A stretch of DNA of 64,000 nt, taken from Fonticula alba ATCC 38817. Lineage: Eukaryota > Protista > Nucleariida. The notes under the pieces are model-generated. The model was not told where the DNA came from. It did not search any database and saw only the letters and a program-made list of their open reading frames with translations. Where the stretch lies: assembly GCA_000388065.2 (NCBI GenBank), contig KB932201.1; one strand, given 5' to 3'. Below, piece by piece: positions 1-64,000 of the stretch. Position numbers and translations under genes: made by a program. Position 1 is the first letter of the stretch, and each line of letters opens with the position of its first letter.

Positions 1-36
1 CCGTCCCTTCCTAACCTGCCCGAAACCACGCCACAG

Positions 37-857
37 AGTTCGACGATGCCAAGTTTCTCACCCTGGCCGAGGTCCTGCACCACATGGAGACCATCGAGTC
101 CGAGCATCTGAAGGCGCAGTCGGAAAACCGTTCCGGCATGCAGGCCAGCCTGGACACCCCCCGGCTGAGCCAAGTGTTTGATGAGACGCTGGCGTATGCC
201 CGGCAGTTTGTCCTGATGGATGTCAACCAGGAGCGCGTGTTGCGGGCATCCATCGAGTCCGTGGTGGCCGATCAGGACATCACTGCCGCGGTGGTCGGCG
301 CCTGTGGCGATGTCGATGACGCGGCTGCCGATCTCACCGAGGAGCAGCGCGAAGCTCTCATGAGCAAGCAGCTGACCTCGTACGAGATGTCGCAAATCTG
401 CAACCTTCTGCCTGAGGATCGCGAGGAGATGGATGCCCTGATTCCGAGGTGCGTCGGTCGGCGCTGGCCAGACGCAAAGATAGCAAGCACGGCGCCGGTC
501 CTTTCGCCAGGTGACCAAGCCACTTACTCAGTCTCTCCCCCCCCCCCTCCTCTCCCCGTCCTCGTCCGCTCTTTGCTTTGACTTCCCCCGGTGCCGGGCT
601 CTGCCGTCTTTCTTTCTCTCTCTCTCTCTCTCTCTCTTTCCCCCTGGTACAGTATCAAGACCAAGCTTGACAATGACAAGCGTGAGGAGATTGCCATTCT
701 GATCGAGCGCTCCAAGCAGCAGACCGCCGGTGATCACGACCGTATGGATGAGCTTGGGTCACTGACCGCGCCTGGGGCCTCGGGTGCTGGGCACCCAGAG
801 GTGGGTGGTTTCCCCGACTACCACCAGCATTCGATCAAGCCGGAGCAGGGCTACTAA
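37..857 (+). CDS. RPB4: RNA polymerase II subunit RPB4 (5' exon(s) lie upstream of the window); exons 37-448, 653-857
   Basis: CTAAC branch point (11-15) and CAG acceptor (34-36), then EFDDAKFLTLAEVLHHM...SQVFDETLAYARQF...LTSYEMSQICNLLPEDREEMDALIPS|IKTKLDNDK. This matches the RPB4 pattern (EF..A..L..SEV; F..TL.Y; E...L.NL.PE..EE...LIPS). GTGCGT..AG intron at 449-652 keeps the frame. Confidence 0.9.
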
Positions 858-1057
858 TTGGCGCCTAGGCAAGTGGGAAGCGAGGGGGGAGGGCCAGACG
901 TCGGCCTCTCCGCATGGATACCTTCCCCTGGCCGGCTCCTTGCTTTTTCTTCTTCTTCCCCCCTCCCCCCCTCCCTCCCCCTTGTCCTCCTCTTCGCGAA
1001 CATGCACCATATGCTGGAGCCTCCTCTTGTCTTACTTGATCTATTTTTGGAAGGTGC

Positions 1058-1644
1058 CTAAAAGTCCAGGAGGAGTTGGGGAAGATTCTGCTCCAGATGC
1101 GCAAGGGCAATTGTGTCGGCTCCCTCAGCTTGAGCGGTGGCGTGCGATCTGCGATAAGCCTCTGTGCCAAACGCCGGGTCAGTGTGTGTGTGTGTGTGTG
1201 TGTGTGTGGAATATGCCTGGACTGTGGATACCCTCCGGGCGCGGGGAAAGCAACATGTGTGACGCACCGACCACCAGCAGGCGCAAGTATTCGCCGACAA
1301 GGAGCGTTGCCTCGCGGGACACTGAAGACGGGGTCAGAATATTGCGGTTGACGGTGATCGGCGGCTGGTCAACAGCAAAATCGGCAACATACTTTTGGTG
1401 GAGGGGTTCGCGAATTCGGCTTGCATAATCAATGAGGCATCGGTCTGCATGGTGGCGGAACAGAAAGTCAGGGAAGAAGGGCAGTGTAGAGTGGGAGGGG
1501 GGGGGGAGGGAGTGGACAAAAAAGAGACAGGGGAGGGATAGATAGGAGAGCTAGGGACAACACAGATGCCAAGGAGAAATGGGTGGAGAAAGAGGCGAAG
1601 CGCACAGAGAGCACGGCCGGAGTGTCTTGCTGGGTATTAGACAT
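1058..1644 (-). CDS. CENPX: Centromere protein X / FANCM-associated histone-fold protein MHF2 (82 aa); exons 1644-1606, 1444-1393, 1321-1268, 1161-1058
   Basis: Manual splice gives MSNTQQDTPAVLSTDASLIMQAEFANPSTKMSREATLLVGEYLRLLVVEAYRRSHATAQAEGADTIALAHLEQNLPQLLLDF*. The C-terminal LE..LPQLLLDF and the FV/LVVEA..R....A..E pattern are CENP-X hallmarks. All three introns are GT-AG with consistent phases. Confidence 0.92.
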
Positions 1645-1720
1645 CTGACAGGAAAAGACTCGGCCCGGTGGGGCGGTCGGGGGCGAGGGAGGTGGCTGAG
1701 GGCAATGGCCGGGGAGGGGG

Positions 1721-1860
1721 NNNNNNNNNNNNNNNNNNNNNNNNNNNNNNNNNNNNNNNNNNNNNNNNNNNNNNNNNNNNNNNNNNNNNNNNNNNNNNNN
1801 NNNNNNNNNNNNNNNNNNNNNNNNNNNNNNNNNNNNNNNNNNNNNNNNNNNNNNNNNNNN
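1721..1860. other. Assembly gap (N run); further gaps at 27066-27100, 37957-38041 and 43001-43030
   Basis: N characters, mostly flanked by G runs. Confidence 1.
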
Positions 1861-2246
1861 GGGGGGGGCCGGAGGCACGAAATCTTCCTCTCGTTCTTTT
1901 CTGGCTCCCGATGGTGGTAGACAATGCCCAACCGTTTGATCGGAACGGGGGGCGGGCAACAGCAGGGAACAGTCGCCCGGGGCTCGTTGGCATGTGGGTA
2001 TGTTCTCTGAGGCGATCTTTCCCGTGCCGGGTTCTTTCAGGCCATTTTGTGGAAGCACACATTCGACGGGAGATCGTAGGCGCACACATCCCGCTCCCCG
2101 CCTGCGGCCCCAGCCCACACCTCCTTGTCGCCCCCCCCCACACTCGCACGCCGACATACACGCACGCACGCACGCACGCACCATTTCGTCCTCTGTCTTC
2201 CCCACACCTTCTTGCAGACGTTCTGAGCCCTTCCGCCATAGCCCAG

Positions 2247-5200
2247 ATGTCGACCGGGAGTTCGGGATCGCCCAAGCTGGACGGTCGCTCGCAAGGTATC
2301 GCCGCCTTCACGTTCGCCCACTCCGACCTCGCTTTTCGCGATGTCCCGCCCCCCCTCCCCCCCTCCCCCTCCTCCCTTCTTCTTTCCCCCGCCCCTTGGG
2401 CCCAGACCCGCAAGCCCACCAATCTGACCTCCGGACTATGCAGATGGTATCCCTGATATCCGCCAGCTTTTGGGCCGATCGTCAGATGGGCGCCAGGTTC
2501 GAGCAGACCAAAGCCTCTCCACAGCTCCGCCCTCAGAACCCGGCCCGAGCGCCTTGCCGGTTGAGGAGGAGCAGCCGAGCTTGGTTTCCTTCCTCTCGGC
2601 CCGCAAGCATGACATTCGACGGGGGCAAATGTCCAATCAGAACAGGCAGGTCCGGTCGAATCTCTCCGAGTCCTCCCTGGCTGGTATGCAGCCGGCTGCC
2701 CCGGGTGCTGCGGCGGTTTCCGCCGGGCCGATTGCCGCGGTTGCCTCTGCTGTGCCAGCTGCGTCGGCAGCACCGGCCACTTCGACCCCGGCACCGAGTG
2801 CGCCAAGCATCTCCGCCCCTTCGGAGCCGCCAGCCCACGCCGAGCGCCCAATCGGCCCATCTCCCCTGGAAGCACAACTTCGCTCGGTGCTGCTGACGAA
2901 TTCGTGGGCCAGCAACACAGCCGCCCCTTCGGCGGGAGGCACACCGCCGCTGCCCTCATTGCCGCCCCTGCCGCCACTGTCTCAGGGAGGGGTCCCACGC
3001 GCAGCACCGGCTGCCGGATTGCATCCCACACAATCGGGCGAGCCCGAGTCCCTGGCCGATGTGGTTTCCATGGATGCGGTCGCCCCCTCGGGAAGCCCTT
3101 CACGTCGACCGGCTGGTCATGTTGATCCACCGGGGCCCACCAAGCGCGCGGTTCCGGCCGCCAATCCGGCCGCCCCGAGCACGCGCTTCCCCACCCTCCC
3201 CGCGCACTTGGACACGGTGAATATCCCGGCGCGCGCGTCCCCCTTGTCGGCGGATCCCTTCTATGCGAACATCAAGCCCCGGGTTTATCCCTCGGGCAGT
3301 GGCGCGAGCGCGCCGGCTCCCCCGACTCCGGCCCCACATCCGGCCACCTACAACTCCCTGCCCTCCTCCGGGGCGGCTGGCCTGGTGACACTGTCGCCAG
3401 CCCGCCCGGGTGTCCAGCTGACCCGCTCGGCGTCGCCGCACACGCCGCTCATCGCCCCGCCGGCTGGCGCTGCTCGCGGAATAACGGGAGCTCCCGCGCC
3501 AGCCGCCGATGCCGCCATTCTCGGGTCTCTCATTGCCCACTGGGACAGCGAAGCACGGGAGGCCGTGTCGAATGTCATCCCCACATATCAGGTCCGTGTG
3601 CGGCGAAGAAGAGAAAGAACAGAAACCAAACCCTCCCTCGCCCCTGCCACGCGTGCGTCTTGCACCTCTCGGCTCACCTGCCACCCAAGGACAGAAGAAC
3701 CTCCTGGATACGATGCTGGTGTTTGAGGCCCGTGTTCACTCGGATCGGGCGCTCTTCCGATCGCTGCTCCTGTCAACCACGGCGCCGGAGGCCGACACGC
3801 CCGAGTCCGGGGACGGGCTACTTGGGGCAGTCAATTTGGCCGTCGAGCGTCTTTCCTCCCTCCTGTCGCGTGTGGAGGTGGAGCACCTCCGGTACGTGCC
3901 TCGCCATGTCTCTTGGCCGATGGCCCGGCATTTGCGCACCGGGCTGACCCATGTTGCGAAGGATTTCCTCAACCGCCGCGGACTTGGTGAGCAAAATGTC
4001 CCTGGCACAGGACCTCCTTCCGGAAACCGGCACCGGGTACCATGAGTCCTCCTTCAATGGGGGAGCCAGTGCTGGGGCTCATGTGTCTTCCCTGGCGAGG
4101 CTGGCTCGCGTGGATGCCCTGCTCGACGAGGCGGACAACGAGCAGGACCGCTCGTCCCGTGCCTTCCGCGACCATGGGTGGCTTTTCCTTTCCTGGATTC
4201 TCCGTGGTATGTGGCCGCACCGGGGCTCCCTGCCCTTCTGTCCGTGAGCCGACCCTTGTCCGGGACAGGGGGGAGGGGGGGGGGGGACATGCATGTGCCA
4301 ACCCGACTAACGACGACCGTGCACACAGCCCTGGCATATGGCATCTGGGCCACCGAGAGGACCATCTTCTATGCGGTGCGGGCGATGCGCCCGACGCCGG
4401 GGGGGGCCTCAACAACCGCACGGACATCGGGGGCCTCAGCGGGGTTCGGCTCGGCCGGGCCTCAGCCGACTTCGCTGCTCAGTGAATTCCTCACATCGCC
4501 GTCCACTCCCGTGACGTCGGGAACAGCAGGGCTGGCCGATGGGCTGGGTTTCGTGTCGCCTCGGTCCTTCGGGTATGATCTGCCGGCTGATCCGGCCGGG
4601 CCGGGGGAGTCCCCGGCCTCCTCTTCGCCCGAGGCCACCCCCGAGAAGGGATCACGGCATTCGCGCGCGGCCACGCCCCTGCCGGCCGGGGAGTCGCCGT
4701 TTGATTTGCTCCCGGAGCCGGCATCTCTTGGACTGGCGCAGGGCGATGGCAGCCATGTGTCCCTGGGGGGGGGCGTCCGCTCGGCCGGTGGGTCGCCCTC
4801 GCCCGCGGGCCCAACAACCCCGACGCCGGTTGGCGCCGCTGGGCGGATTCTCAATCGCCGGCGTCGGCTGTCCTCGGTGTCGATGGCGTCGCGCTCGTCG
4901 CTCGACTCGCCGGATACCATGTCGCCGCTGCACGCCCGCCTGGCCTCGGAGGAGGAGGAGGATGCACAGCTGAACCCCACCGGCATGTCTTCCCTCTCGC
5001 GGTCATACTCGCTGTATGCATCACCGTTGTTCGGGGGCACCAGTCCGGCGGCTGGCAGTCCCGCCGGCAGCGGATACTCCCCCATGATGCATGGACAGGG
5101 CTCGCACCTGGCCGGGGCATTTTCCTCCTCGCTGTCGGTTTTGTCACCGTCGACGGTGGGCGGCACGCGATCCGGATCGCCGGCTGGCGTGGAGTACCTT

Positions 5201-5587
5201 TCGCCGCTCGGGAGCAGCCGGGCGGCGGCCCTTCACAGTTCATACATGCGACGGGCATCGTCTTTGTCCACCGGCCTGTCGACCCTGCTAAGTGGATCTT
5301 CACCAGGGCTCGAGGCGGCAGTGGCCGGGATCTCGGGCCCGAGCGGCCTGTCCCCGGTGTCCATGGGTGGCAGCGGCACGCACAGCCCCTCGGTCGGTGC
5401 CTTTGCTTTGGGAGGCGCCGCGGGAAGCCCGAGCCTCGGGTCGGGTGGGTCGTCCTCCGAATCAACGCCTCTGCTGGAGGGGGTGCTCCTACGTCGCCAA
5501 ACGGCCCAGGCACGGCAGTCGTCGTCCCTGCGGTCTCCGCTGACACTGGTCAGCGAGTATGACGGCGGGGATGTCGACTCGGACTAG
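2247..5587 (+). CDS. Hypothetical protein: Pro/Ala-rich N-terminus, helical core (~3696-4400), Ser-rich C-terminus; splice model partly uncertain
   Basis: Long same-strand coding-like ORFs 2470-3726, 3509-4045, 3951-4247 and 4178-5587. Plausible junctions are MSTGSSGSPKLDGRSQ|DGIPDIRQLLG and IPTYQ|KNLLDTMLVFEARVH. No family recognised, and the junctions around 3890-4300 are not resolved. Confidence 0.6.
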
Positions 5588-5828
5588 GGGGCAGCCGATC
5601 TGCCCTCTCCCGATGCTCTGATACCGGCAGGAAATGCCACGTCAAGCGGGGGGAGAGGGGGGAAAAAAAAGCCTTGTCAGGATTGTATTTTATTCTTCTT
5701 TTTATTGGGAGGCCAAGCGCGCCTGGCGCAGGGAAGGAAGAAGGCTGGATTGGGGCAATGGCAGAGGGGATGACACTTAAAACGAGTGCGCAGGCGGGTG
5801 GGATGGGGGAGGGGGACGGGTTGTGAAA

Positions 5829-6429
5829 TTACTTCTTAACCTTGTCAAGCTCGGCCCTGTGTAGGGATAAAAATGGGGTGGTCAGTACACATGGGAGAGG
5901 AAGGGGGAGGGAGAGAGAGAGAGAGAGATAGAGGGGGGGGGGGAGGAGGGGGAGACGGATGGACGGAGATGAACGAGGGAATGTCGATCGGGCGAAGGGA
6001 TCTATCCCTCTGGCGGGGACAGGCGATCCCAGAGGAAAGACAGGAAGACGTACTTGACGCGGTTGAGGAAGTCGTCCTCGATGGTGTCGTCGTCCCACTT
6101 CTCCTCCCACAGGGCCTCGACCTTGGTGGCAGCATCGCCGGCGGTGGAAATGTCCCACTCTGGGTGTCGGAAAGGCGGGATTGGAGTGAGCTTCTTCTTT
6201 TCGAGCGAGAGAACCGGCTCGGAGGCAGGAAACACGGCAGCAGGTTGAAGGGAGGGGACAAAGAGGCAGCATGGGGGCGACACGTACCCTCAGTGACGAA
6301 CTCCTCAAACTCGTCATCCTCCTCGAGGGACGCGAATAGGGAGGGAGCCGGGGCGGCCGGAGCCTCGGCAGCCGGGGCAGCCGGGGTGGCGGCCGGGGTG
6401 GTGTCGCTCTTGGAAAGCTTGCCAGACAT
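5829..6429 (-). CDS. SEM1: 26S proteasome/TREX-2/BRCA2-associated subunit SEM1 (DSS1); exons 6429-6288, 6159-6054, 5856-5829
   Basis: Spliced product ...SLEEDDEFEEFVTEEWDIS...LWEEKWDDDTIEDDFLNRVKAELDKVKK* contains the DSS1 signatures LEEDDEFEEF and WE..WDDD..EDDF...L.AEL. Both introns have GTACGT donors. Confidence 0.96.
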
Positions 6430-9091
6430 GTTGGAAGGGGGGGGGGAGGGAAAGCGGGGGGGGGGGGGGGGGGGAGATGCGCAATGGTCACTTCTGGAAT
6501 CTGGGCTCAACCGCGCCGAGATCGGCCAGGACAGCTTCGGATAAGTATCGTCGATGTGGGGTGTCCGTTTAGTGGTGGCAGCAGTGGCTTGTCATTGCCC
6601 GGTGACCTTGATCACATGCCTTGTCATTTCAAGGACAGCACCGACTGCCCATGCAACTGTGCGACTCTGTGAGCGGACAGAGAAAAGCCGGACGTGTGGT
6701 AGGTGCCAATGAAGGAGCAAGGCCGTCGGAAAGACCGACCCACATCCGCTAGCAACTCGCTCAGGGCCCTTGTCCGAAGGAAAGATCCTGCAGATGCCGG
6801 GCCGATTTCGCGCTTGGGACCGTGGCGCACTCCTCTCGGCTTAATCCTGCGCCGGACCAGTGTGAATCCTTGTGAGGATTGTGCCGGAAGGCCCGCTGTT
6901 GGTGGCTGACCTTCGAGCACGAGGGCAGAGGAACATATCGACCAAGGGGGGGATCCCCGTCTGGGGTCTGTATCAATGAGGGCCGGTAAGATGGCTTGGG
7001 TCAAGTGTGCGAGCGGGCAACATGGGAAGAAAGTCGGGACACAGGCAGGGCCCCTCAAAAGGAGGCACTGGAATAGGCACTCATTGGACAGGCTGGCACT
7101 TGCGCCATCATCACCCCCGCATACCTTTCGACAAGCGGCTGCTCGGTCTTACGCTCTCACGGGCCCCCTGGGCCGAGCCTTCTCTGGCCTTTGGATCCAG
7201 TCAAGGGGTGGATTTGAAGACCCTACGCGACGGGGCCCGGCCCCTCACACAACGCCCTCCCCCGCGAGGAGCGCACACACACCTGTGCAATATCGGCGGC
7301 TGGCGGGCCGTTGTCAGACCCGACGTTCCTCTGGGGGGGGGGGTGGGGGGGGGCGCCGTTCGATATAACGCGCGGAGGGGTATCCTCCAAACCCGATCAA
7401 GCCCATCAGTCAATGAGTTACGTTCTACACGAATCCAGTCCCGTGAGATGGCCCTTCATTGTGGAATAGCATTCTCCCGAGGAGGAACGCGGGGTACGAA
7501 GACAGCCAAGGAGAGGGGCCCCCGGCGCACGGCCACCATGGCGGCTCACCACAGGAGGGAGACACCGAGACGCGCGCGCTGGGGTCTCAGATCCTCCCTT
7601 CGGCCGAGTCCAGGGCCAAATAAGGGGGCTCCCAAGAGCGAAGGCCTTTGCGGCTGTGTGCGGGCCCTCCAAGGAGAACGCGAAGGCAAACCTGGGGCCG
7701 CGGTCCTGCCGGTGGCCATCTACTCCAAGGCTTCCCCCATCACGAACGGCCCTTTTTATTATTCGAAGTGTTTTTTATTTTTCCTTATCCCCCCAGTTGG
7801 CCGTGCACGAGTTGTTGTGTCCACCCCGCTTTCGGGCTATGGCCGTATCCCCTGGTTCGGTGCGCCCTCCCCCTTGATGCCCCCCCCCCCCCCCGGGGGA
7901 GTCCCCTCGCAGTGGCAGGATTTCCGGTATAGCTTCCGTCAAAGGAGTGAGGCTTTGACGTAAGGCTGGATCCGTGAGAACCCAGCCACAGTTGGCAGTC
8001 CATGCCCTCGTTTGAATTGCTTCCCGAAAAGATGTGGACAGCCACATCTCGGGCGCTTCGTCCAACCGGCTACCGAGCGGCGGCCGGGGGAGCGTGGGGG
8101 CGGAGCGAGGGGGGGGGGGGGAGACGGCCATCCCTGCGGGAGCCGCCCCCGGGAGGGTGGTGGTGTGCGGGATAGGGGATGTGCCCGACCGGCGCGCCGC
8201 CGGAAATGAGCCCTCTTGCACTGGGTTTCCGTGACAGGATTGTGCAGGGGTCCCCTTCACGAGGCCGCTGGGGGTCGGGGGGGGGGGGGGGAGGGGAGGG
8301 GGGCAACTCAAAGTCGAGCCGGGCGGGGAGTATTCGGCTTTCTTTCTCTTTCACCACCCCGAGGGCCGGCGTGGCGCCGAGAAGCAGGGACCGGACGGCG
8401 AGCGGTCCCCGAGGAAGTGCTATTGCGTCACAGGCCGGCTGGGAAAAAGGGAGAACGAGCGGAGACGCGGACATGCAGGCTAAGGGAGTGGGCAGAAGCC
8501 GAGGCGGATACCATGTCATCCGTCGTCAAGCTTGTTGGTGGGGAGAGCTTTTTTTCTCTCGCTCCCGCCGTTTTTCCATCGATTCCGGATGGGTCTCCGT
8601 GTGCCTTTGGCGGATCCCTACCCCCTTCCCCGCCGGCGGGAAGCATCCCCCGGGCCATGGCGCGTGGGTGTACCGCAATTTATCCCGCTCCCTACCGACC
8701 CCTTTCTGGGCGCCGGTGCCGATGAGCGCCAATCCGGTCAGCACGCTCATTTCCCTTGATCCCGGAGATCTACCTCCGAGAAGGGCGAGGGGGGAGGGGG
8801 AGGGCAAATGAGAGGGCCGGGCAAGGCCCAGGCCGACGGGGATGGTCATCCAAATTTTAGTGCGGCCACCACCACCGGGCGCGGCCGGCCCGTCTCAGGC
8901 CCTGGTCAGCTGTCTTCCGCTCACGCCATCCGGCCTCTGTGTATGCCACCTTCTTGTCCCCTTCCTCCTCCCTCCTCCCTCCTCCCTCTTCCTTCCTGCC
9001 TCGCTCCTCCCCCGCCCCCCTCCCGCATCCACTCCTCCCGATTCCCCGAGCCCAGAGCACCAGGCTCTGTATCCTTCAAAGAAGAAGGACC

Positions 9092-11240
9092 ATGAATCTG
9101 CCGAAGGGGCACATGTCGGACCCCCTGCCCCATGGTGGCCCGTGCTGGCCGGCCGCCGGGTCCCTTGTCGAAGCTTACAGCGAGGCATCCGGCAACTTCC
9201 TCCTGTCAATGGTGATCCTGGCACCAAGCTCGGGGGATGGGCAGGTTTTGGTGCACCCACTTTTCACCCCGCACTTGGCCTTCACGCCGGCGGGCAATTT
9301 GCGGTCCATCTCCCCGGAGCGCGCTCTCTTTGCCCTCTACCAGCACAGCCTGCTGGCTGGGCGCTTCCACAGCCCCGGGCTGCCGCCGGTTTCGCCGATC
9401 GTGGCCCCGCCGCCGCAGTCCCTGCCATCGCCGGGGCCCCGGCACCAGCACCCGCAGTGTTCGACGCCGATGGACGTCTTTGCGGCCTCCCTGGCGGAGC
9501 CGCTGCGCCTGTACGCCCCCTGGACCGACAACTTCTTCCACCCGGCCACCCTCGTGGGCAGCCTGCCGAATGGCCTGGTTGAGGTTGTCTTTGACTCGGC
9601 TGCCTCGCAGCCGCATGCCATCAAGCCGGAGTTCCTGCACCTGCGTATGTCGCGCTATTCCCTCGCCGCCAGTCTCTGCCCCCTTCCCTCGGCCCTTCCC
9701 CTTTCCCCCTGCCCCCTTTGGACCACGCTCACCATTTTATCCGCTCCCCGCCCCCCCCCCCCCCCCCCGTCTGGCCACAGGCTGCTTCTATCCCCCTCCC
9801 CACCATCATGTCATGGCTTCGCCTGTGGACCCGCGCCTGGTGGCGCACCACCCGTCGATTGCTCCGATTCCCGGGCGCCCCTTGATGTTCTACGGGACCG
9901 GCCCGGGGCTGGCTCCGCAGCCGGAGGGCATGCCTCCAAGCATGGGGGTCACGCCGGGATGGCCTGCCTGTGAGGAGTATTTCAGCCCGGCGGCCGAGCT
10001 GACCCCCAGCCCGGCGGCCAGCCCGATGGGCCTTCCTGCGGTCGACCCCCCGGCCGGCCGGGTGGCCAGCCCGATGGCCAACCACCCGACAGCCAGCTCG
10101 GCAGCTGGCCAGGCGGGCCGTCCTGTGGCCAGTCCGGCGGCCGGCCCGGCAGCCGGCCGGCCGGTGACCACGCGACCTATCCACGGGGCGAAGGTCCCCG
10201 GGAAGGACCAATCGACCGGCCCTTCGAGGGCAACCCCGTCGCCGTTCAAAAGCCCGAAGCACGCCAGCGGCCCCTTCTCGACGCCGCCTCCGCCTCCTTC
10301 GAAGTCGGTGACACTGCTCAGGCGCCTGGACAAGGGCGACCTCGCCACCGGGGGGCCCACCTCCCCCAAGCTCAAGGACTTGCGCTCCACTTCCAAGGCA
10401 GCTGGTGCCTCGACCCGGGGCAAGTCCGCCGACGCCCACTCGCACCCCTCGATGTCGGCTGGTGCTGCCGATGCTCCAAGCCCAAAGCCCGGCAAGTCGA
10501 CCATGAAGGCACCCCACCGGAAGGATCACACAGGCCCCAAGGCCGGGCGCGACCCCGTGGCCCCGAAGGACCGCGAGGATCTTCCCGGTGTCGACGGCAT
10601 CCCGGCTGGCAAGGAGGACCCCCCGAGCGCCAAGGACCGGGGGGATGGCGGAGCCTACCCGGTGCCGGCCTCCGTGGTCCCCGCCTCGGACTGCCCGGAG
10701 ACCCCCTCGCCGGGACTCGACTGGTCGAAGGTGTCTGACAAGAAGAAGAACAAGAAGCCCAAGAAGAAGCCGGCCAGCTCGCAACAGCTGCCCACCCCCC
10801 TGGACGACTCATCCGGGACAACCTCCCATCCGGCTCCCGGGTCGGCTTCGGATCCGCCCGTGGCCTCGACCCTGGCCGACGATTCGACCCCTGGCTCGGG
10901 TTGCACCTCGTCCCCCGGGTCGGGCTCCGGTTCGGCCTTCTCGCCTCGGCCGCCGCGAGTTCCCTCTCGGTCGACCACTTGGATTCTGCATCCACTGGCG
11001 ACGGAGCATTCCTCCTCGGAGGACATCCTCCGACTGTTTGCCCCCTTCCAGGGGGTAACCGTTGATGGCATCTCGGCGCAAGCCGATGGCACACGCTATT
11101 CACATGTAACTCTTCCCCCGACTGTGACCCTCTCGCGGGCCAACCGCCACCTCCAGTCGGTTCAGGCATCGTCCGGCTCCCCTCCGACCATGCTCCACCG
11201 CCGGCTGGCGGTCCTCCCGGCCTCGACGACCATCACCTAG
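9092..11240 (+). CDS. Hypothetical protein with two Tudor/Agenet-like repeats, a Pro/Lys-rich linker with NLS and a C-terminal RRM-like segment; exons ~9092-9644, 9781-11240
   Basis: LYAPWTDNFFHPATLVGSLPNGLVEVVFD fits the Tudor pattern A.W.D..(F/Y)(Y/H)PA.(I/L)......G...V.FD, with a weaker copy upstream (WPAAGSLVEAYSEASGNF). KKKNKKPKKK is a basic cluster. The GTATGT..CAG intron 9645-9780 joins the two long ORFs in frame. The start codon is uncertain. Confidence 0.65.
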
Positions 11241-11550
11241 ACTGCCCGCCCCTGCTGTGGAAGTCTCCGCCCCTCCCGCCATTCGAAGCGCGCCCCTTTC
11301 CCACTCCCCCTCTCAGGGGATCAGGCCTGCCCGGTTGCACAGAGCCCATAGTGTCCCCCCCCCCCCCCCCTCCCCTGTACATCGAGGCCAACTTGTGGTC
11401 TGGTTCTTGCTTTCGTCATATTATACATCGTGTGTGGACATGCCCCATGTCAGGGACCAGGAAGGAGAGAGGCCGGAAGAGAGCCCAACAGGGACACCGG
11501 GCAGGGAGATGCGCTTCTGGGGCGGATATCTACCGCCGGGCATGCCCCCC

Positions 11551-12536
11551 TCAATCCAGGGAGTCGCGGGTGGTCAGACGAACCGACCCGGGAGCCACGC
11601 CCTCATAGATGTGCCCTTCGGCCTTGAGGAACTCAATGCCCTCGCTCAGCTGCGCCGGCGAAAAGTTGGGCATCTTCTCCGAGAGATAGGAGAAGGGGAT
11701 CTCGATGTCATCGGCCTCGGCAATGAAGTGCAGCAGGGCCATGTGCGTGGGCTGCATTTGCTTGACGGCGGCCGGGCCGCCGGCCTGCATGCCATAGTCG
11801 TGGGCATTGGTGGCGGTGGTGGTGGTGGTGGCGGCGGCGGCGGCGGCGGCCGAGGGGGCTGACGCGGCCGGGGCCCCGCCACCGCCGACCAGCGGCTTGG
11901 ACTCGGCCGCCTCGCCAGTGGGGACATTGGTGCGCATGCGACCGACCGGGCCGCGCGTGCGGTACAGATGTCCATGGATGGTCTCCAGCAAGTGGTAGGT
12001 AACCTCGTTGAAGTCGGTCACCGGGCGGATGTGGCTGATGTTGATGCTCTTGCGCTTGTCGAAGACGCGCAGGTTCCCATACACATGAACATAGGTGCCC
12101 TCCGGCAGGCTGGGAGCCTGCTCCTCGATGGCCGCATCGCCATCCCCGGCATCACGGTCCAGCCACTTGCGCATGTCAATGGACCCGGTGCTGTCCTCCA
12201 CCAGGTAGGTGACCGTGGTGGTGGTCTCCCGCACCGCGCGGATGACACCGATGATTGACAGAATGTGGATGGTCTGCCCGTCGATCTGCATGCTCCCGTC
12301 GGAATCCACCATCTTGGACACGTCAATGTCCACCAGCTGCTTGATGGTCACCGGCAGGACGGAGTTGTGGCCGAGAATGCCACGCGGGGCATCGGACGGG
12401 CGCTGCTGGCCGAAGCCCCCGCCCGAAGAGCCATCCAGAGAGGGAGAGGACATGCTCGGCGAGTTGCCATAGTCGCCCTGATGCGAGAGGAAGCCGCCAC
12501 CACCGCCGCCGCCCATGGAGCCGCCATCGTACATGT

Positions 12537-12567
<31 letters not shown>

Positions 12568-12705
12568 GAAGTAGCCACCGCCGCCGCCGCCGCCGCCGCC
12601 ACCGGAGTTGAAGCGTGGCATGCCGCCGCCGCCGCCGCCGCCGCCAAAGCCGCCGGAGCCGAAGCCGCCGCGGCCAGAGTGACCACCAGAGCCAAAGCCA
12701 GACAT
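11551..12705 (-). CDS. RPA2: Replication protein A 32 kDa subunit (RPA2/Rfa2), intronless
   Basis: GGGGFLS motif; OB fold PVTIKQL...SIIGVIR...TYLVEDSTGSIDMRKW...YVHVYGNLRVF...HIRPVTDFNEVTYHLLETIH; C-terminal winged helix ending IEFLKAEGHIY. Confidence 0.96.
12500..12690. repeat. (GCC)n trinucleotide runs encoding poly-Gly in the RPA2 N-terminus
   Basis: Several GCC runs on the plus strand, read as GGC (Gly) in RPA2. Confidence 0.85.
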
Positions 12706-13933
12706 GCTGTGCTTGCGCGAGAAGGGAAGAGGCCGAGAGGGAGGAAGGACAGGAGGCGGGGAGGGAGAGAGGGGGAGACCAAAGGAGCGTAAGTTAGCTG
12801 GCGCGACTGAAGGGACGCCGAGGCGCGAAAAGAAGGGGGACGCACATGTCTAAATCTCCAAGGGGGTGTTGGAGGGGGTACAAAAGGGGGTACGTTGAAG
12901 CCGTGACCCGAGGATGATCTGAATGTGTCCTGGACGCTTGGGTGCAAGAGCGTGTGAAGTAGGCCGTCTAGCCAGGGAAGAAGGGAAGAGGGAAAAGGGA
13001 GGGAGAGATCTTGCAATGAGCGGAGGGGAATGATGTTACGGGCAGCCTGACCTGCAACATTCCCCCTTGCCTGCATTTATAGCACACACTGATGGCATAT
13101 CACAGCCGCCGTCTCTCCGCCCACGGCGGCGGAAGGGAGGGGGCGAAGGCAGGAGGGCATCTGTATTCCCCCCCCACCCCCATCGAGTCACGCTCCCCGA
13201 CGGGAGCCTGGACGGCATTCGGCAGAGAAGCCCGCGCGTTCGGAGCATGCGGAAGGGTGGGCGGCACGCGTTTTTGGAAAGCCCGTGGCGCCACCCCCTG
13301 CGTAACCGCTAGACGCCTGAGCTGCCATTGCTCCCGTCCCGCGTGTCCAGCTGCCAGCGAAGAGCGTGTACATGCGCTGGGACTTGGCTAGATCCGCCCG
13401 CCCTCGCACATGGTGCGATCCAGCGTGGCGGCCGCCCCCCCCCCCCCCCCCCGCGGAGCCCCCGCGGGGGGGCGGCCGCCCCCGGCGTCGCAGCCACAGC
13501 CACCGCCTGGCCGCCCGGCCGCCCGGAAGGCGCGCCACTTCCAGGCCTCCTTCCACTCGGGGCGCGCGCACCTCGTCAGTGAGCGCCGGCGCACGGCCGA
13601 CATAGCCCTGTCAGCAGGGGACCCCCCCCCGGCCGGAGGACCCCAGGGCGGAGGTGTGTCTGGGTGGGTGTGTGCGGGGCCGCCTCCTCCTCCCCCCCCG
13701 GCAGGGCGAGATCCGGGGCCTTGTATTTCTGATCCGCAATTGTCGCGCTCGGGCCTCTGGGCTGCGCTTACACCCGGTCCCTGCAACAGGGCTCGTCTAC
13801 CACCCCCCCCCCCCCACCTCCTTCACACGCATAGCGCGCACACGCAGACACACATACACAAATCCTCCCCCTCGGCCATTGCCCTTCCTCCCTCCTCCCT
13901 CTCCCCGCTCCCCTCCTCCCCTCGCCGCCCCAC

Positions 13934-16900
13934 ATGGCCTCTGCGGCCCCATTCACCCCCCCAGCTTGGCTGCCGGTCGAGGGCGATGCACACTTCCGCT
14001 GCTCCCTCGACCAGTCATGCCACTTGGCAGTCGAATCTGGCCAGGCGCCCTTGCGGCAGTGGGCCACCGACCTGCAGGCAGCTTTGCGTCTGGACCTGTC
14101 CAAGGCCTCCGGGCAGATTGGTCGCCTGGCAGATGCCGTGGGTCTTGTGAGCCGGGCCCCGGCCCCGGAGGCGGATCTCTTCGGGTCCACGACGGCCGAG
14201 CAGTTTGCCTTCCACTTCGCCGGGCTGGTCAGTGCCTGCTTCTTCAGCACCGATCAGTCGAAAATCCGCCGGCCGCTGCTGGCCCTGATGGGCAATCTCC
14301 TGCGCGCGGTCGCCCGGTCCGAGGCCCCGCCCGAGTGGGCTCCCTCTGTGGCCCCGCTGGCCGTGGTCGAGGCCCTGCCCGGGGCCCTGCGCCTGGCGGC
14401 CGACTATGCCGGGCCCCGGAGCCAGCTGGTCGCGGCCGGCATCCTCCTGACCGTCGACCGACTGGTTCTCGGTCGGGAAGTCCCGCTGCCCGCTGCGGCC
14501 GCTGTGACTCCGGCCGAGGTGCTTGCCGGGCCGGGCCCGATCACTTCGATTCTGCCTCGGCTCACTACATTGGACGCTCTGAAGCTCCTGGCATCTGCCG
14601 CCTTCGAAGAGCCGATTGGCGTGGCCGTCATCCAAAACCGCTTCGCCGCCTGCCTGGGCCTGCTTGCTGGGCAGCTGGACGCGGCGGCGGCCTCGCTGGC
14701 AGGCACGGCCGACCCGGGGGCCCCGGTGCTCGCTGTCCAGGCCCTCCACATCCAGGCCATGTCCGGCGTCCTGCAAACCCTGTTCCGTCAGATCCCCGGT
14801 CACCAGGAATACGGGCGCCTGCTCGGTGCCCCGGGCTTGGTCCATGGCACGGAGCCGGAGGAGCCCCCCGGCGCCCAGGCCGATGGGGATATTGTGCCGG
14901 GGCTCCTGGCTCGCATTGTGATTGGCACGCGTGCCCTTTGCATGACTCGATCGGAGCACGTCCCGGCCAACATGGTGTTCCACCTGTCGATGCTGTGCGG
15001 GCAGATTGTCTCCTGTCCCGGGTGGTCGATGGCGGTCCGGGCGTCTGGCGGCGCCCTGCCGGCGCCTGTGACCGCGGGCGTCGCGCACTCGGATGCGCTG
15101 GTCTTTGACCAGCTTCTGCTGGCCCATCTGGGCGACATGCGCCCGGCCGCGGGCTTGGCCATCCTGCGAGGCATGTTTGGGGGCCTGCCGCGGGCGGCCC
15201 TGCTGAGCGAGGACGCCGGGCTGCTGGCCGTGCGACTGCCCCGAGTGCTGGGGGACTTCGCCGGGCGTGGTCTCGAGGGCGAGGATTCGACCCAGCTGCA
15301 AAGTGTCCTGGCTGACTGGACCAGCGAACTCCTGCGCCTGGCCCGGCAGACCGGCCCGGCTGACAAGCAACCCTCCGGCCGCCGGGCTGGCGGCACCCCG
15401 GCCAAGGCGCCGACCGACCTGCCAGCCGGCTTTGCCTTTGCCGACTGCCAGGCCCTGCTGCAGGGGGCCGGTCTCGGCTGGGTGTTGGACTATGTGATCC
15501 AGGTGTGGGACAACTCCCTGGCCAATGCCGCCGCGCCGAGCATTCGCACCACCCTGTCCAACCTCCTGTCGCTGATGCCCTTCCTGCCGGCGGCCGCCGA
15601 AGGTGGCACCTTCGGCCCGCAGGCCTTCCTTTCGCGCATCCTCTCGCTGGGGTGGCACTCAAAGGTACCATGCCACGGCCGATCCCATGCTCTCACCATC
15701 CCACCTGTGCATGTATGCTGATGCTGCGCCCTGCCCTTTCTCTGTTTTTCCCCTCTTTTCTGCCTTTTGCTGTTCCCCTTTCCCTCCCTGGCTCGCCACC
15801 CTCCCAGGCCATGTACAAGGCTCTGCGCCTGGCCATTGCCCACATCGACCTGCTGGCCTTCGAGGACACCTATCGCGCTGTGGTGGCCGGCACCCTGGCC
15901 GCCTTCACCACGTACACCCAGTGCGCCTTCCTGGCCAGCGACCTGCTGGAGGGGTGCCTGCAACTGGCGGCCAAGTCCGTGTCCGACCCGGCGGCCCGTC
16001 GGGCCGTGGTCATGGGCTGGATCCGGCCCATTGTGGACATCATCCTGCAGGAGCACTCGGCCGAGACCCGGCGTGACATCGAGACCTACTGTCTGCGGAT
16101 TGTTCTGCGCGTGGCCCCGGAGAATTTGATCCTCCTGCTGGAGGAGGTTCTGGCCCGCGAGCCAGGGCTGACGCCTCATGCCTTTGCCCGGGCCCCGAAC
16201 CAGCCGTGGTCCTGGCTCAGTGCCCTGGTGGCCCTGGTGCGCCTGGGTCGCGAGGAGTCCCTCCTGGACATGGGCATGTTCTCCGAGGCCCTGGGGGTGG
16301 ATCATCCCTTTGTGAGCATCCTCCCGCCGTTGACGCCCGAGGAGGAGGCTGCGGCAGCCGAGCAGCCGGAGGACCCAACGGTTGAGGGGCCGCGCCGACT
16401 TCCGCGCGCGGGTGCCGCCAAACTCCGGCAGATTTTCTCCCTCGGCCGGCCGGTGGTGTCCTACTTCCTGCTGGAGCAGGCCCTCTCGGTGTCGAATTCC
16501 TTCACGCGTCTCGGTGCGCTGGGGATCATTTGCAACAGCCACAAGATCGAGGTACCCTTTGGCGTGTCAATGCCCCTCCTCGCCTTGCCCGCCTGCCCTC
16601 CTGCGGCCTTTGCGCTGCCTGTGCTCCCTCCCTCCTCTCCTTGCCGCCTGGGCGCCGCTTTCTGCGATCTCCTTCGTCCTGCCTCGGAGCTCAGGCTCTT
16701 CCTAACCTCATCCCCCGCGGCCATTCCTTCCGGTCCGCCCCTTCTCGCCCCCCCCCCTCTTGTAGCCTCTGTCGCCTCGGGAGACCCACCTCCTTCTGCG
16801 CGTGTACTTGCCGAATGCGCTGCAAGAGTCGTCGACGGAATTCCGCCACGAGCAGTCGATCCTGCTGGGCCGGCTCTTCCGCCGGGTGCGGGACTCCTAC

Positions 16901-19900
16901 TACTCGCTGCACTACCGCCGGCGGCGGCAGTGCGACCGGGACGGCGGGTCGCTGACCCCAGCCGAGGCCCGTCGCGTGGCCGACCTGGATGCGGCGATTG
17001 CCCGGACCGAGGCCTTTGTGACGGATTTGCTGCGGTTCTTTGTTGGACGTCTGCAGCCGGGCGCCCGATTCCAGCAGGTGTCCACCTGCCTGGATTGGCT
17101 ACACGCGCTGGTGCCCACACTGGGGATTGCCTCTGGCCAGGATATGCCCCTTCCGAGCACGGTCCAGTCCAATCTGGCCGGCTGGCGTCTGCCAGTGGTG
17201 GACCCGGTTTCCGGCAAGTCCATCATTCGCACCGAGCCCCCCGGAGGCGGGATCACCGAGGCGGATGTCCTGCGGCTGACCTTCGCCCTGTGCAGCGACC
17301 CCGCGGACCCGGATCGGCAGGCGGCCGAGCAGCAATCCCTGCTGACGGCCCTGGTGGCGGTTCTCCTGGACACGGCGCTCTTTGACACGTACCGCCGGAC
17401 CCAGGGCCAGGCCCTGGGGCTTCTTCGGCAGATGCACGCCCCGTGGCCCGGTGTCAGCACGCCTGCCATGGCATCCGTCTACTTCGCCTCGGCCTTCCGT
17501 GTGGCGGTGCACAACACTCGCGGCCAGCCGAGCGACGCGGCGGCCGGCGTGCTGGGGCTTCTCTTTGAGAAGTACATCATCGGTTTGGGCTGGCGTCTGG
17601 CCGGGATTGAGCCGGCCGCCCGCGTGGCGGACACCCCCGGGCCTGGCGAAGATGAGGACCCGGTGCGGCATTCGCTGGACCAATTGCTCGGGGCCCTGGA
17701 GGCCGATGCCGCCATGGCTCGAGGCGATCTTTGGGAGGCGAGCCAGCGTCGGCCGGCCTTCGGCACGCTCAATGTCACGCGTGGCCTGCTGGCCCATGTG
17801 AACCTGGCGGGCGTCCAGGCGGGCACCCCGGCTGGTCGGGCCTGGTCGGGCCTCCTTCTGCGCCTGACCACCAGCCTGGTTCAGCAGATTGAGGCTTGTC
17901 GCGAGCCGCTGTCGGTCCCGGCGCCGGAGGGCAACTCGGCGGCCGATGTGACTCAACTCCCGGGAGCCGAGGGGGACTTCCCGCACCCGGGCCTCGGGGA
18001 TGAGGACATGACTGCCGGGGATGTGAGCGACGACGAGTCGCCGGATGCCGACCAAACTGGTGGCTGGCACCAGGTCCTGACGAGTGTTTGCTGGCGCAGT
18101 ATCAAGGCTGCATGGTGCGCTCGCTCCCTCCTCCTCCTCCTCCTTCCGTTCCTGCTCCTCTTGCTGGCCTCCCCTTTTCCCTCATCCTGGCCAAGATGGA
18201 CACTGTCCGGCCTTGTGCCATCGGCCAGATGCTGGCTTTGTTATTGACTGCCGCCCGGCTTCCCCTCCCCCCCCCCCCCCCCCCACTAGTGCCCTGCTTG
18301 TGGAGCTGCTCTCGCGTGCTGGGCATTTGATGGCCCCCCACAGCTTGGCTGATGTGACGCGGTACTTTGTCAGTCTCCTGCTGACAATGCGCCATATTGG
18401 TGGCATTTCGGCCCTCTACACCAACCTGGCTGAGCTGTTCCTGCTTCTGGGCCAGGGCGGCCCCTCGGTCAAGGGGGTGCTCGATCTGCCCCCTGCCGAA
18501 GTGGCTGAGGCCCCCTATTTCGGCTTGGTGGCAGGGCCCACCTTCATCGGGGCTGATAGCGCAATTGCTTGGGTCCTGCCGGCTGCCCTGCTTGCCCCCG
18601 AGGCGGCGGCCGCCCTTCACCACCCGACGTCGGACCCCCGGCCGATCACCTTCTTTGAGTTGGTGCGCGCCGGGTTCGAGCGGCTCCTCTTCGCTGGCAA
18701 GAGCCTGTCCATCACCCGGCGCTCTGCCGGCTTGCCGGTCATGTTCCGGATTCTGGTACGCACATGGAGCTGGCACGGCAGGGCGGGGTGTTCTGCCGGG
18801 GGGGGGGGGGGGGGGGAGGGGCTCGGGAGCATTCGGCCTTTGCTTTGCACATTTGACACTCGAGCGTGTCCTCTCTTTTTTGTCCCTCGTCTGTTTTTAT
18901 TTTGGTCTTATTTTTCCTGCTTCGCCGTCCTCCTGCTCACCTTCGACATGGCCCCTGTCCGGCCCTTGCGAATGCCTGTAGTTTGCACCGATCCTCCATA
19001 CCCCCGAGGGGCAGGCCCTGCTGCGGACCACCATCCGCACGCTGCTGGACATTGCTCGGTGGCCTGCGCGCGATACGGCCTCGGGCATGAACTTCCCCCA
19101 GGTCCACTCGTTGAATGTCCTTCATGGCATGGCGGTGCACTCGTCCTTCGCCACTCTCATCGAGCCTTTCATTTCGGACGCCTTTGAGCTGTCCATCACG
19201 CACTTCAGCTCGCAGTGGTGGGTTTCCCCTTGTCGGGCCCCGGCTTTGCTCACGCTCACTCTCCCCGCACCCGACTGACGCTTTGTCTCGCATGCCGCCG
19301 CCGCTGCCCTCCCCCCTCCCCCCTCCCTACGTCAAGCTGGGACATTCGTAACTCCGGCATGATGCTCTTCAGCGCCCTGCTTGGGCGCGTGTTCGGCCCG
19401 GCCAAGAACCTCCCCCAGTCCGACGGGGAGCTGACCCTCTGCTCGTTCCCGCACACAAGCGCCTCGGATGCCGCGGCCGGGCGCCTGCATCATGATGCCC
19501 TGGCCACGGTGGACTTTGAGGCGCCGGCCATCCCGGCGGCCTCCAGCCATCGACTGACCGCGTGGAAGTTCTTCAGCCAGCACCCCCAGCTGCTGGCCTT
19601 CGTGGGCAAGCATGTAGCCATGGCTGTGAATGAGCTGGCCCCGAGCACCGGTGGAGCGGACACCGTGAACGTGGCCGTCCCTCAGCCGGGCCGCTCGCTC
19701 TTCCCCATCCTGTCGCTGCTGTCGCGCTTTGCTCCTGTCCTTGACCAGTCGAGCCTCGCCGGGACCGAGTCTCAGCCGCCGGCCGGCATGATTTCCGACT
19801 CGAGCAGCTCCGGCACTGCTGCCTCCCCCAACTTGGCGGCGGTCCTCTCGTCGGATGAGCTGGCAACCCTGCTGGCCACGCTGTCGCGCGATCTGCTGAC

Positions 19901-22402
19901 TTGTGCTCGGGGCGGGACCTACTGGCTCTTGCGCGGGGTGGCTGTCCGAGCTGTGACCGCCATCGTGCCGGCCGGTGCCCTCATGGGACAGATCGTTCTC
20001 CCGGCGGCGGATGCCCTCCGCCAGGATCTGTCCTCCTGCTCCTCCTCCTCCGGGGTGGCTTGCCCGAATGCCCTGCACGGGGCGGCGCTTGCCATCAAGA
20101 TGGCCGCCCAGCGCCTTCTCCCGCTGGTTTCGTCGGCCGCTGCACTCCAGGGTACGTCGGAAGCATGTGCCAAAAAGGGTCTTTGCACCGGCTGCCATTG
20201 GTGTTGGGTTTCTTTCTCGATGTGCCCCTTGCATCTAACACCCCCGATCCCTCTTCTTCTTCCTCTTCTTCTTCTTCCTCCTCTTCCTCCTCTTCCTCTT
20301 CTTCCTCCTCTTCCTCCTCTTCCTCTTCCTCCTCTTCCTCTTCCTCCTCTTCCTCTTCCTCCTCTTCCTCTTCCTCCTCTTCCTCCTCTTCTTCGACTCC
20401 TTGCTCCCCCTCTCCCGTCACAGATATCGCCACCAGTCTGTGCACTGTGCTGGCTGAGCTGCTGGCATTGACCGGCAATTCCATGGCTCCGGCCGTGGCT
20501 CCAGCCCATACGGCCCTGCTGGACACGGCCCTGCTGGTCCTCCACTACCTCCCTCAGTGGCTGGAGGCGGCGGCGGCCGGGGCGCCGGTGCCGGATGTCG
20601 CCGCCATGGCTCTCGCCGCCCTGGCGGCCGAGGTAGACCGCGCGGCCGAGCACCCGGCCCTGGTTCGGCTGCTGGTGCGCCTGGTCGACCCGCGAAGCAT
20701 GGCCCGCCGGCCTGATGGCCCGGTAGTCCCGGGGTTGGATTTGATGCTGGCGAGCACGGCACGGGCTTTTGTCTTCCGGCACATTTGGGGCCCCGGGGCC
20801 ACGGGCGCCGGGCCACTTTCCGAGGACTTGGCCCTGGCGGTGGCGGCCCTGGCTGGCTGTGCCCCACGCGCGGGGGACCTTGCTGCTGGGGCTTGGTCTC
20901 CGACACAGGGCGACTTGCTCCGCTCCCGCCTGTTGCCGCTGTATGCCATGGCATCCCTCTCGGCGGCCGCCCGGCAGGAGGCCCTCTTTGCATTGGTCCA
21001 GCGCCTGCGCTTCGCCACCGCCTCGGCCACCTCCGCTGCCACCATGTCCACCAACCCGGGCTTCCTGGTCCTGGCCCGGCATCTGACTCGGCAGATTGTC
21101 GGCCAGCGCGAGCCGGTTCCCGAGGTGGCGGCCGTCCTGCTGGCGGCCCTGCACGCCCTGCTACATGTTGGCGGCATGGCCCTGGCAGCAGGCATCCGCT
21201 CCAGCCCCGGTGGGGACCTCCTCCAGCAGCTTGTGGCCAGCCAGCTGGCCGATCTGGAGGCCGGGGTGGCCGAGCAACGCGTCACGGCGGCCACCGCCCC
21301 CCAGCTGCATCTTCTGGCGGACCTCCTTGTCGGGGCTCTCGCCAACGGGGAGTCCATGTCGGGGGAGCAGGAGGCCCGGCTTTTCCGCTCGCTCGGGGCC
21401 CTCTGCTCGGAGCGCGGCCCGGCACGCGGCCGTCTGGCCGTCTGCCGGGCCCTGGTGGCCTTGCTGGCCGGGGCCGATCATCGGGCCTGGCCGCTCCTGC
21501 GGCCAGGGTCGCGTGCTGGCGCGGCCCTCTGCTTCCACTTGGCCCTCCTGCTGCAGGACGACTCGCAGACCGTTCGTGATGCGGCGCTCCTGGCGGCGAA
21601 CCTGTTGCCAGCGCTGGAGGTTGGCGCGGGCGCCGGCCCGGGCATCCCGCCTCTGGTGGCCCGGTCCCTGGCGGTCACCCGGCTGATGTGTCTTTCTGGG
21701 GCCCTCTGCCCGGGCGCCCTGCTGGATCTGGCTCTGGAGCACTTTGGCGTGACTGCCGCCCCCGCTGCCGGCGATGAAGCGGCCTGGGCCGGTCGCTTGC
21801 AGGAGGCCGGCCGCGAGCTGGCCACCAGTGCCCACCTCTGGGCCAGTGGCCAGCGCCCGGTCGATGACCGGGAGGCCACCGATGCACAGGAGCATCAGCC
21901 GAAGCAGTCGGCCACCGATGCGGGTGGCATCCGCCTGCCCTCGCTGCGTGGCTGCCAGCTTTTCATCCAGGAAGATGCCAACCTCTACCGGCAGCCGTCG
22001 CTCGATGCCAGTGCCATGGCCACGAGCATCGGGTTCGTGGCCGCGATGGCCGACCCGCCGGTGGATGTCCTCCGGCGCCTGGCTCTGCTGGTGATCCTGC
22101 TCAAGACCCAGGCCCTGCTGGCCCTGCCTCACCTCCAGGAGAATCCCCTGGTCCGGCAGTATGCCACCGACCGGCTGATCATCCTCGGCCAATTGGCCGG
22201 GACTTTGGCCAGCCTGCGAAACCGCTGGCCGGATCTCTTCCCCGCCGGGTTGGCTTGTGACGATGTGCTCCACATGGCCGCCAAGGATCGGGGCGACTCC
22301 TCGCCGCAGGCGCTCCTGGGTCGGCAGGTCCGCTTGGTTCTCCTCGCGGCCGACTCCTACATGAACACCGCCACCGCTTCCGCCCCCACCACCGCGCAGT
22401 AG
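13934..22402 (+). CDS. THADA: THADA/Trm732 armadillo-repeat tRNA 2'-O-methylation cofactor (DUF2428 family), multi-exon
   Basis: Family motifs VCWRSIK, SITRRSAGLP, PQVHSLNVL, CWDIRNSGMMLFSALLGRVFG, FFSQHPQL and LFPILSLLSRF appear in the expected order across spliced ORFs 13934-15665, 15809-16551, ~16766-18113, ~18289-18758, ~18981-19217, ~19337-20151 and 20423-22402. Internal exon limits are approximate. Confidence 0.9.
20251..20394. repeat. (CTT/CCT)n purine-pyrimidine microsatellite inside a THADA intron
   Basis: About 140 bp of CTCTTCCTC-type repeats between donor GTACGT (~20152) and acceptor CACAG (~20422). Confidence 0.9.
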
Positions 22403-23650
22403 ACTACGGACGGAGCTCGCCCCCAGAGTAAGTGTGTGTGTGTGAGAGAGAGATCCTTCTTTTCCCATTTGCGCTCTCCCCCACCCAAGATGCTGTTGCT
22501 TTCCTTCTCTCCCCCCCCCCCTCCCCCCCCCCCCCCGAACAGGGCGAGGCGCCCCTCGCAGGGGACGGAAATATACCCCTAGAACCACCTCGGCGGAGAC
22601 TTCAAGGAAGCCAGGCGGATAAGTGAATGTGACACGCACGTGACAGGCTCGTGGATTGCTTTTTTGCTCCCCGCCGGCCAGCCGTGCCTGCCCCGCTCGC
22701 GCGTGTGTGGGGACTCGGCGGGAGTGGCGCAGGGCTCTCGCAGATTCAGTCTTGTGTCGAAGGGGGGAAACTTGGACGGAGGCCACGCCGGAGATCTTAC
22801 CACTCTGGTTCGGGACCATTCTCGGCATGAAGAAGGGCGTATCGAACCAAGGGGGGGAGGCAGGAATGGCGTCACCTGTAAAGGGAGTACGGGAACTCGA
22901 CCGGGGGAAGTGTGCAGACAAGCAAAATAGAAAGCAGTTCCTGTAACACAGGGGGTCCGGTCTTGGAACAGAGAGGTTCGCAGCCTGGGCTGAGGCTTCA
23001 AAGGGGGCGCCTTGGTATGCCCTCCGATGCGCACAATCACCCGCCAAGGTCTCCTCACTCCCAGGAGGCTCCGAATGGGGGAGCCCCCCTTTTGGCTTCG
23101 GGTGGGTCGAGGGGTGGATGTGACAACCCCGCGTCCATGCCTGCCTGCCTCCTTTCCTGGGTCTCTGGCCCTGGACTGGGTGGCCTCTGGGCCGTCGTCG
23201 GTCACCGCATTTCACAGGTTGTGGAATGCTATTTGGGAATACCAAACTTCTTGGAGCCGAGCCCGTTCGATCTGTAACTCAGCCAAGGGGTTTTGGGAGA
23301 TAGCCCCACAGGCGGAGCGCCGGGGCGTGATCCTGCGGGAGGATGTGACCTGCAGTCCGCTGTCACTCGGCTAACCCACAACTAAGATGCCTGGGACGCC
23401 GCCCGTTGCAGCAGCCGCCTCAAGGGCCGGTGCGGAGGAGCATGCCCAACCGGGGGAATACCAATCCCCTCATCTGCCCTCCTGCCCCATCACGCATTTT
23501 CCCGCGTCCTTTGCCTCTCTCGCCCACAAGTTTGCCACTTTTTTTTCTGCCCCGACCTACGCCCAAACGCTTCGAAAGGAAGCTGCCACGCCCGGCTCGC
23601 GTCCTGCCTCCCGGGATCCGGCTGTCCCCCGGCGCCCCATTCATCAAGTC

Positions 23651-25940
23651 ATGAGCAAGGCCGTACGGCGGCGATTGGCAGCGCGCCTGGGCCCAGCCTT
23701 GCGCCTGGGCGTGGTGGCCATTGCCGTGGGCGCTCTCGCCGCACTGCTTCTGTTCCATGGGGCCGGCCCGCTGGCCGGACTAGGGCCCGCTATGCGGTAC
23801 ATGGCCCCGATCGGCGACCCGCCCGGCCTTGAGCAGGGGATGACCGGCGTTCGGAAGGCCATCACCGGCGAGTGGGTGCGTACGACGGAGCCACCGAGAG
23901 GGAGGGACCCCCACGCGTGCAGCTGCTGGAGCATGGGCCTGCACATGCACGCGAGGGACCGTACAGATAAGGCAGGGCCGAGGACGGGCGGGGGGCATTT
24001 ATTGTGGTCTATCACCCCATGCGCAGGAGGATCAGCGGGACACTCACCGGCCTGAGGGGGCGGGGGGGCGGGGAGGCAGTTCATCGGGCGCGTGGGATTC
24101 GACCCTCGACCGAGTCCCTGGACGGAGGGGGGGCACAGCTGCGGCCCGGATGCACACTTTCTCGTGGAGGCGCTCGAGCCGGGGGTCATGCTGCTCCCGG
24201 CCCGGCGCCTGCCGACCGTCTGGCGTGTCATGGGCCCGGGCGAGCCGGGCCGGCGGACCGAGCTCGAGCTGGCGGTTTTCATCCCACGCGACACCGGCGG
24301 CCCGGAGGCCACAGCCGCGCCCATCCCTCGACGGGTGAACATTCGCGTGGTGTCGACGCTCGACAGCCGGACCAGCGCGTCCGGCCTGTGGCGTCAGTAC
24401 CGGCCGCCAGGGGCCCAGCCCGACCCCGGTGGCCCGGCGGCGTCGGCGCCGGATCTCGAGGCGGCCCCGCACCTGGCAAACTGGGTCCAATGTTTGTACC
24501 TGTCGGAGGTGGTGCAGTGGGGCAGCTCCCTGGGAGCCGCGGCCGGTGCTCGCATTGGTCCCTTCACCCCGGGCGGGGACAGCGCGGTGGAGGGGCTCCT
24601 GCGCGAGCGTGCCCAACTGGCCGTCGGAGTGTGGGAGGACCTGTCCACCACGCGTGCGGAAAAGACCCACGGGCCACCGGGCGAGCACCCCGACGAGAGC
24701 AACACCCACTTGCCGGACCTTTCCGGCTGGTATGAGGCCCTCTGGGCCGACCTCCAGCGCGAGGACATCTACTTCCGTCAGTGCGACCCGGTGCATTCGA
24801 TGCGCTGGCGCTTCCGGCCGCTGGCGCTGGATGCCTGGCGACAGCCGGATCACTGCCCCATGCTCGGGCCCGGGCCGCCGGGGCCCGCAACACAAAGGAC
24901 CCCCTGGCGGCAAGCGCGCCACATGGCCAAGTCCACCGCACTTGGGGAGTACATCCGCCAGCGACTGGATCTGGCCAATGGCGGCGGCACGGCGCGCGGT
25001 CCCTTTGACCATGAAATTGCCGCCAGCCTGGAGCGCGTGCTCTGCGGGCTCGAGGGCCCGCGGCGTTTGGTGCTCATCGGCGACTCGCTCCTGCTCCAGT
25101 GGTCGACATACATGCGGGGATTGCTGCGCCGTCGCCACGCCATGACCGATGACCAGCCCTGCCCCGGGGGGGAGCCGGGCCCGATCCCCGACCAGGCGGT
25201 CGTCTTTCACCGGATCCGCCTGCTGCGCGACTCGCTACCGGCCACCCTGCAGACCATCCGCCAAGGGCCGTGGCGTGAGCGAGACGTGGTCATACTGAAT
25301 GCCGGGCTGTGGGAGGCTGCCTACGAGGATCTGGCCAAGTACCAGGGGCAGGTGCGCACTGCCACCATGGCCGGCATGTGAGGGAAGGAAGACGGACAGG
25401 GGGGGGGGGGGGGGAGGGGGAGGAAAAAGAAGACCAAGCGGGGAAGGGCCTGGCACAAGGACAGGCGCCTCGATCTCGGCCTCGCAGACAGACACGCCAC
25501 CGGGCGAGGCTGGCCCAACTGACCGTCGCCCATCATGCCAGGTGTCGACTCTCATCGAGGCCGTGCGTGACGCGCTGGCCGGCATCCCGGGCGCCCAGCT
25601 CGTGGTCATGACCACACCGCAGGTCTTTTGGACCGGTGACGACCAGCCCGGCCCCGGGCCCGGGCCCACACAGCTCCCGCAACATGTCGGCCTGAATGCC
25701 CCGCGGCTGGAGGCGGCCAACCGGTTGCTGGCCACCGCGGGCCCGGTGGCCGATGGGCGTCCGGGTCCGGCGCAGCTGGCCGCCGCCCGGCCCCCGGGGC
25801 ACATGCCCGTCGGCAAGGTCGATGCCTCCGGCATCACGAGCAATGCCCGGCATCTGCTGGTTCCGGGCGACGCGCGGCACTGGTGCCCGGCCGTGTACGC
25901 GGCACTGACCGCGCGGCTCATCAACAGCGTGTGCTCGTGA
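23651..25940 (+). CDS. Type II membrane SGNH-fold PC-esterase / TBL-NXPE-like acyl-esterase or O-acetyltransferase; multi-exon, 5' structure uncertain
   Basis: N-terminal basic stretch plus hydrophobic helix (MSKAVRRRLAARLGPALRLGVVAIAVGALAALLLF); RRLVLIGDSL (catalytic Ser block), DVVILNAGLW (oxyanion Asn block) and GDARHWCP (DxxHWC as in TBL proteins). GTGCGC..CAG intron joins GQ|VSTLIEAV. Confidence 0.75.
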
Positions 25941-26095
25941 GGCCCACCGGATGGGGGCGGGGCGGGGGCCGGCTCGCGGCGAATACATCCCTCATCCTGC
26001 GCATGGAAGTGGGCCAGCTACCTGGTCCCTTGTGTCGGGCTTTATGCCGTCCTCGGCTGGGGCACCTAGGGCGGTGGGTGGGCCCTGCCGCCGTG

Positions 26096-27033
26096 CTACT
26101 TCGGCCCGAAGCGCCCGGCACCCGAGAGAAGAGTCGATGCCAGGAGCTGGTGCGCGCGCACATCCAACGACGGCGAGGCCGCCTTCACCAGGAACGTTTG
26201 CCGCAGGGCGTCTGGGCCGCCCGCTTGCAGGGCCTCGGCCACGGGCCGGAGCAGGCGGATTGTTACCAGACCCTCGAAGAGGGACATCTCCACCGAGGAG
26301 GAATCCCCGGGCAGCGGGTCGACCGGGACACCGGCCTGCATGGTGACCAAAGATGAGAGTTCCCCCCCCCCCCCCCACCCACCCACCCCGGGCCCGTCGA
26401 CCGTCAGGGGTGTCAGAATGTGCACAATCCAGGGCCCGGGCCAGGGAGGCGATGGACATGGCGAGACGCACCTCACGGAGCATGCAGTGCAGGGTGGCCA
26501 CATCGGCCGAGAGGTCCGGCGAACAGGCCCCGGCCGGGCCGCTCACCCGGTCACGCACCCCTCGCCGAGAGAGGCCATGCAGCGCGGTCAGGAGCTCGGC
26601 CGGCGGGCAGGGCATGTCACCACCGGGCGCCATGGCATCCACCTGAACGAGGGCGGTCCGCGGAACCAGGCGAAGCTACGCTCGACACGGGAGCGGCGAA
26701 GGTCAGCACAATGGCCAGGCCGCAAGCGGACAGCCAGGGCAGCAGGAGGGAAAATGGCGGGGCGTACATTCCAAGCAGCGGCCTCGCTCGGCACAAGGCA
26801 GCCAATGCAACCGGTTTCCGGATCACAGAAAAGCACGTATGCCGGGAAGGCAACACCCTTGACAAATGAGTGTAGGTTAGACGCGCAGGCGGGGGGGGCG
26901 GCGCGGGGGGCTGTACAGGCGCCGGCGGCGAGGACCAATGGGCGGGAGGGGGGGGGGGACGCACATTCAGCAGGCGCACATGGCACGGGCCCTGCGGGGC
27001 GACGAAGGCGTCGCAAGACAGCGGCGAGAACAT
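26096..27033 (-). CDS. Gemin6-like Sm-fold + AD-domain protein (~200 aa); exons 27033-26965, 26857-26768, 26675-26472, 26335-26096
   Basis: Three phase-0 GT-AG introns give MFSPLSCDAFVAPQGPCHVRLLNGVAFPAYVLFCDPETGCIGCLVP...NLRLVPRTALVQVDAM...DLSADVATLHCMLREAGVPV...EMSLFEGLVTIRL...LDVRAHQLL. This parallels Gemin6 (VRV....Y.GWV.T.DPVS..IVL; DLE.RK..L..WL.KN.IP; L.VAGVLTI; ILSRVQ.LI). Confidence 0.6.
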
Positions 27034-27416
27034 GGCCGCGCGGGAGGAGGCGCGAGGCGAGAGGGNNNNNNNNNNNNNNNNNNNNNNNNNNNNNNNNNNN
27101 AGGCCGCTGTTGTTATTGCTCCCCGTGTGCTGAGTGGGGGGGGGGGGCGAAGCACATCGTGTGACTGGCAGCTGCCCGGGCGACCTGTCCATCCGAGATC
27201 GCGCCACAACGGTCGGGCCCATTTCCGCGCCGCTGTCGAGGGGCAGGCTGTTTTTGTGGGGACCCCCCGCCGGGGCAGCAGCGCCCCCGCAAGCCGGCGG
27301 CATGCCTTATCTCTCTGCCCGGATCCCCCCCCCCCCCCCGCCCCTCCCCCGTGTCCACCGTATCCTCTCCTCTCCGGCCCTCTGGTCCCACGCTCGACCC
27401 TCTGTCTCCTCCCACC

Positions 27417-29379
27417 ATGGCGTCGACCACGCTGCGCCTGCCCGGCCTTGGGTGGGCTCTCCTGTCGCTGCTGCTCGCGGCCCTCTTCAGCTCCTGCTGC
27501 CTGGCATCCGCCTCGCCGGTGATGAACGGCCCACCGACCACCTGGCTGTCGGCCCCGGTGCCCGCCGAGGACACGGCCCAGCTGCGCGTGTTTTTGCCGA
27601 GCCCCGAGGCGCGCGACCAGTTCCTCTGGCGCCTGGCTGGCGCCGGGGTCTCGGCCGATCTGACCACCCTGGGGTTCTGCTCGTCCCGCTGCGTGGACCT
27701 CCTTGTGCCGGAAGTCGACCGCCAGGCTGTTGAGGCTGCCCTGCCGGCGGATGCGGTCCTGCGTACGGCCGAGCGCAACCTCGGGGGCCGTCTGCGCGCG
27801 GAGCGCGACCGCCTGGCCGGCGATGCCCACCGGACTGACTTCTCCGGTGTCACTCGGGCCAGTGACTTTTTCGAGGACTTCCGCACTTACGCCCAGATTG
27901 AGGCATTCATGGACTCGCTGCTGGCCGCCTACCCGGAGGCCCTGTCGGGCTTCGTGTCCGGGCGCACTTTCGAGGGTGCGCGCTCGGCTGCCGCTGCCGC
28001 TGCTGCTGCTGCCGCCATCACCACCTCCTCCCGCCCCCTTACGCTCCTTCGTCGGGCTTGGCTCGCGCACTTCCACACGTCCATCTTTCGCTGACTCCTC
28101 TTGCTCCCTTCCCTCTTCTCTCCCTCTGCTTGGGCTGCTTTCCCAGGCCGGCCAATCCGCTCGATGGTCCTCTCAGTCGGCGGCAACAGCACTGTCGTCG
28201 ACGCCGGGCGCCGGTCCATCCACCTGCAGGCTGGTCAGCATGCTCGGGAGTGGCTTTCTCCCCCGACCCTGCTGTACATCCTGTCCGGCTTCCTCGAGGA
28301 GACCAGTGGCTCGGCCAACCTTCCCCTCCGCGATGTATGTGCACTTTGTGTGCTTTTCCCCTTCTCTCCCCGGCCCAGCTCTCTTGGGCCTCCCCCATGG
28401 CGTGATCTCTGACCCCCTGTGCTTCCGCCGCCCTCCCCCCCCCCTCCTCCCTTTTGTGCCCGGTCCCTGCCGTAGCTTCTTTCCCAGTTCGACATCTACA
28501 TCACCCCGGTGGTCAACGTCGATGGGTACCTGCACACCTGGAAGGGCGATCGCCTGTGGCGCAAGAACCGCCGTGTCAACAGCGGCTCCAACTTCCTTGG
28601 CGTTGATCTCAACCGGAACTGGGGGCCGAATTCCACCTGGTGCACTGAGGGGTCCAGCACCTTCCCCGGCTCGGATGTCTATTGCGGCACCGAGGCCTTC
28701 AGTGAGCCGGAGACTCAGGCCATGAGCCAGCTTTTGGACTCCCTGCCGAATGTCGCCGTGCGCCTGCTCCCCCCTATATCTGCCTTCTCGCCCCCCCCCC
28801 CCCCCCCCTCGCCTTTGTGTGCTCTTACACTGCCCGATGCACTCGATACTGACGTCGACATTCCCCCTCCCCCTCCACCGCTGCTGCTGTTGCTGCTGCC
28901 GCTGCCGCCGCCGCCGCCGCTGCTCTCCCACACAGCTGGCCATTGACTACCACACCTACGGTCCCATGATCCTGTACCCGCTGCAGCACACCTACGACCC
29001 GGCTGAGGGTGATGATGCTGCGCACTTCGACCATCTTGCCACGGTCATGGCCGACGCCATCCGTGCCGTTCACGGCCAGGAGTATGAGCCCATGCCCGGG
29101 TCCCAGCTGTATCCCCACTCGGGCGGCCTCATCGACTATGCTTACTACACTCGTCGAATTCCGGCTTTCACCGTGGAGCTCCGGTGCGCACTGCCATCAT
29201 CCTCCGCCAGTGGGCTTTGCTTTGCCCCATGCGCTAGATCGCCCCCGCCCCACCTCTCTAACTCCTGTTGTTCTTGCCATTGCGCCAGTGGTGACGGCTT
29301 CATCGTCCCCCCCTCCAACATTCTGGAGTCCGGCGAGGAGAACTATCGCGGCCTGATCGACATCCTGCCCCTCTTGTAG
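27417..29379 (+). CDS. Secreted M14A zinc carboxypeptidase (carboxypeptidase A-like) with signal peptide and prodomain; 5 exons
   Basis: Signal peptide MASTTLRLPGLGWALLSLLLAALFSSCCLA; Zn ligands in GQHAREW and DYHTY; WRKNRR, GVDLNRNW, AFSEPET, YPHSGGLID and TVELR. Ile at the position equivalent to CPA Ile255 predicts a hydrophobic S1' preference. Confidence 0.95.
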
Positions 29380-29791
29380 GAGAGCACCGCGCTTCCCCTG
29401 TGGATGCCTGCTTCCCTGACATTTCTGTCGATGCCGCAGTTATAATGCACATATGCAGGGAAAGAAAGAGAAAGAGGGGGAGGGGGGAAGGGACGGGGAG
29501 AGTAAATCTATGGGTGTGTATTGAAGGGGGGTATTTGGGGGGGGGGAGAGAGAGAGAGAGAGAGAGATAGAGAGGGAGGGAAGGAAAGATGGGGGAAATG
29601 CCTGGGGAGGAAGGTGACAACCGTCGAACCAACCGGACCGCCACGCAGGAGTGGATCCTCCCCCATTCGCCGGAGCCCGGGAGGAGTGACAAACGCCCGC
29701 TGTGTCGGCCCTCATCGCCCGGCCCCCAAACGCGTCGGGGGAAGACAGCCATGCCGCGCTGCCCATGGGGGGAGGGAGAGACACACGAATG

Positions 29792-32700
29792 TCACTTCTT
29801 CCCATGGAAGCGCGGCTGGTCGAAGAGAAGCTTCCGGCGCGGGAGGCCAAACTGACCAGGGCCGGCCACGGTCGGGGGCGCATCAGCCGGGGCGGCGGCG
29901 GCCGCCGGATCAGCCGGCTCGAATTCCACGATCTCCACCGGGCCCTGGGGGTCCTGCATGCTGTGGAGGTGAGCATCGGCCGCTGCCGGGCCCCGCGACG
30001 CCTCCATGTGCTGCAGGACCTTGAAGAGCCCAGTACCAATGGGCATGGGAATACCCATGATAATGCACTCGGACACACCCTCAATGGCATCACGCTTGGC
30101 GAAGTAGGAAGCATCGAACAGATGGTCGGTGGTCCGCTCGAAGGAGGCCAACATCAGGACACTGTCCTTCATCTTGGCAATGCCGAAGCGCGTGATGCCC
30201 AGCACCTCGCCCTTGCAGGTCATCAGGTCGGCCAGCAACATGACATGGCGCATGTCAATGCTCATGCCGTGGCTGCTCATGGTATACTGAATCTCATTGA
30301 TGATGGTGGTCCGGGCCGCCTCAATGCCCAGGACCTGGGCCACCTCCATGATGTGGTTGGAAGTGGTCTGGGTGCCATCCACACCCTCGGTGGCCATCAC
30401 ATGGCGCAGGCCGTAGCCCTCCACCAGGAGGTTGTAGCTGGTGTCGGCCCCGCCGCCCAGGGTGTTGACCACGGCACGGTTGACCGTCGGCACGCCCTTG
30501 ACAATGACATTCGGCAGCATGGCCTTCAGATGCTGCAGCATGAAGTACATGGTGAACTTCGGGTCCTCCGGCGGGTACACGCGGATGCGGTTGCTGGCCG
30601 ACACCCGGACATGGCGGTCCTTGAGCTTGAGCTTCGGCGCGGCGATGATGGCTGCCCGGATTTGCTCCATGTCCACCTCCAGCTGCAGGGCCTGGATGGC
30701 ATCCAGGTCAAACTTGATGGACAGGTAGCACTCCTGCGCGCTGAAGGTTTCCTGGATGTACTCGGCGATGTTGCTGAGCAGGGTCTTCTCGATGCGGCCC
30801 TTGACAATGCGTGCCGATTGGACGCTGCGATTGGCAATCAGGGTCGTGGTGATGATCGGCGTGGAGATCAGCTTGCTGGCATTGATGATTTCCTTGATGC
30901 GCGGCACACCGAGGGTCACGTTCATGGAGGCCACACCGGCAAAGTGGAAAGTCTTCAGGGTCATCTGCGTGCCGGGCTCACCGATGGACTGGGCGCCCAG
31001 GGCACCGACCGCGGTGCCCGGCTCGATGATGGCCTTCAGATACTTGTGCAGGATGGTCTCAAAGAAGAGGTCCATCTGGGCCGGGGTCACGCGCAGCAGC
31101 AAATCCACGAAGCTGCGCGCGGTCAGGCCCATTTCCGCCTGGTGGATCGCCTCCACTCGAGCCGCCGTGTAGGGAACCCCCTGGGCGTCCAGCAGCTCCG
31201 GCAGCGGGAAGGCCCGGGCATCCGACGACACCGGCCCGAAGGTGGCCCGCTTGACCGAGGGAGGAATGGCCTCGGCCGGGGGCGGCTCCGCCACCGGCCC
31301 CGGGGTGACGGTGTGCGCATCGAGGCCGGCCCGCTGACGCAGCCCAGCCAGCTCGGCCGCCAGCTGGTAGACAAACTCCCGGAGTTCCCCGATGAAGAGC
31401 GACGTGCATCGGTGCGCCACGGCCGGGATGCTTACCTGCCGGTCGACCAGCTGCATCAGCTGCACCGGCAGCAGGCCGCGGTGCTCCGGCGCCAGGGGGT
31501 TCTCCGCCTCCGAGGGGAGCCGGTGCCACTGGCAGTGCGTGAACACTCGGGACAGGCTGACCGGCCGGTCGTCGGCCTCCATGGCCGCCGGGTCCAGACC
31601 ATCGGCACCATACTTGAACTGCACCACCTGGCCGCTGGAGTTGCGCACCGAGTAGTCATACTGCACGGACAGGTCCTCCAGCGCCTTCATCAGGCGCCGC
31701 TGCATGTAACCGGTCTCGGCGGTCTTGACGGCGGTATCGACCAGACCCTCACGACCACCCATGGTGTGGAAGAAGAACTCCGTCGGTGTCAGGCCACTGT
31801 AGAAACTGTTCTTGACGAACCCCTTGGCCGCCGGGGTCTTGGCTGTGGAGAAGGCACCCAAGCCGAAGGGAAGGAGGGAGAGGCAGAGGGAGACGGGAGA
31901 CGGGGAGGAGCCGACCGATGGAGGACGGGGAAGAGGGGGGTTAGAAAGAAAAAAAAAAAGACCAGCAGTACGGAACAGAGCGAGTGCAGGCCCCCGCCCT
32001 CCAACCCTGACGATCTAGAGCACGATCAGCACGCACAGTTGACCTCGAAGTGCGGCAGGGTGCGATTGACAAAGCCGTCGGCGATGCGCGCGCCGGATAC
32101 GACCTGCTGCCCGACACAGGCAATCATCTGCGAAATGTTGATCTTGGAACCCTTGGACCCGGAGATGGCCATGACCATGGGGCTGTTGTAGCGGTCCAGC
32201 TCATTGAGACAGATCTGGCCGGCGTCATCACGGATCTTCGACAGCTCGCCAGTCATCTTGGCCTCGAGGGTTTGCTCGGCCGTGCAACCGGGGGCCAGCT
32301 GCAGGGTGTTGTTCTGGAACTCCTTGATATACTCGGCGCACTTGCCGTAGCCAGCCATGACCAGCTGGTCCTTCATCTGGACCAGTCGCGCGCCAGGGCG
32401 CACATCATCAATGCCGATGGAGAACCCATGGTTGCCGAGCCAGCGCGCACACATCTTGGCCACACGCGACATGGCCGCAATGGCCTCATCCACGCCGTAG
32501 TCCCGCATGATGATGTAGAAAATGGTGTTCTTCGAGCCGGAGCCGACGAGAGACTTGTCCAGGGTACCGCACATGACGGTGCTGTCACGGATGACAACAT
32601 CTTCATGCAGGATGGGGGGGGGGCGAGCGAGAGGGAGAGAGAGAGAGGGCGAAGGGAAGAAGAGGAGGAAGGCGATGGTGTGAGTGTGGTAACGGGGAGG

Positions 32701-35575
32701 GGAGGCCAGTGGCGGACGGGTGGATGGCCAACGAGACGGCAGGGCCAGAGAGCGGGAAAGCACGTACAGCCGTCGCTCGGGCACATGTCCTCGCCCTTGG
32801 AGTAAGAGCGGTTCTTTGTCTCGAGGTTGATGCGAACCTGCGAGCGGGTGTTCGGCCGGATGATGATGTTGAAGAGCTGCTTGCCGGTCCAGAACTCGAC
32901 AGGCTGGGTATGGAGGCGAAGAGAAGGCCGAAATGACCGAGAAAGGAGCGGGGAAAGGAAGATGGCATTAGTGAAATTGTCCGGCGGCGGGCGGGCCTGC
33001 AGAGAATAGCCCCATCACACACACACACACACACACACACGCACCTTGACAATGGCCGGCGGCGGCAGGTCCACATGCATACGCGCATCCGACATGTACG
33101 AGCAAATCAGCGACATCTGTGCCCGGTCATAGAAGATGTCCTTCCGAGTGAGCAGATAACAAGCGGTGATGAAATCCTGCGTGGCGGCGATCACGGGCTC
33201 GCCGTTACGCGGAGTGATCAGATTATCCTTCACGCCCATCAGAACCAACGCCTCGGCACGGGCCTCCTCCGTTTGCGGGACGTGAAGATTCATCTCATCG
33301 CCATCGAAGTCGGCGTTGTACGGCGTGCAGGCGCATTCATTCAGCCGGAAGGTGCGCCACGGCCGAACCTTCACATAGTGGCACATGATGGACAGCTTGT
33401 GGAGCGAAGGCTGGCGGTTGAAGAGAACCACATCGCCATCATCAATGTGGCGCTCGACAATGTCGCCGATGTTCAGCTGGGCGGCGGTGCGCTCGCGGTC
33501 GCGCACATACTTGAGGTGGCTGCATCGGAAGGTGGAGGGGGGAGGGGGGAGGGGGGGAGCCGGCCGGGGCGCCCATGGGAGTCAGAGGAGGGGGAGGGGG
33601 GGAAGGGCGGAAATTTCCGCTCCTACAGGAGAGCCAGCATGTGACAAGGAAGAAGCCTGGACGTACAGCTTTCGCCCATCCGGCGTGGCCAGGTAATTGG
33701 CGCCGGGGTGGACATCCGGGCCGTTGATGATCAGCTGGCGCATCTTCTTGATGTTGTGCCGGGTCACACGCTCGGGATAGGTGAGGACCTTGGCCACGAG
33801 CTCCGGCACGGCCACCTCATTGATGGCCAGATCCGGGTCCGGGGAAATGACCGTACGACCGGAGAAGTCGACACGCTTGCCGGACAGATTGCCACGGAAG
33901 CGACCGGTCTTGCCCTTGAGCCGCTGGCAGAAGCCGCGGGTGGGCTTGGTTTGCATCTGTGTGGGGGGCGGTTTGTGGCGGGAGGCGTTTTGGTGGCCGA
34001 CAAGCCGGGGGGGGGGGGGGGGTACAAGACGGCCAGTATGGTCACAGGGGGGATGGCAAGCCGGATAAAGTGCACACGAGGTGGCACCGTCAGTATGAGC
34101 CGGAACAAGAGAGAGGGAGAGAGAAACGAAGAACCAGAAACCGGAGAGGCGACAGATGCGAGGCGGGAAGGGGATGCCGGCTGGCGATAGGGTTGCCGAG
34201 AGAAGAGAGAGGAGGGAGGAGGGGGACACGATCGTACCTGCTGCGGGAGCTGCACGCCGGGCAGCTCACTGTTGATGTACATGGCACAGTAGATCTGCAG
34301 CATGTCCCAGTTTTCGATGAGCACCTGCGGCTGAGCACCCTTCTCGATGGACTGGCGGATGACATTGTTGACATGGATGATCTCCATCAGCTTGATGGTC
34401 AGGTCATCCTCATTGGAGCCAGCCGCCGCGTCCATGGCCACAGACGGACGGATGCACACCGGCGGAACGGGGATGTGCGTCCAAATGAGCTGCTCGGGGC
34501 GACCCTCCACCGGACACATGCCCAGCAACTCCACATCGGCATCGGAGATGTTTTGGAAGATGGACAGCACACGCATCGGGTTGAGGTCCTCATTGGCCCG
34601 GGACAAATGGGTCTTGACATCGGGGTTGGCCTCGATGGCCGCCTCAAACTGCTTCTCGCGATCGACCTTGAGCTGCTGGTCACGCTCGGAGGGGCGCCCA
34701 CGAGCGCTGGACCGACAGACCCCGGCATTTCACACGGTCAGGGGCAGAACATGAGAGAGGACAAGGGCAAGAAAGCAAGCGGTCGAAGGGGAGAGAGAGA
34801 GAGAGAGAGGGACGGGGGAGGAGCGCCCGGTCACTGCGCACCGCTCATGATACAGCTTCAGCGCGCCGGTCTTCTTGATGGTCCCGTTGGCCGAGCCACA
34901 ATGCGGGCAATGAGCGGCCTTCTTGCACTTTTCATGGATGCGCTTGACCAGGCCTCGGCGCTGGAGGCCGTCCAGCCGGGGATTGCGGATGCGGAAAAGG
35001 TAGTTCTGCGCCTCGGCCTCATCAACCAGAATACGACTGCATGTCTTGCACACGCTTTGCAGGATGGTGATGATCCCCTTGAAAAAGCCGATGTGGAAGA
35101 CCGGCAGCTCCAGGCGGATATGGGCAAAGTGACCGGAGCACTCGGCCAACTTGTGCCCACACGTCTCGCAGGTGGACATCTTGTCCGAGGTACCAAGGCG
35201 CCGGTCGAGGCAGCCATTGGGCGTGGGGTTCCGGTCGGGGATGGTATAGAGTTCGCGATTGACCACCTCAAACTCGGCCACCTGGTAGATGTCCTGAGGG
35301 GACATGATGCCAAAGTGGAGGGCCTTGCTGCTCGAGAGCGAGCGCACAGACAAGGCAGGGAGGTGTCCCGGGGGGAGGGGGGGGGGGGAAAGAGAGAGGG
35401 GAGGGAGATGAGGGAAGGGACGAGGGGGGTGCCGATAAGTGTCAGGGAATGCATGTGCCAGAAGCGGGGACAGGGGGCGGGGGGGCGAGAACAAAAGGGG
35501 CGGCGCAGGCCACAGAGGGGAGACGAACATCTTCTTCGGCGCCTCACTCGGGCGGATGAGCTCCTTCGTGGCCAT
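29792..35575 (-). CDS. POLR3A: DNA-directed RNA polymerase III largest subunit RPC1; ~8 exons
   Basis: [39 protein letters not shown], catalytic [47 protein letters not shown] and [12 protein letters not shown]. The N-terminus [13 protein letters not shown] and C-terminal LLFD are RPC1-type, and there is no CTD heptad repeat. Confidence 0.97.
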
Positions 35576-36746
35576 GGCTACAGCGGGGACTTTCTCTGGC
35601 TCTCAGTGAGCTGAGAGGCGCGTCAGGGGGTCGTGCCTCACACTGATGGCAGAGGCACAATGTGCGAAAAGAAGGAGGGTCAATGCCTGAGTGAAAAGGC
35701 AGGGAGGGGGGGCAGCCTGGCGCGCGGGAGCCGTCCACACAAGGGGGGACGGGGGGCAGATAAGCAACAGCAACGCACAGCGCCGATTGGCGGGGAGGGG
35801 GGAGAAGGACACGATGCGAGAACGGGGCCGCGGGGAGGGAAGGGAGGGGCGATCGGCGTCGGCCGGTGAGACTTAGGGGGGGGAGGGGGGCGGGAGAGAC
35901 CTACCCTCCGGAGGAGTGCTGTCCGGTGAGCCAGCGAGATGGGGAGAAGGAGAAAGACGGGGGAGGGAGAGAGGAGGCGCAAAAGAGGGCCCCGGGGGGA
36001 TGGTAGGGGAGGTAGGAAGGGAACGAAGCGTGCTAAAGCCCGGCCGAGGAGACGAGGCGGAGATGCTCGGCCAAAAAGGTCCCGGGTGCAGGGGGGGGGG
36101 GGGGGGGCTGCTGACTGGCCCCCGGCGCCGGAACGCCTCGTGGTCGAAAAAGACCACAACACACGGCCCGGCCCAGGGTCCCCCGGAGGAGAAGAGAAGG
36201 AGAGTCCGTCGCCCGGTCGCCCTCACGGCGGGAGCGCTGCTCCCAAGAGGGCTGGCGCAGCATCAGGCCCGGCCCCCCGAACATGCTTACACCACCCACC
36301 CTCCCGTGCACCGGCCCGAGTGTGGGACAGAGCCCGGGCAAGTGCGCGTGGCAGGTATTAAGAAAAATCCCCCAGCATGGGACGGCGGTCTGGGCGATCC
36401 CCCCCCGTCCCCCGCCCCCCGCCCCCCGCCCCCTGGAACGGGTGGCCCAGGTCCATGTGCCACCCCCATCCGCCTTTTGCCCACCCACCGTCGCCCCGAC
36501 GCTCGGCGCCCGAGGCGGTCCCATCCACGCTCTCTCTTTCCCGCACCACCCCACGCAAGGGTCCATTCGCGTCCGATAGACCCGAGAGGCGCCCGGGGCC
36601 GCAACACCCCATGCCGGGGCGGCGGCGGGAAAAGGAGCCCCGAAAAAAAAAAAAAAAAAAAGACGCCAGACAAGAGCGGCGAGGGCGTCGTGCTTGGAAT
36701 TCGGATCCATAGAGTTAAGTATTGGCTCCCGCCCCGGTCCTTGTGA

Positions 36747-37952
36747 TCAGTCGGTATCAGAACCGGAGGAGAGATCGAAGTGCCCGAACAGAGGGGCCCC
36801 CGGCGCCTCGGCCGCCGCCGGGCCCGGCGAAACCAATGCCGCCTCGGAACCCCGGGTCCATGTGGGCTGGGCGGCCTGACCGCGCCGGTTGGCTCGCTTG
36901 CGATCTGGCGGTGACCCGGGGCCCGGGGAGGGAGATCGCCGCCGGACATGCCCGGACGCCGGGACCCGGCATGTCGAGCACACCACCGCCGTCTCGCCAT
37001 CGATCGAAGTCTCCTCACGCCAGTCGTGGCGATGCTCCAGGGGATCGCTCAGCAGATCGGCCGGAGGCGCCGACTCGGTGCCCGAAAGATCCACTTGGCA
37101 CACGGGCAAGGGAGAGTCAGCACATGCATGGCGGCACAGCAAGCGGCTGCAGCCGCGGCGCGGAGTGGACCACACTGGCGCACCATCCTGTGTGAAGTGC
37201 AGGCGCTGGGGCAGCCGGCCGCGCGATTGTCGGAGGAGAGTGCGCCGCCGCTCGCGCTCCTCAAATGCCTGCATCAGACTCTCCTCGGTGCCGCCGTGCT
37301 TCCGGAGGGCCTGAATGTGCAGGTGCTTGGCCAGAAACAGCTGCACCGGGGCCCAGCTGGGGTGCCGGCTGTTGGCGCGCATCATGAACGGAAGCTCCGA
37401 GAGGTCCTCGTCGGCGAGGAGATATTCCTGCTCGGCGCACAGGTGGGTGAATATTCCACGTGTCACACACGAGCGTGCCTCGCTGTGCAGAGGCCGAGGG
37501 AGGTGCAGGGCGAGGGAGAGGGAGAGGGAGAGAGAGAGAGAGAGGGTGGGGGGGGGGGGGGAAATAGGTCTCCAGACCGAGTGCATACCTCTTTGGCGGC
37601 GGTCTTCGAATGCAAGGAGTACAGCTCGGGCCGGGCACGAACACAGCCAGTGCAGACGATCAGCTCGAACCACCGGCTGAGGATGTCGCTCACCCGGGGA
37701 CTGGAACAGTGAGCACAACGGGCGCCCACGCGTCGGACTTGCGGGGTCTTTTCTCGGACCGGCACCACATTCCCGTCGATGTCCACCGACAAGCCGAGAG
37801 CGCTCTCGACCTGGTCCATGACGTCAAAATCGTCGGGCACCTCCTCCGGGGGGCTGGCGCGGGATCAGGCCCGGCAGGTGAGGAGACGGCATCCGGCGCG
37901 GCAGGGAGGCGGCGACAACGTACCTCGGTTCGTTTTCCGGTTCGGCGGCCAT
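36747..37952 (-). CDS. XPA: Nucleotide excision repair protein XPA/Rad14; probably 3 exons; the start codon lies 5 bp from an N gap
   Basis: C4 zinc finger CAHC...CTGC, HSKTAAKE|EYLLADEDL, RHPSWAPVQLFL...ALRKHGG.E.L and C-terminal HRHDW...VCSTC match XPA (LITKT.AK.EYLL.D.DL; MKLYL; HQHEY...CTMC). Confidence 0.9.
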
Positions 37953-38628
37953 GCTGNNNNNNNNNNNNNNNNNNNNNNNNNNNNNNNNNNNNNNNNNNNN
38001 NNNNNNNNNNNNNNNNNNNNNNNNNNNNNNNNNNNNNNNNNGGGTGGGGGGCATACGCGGGCCGATCGTTTGAGCAAAGCCACACAATCGACCGCCCGAA
38101 AAGTGATCGGCTCGGTGGCACGTGTGTGCGCATCATGTGACGATCAGCGTGATGACTGCCCCGGCCACTTACCCCGAGCAGTCTGGTTGCGCAGGAACGG
38201 ATCATGCTCGCCCTTTGCCCGCGGACGGGGGAGGGGGAACGCGTCTCTAGACTAGCTTCAGGTCTCCAAGCCCCCCTGCTTGCGGGGCTCCTGCCATTGA
38301 AAGACGCGTCGATCATTTTTCTTGAATCATCCGCCGCTGCGCGCAATTTTAAACATCCACGGTTATGGACCTTCTCCTTTGGTGAGATTGCCCGCCCTGG
38401 GCAGACATGTCCCTCCCCCGAGCGAATACTGGGGGGGGGGGGGGGGGGGGCGGGGCCGCGTCCGGCGGCCTGCGGGCCATCCAAAGAAACACCCGCCTGA
38501 GGAGTCCGAGGCAACTTCACCAGCACCCTCCTTTTGGCTCCTCTCCCCTGTGTTCTACTTTTCCACACACCCTCTCTCCCCCCTCCCCCCCCCCCTTCCC
38601 TCCCCTCAAAGCGCGTACACACGCAACC

Positions 38629-39319
38629 ATGTCTTCTCTGCCCGCCCTGCTCCGCGGCGAGCGCCCCCCCGCCGACCGGAAGAACAGCAAGTCCGAGTCC
38701 GGCACAAGCAACAGCACTGACGACTTCACCGTGGCCCTTTCCAGGGTGATGGTTTCCGATGGCCTTGGCGGTCAGGAGTCCACTGTGTACGCGGCACCGC
38801 CCATATGTCTCCCTGCCAGCCACCTTGACAGCTCCCCCTCTGACTGACTCTCTCCATTGCGGCATAGCTGCGAGGACACCATCCTGGCGCGCAAGGCCTT
38901 CAACGGCGCCGACTCGCTCATGGTTGACATCAATGCCACGCGTGCGTCATGCCCACCTTCTCCTCCTCCTCCTCCTCCTCCACCACCTCCTCATGCCGAT
39001 ACCCATGCCCATGCTCATCCTTCTCCCCCTCCCCCCCCCCTTCCTCCATGTGCTCCCCTGCTACGACTCCCACTCACCCACCCCGTCGCTCCTCCCTCTT
39101 GCATCGGGATACATCCACAGAGAAGATCATCATTCCGCTGTCTGATGTGATCGAGTACAACTGCATCGGCAAGTCCCTGGTCCTGCGCACTGCTGGCTCG
39201 ACCGATGAGGTGCGTCGCTTGTCATGTTGCGCCTGCCCCTTCGCCTCCCTTGCCTCTCCAGTCCCCTCCCCGTCCTTGTCCCACACGCTAATTGCCCTGC
39301 CCCCTGCCCCCCTCTCCTC

Positions 39320-39360
<41 letters not shown>

Positions 39361-42300
39361 CCTGTCCCCTCCTCTGTCCCTCCATCTCTCCCCATGTGTC
39401 TTCCCTCCTGCGCAGGGTGCCAGCTCCACGATCATCTATTACTTCATCGTGGCCTCCGGCGCGCCGGAGATGGCCTTGCCCGCGATCGACAAGGTCCTTC
39501 TCCAGGGCTTGTGGCGTGTCCGCCAGCCTGGTGCCGCTGGCTCTCGGCCCACCGCCCAGCAGCTGGAGGAGCTTCGTGGCTTCCGCTCGCTCAAGGAGGC
39601 CTGCGAGCAGAGCGACTCCGACAACGATGAGTTTGCCGACGCCATTGAAAATGTGCGTGTCAACCTGTGCCACCTACACGCCCACTACGCAAGATCCCTG
39701 CTTCTCTTTCCTTTCCTCCTCTTTTTCCTCCCCGCACATGTCACTGATCATGCCTCTGCATCCCTCTGCTTGGGGATTGATAGCCCCAGAAGTACGCCCT
39801 TATCCATCTCTCCCCCTTTTGTCTTCCCATCCGCCCCTTCTTCTTTCGGCTTCTTCGCCCTTTTCCTCGACTCGGCCCTGACTTCGACTCCTCCCGCTCG
39901 CGCCCCCAGGAGCATCCAGCCGATGATTGCCCTCTGCCGGATGCCGGCCGGCTTTGTGTCCGAGAAGGTGGCCGAGTATGCGGTGGACATTGCTCTCTTC
40001 CACGAGCAGGCCTTCGTCCCCTACCGGCCGGACTCCACCCTGACGCTTTTTGTCGACAAGAAGTCCAAGATCAGTGCGTCATTTGGGCATCCCCAAATGC
40101 TGCCCCGTTCGTCCGGTGAATGGCCCTCTAACTTGCCCGCTGCCCGACACAGCCTACCTCAGCCTGAAGGTCAACTCCGGCGAGGAGGTCGTCCGTGAGC
40201 CCCTGTCGCCGGAGCTGCGCATTGACTTTGGCGGGCTGGAGGCGGTACGTGGCTCCTCTTCCGCTTGGTGCTGCGAATGCCGGGGCTCTTTTCCCACGGT
40301 GGGGGGTGCTTGTTCGCTGACCTTCGCCGTCCCCTTTGCCACCGACCACATGGCTGCCACGTCTCTCAGTACAACATGGACTTCGCCTTCCTGACCTTCC
40401 CCTCGGAGAATGTCATGGTCTGCTGGGGCCTGCGGGCCGGGGATCGCGACCAACTGGTCACCCTGCGCACGCAGATCAGCAAGGGCCTCCAGCGGAATGC
40501 CATGCTCAGTGTCGATGACGACAGCGCCTTCTTCGCGCCGATGGAGGTGGACCCGGCCACGCATGGCCTGATCAAGGCCGGGGGCGCCGGCGAGGGCCCC
40601 CTTGTGCATGAGCAGTACATTCGCGACTTCGAGTCCTCTGAAGACGAGGATAGCAGCGACGAGGACGAGCCCGATGTCAAGGGCGCTGTTCGGCCCTCCC
40701 GGCGCTCGGCGGCTGCCGATGACAGCGACGAGAGCGATAGCGATGACGAGGAGGAGGAGGAGCAGGTCCCGGCGGCGCGCCTGCGCCGGAGCGAGCGCCT
40801 CAAGAACCAGCGCCGGTCGGAGGCCGAGCGCAAGTTCCTGGCCACCGTTCTGGCCCCGGGGACCGGACACGATCTGGTGGTCGGCTACAGCGGGGACGCC
40901 CAGCGCAGCTACATCCTGCGCGGGTCGCAGGTCGGCATTTACCGCCACCTGTATGACCTGTCGCCGGCCGAGCTGGCCGACACCGATGGTGTGGCCTTCC
41001 AGGGCGTGCACCAGCTGACCGACTCGAAAAAGAAGGCCATCACCCCTTCGCAGATGGTGGTGGCCGACAATGCCCGCTCGATTGCCCTGCTGACGGACGG
41101 CTTCAGCAAGATGGATATCGAGACTGGTGTGGTGACGGAATATGTGCGTGCTTGCTGCTGCTGCTGCTGCTGCTGACGTGGGCGCCGCCTCCTTCCCATG
41201 ATGGGGCATAATCTGCGGCGGCGGCGGCGGCGATGGCGGCCACCATATGCCGATGTTGGCTGTCGGGGGCCTTTCTTTTTCTTTTGCTCTTTTGTGTCGG
41301 CACAATCCCGCAGGCCCCTCCCGTGACTGACATCCCGGCCATGCGCCTGACTTGCACTCAGGAGGCCCCGTCCCAGACCATCCGCGCCCTCAGCGGCCGG
41401 AGCAAGTTCTCCCAGATGTCCGACGAGAAGACCTTCGTCGGTATCAGCAAGAACAAGCTCCACATCCTGGATTCGCGTGTGGCCAAGGTCGACACTGGTG
41501 TCGGGTACGTGCCTCGGCCGCCGAGCCGGCAAAGAATGCCCCCTCCCCCCCTCCCCCCCCCCATGGCTGCCTTGTTCCTCGGCCGGACTGCCGGCCCGCC
41601 CGCTTGGGCTCGTCTCGCTCCCCCCCCCCCGACGCCCTCTTCGCCCTTCCTGCCACACGGGCGCCGCTAACCTCTGTGTGACTGCCCCATCCACCTTAGC
41701 ATGGAGTACAAGGACTCCACTCGGACCAACTTCCTGCAGGTGTGCACCACCAACGACGGCCACATTCTGGCCGTCAGCCAGGATGGCACTCTGCGCCTCT
41801 ACGACAAGCCGGACATCCGTGCCAAGAACCTCTACAAGCCGCTGCCGGGTGCGCTCCCTCGCCCGTGGGCCCCTTTCTTTTGCTTCTCGTTCCTCCGCCG
41901 TTTGTGGCTCTGGCTCCTCGCTAACCTGCCTCCCTGGTGCCCGTATCTGTCTGGCCGTTCCTGCTCCGGCTCCTGCTCCCGCCCCTGCTTTCGTCCCCGC
42001 TTCCCGGCTTGAAGGCCGTGTTGTCAGCTGCGATGTCACCGCCGACGGGAACTACATCCTCCTGGCCTTCACGGATTGCGTGCTGCTGATCAACAACTCC
42101 TATGCCGATACCAAGGCTGCGGCCAACGGCTTCTCCAAGGTCATCCCCAAGGACCGCAAGCCGGTGGCCATCCGCCTGATGCTCAAGCCCCTGCACTTGA
42201 AGCAGCTCCTCCGTTCGTCGTCGGCCGCCTTCACCAACGCCTACTTCAGTGTCGGTGACAAGGTTGAGCGCTCCATCATCGCCACGTGCGTGCCACGCTC

Positions 42301-42709
42301 GCCTCCCCTTCCCTTCCCCTCTCCCGCCCTTTTTGGCACTTTGCTGCCTGGACACATTTGCGCCATCTGCTAACTCCCTCTCGCGGCCTCTTTGCCCTTC
42401 CTGGCAACCTCCCTGGGTGCCACTCTCGCGCTCAGTGTCGGCAACCTGATGATCCGCTGGTCCATGCGTGCCGTGCTGCGCGGGCACCTTGACGAGTACA
42501 CTGTCTCCCAGCAGAACTCGGCCATTCTGGACTTCGGGTCGCTGTACTCCTTCACCAACACCTCGCGCCGCATTGCGCCGGTGTCTCTGTCGCTCAACCA
42601 TGACCTGGTGTCGACCAACCGCTTCATGGATCCCACGCGGGCCACTCCTCCCCCCCGTGGTGCCAATGCCGGGATCTCCGAGTTTGACGGGCCGGTTCGT
42701 CGCAAGTAG
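38629..42709 (+). CDS. VID27: VID27/cyprosin family protein (N-terminal PH-like domains, C-terminal beta-propeller); ~11 exons
   Basis: DLVVGYSGDAQRSYILRGSQVGIYRH, KMDIETG, KFSQMSDEKTFVGISKNKLHILDSRV, GTLRLYD...AK, DVTADGNYIL, RLMLKPLHL and ERSIIAT|VGNLMIRW follow the Vid27 propeller motifs in order. Confidence 0.88.
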
Positions 42710-43085
42710 GCAGTCGACACGTGCTGGCTGTGCGCCTGCGTCCATTGGACCTCCCCTGACCCGGGCTGGGGAGGTGCCCCCTTTGCTGCTTCCGCTGGTG
42801 AGGTGATTCTTCGCTTCCCCTCGCCCATGGCACCGACAACAGTGCCGCCCGCCGTGTGACATATGCGGGGGGAAATGGGACAACATTGCTCCCGAATTCA
42901 ATATGTATCTTTCCTTCTCTGCCCCAGTCCTCCTGGGCGTTTACCCTCTTCACGGCCTGTATTACACGGGGGAGGGAGGGAGGGGGGGTAGGTAGGGGGG
43001 NNNNNNNNNNNNNNNNNNNNNNNNNNNNNNGGGGGGGGGCAACAGTGTGGAAGCACGAGGCGCCAGCAATGCACGGCCTGTCCTC

Positions 43086-44928
43086 TCAATGGTCCTTGAG
43101 AGGGTCCTGCAGCAGATACGACGTCGCGCCAAACAGCTCGTAGTAGGGGGCGGTGGAGTTGGTCACACACACAATGTCCTCGATGCGGACACCCATCTAC
43201 ACGGGGGAAGGAAGATGCCACACGTGAAGCGCCGCGAGGGAGGAGGGGAGAGAGAAGGACCAGAGCGGCCAGGGAGCAGGTGGGTCAGAAGAAGGTCAGG
43301 GAGGGGCGAGAAAGGAAAACCACCACCGGCGGCAAACCCCGGAGCCGGACTGTGCCGACGCACTTCATCCTTGAGGTAGATGCCCGGCTCGACGGAGAAA
43401 CAGTGGCCCACCTGAATCTCCTCGGCATTGCCGCGGTTCATGTACGGGTCCTCATGGCCATCGATGCCAATCCCGTGGCCTAGACGATGGGTGAAGGCCT
43501 CGTAGTCGCCACCGAAGCCGGCGGCCTGGACCACGCGCCGCGCCGCGGCGTCGACATCGGACGCCAGGGCGCCAGGGCGAATGGCGGCCAGGGCGGCGAT
43601 GTGCGCATCGCGCACCGTTTCCCAAACTAGCGTCGTCCGGGCAAAGTGCTCCGGGCCATCGGCGCTGGTGGTGGCCCCCAGCGGCCAGACCACCGTACGG
43701 GTGATGTCCGACTGGTACCCATGGAGCTGACCGCCGGCATCCAGGAGAATCATCATGCCCTTGGTCAGGCGGAGCCCGGCATTGCCGGCGATGCCATGCG
43801 GCGCCGCGGCATTCGGGCCAAACAGCGCAATGGACCAGGTGTTGCTGAGCCCGGCGATCTCGAGGGCGGTGGCAATGCGAGCCGAAACGTCGGCCTGCGT
43901 GGTGGACCCCTTGACCGACTCCAGCACCGCCCGGATGGCGGCCTTGGTGGCCAGATTGGCACAGCGCATGATGGCCACCTCGGCGGTGGACTTGATGCCA
44001 CGCACCTGTCGCACCAAGGCCCCGCCATTGTCGGAAGAGGCGGTGTGCCCCGGGGCCAGGGCTCCGGCCAGGCCGAAGTGCACGAAGCCCCGTGCATCGC
44101 GGTCCACCACCACATGGGCCCCGGTGCCGGCGTCCAGGCCCAGGTGCTTGGTCAACACGGCATACGGCGACTGGTCCTCCTGGTAGTAGACCAGCGAAAC
44201 CCCCGGGCCAACTTCCTCCACGGCCTTGTCATGCTCGAAGGCCGGAGACACGACCAGGTACTCGTGCTGGCGCGGGTCGGCCGACGAATTGTCCAGGCGC
44301 GACAAGACCACCAGGAAAGGGCGCTCACTTTGCTCCCAGGCCGCGCCGGTCAGATAGAAGAGAGTGCTTCCGGCCTCGGCCACGAAGACATCCACATCGG
44401 CATGAGCCTATGGTGGTGGGAATTGGCCGGGTGGTCAGCGGCCGCGCGAGGAAGGAAGACTGGACGACGCACGCGGCGGGCAAAAAAAAAAAAAAAAAAG
44501 AAGGACACGAGAGCGGCAGGCAGGGAAAGGGCGGGCAGGAGAAGGGCAAGGAGAGCGAGGGTCCAGCGCACCATCTCCTCGGCCAGGCGGGCCCGGCGAG
44601 TGGAAAGCTCGGCCTTGGAAATGGGACCCACATGGCTGCAGAAGTTCTTCAGATGCGCGTAGCGCGCCTCCGGGTCGGTCAGAGTATCAATCAGCATGAT
44701 GCACATCATGACGCCGGCCGCGATGAGGACGGTGAAGAAAATGCCCACCACAATGTAGATCTTCTTCGAGGGCTTGCTGTCGTGGTCGGGCGCGGTGCCG
44801 GCGACGCCAGAAGCGCTGGACGTGCTTCCACGCCAGTCGGCCGTGTCCTGCGCATGCTGATTGGCCGACCCCTCCAGCGAGGCGTGCGAGTAGACATCAG
44901 CCGCCAGGGGAGAGTACTCGGTGGCCAT
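43086..44928 (-). CDS. Membrane-anchored M24B Xaa-Pro amino/dipeptidase; exons 44928-44572, 44407-43364, 43196-43086
   Basis: TM helix IYIVVGIFFTVLIAAGVMMCIMLI; creatinase-like N domain (AEAGSTLFYLTG..WEQSERP); pita-bread metal ligands LLDAGG, YQSDITRT, HRLGHGIG, VEPGIY and GVRIEDIV. Confidence 0.92.
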
Positions 44929-45627
44929 GGCGGGCGGTCAGGGAAAGGGGGAAGGGGGCAGTGCGTTGCACCAAGAGGGATGAAGTGTTCGGCAGGGGGG
45001 GGGGAGGGGGGGGGCGGGGGATGGAAATGCGATTCAAGGATGACACGGAGCAGGAGCAGGGAGAATGCCGGGTGTGGAGCGAGTCTTTCGGCCACAAATA
45101 TGGGCGCTGTTTATCTTATTTTATTTTCTCACCCCCCTGGCGGGAGATCTACTCGCCAGCAACCTTCCCCCTCCCCCGGAGGGGGCAGATCGCCCCAGCA
45201 CACCGGGCTTGTGCTCGCGCCATCACCAGGCAGGCGCGGTTACAACGAGGTGCCCGCCCCCGGCCGGCCCCCGCTCCCCCCGCGGCGAGGGAGCTTGGGC
45301 AAAAAAAAAAACAGGCACCCAGGTGTGGCCCTCCTCTGGCATGACACCGTGTGCGCCGGGGCGACCCACGCACTTGGGCCCCATGATGACTGAAAACCAC
45401 AACCACACACGTACACCACGTACCAACACAAACATGGGCACGCAGGCGCCCCCGCTCCTCTGGCCCCCTCGCCTCCACACCCTGGGGCCAAGCACGCGCG
45501 CCTAGACCGATCTCACGCTTGGGCCGGTCCCAGAACAACCGGACGGGCCCCGAATGGGGGCGGCGACGACCAAGTTAGCGGGAAGAGGTGCCCACGCGCA
45601 GCCCGGTGACCGGCCCCTGCTGTGCAT

Positions 45628-45663
45628 TAACTGATACCCGACATCCGCGGCGTAACTGATACC
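45628..45663. promoter_or_regulatory. Direct repeat TAACTGATACC x2 in the divergent M24B/VPS36 intergenic region
   Basis: Identical 11-mers at 45628-45638 and 45653-45663 (25-bp period) in otherwise GC-rich DNA; regulatory function is inferred only. Confidence 0.3.
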
Positions 45664-46229
45664 GGGGAGCGCCGAGCGCTCCGCCAGCGGGCGTGATACT
45701 TTGGTGGACACATAGGCGTGCACATCACGCCCCCGAGTGCGGGGGTACACGCCCCTGCCAACTGACCTCGCTAAACACCCCCGGCCCCTCCCCCCGGCGG
45801 CCCTCCGCCGAGAAGGGGCTACATCATCACACCCCGGGGCTCGCACCCTTGTTCTCTCCCGACACCCGCCCTCTTGAATCTCCGGCCTGGCCAGGGAGGG
45901 GACAAAAAAAAAAGACGGTCCGAGGGGGATCAAACGGTGCCCTCGCGCCGGCACTTGTGCTTGCCGCCCAGGGCCGGGCCCCTCTTCCACCGACGGAGGG
46001 ACTGCCGGGAGATGGCGGCTGGATGTCACCATATTTGGCATTCCAGGCCAGCTGGATCGCGCCTGCCAGCCCGGCCAGTGTCGAGATCTACCTACCTGCA
46101 CGCACACGCTCCAGTCTCCTCCTCGTCCTCCTTGCCCCCTCTTTGCTCCCTCCCTGCTCCCTCCTCTCTCTCTCGCCACCCTTCATCCCCTTGGTCCTCC
46201 CTTCCCCCCCCCCCCCCCCCCCATCAATC

Positions 46230-49200
46230 ATGAGTAATCCCTACTCACCTTACGGCACGGGACAGGCACCATACTATGGCGCTCCGCCACCAGGCCCCTC
46301 GCCGTACGGTGCCTACCCAGGCGCGGCGCCCTACCCCCCGGCTGGGCCTTACGGCGCGACGCCCGGCGCCAACCCCGCCCCCTACCCGCCGTATGGCCAT
46401 GCCCCGGCCCCGGCCCCGGCCCCGGCGCGGCCGTCATCCAGCTATCATGGGTCCACGGGACTCGCGCAGCCCTCCTCCGGATCCGGGCCATACTATGCCC
46501 CTGCTCCCGGGCCGAGTGGCCTGTACAATCCCACCGGCAGCCAAATGGCCCCCCCTTCGGGCCCCTATTCGCCCTACGGATCGACCACTGGGCCTTACTC
46601 GCCACCCGGAGCCACCCCCTATCCCTCGGGACCATACATGGCAGGACCCTATGCTCCGGCCGCCGGCAACCCAGCCACAGGCGCTCCAGGTCCGTATGCC
46701 CCGGCTGCCAGCGGCAATGCCGGGACTCCATATGCCCCGGCCGCTGGTGGCGGCGGCGGCGGCGGCGGCGGCAGTGGCGGCAATCCATCCTACGCCGGCC
46801 CGGTGCCAGGTGGCTCGCCGTACGCCCCGGTCCCTGGTGGAAGCACCCACAGCCCCTACGGCTCGGGCTCATTCACTCCGGCCACGCCAAGCAACCCGTA
46901 TAATACATCGGCCACGGCGGCGCCGAGCAATCCCTACGCCGCACCGGCCACAGCGGCCCCGACCGCGCCGCCACCTGGCGCTCCATACTCGGCCACCGCT
47001 CCGGTGGTCGCCAGTCCCTACTCCACCAGCACCGGGTCTTTGGCCGCGGGCACGCCCACGGTGCCCGTCGTTTCGAGCCCCTACGCCACCGGCACCGTGC
47101 CCTCGTCAACCTCCTTCCCAGCCTCGCAGGGGCCCCCGACGCCATATTCCTCGACCCCGAGTCCCGCCCCCACGCCATACACCTCAGATCCCAAGCGCGA
47201 GCCTCCCGCCCGGCCATCACCTTACCAGCAGCAAATGTCGCCGCACTCGCAGCAGCCGCAGCCGCAGCCGCAGCAGCCGCACAATCCCTATACCGCGGCA
47301 TCCTCCCAAGCCCCGCCAGGCATCGGCGGGCAGCACGCAACTCCGGCCTTTAATCCGTATGAAAACTTTGCGCGGCCTAACACCCCTTCCACAGCCACAC
47401 CAACAGCATCCGGACCGCCGACCATGACGACTACCATGTCTGGCGCGGCCCCGGCGGCTGCCACAGTCCCGGCTGCTGCCCCGCCCACCGAGACTCTGCT
47501 TCCCTCGCTATCGGCCATGGCGGTTTCCTCACAGGCGGCTGTATCCTCCTTCGATGACATCCCCCTGGCAGACCCCTTCCAATTTACGCGAGCCCTTGAG
47601 CAGCAGGCGGCCGATGTAAGTGCCCTTTGCGCCGGACATCATCCAAGCCATCCATCGCTGCGGCGTGTGGGCCCGGCTGCCGGGACCCCCGCAGCCGGGG
47701 ATCCGATTCCGGCGGGCATTCGTGCTGATCGCGAAGTGGTCCTCCACTCGCAGGCAGATATTGCCCTGTACTTTGGGTGCGATGCTTGCTGGTGCTTCTC
47801 CCGGGGCCCGACTCGGGCCGGGCCACACCTCACTCGACCACTAACTGGGCCCTTCCAATCGACCTCACAGGAACGCCAAAAGCCCTGCCTCCCACCCGGT
47901 CACCGCGACGCTCACCAGCCACCGGGTGCTCTTCACCGAGGCCAGTGCCGATGGCACCCCCACGCCCGGGCGGGCCTCTTGGTTTCTGGAACTGGACCGG
48001 GTTCGGGCTCTCGGCCGGCGCATCGCCATGCCCTTCAAGTCGGCGCGGGTCCTGCTCTCGGTGGACCCGCCGCTGGTGGGCGATGCGGACTTCACATCGT
48101 TCCTTGGCCACCATCAACAAGAGTCAAGTGGACAGGACACCCGGTTGGAGCGCTTCGACGAGCGGGTCCTTCGTGTGCGCTGCCTTTTGCCGGACTTCCA
48201 GCCAGCTAGCACGATCCATTCCTTGGTTCAATCATCCCCCTCCGGGCAAAGGTGCGCCTGCTCTTGGGTGAACTTCCCCCTGGCCCTTTGACCGTGGGGT
48301 TTGTTTGTTTTTTTTTTCGCGGCGCCTCCTTGTGTCGGCTCTGACGCTGGTTGCTTCCCCCCCAGTGCCCGGCAACTTGTGCGACTGGTGGAGCCGCGCA
48401 TCGCCGCCACCCTCCCCAACCAAGTTGACTGGGGCCAACAAATTCACCTGTCTTTCCGTGCCGGTGGGCAACCGGCCTTCCTGGCCGCCCTGGAGAAGGC
48501 CCTTCAGCGTCGGGACTGGCTACGCCAGGCCGTGGTACGTCACCGCTCGGCCTCTGTCCCTGCCTCCACCGATGCTGCATCTGCCTCGTGGAGGTCGCTC
48601 ACCTCCGCCCCCCATGGTAGCAACATCTCAATGATGAGCGCTCGCGCAACACAACCAGCACACGGCAGTCGGGCATTGCTCAGGCCATGGCCGCGGCCGC
48701 GGCCAGCCGTCAACGCGCGCTGGAGACCGTCAACACCGAAGCATCGGACCTCGAAACACTCATGTTCCGCGCACAGGCCATTGTACGTGGGGTTTCCTCC
48801 TGGCGCCTCTCCATTTCACCATTTAACCCCTGCCTCGCTGTTGGCCCCTGTCCTGCATTCATGCATGCCCCTCCCCACGCACCCCCTTGTGGGGACATAT
48901 ATTTGGGCAAATAGGTCGAGCTGGTCAAGGCCCACAATGTCCGCCTGAAGCGTCAGCAGGCCGAGGAGCATGGCGAAGAAAGCACGGACTCCCTTGACCA
49001 AGAGTCATCGTGTGTCCGGGATTACCTCCAGGACTTGGGCATCACGAGTCCTGTCACCCGGTATGATGCTGCAGAGGAGCCCTGCCATCCATCTCCCGCC
49101 ACGCCCCCCTCCTCCCACTCCCCCTCCGAACTGACACGCCAATCTTGCTAGCGACACCGCCGGTGGAGACTACTGGCAGGCTCTTAGTCGCGAGCTTTCC

Positions 49201-49773
49201 TCCTTCGTGGGCCGCCTACTGCAGCGCAAGAATGTCCAGGCAATCACATTGACCGATCTCTTCTGTGACTTCAATCGCGCTCGCGGTGCTGGAGGTGCGT
49301 ATACGTGCTCCCGGCTCCCCTGGCCAGATTCCACATGGCGAGCCCCCCTGTCCTTTCCTTTGTCTCTCTCTCTCACGCACGCACACACGCACACACCCCC
49401 TCCTTCTCCTCCTCTCTTGGGTGGCTTGGAAATGCGCAGCTCTGGTTTCCCCGGCCGATCTGGCTCGCGCGGCGGATCTTCTCCCCTCGGTCTCCTCGAC
49501 CGGGAGCGGGCGTTTTGCCACGCGCCGGCTTCCCAGTGGCGTGGTGCTGGTGCTGAATGCGGACACCTTCACCGATGATGCCGTGGTCGACCGTGTGCTG
49601 AATCTTTTCCCCGACAATGAGTCCCCTGATGCTGCGACCGGCGTTACTCCGGCTGATGTTGCGGTGGCCGAGCGCGTTGGTATTATTCTGGCGCAAGAGT
49701 TCCTCATGGTGCGCCTTGCTGACCCATCCCGGCGCCATGGCCGAGACATCTTGTGGAACGCCTGCTAACACGT

Positions 49774-49812
<39 letters not shown>

Positions 49813-49941
49813 ATGTCTGTACATCTCGCACGTCGCTTTGTGACCGATGAATAGCTTGCCGAGCGCACCGGGCTCCTCTGTCGGGACGAAAGTGTCCAAG
49901 GTCTGCGTTTCTTCCGGAACCACTTCCAGACGGCGCTCTAG
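46230..49941 (+). CDS. VPS36: ESCRT-II subunit VPS36/EAP45 with a long Pro/Tyr/Gly-rich N-terminal extension; final exon 49855-49941
   Basis: GLUE domain (DPFQFT; HSQADIALYFG|N; TLTSHRVLF; IHLSFRAGGQ.AF...L.KAL.RRDW), SDLETLM.RA, LQDLGITSPVTR, ITLTDLFCDFNRARG, LVSPADL, and the terminal LAERTGLLCRDESVQGLRFFRNHF* that matches the VPS36 C-terminus. Confidence 0.93.
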
Positions 49942-50191
49942 GCTGGCTTTGGAATTACGTCCTATAGCACTGTCAGTGAAATATAAGCCCACCCACACGC
50001 ACACACATACACACACCTCCTCTGGCCTCACTCGATTCCGCCCCCCCTTCAGCCTCTCACTCCTGGCAAAAGAGGAGCATACCTGTGGGGTAGGCTCTGC
50101 AGGTGTATTTGTATCACGTGTACACGTGCTCCTCCATGTGTTCGGGCGACATCATGGCATCCGCGGCCCTTTTCCCCCGCTCGCCGGCTCT

Positions 50192-50226
<35 letters not shown>

Positions 50227-50559
50227 AGACCCGCGCGGGCATGCCTTTGCCCCGGACCAGACCGGAGAGATCTTGACCCCGAGCCCGTGAGGCGTGCCCC
50301 CCCCCCCCCCCCCGCCCGTGCCTGAGGCCGCGCCTCTGTGGTGGAGCCTGCCAGTGGCGAGCCACAGTGGCACACCACTTCACAAGGAGGGTGAAGAGGC
50401 ACTGCTTGATCGTTGATGACTCTGAACACATCCTTTCAATAAGTCCCCCCTCATCTCTCCCTCTCTTCCTCTCTTCCTCTCTCGTTCTACTCGCACATAA
50501 CCTTTCCTCGCCCACCTCTCTGCTCTCCTCCCTGCTCCCCCTCTTCCACAACTTTAACC

Positions 50560-52379
50560 ATGGAGAACGAGACCCCGAAGCGGACCAATCCACGGAGGGC
50601 TGCCACTATGAAGTCTGCAACCACCCCCAACGCTGCCACCACTCCCCGGGCTGCTACCCTTCGGGCTGCTACCTCTCGGGCTGCCACCCCTCGGGCCACC
50701 ACTCCGAGGGCCGCGAAGACCCCGGCCACCCCGAAGACCCCGGCCACCCCGAAGGCCGCCGCCACCCCCAAGGCCACTGGTCGCAAGCAGCCTCTGGCGA
50801 AGAAGACTGATGATCTCCCAGCTGAGGTCGAGACTCCGGCTGACGTTGAGGCCCCCACTTCTACCGAGACTCCCGCTGCTGCCGAGACTCCCGCTGCTGC
50901 CGAGACTCCCACTTCTACCGAGACTTCTGCTACTGCCGAGACTCCCGTTGTTGCTGAGACTTCCGCTGTTACCGGGACTCCTGCTACCAATGGCACTACC
51001 ACTGTAGATGCGGCCCCCACCACTGAGGAGGCCTCTACTGTTGCCGAAACTCCTGCTACTCCGGCTGGCAACAAGCGTAAGGCCACCGCCGTCGCCTCGC
51101 CAGCTGCAAAGAAGGCGAAGCAAACCCCTGTCAAGGAAGAAGCCCCGGCTCAGGAGGCGGCGAAGCCGACTGTCACTCGCTTTGACAGCGACGATGATGA
51201 CGATGATGCAGTTCCTCTGGTTCCCGTTCCGACGGTGGCCAAGCCCTTCAGCCAGTACTCTTCCATCTATGCCCCGATTTCAGACGATGAGGATGACGAT
51301 GCCGCGCCGGAGAGCGTGTCGACCTCGATCTCCACCGCCTCGGCCAAGGAGCTGCTGCTGAAGGAGCGTGCCGCTTCGCGCCTGGCCAAGGAGGCGGCCA
51401 TCCGGCGCCTGGTGGCCATCGAGGAGCGCAATCGTCGGCAGCGCGAGGCCAAGACCCGCCGTCAGCAGGCCCTGGAGCTGAGTGCCGCTGGGCCGGCTGG
51501 TTCGGACTCCGAGTCTGAGGATGCCCCTTCGGTGGCGTCGGCCCCGCTTCCGGCGACCACCGAGCTGGACCTCGGTCTGCTGGAGCAAGCGGTGGCCTAT
51601 GATGCCGGGCTGGAGGAGCGTCAGCAGGCGACTGCCGCGCGGGATGCCTTTTCGGAGGACTTTGCCCGTCAGCAGCGCGCTGCTTCGTCGACCTCCATCG
51701 GCCAGGTGATCGCGCGTAAGCTCGGCGATCGGACGCAGGTGGTGGTGTTCGATGACGATGAGGATGATGGCGCGACTGTTCCCGGGGCTGCTCTGCTGGC
51801 TCCGCCCATTGACAAGCGCCGTGTTGACAAGGCCATGCACTTCCGCAATGCCGCTCTCAGTCGGTCTTCGCATCGCACTCCGGCTGGTGCGTGGTGGGCT
51901 TCTTTTTTCTTCTTTTCCTTTTTTTTTTCCCCTTCCCCCTTCGGGCTTTTGCATGGGCTTTTGGCGCCTCCATCGCCTGTCTAACGGCCTCCCTGTCGGC
52001 TCATCTCCCCGGCGCCTTCCCTTCCTTCGCTCGCATCACAGCCAATGCCCGCACCGGGTCAGGCGCGCCGCTTTTCTTTTCCAACTACTCAGACTCCCAG
52101 ACCCAAGCCCTGCGCGCGAAGAATGCCCACGCGTCGCGTCTGCGCGCCATCAAGCGAACCCTCTCTCGCGGGATGGACTCCCTTGGGAAGCTGACCAGCT
52201 CGCAGGAGGCGGGCTCTGCCCCGGCCATGACCCTCGACAAGCTTGTGGCCGTGGAGGCCTCTCGATCCAAGGCGGTGGCGGGCGCCCTCAAGCGTCCGGC
52301 TGCCGGCAAGAAGGGTGGCGCTCACTCGCGCTCGCGCAAGCTCGTGCAGAAGCTCCTGGCCTCGAACAAGACCGTCTGA
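50560..52379 (+). CDS. Hypothetical nuclear/nucleolar-type protein with basic TP(R/K) repeats, acidic ETP repeats and a DDDAAPESVS motif (possibly NOL7/Bud21-like); exons 50560-~51887, ~52041-52379
   Basis: 474-codon ORF plus a GTGCGT..CAG intron to a basic last exon. DEDDDAAPESVS followed by a charged helix resembles the 'DDEAPEE' motif of small-subunit processome proteins. The CDS is well supported; the family identity is weak. Confidence 0.6.
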
Positions 52380-52395
52380 GAGGTGTGTTGCGCGC

Positions 52396-52426
<31 letters not shown>

Positions 52427-52583
52427 TGCGCGCGCGCGCTTGCGGTGAGGAGCGCCCAATGAGACTTGTCCTCCTTCGTCCTTCCCTCCCTCTTCCCTCG
52501 TCATCTTAGCCGGCTCAGAGTACCGGTGAGACAAGAGGGGAAGGGGATGCCAGCTCCCAAGCCCATGCTCAAATCACCTCACC

Positions 52584-52632
<49 letters not shown>

Positions 52633-53281
52633 TACAGACAAACAAACAAACGTGCACATCCACACGCGCGTGCGGCATGCGCCCATGTGTACCACGCGTC
52701 TCTGTACACCCCGGCGCACCGAGATCCCAGCGCACTAGGCCCGTTGGCAATAGAATACAATAATCACATGAGTTGAGACCGTTTCTTCCTGCACTTCCAG
52801 ACAAAAGCCCAGCGGCGCTGATGTATCGCAACCAGACGAGGGGGGGGGGGGGCGGGGGAACAGGAGAACGACTCCCTCACGCGCGGTGCGCGCTTGCACG
52901 GTGGAGAAGGCGGCCAAGGGACCGTGCCCCGCCGGGAGGAGGGGCCCCACGGGGGGAAGATCGCCGCCCTGGGAATCGATCCTAAGATCTCTCCCCACTT
53001 GCTGAGCGCACCCCCTGGCCGAGGCAGTTTGCAACACGCCCTCTCGTTGAGGCGACCCCGGGCCCTCGCTCTCTCTCTCTCTCTCTGGAGTCCAGAAGTC
53101 TCAACGGAGAAACAGAGAGAGGGGGGATCTGATGTCGCGGCGCACCATGCACAACTGTGAGTGCTTGACAGTGCATCTCCTCCATCCTCCCACCATCTCT
53201 TCAATCTCTGCCCCCGCCTCCATCCCTTCGACACCGCTTGTGCACACAGACTCTCCCCTCGCCCCCTCCCCCCGACACAAC

Positions 53282-56068
53282 ATGGCTCCCAGGCGCAAGG
53301 CGGTTGAGACCGCCGTCGCCCCCGAGCCGCCGACTGCCGAGACGTCGACCGCTCCTCCCACCCCGACGGCCCTCGCGCCCGAGCCCCTCTCAGCCGAGCA
53401 GCTGGAGATCCAACAGCAGCTGGCCTGCTTGCGGAGCCCGCTCGGCCAGGCTGTCAGCCAGATTCTGCAAGATGCCCAAGTGTCGGCAGCGAACTCCCGG
53501 CGGGCGCTGCACCTCCTGCGAGCGGAGCATGTTACCCACGGCACTGAGGCCTTCATGGAGGTCATGTGTGTGCTGCTGCTGCGAGTGCTGTCGATCCGGC
53601 GGCGCGAGGCCTCGGTCGAGCGCCTGGTCAAGCTGTTTGCCAATTACGGCGAGTTTCTCCAGAAGCGTAGTCGTGTGGCGCAGGACGCCAGCCAGTCAGT
53701 CGCCGAGGATGGCGAAGCCCGGCCCCCGGCCAAGACGGCCGACCGCCGCTCCAAGCGTCTGCGTGAGGAGGACCAACTTCACTACACCCTGGGCACTGAA
53801 TACAATGAGGCGCTGTTGCGCTTCCTTCTGCGCGGTGTGGACTCCCGCAATAAGCTCATCCGCTTTCGCATCTGCCAGCTATGCGTGTATCTGATCGTCA
53901 ACATCAGCGACCTGGAGTACGTGCATCCATTTTGCCCCTCCTCTCCTATCTTTTGTCGTCCTCTCTCTCTCCCGCTCTCCCCTCCTCTCTCTCTATATAT
54001 ATACATCTCCCTCGGCAGGTTCACTCTTCGTGGCTCTGCGTCCTTTCTTTCTTTTTCTCACGCCTACCCGTACACACGCTCACACGCGCACACGCGCGCG
54101 GGCTTGCCTGGCCCCTCTGCCCAGCCCTGACCTGTATGAGGAAGCGCTCGACCGGGTTGGCGCGCGGACGAACGACGTGGATTCGCTCGTGCGCATCCAG
54201 TCGGTGTACTTCCTGTCCAATTTCCAGGGGAGTGTCCTTGACGATGACAGCGGGAATTTGGCCCCGCCCCCTCTGTCCCGGAGCATCTCCATGAGCGGGG
54301 CCATCTTGGACAACACCGAGGACCCGGAGGAGGACCTCATCATCCGGCGCTTCTCCGAACTCATTCGCGTGGATCAGAGTGGGTGCGTGTTTGGCTGTCT
54401 GCCAGGGGCATATGCGTCGGCCCTCCTCCGGCCGGCTCCCTTTCTCCTCGGGTCCTCCCCCCTATCTGTCTCGCCTGCCTGCCTGCCTGCCTGCCTGTCT
54501 GTCTCTGACCTCGACTGCGCCGGCTATGACGCGGACATGCATAGATCCGTGCGCAAGGCCGTCCTTGACAACATCGACCGGACGCCGCGTAACTCCCATG
54601 TCATCGTGGAGCGTAGTCGTGATGTGGACCCTCGCGTGCGGCGGTACCTCTTCCGGTGTGTACGCATCCCTTGTCGCCGCCCTTTTGCCCCGGGCTCCCG
54701 CCCTGTTCTGCCGGCGTCCGGCCCCGACTGATGGTCGTCCCCTTCCTCCGCAGCCGGATTGTCCCCCAGATTGAGGTGACCTTCTTTTCGCCCAAGCAGC
54801 GCGTGGTGCTGCTGGGCAATGGTCTACGCGATCAGGATGAGACCATTCGCAAGGCTTGCTCCCTGGCCTTGAATGGCTGGATTCGTGGCCACTACAAGTC
54901 CAACCTCCTGTCGGTATGTGCCTGCCGTGTGTGCTTGGGGGTCTCCTTTCGCGGGAGGTTCATTTGCCCATCCTCTTTGCTGCTTGCGGCTGACCACCAA
55001 CCATCCTCCTTTGGTCCATCGACCCCCCACTGTGCGCAGTTCCTCTCGGACTTTGATGTGCTCGAGCACGCTGACACCCTGTCCCTCGCCTTGCGGGCCT
55101 TCTTCAACGCCAACCCAAGTGTTGTCATGCCCATTGGTGCGTGGTGTGCCCTCGGCGCGAAGACCCAGACGGCGCACGTGCGCCCCTTCTGCCTGCCCTC
55201 ATTCCCCTTCTGACTCCGTCTGTGCCTCCTCCATCAGATACCCTGCTGCGGAGTCCGGTCCCCGACTCGGCTCTCCTAGCGCGGGCTTTCTGCGAGCACA
55301 TCTCAGAGAAGCCCTCGCCGCGTTATGACGAAGCGGTTCCCGAGTTGACGCGCGTGGCCACGGCCCTCATGCAGGTGTTCATGCGAATCCTGACCCTGTG
55401 TGCGGATCCCAGCCAGCAGGCCGCCACCATTGCCAGCCTGGTCATCACGGACCCCTTCAGCACGGAGGATGACCCGGCCGTTGAGGGGGGGGCTGGCGAT
55501 GGCCCGCCACTGGCGGCCGGCGGGGATTTCAGCCCGCGGCCGAGCTCGGCCGGTGACTTGTCGGCGCTGTCGACCCCAGGTCGGGGCAGTGTCCCGGGCT
55601 CCCCGGCACTCGGGAATCCCGGCCTCGGATCGCCAACTACCCCGATGGACGTCCAGCGCCGGTCCAAGCGCCTGGCCAATGCCGAGACCCAGAGCAGCGC
55701 CCGTCGGCATGGGTTGCGTTCGCCGCCGGCCGCCCCGGCCCTGTCCCCCTCGTCGGCGGTCACCGAGTTGGCCCAGTTGTCCTTCTGCTATCACCAGCTG
55801 CTGCTCATTTGCAATGTGCGTGCCATTGGGTTTGGTGTGTTGCTGGTCGGCGGTCTGTTAGTCCTGACGTGTCTCCCCTCGCCAGACCCTTGACACTTCG
55901 GATGAGGTGGGTCGCATGAACATGATGAGTCTCCTGGGGAAGATTATTGTCCAGCCGACCCTTTCCAGCAGTCTCTGGACCCCGACGGTTAAGTCCATGT
56001 GCAAGCTCCATGTGACCGAGCTGGACTTCGTCGAGTATGTTGCACCCCTGGAAAAGCTGGTGTTGCTT

Positions 56069-56120
<52 letters not shown>

Positions 56121-58313
56121 CGCGCCCCTTTTCTCGCTCTTTCCTTCCGGCTGCTCCGTTCACGCTGGCTGACCCTTCCAATTGCCTTCGCGATGCAGCA
56201 ATTGTGTCGAGCTCATCCATTCGATGCTGCGTTTCTCTGCCGAGAGCCCGATCCTGGAGCCCATCTTCCTGGAAAAGAGCCTCACCCTGTATCGCGACGC
56301 ATTGCGCCTGATCAATACGGTACGAGCACAGGCTTTGCCATTGCCCGGCACACGCACGGACGCACGTGCACCCACGCCCTTTTCCGAGGCACTCACATCC
56401 CTTTGCACGCCGTCCCTCGGTTGTAGCCGCTGTTCGAGCTTCCCGGCGCGGTGGACATGCTGAATGACTTTGTAAAGTGCCACACCCTGTCGGGGGATCC
56501 CAAGCTGCGTGTGCTGGCCTTCGAGTCCTATGGCGCGGCGGCCCTGCTGGATGTGCACCTGGCGACGGAAATGTTCGCCAGCTTTGCCGAGCTGGCCCGT
56601 GCCACCGAGGAGTCCATTGAGGCTCGGCAGACCGGTGTATTCGCCTGCTTTGACATTTTGCTGACGCATCGAGATGCACTGGTGCACCCGCCATCGTATG
56701 CTCCGGCGGTCGAGGACAGTGGCGAAACCAATGGCCTGCTCTCGGACGGTGCTGCCGGGGCTGACCAGAATGTTGTCAGTGTGCAGAATCCCTTCCTGGA
56801 CATGCTGCATTTGTTTGAGACCCTGTACGACGAGTACCACCACCAGTCGGAGGGGATTCCCGAGCTGGCGCGGGGGTCGTACACGGCGCAGGACACCCTC
56901 GTCCGGCATCCTGACACCCAAGCATCGCCGCTGGCACTGGAGCGGTATGATCGGCGGGTGGCCCTGGCCGAGGGAATCCCCGCGCGGGAACTCTGCAATG
57001 CCACGGCCCAGGGCCTATGTCGTGTGTTTGCCTGGGATGTGGTTGGCGAGGCGGCCCTGCCCCTGTTTGCCACCATCATCGCGCGCCTGCTGGAGTTGGC
57101 ACAGCACACGCACCCCCTGGCAAGCTTGGCCAGCCTGGCGGGTGATTCGGTGGGCACTTTGGCCGAGTCGGCGGCCCCCAAGCGCCGCACCGCGCGTGGG
57201 CGCAAACGTGCCACCGAAGCCGACGACACCCTGGAAGCCGGGCCCGAGGTCAAGGGCGAGGATGTGCCGGCTGGAGGTGCACCTGTGGCCCCGGCCGATG
57301 GCGTGCCCGGGTCGAAGCTTCCCCCGGTGGATGGTCTTGTCCTGTTCACGGATAAGACTCGCAGGTGGCTGTCCTCCGTGTCGAGCGAGGTGGCTCTCCT
57401 GCTGCCGGCGGTGCCGGGCCCAACCGGGACGGCTCGGGGTCGGGGCCGCGCGGGTCGGCGCGTGACGCGCCCGGCGGCCGAAACCCAGGCCGCCATCGCT
57501 GCCGCTGAAGCCGAAGCCATCGAGGCTGCTGCCGCCACACCAGGCCCGGAACCCACGACAGAGTTGGCCGTTGCTGCCACACCGGTCCCCGCGAGCCGGG
57601 ATGTCAGCCATCGACCGCGCCCGGCCACTGCAGGCATGCCCGGCGAATCGCCTGCTCCCGGGGCTGGATCTGTCCCTCGTGTTCCGCCGACCCCACGGTC
57701 TGGCGCCATTGCGCCGGTTCCCCTGTCGCCCATGTCGGCCAGCATGTCGGCCACTTCGCCGCCGCGGCCGGGGTCCGGCGGCTTCCCGGCTCCAGGTCGA
57801 CTGTCCTTCGGAATGGCGGACCTATCACCGATCATCGGGGGCAGTGCCGGCGGACAATCGCCCTTCCGCCTGGATCACCACTCCTTGGACCAGCCAATGT
57901 CGCCGTCGGCCGTGGCAGCGGCTCTGGCTGGTGGAGCCCCTCTGCGGCCAGCCTCTCCCCTGGCTGGCGGCTCGAGTGATCCCCGGCGGCCGAGCGGGCT
58001 GGCATCATCTTTGGGCATGGCGGTCCCACCGTCCCCGGTCCCGGCGGGTGGGGCCACGCCCTCTCGACGTGTGGGTGCCTCGGATTCGGCGACCGACCTT
58101 CACATGATGCTGCACCCGGGCCCGGGAGCGGCGCCGGCGAGTCCGACGACCAAGCGCGGCCGGCTGTCCGACCGGGCGGCCGCCCTAGTGGCCGATCCTT
58201 CGGATGATGGGGGAGCTCCCATTGACCCGGCGACTGACGAGGATGACGAGAACAATGAGCTGTCCCCGGCGAGCGGCACGCGCACGCGCAAGCGGCCGCG
58301 CCTCTCCGAGTAA
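53282..58313 (+). CDS. NCAPG: Condensin I HEAT subunit CAP-G (Ycg1/Cnd3); multi-exon
   Basis: SQILQDAQVS, RREASVERLVKLF, LLRGVDSRNKLIRFRICQL, LVRIQSVYFLSNFQ, SVRKAVLDNI, VERSRDVDPRVRR, KQRVVLLGNGLRD and LLICNV.D.SDEVGR are typical CAP-G HEAT motifs; the protein ends in a long disordered tail. Confidence 0.93.
56065..56124. repeat. (CT)n microsatellite abutting a perfect (CG)10 run in a CAP-G intron
   Basis: CTCTCT... from ~56065, then CG x10 at 56105-56124. Confidence 0.9.
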
Positions 58314-58581
58314 GCGCCCCCCCCCCCACCCAACCCCCCGCCCATACCGGGGATTGGTTTCCTCTGGCGCCGGGTGGAGACTGACCGGCCCAATGCACCC
58401 ATGGCCTTTTCCCATGTGTTTCTGGTGTGTCATTCCTCCACGAGACTTGGGCTGGAGGAGGCGTGCAGGCTGCTGAGAGGGAAGAGGGCGAGAGATGAGG
58501 AGACAGGTGCGGGGGGTGGGGGAGGAGGACGAACGAAAAAAAAAATGATGGTGGCATATGTTTATTTGCTACTCTCCTGGG

Positions 58582-58622
<41 letters not shown>

Positions 58623-58650
58623 AGACCACTGGAGGGATAATCCAGGTGGC

Positions 58651-61600
58651 TCACTTCTCGGATGGCTGAGGGCCAAAGCAAAGCGTGCCAGTCACGACCA
58701 ACTGGCCGTCGGCAGTGAAGCTCACCCCGGGGGCCTGCTCGACGGAGACCGGGATATTGGCCTGGGAAATGGGGAGTCGCGTAGTGGAGGAGGCACCGGC
58801 ACGGGCGGCGACCGCGACGGCACCCGCCACCACCGGCGCCTTGCTCGGGGCAAGGCCCATGGTGATGTGCGGCGCCCGGTTGCTGAAGGTCCAGCCAGCC
58901 TGCAGGGCATCTGGCAGGGCCACGCAGAAGGCCCCGGCCTGCTTGGGATCCAGGGCCAGGAGGTCCACGGTGAGCGCAACCTTGATGGGCGTGGTCGGGG
59001 CGCCAGCCGCCGCATGGAAGTCACGGATGGCCTGCAACATGCGACTCTCGGCAGTCGGCTTGGCCGGCGGGGTGTCTGTGTTTGTGACGAAGGGGGGGGG
59101 GGGAGGGGAGGGGGATCCCGGCAAGAGGGGGAGAGGAGCCAGAAACGCGAGGTGAGAAGTGATATTCAGGAGATGGGTGGAAAACTCGGGGGGGGAGGGG
59201 GGGGGCGTGTGTGCGCGTGCATGCGAAGGCGGACAACGAAGGCGGACAAACGTACACTTGTTTCCCAGGAAGACAAGCGTCACATGGAAGAGAGAGACAT
59301 CGCGCGGCGGCAGGCTGGAGAGAAGGTCCTTCGGCGTCATGTCGGAATACAGCTGATGCAGGAAGCGCGACACCCCCTTGTCCAGGAGAATCTGCAAGTA
59401 CAGCGGATGCCCGGGCTTGTGCCAGCCGATGGACTGCATGAACGGGTCCTCCGGGAGAGAGTCAGCGATCTTGGCATCGGCCAGCTGCTCGGCCAGACGA
59501 CCAAGCGCCTCGTCATCGGCCTGGGGAGGGCATGCGGCGGCAGCCGCCTGGGTGGCCGTCGCAATGAAAGCCGCCGTCAGCCCGGCCAGCGGGGCAAAGA
59601 CCATGTCCTTGGAAGAGGCGTCGACCCCGGGACGGTGCGCCAGCGGCTGGAGAGTCCGCAAAATGTGCCCCAGGACCTCGGCCACCGGAGCCCCATACGG
59701 GACCGGGAGGCACTCGTCAAAGAGGAGACCATCCTGCCCAAAGCGCCCAGTCGTCAGGGGAGTGCTCTCCGGGGAAAGGTCAAAGACCGAATGCCCCCCG
59801 ACCCCGGTGGCGGCCTGCACAGCGGCGAGAAGCCCAAGATCCGGACGCTCATACTCCTGGCCAAAGCGAGCCACCACGGCCCGGCGCTTGGCGAAGGGCA
59901 TGGCATCGAGCGAGGCATTCTCCTCGTTGCGACGCGTCACAAGGTTCTTCAGAGAGTGCTCCAGCAGGTCGGTCCCCTCGGCGAAGGCCCCGGCATCCGG
60001 CAAACGCCCGGGGGCCAGGAGAACAAGCAGCGCATCCGGGGCCACGCGCCGGACCAGCTGCACAACCGCCCCACGGTGAGCCAGGGTGTGGTTGTTCCGA
60101 TCGATGATCAGCACCTGCGGCTGAGCGGTCACCGGACGGCTGAGGGCCTCGGTCAGCCGGGCGAAGAAGCGCTCGCGCTTTCCATTGCACATGTCCTGAC
60201 TGATGCGCTCAACCTTCGGCGCGCCAGACAACCGAGGCAGGGTCTCGGCCAGCCAGTCGCCGATGGTGGACTTGCCGATGCCCGGGACACCCTGCATGAC
60301 CAGGACCAGGCGCCGGCCACGCGCCAGGCGCCCCTCGCGGGCGGTCTTCAACGCCTCGCCGAGGGCCGAGTGGAAGGCCGGCACATCCAATGCGGCAGCC
60401 GTCAGGGGCTCCGAAGCCAGCAGGTCCGCCACCGACACGGTCGGCTGCGACTCCAGCGTCTGCAGCTGGGCAAACACCTGGTTGGCCAGGTCCTCCGTGC
60501 GAGCAGCAGCCTTCATGGACCCAGTCGGCAGGGTGACCGACAGACGGGTCAGACGCGGGATGGCGGGCGACTTGGCAGCCAGCCCGGCCGCCTTGGCCGC
60601 CATGGCCAGGGCATCGGGCACCCCCTCGACAAGGGCGGTAAACTGCCCAGCCGGCAGGACAGCCTCCGACCGGTCAAAGGTGACGCGACAGGCAGCGCTC
60701 AGGGAATCGGCACGAGTGTTCGGATCCACCGTGGGAGACACAAGGAAGATGTGCCGCAGGGGGATGTCCTTAAGCGACCCCATGAGGGCCTTGAGGAAGG
60801 GCGCCAAATGCTGAGCATCCACCGGGGCCAGGACCGTGGGGTTGGTGAAGACACCGCCGGTGGCCCGGCGCGAGGTGCCGGTGGTGACCACCTTGCTGAC
60901 ATCGGCCGCCTGGAGGATGTGCCCCGGGGCCTTGTCCGTGGTCCGGGGAAGGACGACCGCATTGGCCGGGTTCAGGTGCAGCTTCCGGGCCAGATCCGCG
61001 GCAACATGCTCCGATAGCTTCTGCCCGGGCGTGGTAATCACCAGGAGGACCGTGGGGGTGGGGATCTGCGGGCCGATGGTGCTCTGCTCGCCGGGGGTCA
61101 GGCTGGAATTGATGTCGGTCATGTCATTGGCCCCGGTGGCACGGTAAAAGATGTTCCGCAGATCGACAATGCTGAGGGACTGCTGCAGGAGGGTGATGGA
61201 ATCCGAGCGCCGGGGGGAAGTTTGGGACAGAAGACGCCGAGTGGACAGCGAAAGGTAGGGCTCCGAACGGGCAATTTCCAGGATGGCCGCGTGGTTGTCG
61301 CGGATGTAGTCGAAGAAGGACCGAATCAGCGCCGGCTCCTTGGCCATGGTGGCCTTGTAGCGGCTGGCGATGCGCTCCGGCGGGTTCGGCTGGGCGAACC
61401 CCTGCTGCACCAGCGACCGCGCGCGCTTCCAAACATTGTAGTAGTTGGACTTGAGCTTGATCATGAAGCCGCTGCTGTCCTCCACCACCAGGCCCTCGGT
61501 CGGAAGCCCCACATGATATGTGGATGCCGAGCCATCGCCCATGGAGAAGGGCTCCAGCGAGTAGAGCAAATGCTCTCCGCGCCCGGGCAGGCCGGGATCA

Positions 61601-61946
61601 ACGCGTGCCCCGGGGCCCGGGGCCGGGCACCGGAAGAAGTAGTCATGATTCGCCTGGCGAGTGAAGGAGGCATAGGTATCCCAGTCGGGCAGAATGGCCA
61701 GAGGGGTCTTCAGCCGCAGGCCGAACTCCACGGCGAAGGCCCGGGTCTCCTCGAAAGGCAGGCGCAGCTCGGCACGGTCGGCCAGGTTGTTCCGGATCAG
61801 GTCCAGGAGGATGACATGCCCGACGTTGGTGTAGCCCGGCACATCGTAGTCGACGATGTGCGGATCGAGGACCGGATCGACAATCTCGAAAACTGCGCTG
61901 CACCCGAGCTCGTGGATGCGGCGAACATAGTCAACCTGATGAATGG

Positions 61947-61994
<48 letters not shown>

Positions 61995-63137
61995 GATGGG
62001 GGGGGGGAGAGAGAGAGATGCAGTCGTGTCAGAGGAACGGTGTCTTGGCGAAGGCCCGAGGGAGGACCATTGCGAAAGGGGGAGCGAGGGAATGGGGCGC
62101 ACCAGCGTCTTGCCCGCGGCGAGCAGGGTCTGGTGGAGGAGCTCGCGGAAGCGCCCAGCAAAGGGACCGGTGATGACGGACTTGCTGGTGGTTTCCAGGT
62201 AGATCTCATCATCAAGCACATGGGCAGGGGCCGGGACAACGCCGCGACCGGCGAAAAAGTCGCGCGCGGTGGCCCGATCAAGGTCGTCCAGCTCGCGGAG
62301 CTCGCGCGCCCCGTCGCCGGGGGAGAAGTGCGCCGGCAGGGGCCGGGTGGCGGATGCGCGCAAACGCGGGAACGACACACCAAAGTAGCCGTTGGACTTC
62401 TCGAGCACCGTGCACGGGAAGGTCAGACGCTGGCGAACCTGCTCGGTAGCCATGAAGGGGATGCCGCGCTCATTCTCATAGAAGAACTTGGCATACCCAC
62501 GCCCAGAGACGGCGACCGCGACATTCGACTGCCGGAAGGACGCCTTCAGGGCGCTCTGTGCCTTGGTCATGCGGGCCCGGCGCGAAGTGGAAACCACCTC
62601 CGCAGACGGGGCACCCTCATCCTGACCCTCATCGTCAGAGCCATCCAGCTCGGACCCGGACTCGGTGGCGGTGTCCGCGGCCTTGGCAGCCGAGGCCGGA
62701 GCCGGAGTCGGCGCCAGGCCCGGGCACACTTCCGGCAGCAGCTCCACGAAGAGACCACGAGCGCGCACACTGTCATCATCGTAACGCGAGCCGAAGAAGG
62801 CCTGCTCGGAGATGTTGGCACTGAAGAGCCCGCGCGGGAGCTGCTTGATGTTGACATCCGGATGCATCATGATCCGGCGCAGGGCCACCGAGTCGGGCTC
62901 CGTCTCGGAGTTGGGCGGGGCCTCCGACAAGAAGGAGCTCGGCGCATTGGACCGACGGACCCGGCGTCCGGCAGCGGGGGCCTGATTGACTTGAGTGTCG
63001 GCGGTGGCGGGAGAGGGGGCGCCAGCAGGGGGCTGGGCGACGGAGGATCCAGTGTCGGCGGCAGTGGCCTTGGCGCGGCCCTTGCCACGGCGCTTCTTAC
63101 CCTTGCTGGCGGCAGCCACGGTGGAGGTAGAAGTCAT
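58651..63137 (-). CDS. Trl1-like trifunctional RNA repair/tRNA ligase (1379 aa): Rnl1-type adenylyltransferase + degenerate kinase-like module + P-loop polynucleotide kinase + 2H cyclic phosphodiesterase; exons 63137-62103, 61935-59256, 59075-58651
   Basis: Ligase motifs RARGLF, GYAKFF, motif I EKSNG (Lys at 62397-62399), SKS, motif III SAVFEIVDPVLDPHIVDY, motif IV EGLVV and motif V MIKLK. Kinase GVPGIGKST...ISQD...IIDRNNH. Two HxT motifs, FHVTL and PHITM. Exon lengths 1035+2680+425 = 4140 nt stay in frame. Confidence 0.9.
61945..61993. repeat. (GAGCAG)n hexamer repeat inside ligase-gene intron 1
   Basis: About 7-8 tandem GAGCAG units within intron 61936-62102. Confidence 0.9.
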
Positions 63138-64000
63138 GTCGGTAGATGGAAAGCGAGGAGTGAGGCGTAGATGTTGGGGAAGGAGGAGGAGAACGACGGG
63201 CAGAGGCCAGGGAGAGTGATCAGCAGTCGCGCGTGGGCCCGTATGAGTGAGTGTGTGTGTGTATGTGTACGTGTGGGGAAACTCTGATTCGGCCGTTCTG
63301 CCGGCGGGATCCCCGGCAGGGTCGCACAAAATGCGTGGACAGCCGCGGGTAAACATTCTACTCCTTCCTGGGTCACAGCCCCCCTCCCCTCTCGCCACCC
63401 CGCGCAGACACACACCCGCACACGCACATGCGCGCGGGAAAGAGGCGCTGGCAGCCGGCCCCCTGGATTGTGTGTGGGGGGGAGGGGCGGGCGGAAGCCG
63501 CCTACCAGTGTGGCGGTCCACCAAAGGGAGCCCCCCCTTGCCGATGCGTGTTTGCCGGGGTCGACCTTTCATCCATCTCGCCAATCGGTGCGGGAAGAAC
63601 GGCACCTTGGAGACTGTCTTGCCAATGATCTCAGCAGCGGGGTTTCCCTTGCCCCGGTTGGTCGCCGCGGGCCTGGACCCGGCGTACAGGCCCCGGTGGA
63701 GGACCAAATGTTCCCAATCAGGCGCCGGCCGATTCGGGGACCCAAAATGCAGGGGCTCTATTGTGGACCAGGGCCCGGCGGGGCTGGGAGGCGAGGGCCT
63801 TGCGGTTGGAGAATGGAGCACCAAAACGAGGGGAACACCGCGGCTCCTCGGATCGAAATTACCTTCGAGTTGCGCAATTGAACACACGCCCCAGGCGTCC
63901 GATGAAGGTACTACTCGAGGCTAGCGCACAAGAGAAGGGGCTGTAAGTCCCTTCCCCCCCCCTGCCTTTCACCCTTGGTGGGGCCATCCAGCTGCACACC

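What the first reader, a model, noticed from the sequence alone, without database searches (positions are those of the whole stretch)
58651..63137. Chimeric Trl1-like RNA repair enzyme: bacterial/phage-type Rnl1 ligase fused to eukaryotic kinase + 2H phosphodiesterase
Seen: one spliced ORF (1379 aa) with ligase, P-loop kinase (GVPGIGKST, ISQD, IIDRNNH) and 2H CPD (FHVTL, PHITM), in the order of fungal/plant Trl1. Known: fungal Trl1 ligases read roughly K(A/E)NGCIIFIS, SKHS, TAVAE.CDDSFEEHIL.Y, EGFVIR, F.FK.KFEEPYLMYRQWRE. Here the motifs read LTFPC.VLEKSNGYFG, SKS...GPFAGRF, SAVFEIVDPVLDPHIVDY, VILLDLIRN and EGLVVEDSSGFMIKLKSNYYNVWKRAR. From memory these match the bacterial/phage Rnl1-like ligases (KENGFLG; SKS..G.FA..F; FE.IDP.NDPHI..Y; EG.V.ED..GFM.K.K..YY..WK), which normally sit in PNK/phosphatase RNA-repair modules. 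Inference: the ligase domain was swapped in, or descends from a separate prokaryotic/viral lineage. The RQWR motif linked to the 2'-phosphate requirement of fungal Trl1 is replaced by NVWK, so the enzyme may seal 2'-OH ends or repair broken RNAs generally. Host-type introns (GTGCGC and GTACGT donors) show the gene is genomic rather than contamination.
Basis: partly seen in the sequence, partly recalled or inferred. Interest (0 to 1): 0.85.

Follow-up and report, generated by a model that had tools for sequence, protein, structure and literature searches.

The report
Divergent Trl1 tRNA ligase in Fonticula
This is a real, spliced and transcribed Fonticula alba gene for a three-in-one RNA 'heal-and-seal' (Trl1-type tRNA) ligase; its ligase part looks more like phage and bacterial RNA-repair ligases than like fungal ones, but it keeps the fungal-type fold and 2'-phosphate-binding residues, so a domain swap is possible and not shown.

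Summary
The minus-strand gene (CDS 63137..58651, three exons) is Fonticula alba H696_00915, 1379 aa. One 4.3-kb transcript contig has both introns removed. The domain order is LIG, an unknown 230-aa module, KIN, then CPD.

The ligase is much closer to phage/bacterial kinase-phosphatase-ligase proteins (phrog_8238 E 1e-31, about 30% identity) than to fungal Trl1-LIG (21%, no pairwise hit). That phage/bacterial family is itself homologous to fungal Trl1-LIG over its full length, including the 'Rnl6' C-domain (profile E 1e-36). It matches T4 Rnl1 only at 1e-13, core only, so 'Rnl1-type' is the wrong label.

The F. alba LIG model superposes on Chaetomium Trl1-LIG at Z 24, C-domain included. The 'RQWR to NVWK' reading is a misalignment. 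The true counterpart is K515-R-A-R518, and with H371 the 2'-PO4 triad is kept. KIN-CPD is homologous to fungal Trl1 KIN-CPD (hhalign 98%, E 3e-14).

F. alba has a second paralog, and at least three uncultured eukaryotes carry the same gene type. Free trees nest this clade among the phage/bacterial sequences, but an AU test does not reject a single eukaryotic clade with fungi. The origin is unresolved. First-stage readers noted this same stretch twice (s1-065745).

The parts
58630..63236 (-). Transcript (5'UTR, CDS, 3'UTR) of Fonticula alba H696_00915
   Evidence: One 4.33-4.35 kb contig in each of 4 runs covers 58630-59075, 59256-61933 and 62101-63236 contiguously.
62103..63137 (-). CDS exon 1 (aa 1-345): basic N-terminus, then the N-terminal half of LIG
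   Evidence: ATG at 63137. The frame is open to 62103, followed by a GTGCGC donor. Matches P0001.
61936..62102 (-). Intron 1 (167 nt, phase 0, GTGCGC...CAG), containing a (CTCCTG)n repeat
   Evidence: Sequence read. Absent from the transcript contigs; the junction is placed within 2 nt of mine, an ambiguity caused by repeated letters.
59256..61935 (-). CDS exon 2 (aa 346-1238 plus 1 nt): C-terminal half of LIG, middle module, KIN, start of CPD
59076..59255 (-). Intron 2 (180 nt, GTACGT...CAG), lying inside the CPD domain
   Evidence: Joint 59075|59256 'skips 180, CT..AC' in all four runs. Sequence.
58651..59075 (-). CDS exon 3 (aa 1239-1379 plus TGA stop at 58653-58651)
61051..62885 (-). LIG domain (aa 85-640; spans intron 1). 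It comprises the N-subdomain, nucleotidyltransferase motifs I-V, three low-confidence insertions (about aa 145-179, 250-310, 457-486) and a helical C-domain
   Evidence: phrog_8238 E 1.2e-31. PF09511 E 3.8e-11. AF2 model pLDDT 80, pTM 0.82. VIA Z 24.3 to Chaetomium Trl1-LIG over model residues 1-539.
62397..62399 (-). Lys247, motif I (EKSNG), the predicted adenylylation site
   Evidence: Invariant column K163 of A2 = K247 of P0001. Codon aag read.
61858..61860 (-). His371, nine residues after the motif III Glu362; counterpart of Chaetomium LIG His227 (2'-PO4 triad)
   Evidence: Invariant in A2/A3. Aligned to the fungal EEH His. Role of the fungal residue is taken from PMC11404444.
61417..61428 (-). 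K515-R-A-R518 just after motif V (K505, K507); counterpart of fungal R334-Q-W-R337
   Evidence: Translates to KRAR. HMMER and MAFFT align it to fungal RQWR. R518 is invariant and K515 is at least 90% conserved in the family.
60361..61050 (-). Middle module (aa 641-870) of unknown function, conserved in the Fonticula-type clade and absent from fungal Trl1
   Evidence: Alignment A7 with the paralog, L128 and L001. No Pfam, PDB or hhalign match.
59671..60333 (-). KIN domain (about aa 880-1100): P-loop G894-T902 at 60265-60291, SQD, IIDRNNH
   Evidence: hhalign to fungal Trl1 KIN-CPD, prob 98.2%, E 3.2e-14. P-loop translation. The kinases of sister eukaryotes pass Pfam PF08303.
58654..59418 (-). 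CPD (2H phosphoesterase) domain (about aa 1185-1379; spans intron 2): H1229-V-T-L (59284-59286 = His) and H1308-I-T-M (58867-58869 = His)
   Evidence: Both HxTx motifs align with fungal FHVTL and AHITVG. Codons read.

Best explanation
The gene encodes an expressed, trifunctional Trl1-type RNA ligase.

Inferred mechanism, by homology:
- The C-terminal 2H domain (H1229xT, H1308xT) opens a 2',3'-cyclic phosphate to 3'-OH/2'-PO4.
- The P-loop kinase (G894-T902, DRNNH) phosphorylates the 5'-OH.
- The N-terminal ligase is adenylylated on Lys247 and seals the ends.
- The ligase has the Trl1 ('Rnl6') two-domain fold. It keeps the residues that enforce 2'-PO4 specificity in fungal ligase: His371, Lys515 in place of the first Arg, and Arg518. 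It most likely makes a 2'-PO4 junction that a Tpt1 enzyme then clears, as in fungal and plant tRNA and HAC1-type splicing.

What is unusual:
- The ligase has kept a sequence close to a large phage/bacterial family of ligases that sit in kinase-metallophosphatase-ligase proteins.
- It carries three insertions.
- An unknown 230-aa module sits between LIG and KIN.
- F. alba has two paralogs.

The phage-likeness is largely retained ancestral character, because the fungal ligase sits on a very long branch with its own insertions. Whether the ligase was inherited together with KIN-CPD or acquired separately is not resolved by the data.
For: Gene and transcript.

LIG:
- All nucleotidyltransferase motifs are intact, plus the N-subdomain (ARGLF, GY.KFF) and the C-domain end (I..LR).
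- The family profile hits fungal Trl1-LIG structures at E 2.6e-36 to 1.5e-30 over profile positions 25-326 of 342. T4 Rnl1 is hit only at 1e-13, positions 46-260.
- AF2 model: pLDDT 80. Foldseek best hits are Chaetomium Trl1-LIG (E 2.4e-10, TM 0.63) against T4 Rnl1 (3.6e-7, TM 0.49).
- VIA: Z 24.3 with 330 residues including chain residues 328-407 (C-domain). For T4 Rnl1, Z 21.8 with 238 residues, core only.
- Swiss-Prot best hits are S. pombe, S. cerevisiae and C. albicans Trl1.

Triad: with the roles of the fungal residues taken from PMC11404444.

KIN-CPD:
- hhalign to 30 fungal Trl1 KIN-CPD sequences, prob 98.2%, E 3.2e-14, 370 columns.
- Protein-language-model neighbours are fungal Trl1 KIN-CPD (0.94), CNPase and plant tRNA ligase.
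- The kinases of sister eukaryotes pass PF08303 (2e-12, 5e-7).

A member of the phage/bacterial ligase family lies next to a Tpt1 gene in a phage contig, so this ligase type can work in a 2'-PO4 pathway.

Origin: AU tests do not reject Fonticula-type plus fungal LIG as one clade (p 0.48; p 0.84 with the constrained tree 34.8 lnL better).
Against: - No biochemistry has been done.
- The first triad Arg is Lys.
- In F. alba itself the Pfam Trl1 kinase and CPD models are below threshold (13.7 and 13.4 bits).
- I could not search the genome for Tpt1, RtcB or intron-containing tRNAs. None lie in the window and no scan notes mention them.
- For the 'retained ancestral character' part: free ML trees place the clade inside the phage/bacterial family (83/91, 88/88; sister to one K-P-L protein at 95/92).
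- LIG identity to phage/bacterial sequences is 30%, against 21% to fungal ones.
- LIG is the slower-evolving domain both within fungi and between the two F. alba paralogs, yet it is no better conserved than KIN-CPD between F. alba and fungi.
- The AF2 model rests on an alignment made almost entirely of phage/bacterial sequences.
Confidence: 0.7

Rival explanations
1. True chimera. An ancestor of the Fonticula-type clade acquired a ligase from the phage/bacterial (or giant-virus) kinase-phosphatase-ligase pool. It fused this to, or used it to replace the ligase of, a resident Trl1-type KIN-CPD gene. The heal-and-seal enzyme would then have been assembled independently of fungal Trl1. Its function would still be Trl1-like.
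For: - phmmer of LIG against 1.84 billion representatives: after the paralog and two eukaryotic fragments, all of the top 150 are stand-alone ligases or K-P-L / P-L proteins, at E down to 1e-26. No Trl1 architecture appears.
- There is no pairwise hit to fungal LIG.
- Free ML trees nest the clade among phage/bacterial sequences.
- Identities are 30% to phage/bacterial sequences against 21% to fungal, and there is a domain-rate discordance.
- hhalign of LIG to fungal LIG is weaker (E 1e-5) than that of KIN-CPD (E 3e-14).
- An extra middle module between LIG and KIN, absent from fungal Trl1, fits a separate fusion event.
- Separate LIG and KIN-CPD genes exist in Mucorales and amphioxus, so fission and fusion do occur (PMC10946426).
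- F. alba eats bacteria (my own knowledge).
Against: - AU tests do not reject a single eukaryotic LIG clade, and the constrained tree was even better in one data set.
- Without T4 the backbone supports are 22-68% and the fungal attachment point is arbitrary.
- The domain order is the same as in Trl1.
- The shared 'phage-like' states are also shared with T4 Rnl1, so they are ancestral.
- The fungal stem is 2.5-3.7 substitutions per site, which invites long-branch artefacts.
Confidence: 0.35
2. The ligase does not need a 2'-PO4 and works as a general RNA-repair ligase on 3'-OH/2'-OH ends.
For: - Its nearest relatives sit next to metallophosphoesterases, which in the Clostridium thermocellum Pnkp paradigm yield 2'-OH/3'-OH ends (PMC1920235).
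- The first triad Arg is Lys.
- The family-wide conservation of the triad in proteins paired with phosphatases shows that the triad alone need not mean 2'-PO4 dependence.
Against: - The NVWK argument rests on a misalignment. His371 and Arg518 are conserved, and in yeast the second Arg is the essential one while alanine at the first is tolerated (PMC11404444).
- The protein carries a 2H CPD, which produces 2'-PO4 ends, and no phosphatase that would remove them.
- A phage member of the family is adjacent to Tpt1.
Confidence: 0.12
3. Annotation or assembly artefact: ligase and kinase-CPD are separate genes or transcripts, or the ligase part is bacterial or phage contamination.
For: None was found. 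The only weak point is that the runs are labelled 'RNA?' (guessed by the tool) and are Logan contigs rather than raw reads.
Against: - One contig per run covers the whole CDS with both GT-AG introns precisely removed; one intron lies inside LIG and one inside CPD.
- GC content is uniform at 63-69%.
- A second paralog in the same genome has the same architecture.
- Three other intron-bearing eukaryotic contigs show the same gene order.
Confidence: 0.02

Closest known systems
Fungal tRNA ligase Trl1 (S. cerevisiae, C. albicans, Chaetomium thermophilum; LIG = founder of the 'Rnl6' clade)
   Same: - LIG-KIN-CPD order in one polypeptide.
- All ligase motifs, the N-subdomain and the helical C-domain (Z 24, 330 residues aligned).
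- His/basic/Arg triad at the same positions relative to motifs III and V.
- KIN (P-loop, DRNNH) and CPD (two HxT motifs) are homologous at hhalign 98%.
   Different: - Only about 21% identity; no pairwise HMMER hit.
- Lacks the fungal insertions at motif Ia and between motifs IV and V, and has three insertions of its own.
- Lys replaces the first Arg of the triad.
- P-loop is GVPGIGKST rather than the fungal GCGKTT, so GTP specificity is doubtful.
- An extra 230-aa module lies between LIG and KIN.
- Two paralogs are present.
Phage/bacterial kinase-metallophosphatase-ligase proteins (PHROG 8238; e.g. 'RNA ligase' of Staphylococcus phage Twort and other Staphylococcus phages, Alicyclobacillus phage KKP_3916) and their stand-alone about 320-aa ligase relatives
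   Same: - Ligase domain is 30-36% identical, with the same motif wording (KxNGF/YLG, SKS..G.FA, FE..DP..DPHI..Y, EG.V.ED..GFM.K.K..YY..WK..R).
- Same C-domain and the same His/Lys/Arg triad.
   Different: - There the ligase is C-terminal, behind a T4-Pnk-like kinase and a calcineurin-like phosphoesterase (86 of 162 proteins K-P-L, 18 P-L, 56 ligase alone).
- They have no 2H domain, no introns, and no Trl1-type kinase.
T4 RNA ligase 1 (Rnl1 family)
   Same: The adenylyltransferase domain including the N-subdomain (Z 21.8, 238 residues).
   Different: - The Rnl1-specific C-domain does not align.
- The profile match is core-only at E 1e-13.
- T4 Rnl1 lacks the His and the Arg of the triad.
Plant tRNA ligase (Arabidopsis RNL)
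   Same: Trifunctional LIG-KIN-CPD architecture and a requirement for 2'-PO4 (PMC6379707, PMC10946426). Its KIN-CPD is among the nearest language-model neighbours.
   Different: Its ligase domain is structurally remote from the F. alba model (Foldseek E 0.79).
Split systems: Mucorales RNL and Branchiostoma RNL plus PNK/CPDase
   Same: Trl1-type chemistry; the ligase is Trl1-LIG-like with the RxxR motif (PMC10946426).
   Different: There the ligase and the healing enzymes are separate genes; here they are fused. Relevant only as precedent for fission and fusion.

Membership tests
Trl1-type trifunctional tRNA ligase | N-terminal ligase, central polynucleotide kinase and C-terminal 2H cyclic phosphodiesterase in one polypeptide | tested here: met
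   Domain order from P0001. One spliced transcript. hhalign of KIN-CPD to fungal Trl1.
Trl1-type trifunctional tRNA ligase | [quoted passage not shown] | tested here: met
   K247 (KxNG), SKS, E362, EG 492-493, K505/K507, ARGLF, GY.KFF.
Rnl6 clade (Trl1-LIG) | Distinctive all-helical C-terminal domain appended to the adenylyltransferase domain | tested here: met
   The profile aligns through the C-domain of 6n0v/6n67/9qw7. VIA Z 24.3, model 1-539 against chain 44-407. Caveat: this is a predicted model built from a family alignment.
Rnl6 clade (Trl1-LIG) | Triad His (9 aa after the motif III Glu) and second Arg (R337 in Chaetomium) that bind the 2'-PO4 mimic | tested here: met
   H371 and R518 are aligned and invariant.
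Rnl6 clade (Trl1-LIG) | First Arg of the triad (R334 in Chaetomium) | tested here: not met
   The position is Lys515, a conservative change. It is Lys in at least 90% of the phage/bacterial family. Yeast tolerates Ala at this position (PMC11404444).
Trl1-type trifunctional tRNA ligase | Trl1-family kinase (Pfam PF08303) | tested here: inconclusive
   F. alba scores 13.7 bits against a cut-off of 22.7. However, hhalign gives 98% to fungal KIN-CPD, and the sister eukaryotes L128 and L003 pass at 48 and 30.4 bits.
Trl1-type trifunctional tRNA ligase | 2H phosphoesterase with two HxT/S motifs (Pfam PF08302) | tested here: inconclusive
   Both motifs are present and align with the fungal ones. Pfam score is 13.4 bits against a cut-off of 23.
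Trl1-type trifunctional tRNA ligase | 2'-PO4-dependent sealing, complementation of yeast trl1-delta, and a partner Tpt1 | not testable with these tools
The rest of the genome could not be searched, and the scan notes have no RtcB or Tpt1 entries.
Rnl1 family (T4 RNA ligase 1) | The T4 Rnl1-specific C-terminal tRNA-recognition domain | tested here: not met
   The alignment to 2c5u/5tt6/9do4 stops at model residue 432 and chain residue 251. The profile match covers positions 46-260 only.
Phage/bacterial Pnkp-ligase fusion (PHROG 8238) | N-terminal P-loop kinase plus calcineurin-like phosphoesterase preceding the ligase | tested here: not met
   P0001 has no Metallophos hit, and the ligase is N-terminal. 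Only the ligase part of phrog_8238 matches (profile positions 526-686).

The most novel reading that the evidence does not exclude
The ligase domain of the Fonticula-type enzymes was captured from a phage, giant-virus or bacterial kinase-phosphatase-ligase repair gene and joined to a Trl1-type KIN-CPD. The eukaryotic heal-and-seal tRNA ligase would then have been assembled at least twice from different ligase sources. More broadly, the 'fungal-specific' Rnl6 ligase fold, with its 2'-PO4 triad, would be a phage/bacterial invention.
Probability: 0.35. Interest if true: 0.7.

Novelty: new variant of a known kind. Interest (0 to 1): 0.5.

Why it matters
Trl1 is being pursued as an antifungal target on the premise that its ligase (Rnl6) is a fungus-specific invention with a unique C-domain (PMC6379707, PMC11404444). 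Three points follow from this locus.

- A close relative of Fungi carries a Trl1 whose ligase is 30% identical to ligases of Staphylococcus-phage-type repair proteins, yet folds like Trl1-LIG.
- That large phage/bacterial family shares the C-domain and the His/basic/Arg triad.
- This gives a concrete bridge for asking where the eukaryotic 5'-phosphate tRNA ligase came from, and what the triad really does in enzymes paired with a phosphatase rather than a 2H CPD.

The finding does not overturn the known mechanism. It is a divergent member of a known family, not a new system.

Tried and rejected
- Single-sequence AF2 of LIG gave pLDDT 37 and was unusable.
- phmmer of the exon pieces, and of the spliced LIG, against PDB found nothing.
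- Word-indexed homology search was nearly blind for this GC-rich, low-complexity protein (3 hits).
- The same search with an alignment led by P0001 returned only 4 hits and no fungal Trl1. Fungal Trl1 sequences were obtained instead by scanning metagenome contigs for the back-translated motif PYLMYRQWRE.
- A profile of the two F. alba KIN-CPD regions against PDB gave only marginal CNPase and P-loop hits.
- The idea that the middle module (aa 641-870) is a dead kinase copy, raised in notes s1-066876 and s1-066879, gained no support. There was no Pfam hit, hhalign against fungal KIN-CPD gave prob 0.1%, and there was no PDB hit.
Only its first run was read.
- Contamination and two-transcript readings were rejected.
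- No tRNA genes lie in the window.
- No papers link Fonticula with Trl1 or RtcB.
- Plant and kinetoplastid Trl1 sequences could not be obtained by reference, so they are missing from the trees.

Full report
**1. What is there.**
- The region is 63-69% G+C and holds a minus-strand gene.
- Reading the sequence gives: ATG at 63137; exon 1 to 62103; a 167-nt phase-0 intron (GTGCGC...CAG, 62102-61936); exon 2 61935-59256; a 180-nt intron (GTACGT...CAG, 59255-59076); and exon 3 to the TGA at 58653-58651.
- The spliced product is identical to the annotated 1379-aa hypothetical protein H696_00915 of Fonticula alba (P0001).
- Logan contigs from four public runs (two samples, one study; the tool guesses them to be RNA) each contain one 4.33-4.35 kb contig covering 58630-63236 with both introns precisely removed.
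- The gene is therefore genomic, spliced, and transcribed as a single LIG-KIN-CPD message.

**2. Domain content.**
- Pfam sees only RNA_lig_T4_1 above threshold (E 3.8e-11). The Trl1 kinase and CPD models, and AAA_33, score below threshold.
- The motifs are all present: K247 (EKSNG), SKS, E362, EG492-493, K505/K507, P-loop GVPGIGKST (894-902), SQD, IIDRNNH, FH1229VTL and PH1308ITM.
- F. alba has a second, intact paralog, H696_05354 (P0004, 1322 aa). It has the same order and is 40% (LIG) and 30% (KIN-CPD) identical by BLASTP.

**3.
- PHROG 8238, a 737-position kinase-phosphatase-ligase family, matches at E 1.2e-31. The T4 Rnl1 PHROG matches only at 1.4e-3.
- An exhaustive phmmer of aa 85-640 against 1.84 billion representatives found 656 proteins at E below 1e-3. 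After the paralog come two fragments (P0005, P0006), then stand-alone ligases of about 320 aa and proteins of about 720-790 aa.
- Of 162 proteins collected, 86 are kinase-metallophosphatase-ligase, 18 phosphatase-ligase and 56 ligase only.
- Annotated examples sit in Staphylococcus phage Twort and other Staphylococcus phages, and in Alicyclobacillus, Fusobacterium and Lactobacillus phages.
- The spliced F. alba LIG gives no phmmer hit at all to fungal Trl1-LIG chains in the PDB.

**4. That family is Trl1-like, not T4-Rnl1-like.**
- A profile of 144 family members (A2) hits the solved fungal Trl1 ligase domains (9qw7, 6n67, 6n0v, 9r3w, 6n0t) at E 2.6e-36 to 1.5e-30. The match covers profile positions 25-326 of 342, so it includes the C-terminal domain. 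T4 Rnl1 is hit at 1e-13 over positions 46-260 only.
- With that alignment AlphaFold gives a usable model of the F. alba LIG (pLDDT 80, pTM 0.82). The low-confidence parts are the three insertions.
- Foldseek ranks Chaetomium Trl1-LIG first (E 2.4e-10, TM 0.63), ahead of T4 Rnl1 (3.6e-7, TM 0.49).
- VIA-align gives Z 24.3, rmsd 3.1 A and 330 residues for model 1-539 against chain 44-407, so the C-domain is included. For T4 Rnl1 it gives Z 21.8 with 238 residues, ending at chain residue 251.
- Among Swiss-Prot models the best three are S. pombe, S. cerevisiae and C. albicans Trl1. Arabidopsis RNL is remote (E 0.79).
- The literature defines Rnl6 by this C-domain and regards it as unique to fungal (and possibly kinetoplastid) Trl1 (PMC6379707). 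By that criterion, F. alba LIG and the phage/bacterial family belong with Rnl6, not Rnl1.

**5. The 2'-phosphate argument.**
- In fungal LIG, a His nine residues after the motif III Glu, plus R334 and R337 just after motif V, bind the presumed 2'-PO4 and are needed for step 2 (PMC11404444).
HMMER and an independent MAFFT alignment instead align fungal Y-R-Q-W-R-E with W-K-R-A-R-S, with a one-residue gap after motif V.
- The counterparts are therefore K515 and R518, and the His is H371 (FEIVDPVLDPH).
- H and the second R are invariant, and K is at least 90% conserved, across the family. T4 Rnl1, which seals 2'-OH ends, has neither the His nor the Arg.
- In yeast the second Arg is essential, even to Lys, while Ala at the first is viable.
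- The sequence gives no reason to expect loss of 2'-PO4 recognition, and the protein's own 2H CPD would produce 2'-PO4 ends.
- One family member, P0109, lies in a T4-like phage contig. It carries an insert with HITW/HVTL motifs and a C-terminal kinase, and is followed directly by a PF01885 (Tpt1/KptA) gene. This ligase type does occur in a 2'-PO4 pathway.

**6. KIN-CPD is Trl1-type.**
- I recovered 120 fungal Trl1 loci by scanning metagenome contigs for the back-translated motif PYLMYRQWRE.
- A profile of the two F. alba KIN-CPD regions aligns to 30 fungal KIN-CPD regions with probability 98.2%, E 3.2e-14, over 370 columns. The alignment spans the P-loop, DRNNH and both HxT motifs.
- Language-model neighbours are fungal Trl1 KIN-CPD (0.94), CNPase and plant tRNA ligase.

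**7. It is not a Fonticula oddity.**
- P0006/L003 is a 68% G+C contig with short introns and an SF3B6 gene next door.
- P0152/L128 is 56% G+C, with intron-split FGGY, MBOAT, GH47 and LIM genes around it.
- P0005/L001 is the third contig.
- All three encode the same kind of ligase followed by the same middle module. Where the contig continues, a kinase follows that passes Pfam's Trl1 kinase threshold (48 and 30.4 bits), and in L003 two HVTL motifs follow as well.
- These sequences form a 100/98-supported clade with the two F. alba paralogs.

**8. Chimera or not.**
- ML trees were built under LG+C20+F+G4 PMSF on 325-328 columns, with 12 fungal LIGs, 41-53 phage/bacterial LIGs and T4 Rnl1.
- The fungal clade sits on a stem of 2.5-2.6 substitutions per site, next to the T4 outgroup. 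The Fonticula-type clade sits inside a poorly resolved phage/bacterial group: 83/91 and 88/88 for the separating branch, and sister to one K-P-L protein at 95/92.
- The tool itself flags the fungal-T4 join as a possible long-branch artefact.
- AU tests do not reject Fonticula-type plus fungal as one clade. In the first data set, delta lnL is 2.0 and p is 0.48. In the second, the constrained tree was 34.8 lnL better than the tree the free search found, with p 0.84.
- Without T4, the fungal stem (3.7) attaches beside single phage/bacterial sequences with 39-44% support, and all backbone nodes are at 22-68%.
- Pairwise identities on the trimmed columns are: Fonticula-phage/bacterial 30%, Fonticula-fungal 21%, fungal-phage/bacterial 23%, phage/bacterial among themselves 36%, and T4 against everything 18-21%.
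- The fungal ligase is thus roughly equidistant from everything, and its insertions at motif Ia and between motifs IV and V are absent from Fonticula-type, phage/bacterial and T4 sequences. Much of the 'phage-like' look is therefore shared ancestral state.
- In favour of a separate origin: LIG evolves more slowly than KIN-CPD both within fungi (57% against 45%) and between the F. alba paralogs (56% against 34%), yet it is no better conserved between F. alba and fungi (21% against 21%). In addition, the LIG-fungal hhalign (E 1e-5) is weaker than the KIN-CPD one, and there is an extra middle module.
- I put vertical descent with a fast fungal stem somewhat ahead of domain capture (about 0.35). 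The data do not decide between them.

**9. Verdict.**
- The functional call (Trl1-type heal-and-seal ligase) is well supported by homology.
- The 'Rnl1' label and the 2'-OH inference are wrong.
- The chimera claim is open.
- This is a new variant of a known enzyme family. Its real interest lies in the origin of Trl1 and in the reach of the Rnl6 fold into phages, not in any new mechanism.
- No published description was found.

Noticed in passing
L002:6001-9035 (ENA ERZ28616670 scaffold_1892; proteins P0109 and the next gene): A T4-like phage contig (Gp23 capsid, prohead protease, terminase) encodes a 786-aa protein. It has a Trl1-like ligase interrupted by a roughly 165-aa insert carrying HITW and HVTL (2H-like) motifs, plus a C-terminal P-loop kinase. 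It is followed immediately by a PF01885 (Tpt1/KptA RNA 2'-phosphotransferase) gene. This looks like a complete phage-encoded 2'-PO4 heal-and-seal pathway. The 2H assignment of the insert rests on the motifs only.
   Followed up: partly
Alignment A2 (144 phage/bacterial ligase domains); The large phage/bacterial ligase family, found in kinase-metallophosphatase-ligase proteins of Staphylococcus Twort-type and other phages and of bacteria, is homologous to fungal Trl1-LIG. The homology covers the C-domain that defines 'Rnl6' and conserves the His/Lys/Arg counterpart of the 2'-PO4 triad. The literature treats that domain as unique to Trl1.
   Followed up: partly
window 60361-61050 (-), aa 641-870: A 230-aa module between LIG and KIN begins with a P-loop-like but lysine-less stretch (VITTPGQK; VVTGPPFAGQD in relatives). 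It is conserved in the paralog and in L128 and L001, and absent from fungal Trl1. It has no Pfam, PDB or profile-profile match, including to the Trl1 kinase.
   Followed up: partly
Elsewhere in the F. alba genome (P0004 = H696_05354, contig of 619 kb): A second full-length LIG-middle-KIN-CPD paralog (1322 aa) has all catalytic motifs intact, except DRNNQ in place of DRNNH in the kinase. The duplication postdates the split from the uncultured relatives.
   Followed up: partly
L003 (JGI 3300017648), L128-L131 (ENA ERZ27248749 and three other ERZ2724xxxx assemblies), L001 (Logan SRR31152999): Uncultured eukaryotes carry the same Fonticula-type Trl1, with short introns and neighbours SF3B6, GH47 mannosidase and LIM. 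Their identity is unknown. L003-type and L128-type contigs occur in ENA assemblies with closely similar accession numbers (ERZ2725xxxx and ERZ2724xxxx), possibly one metagenome project.
   Followed up: partly
window 58576-58629 and 61940-62023: A (GA)n microsatellite lies just beyond the 3' end of the transcript contig (58630), and a (CTCCTG)n hexamer repeat fills much of intron 1. The read-laying tool skipped both as repeats.
   Followed up: no
(protein atlas neighbours of the LIG part): The nearest named clusters by language-model features include a 477-aa RNA-ligase cluster that is mostly from Nucleocytoviricota (giant viruses). This is a possible vector between phage-type ligases and protists.
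   Followed up: no
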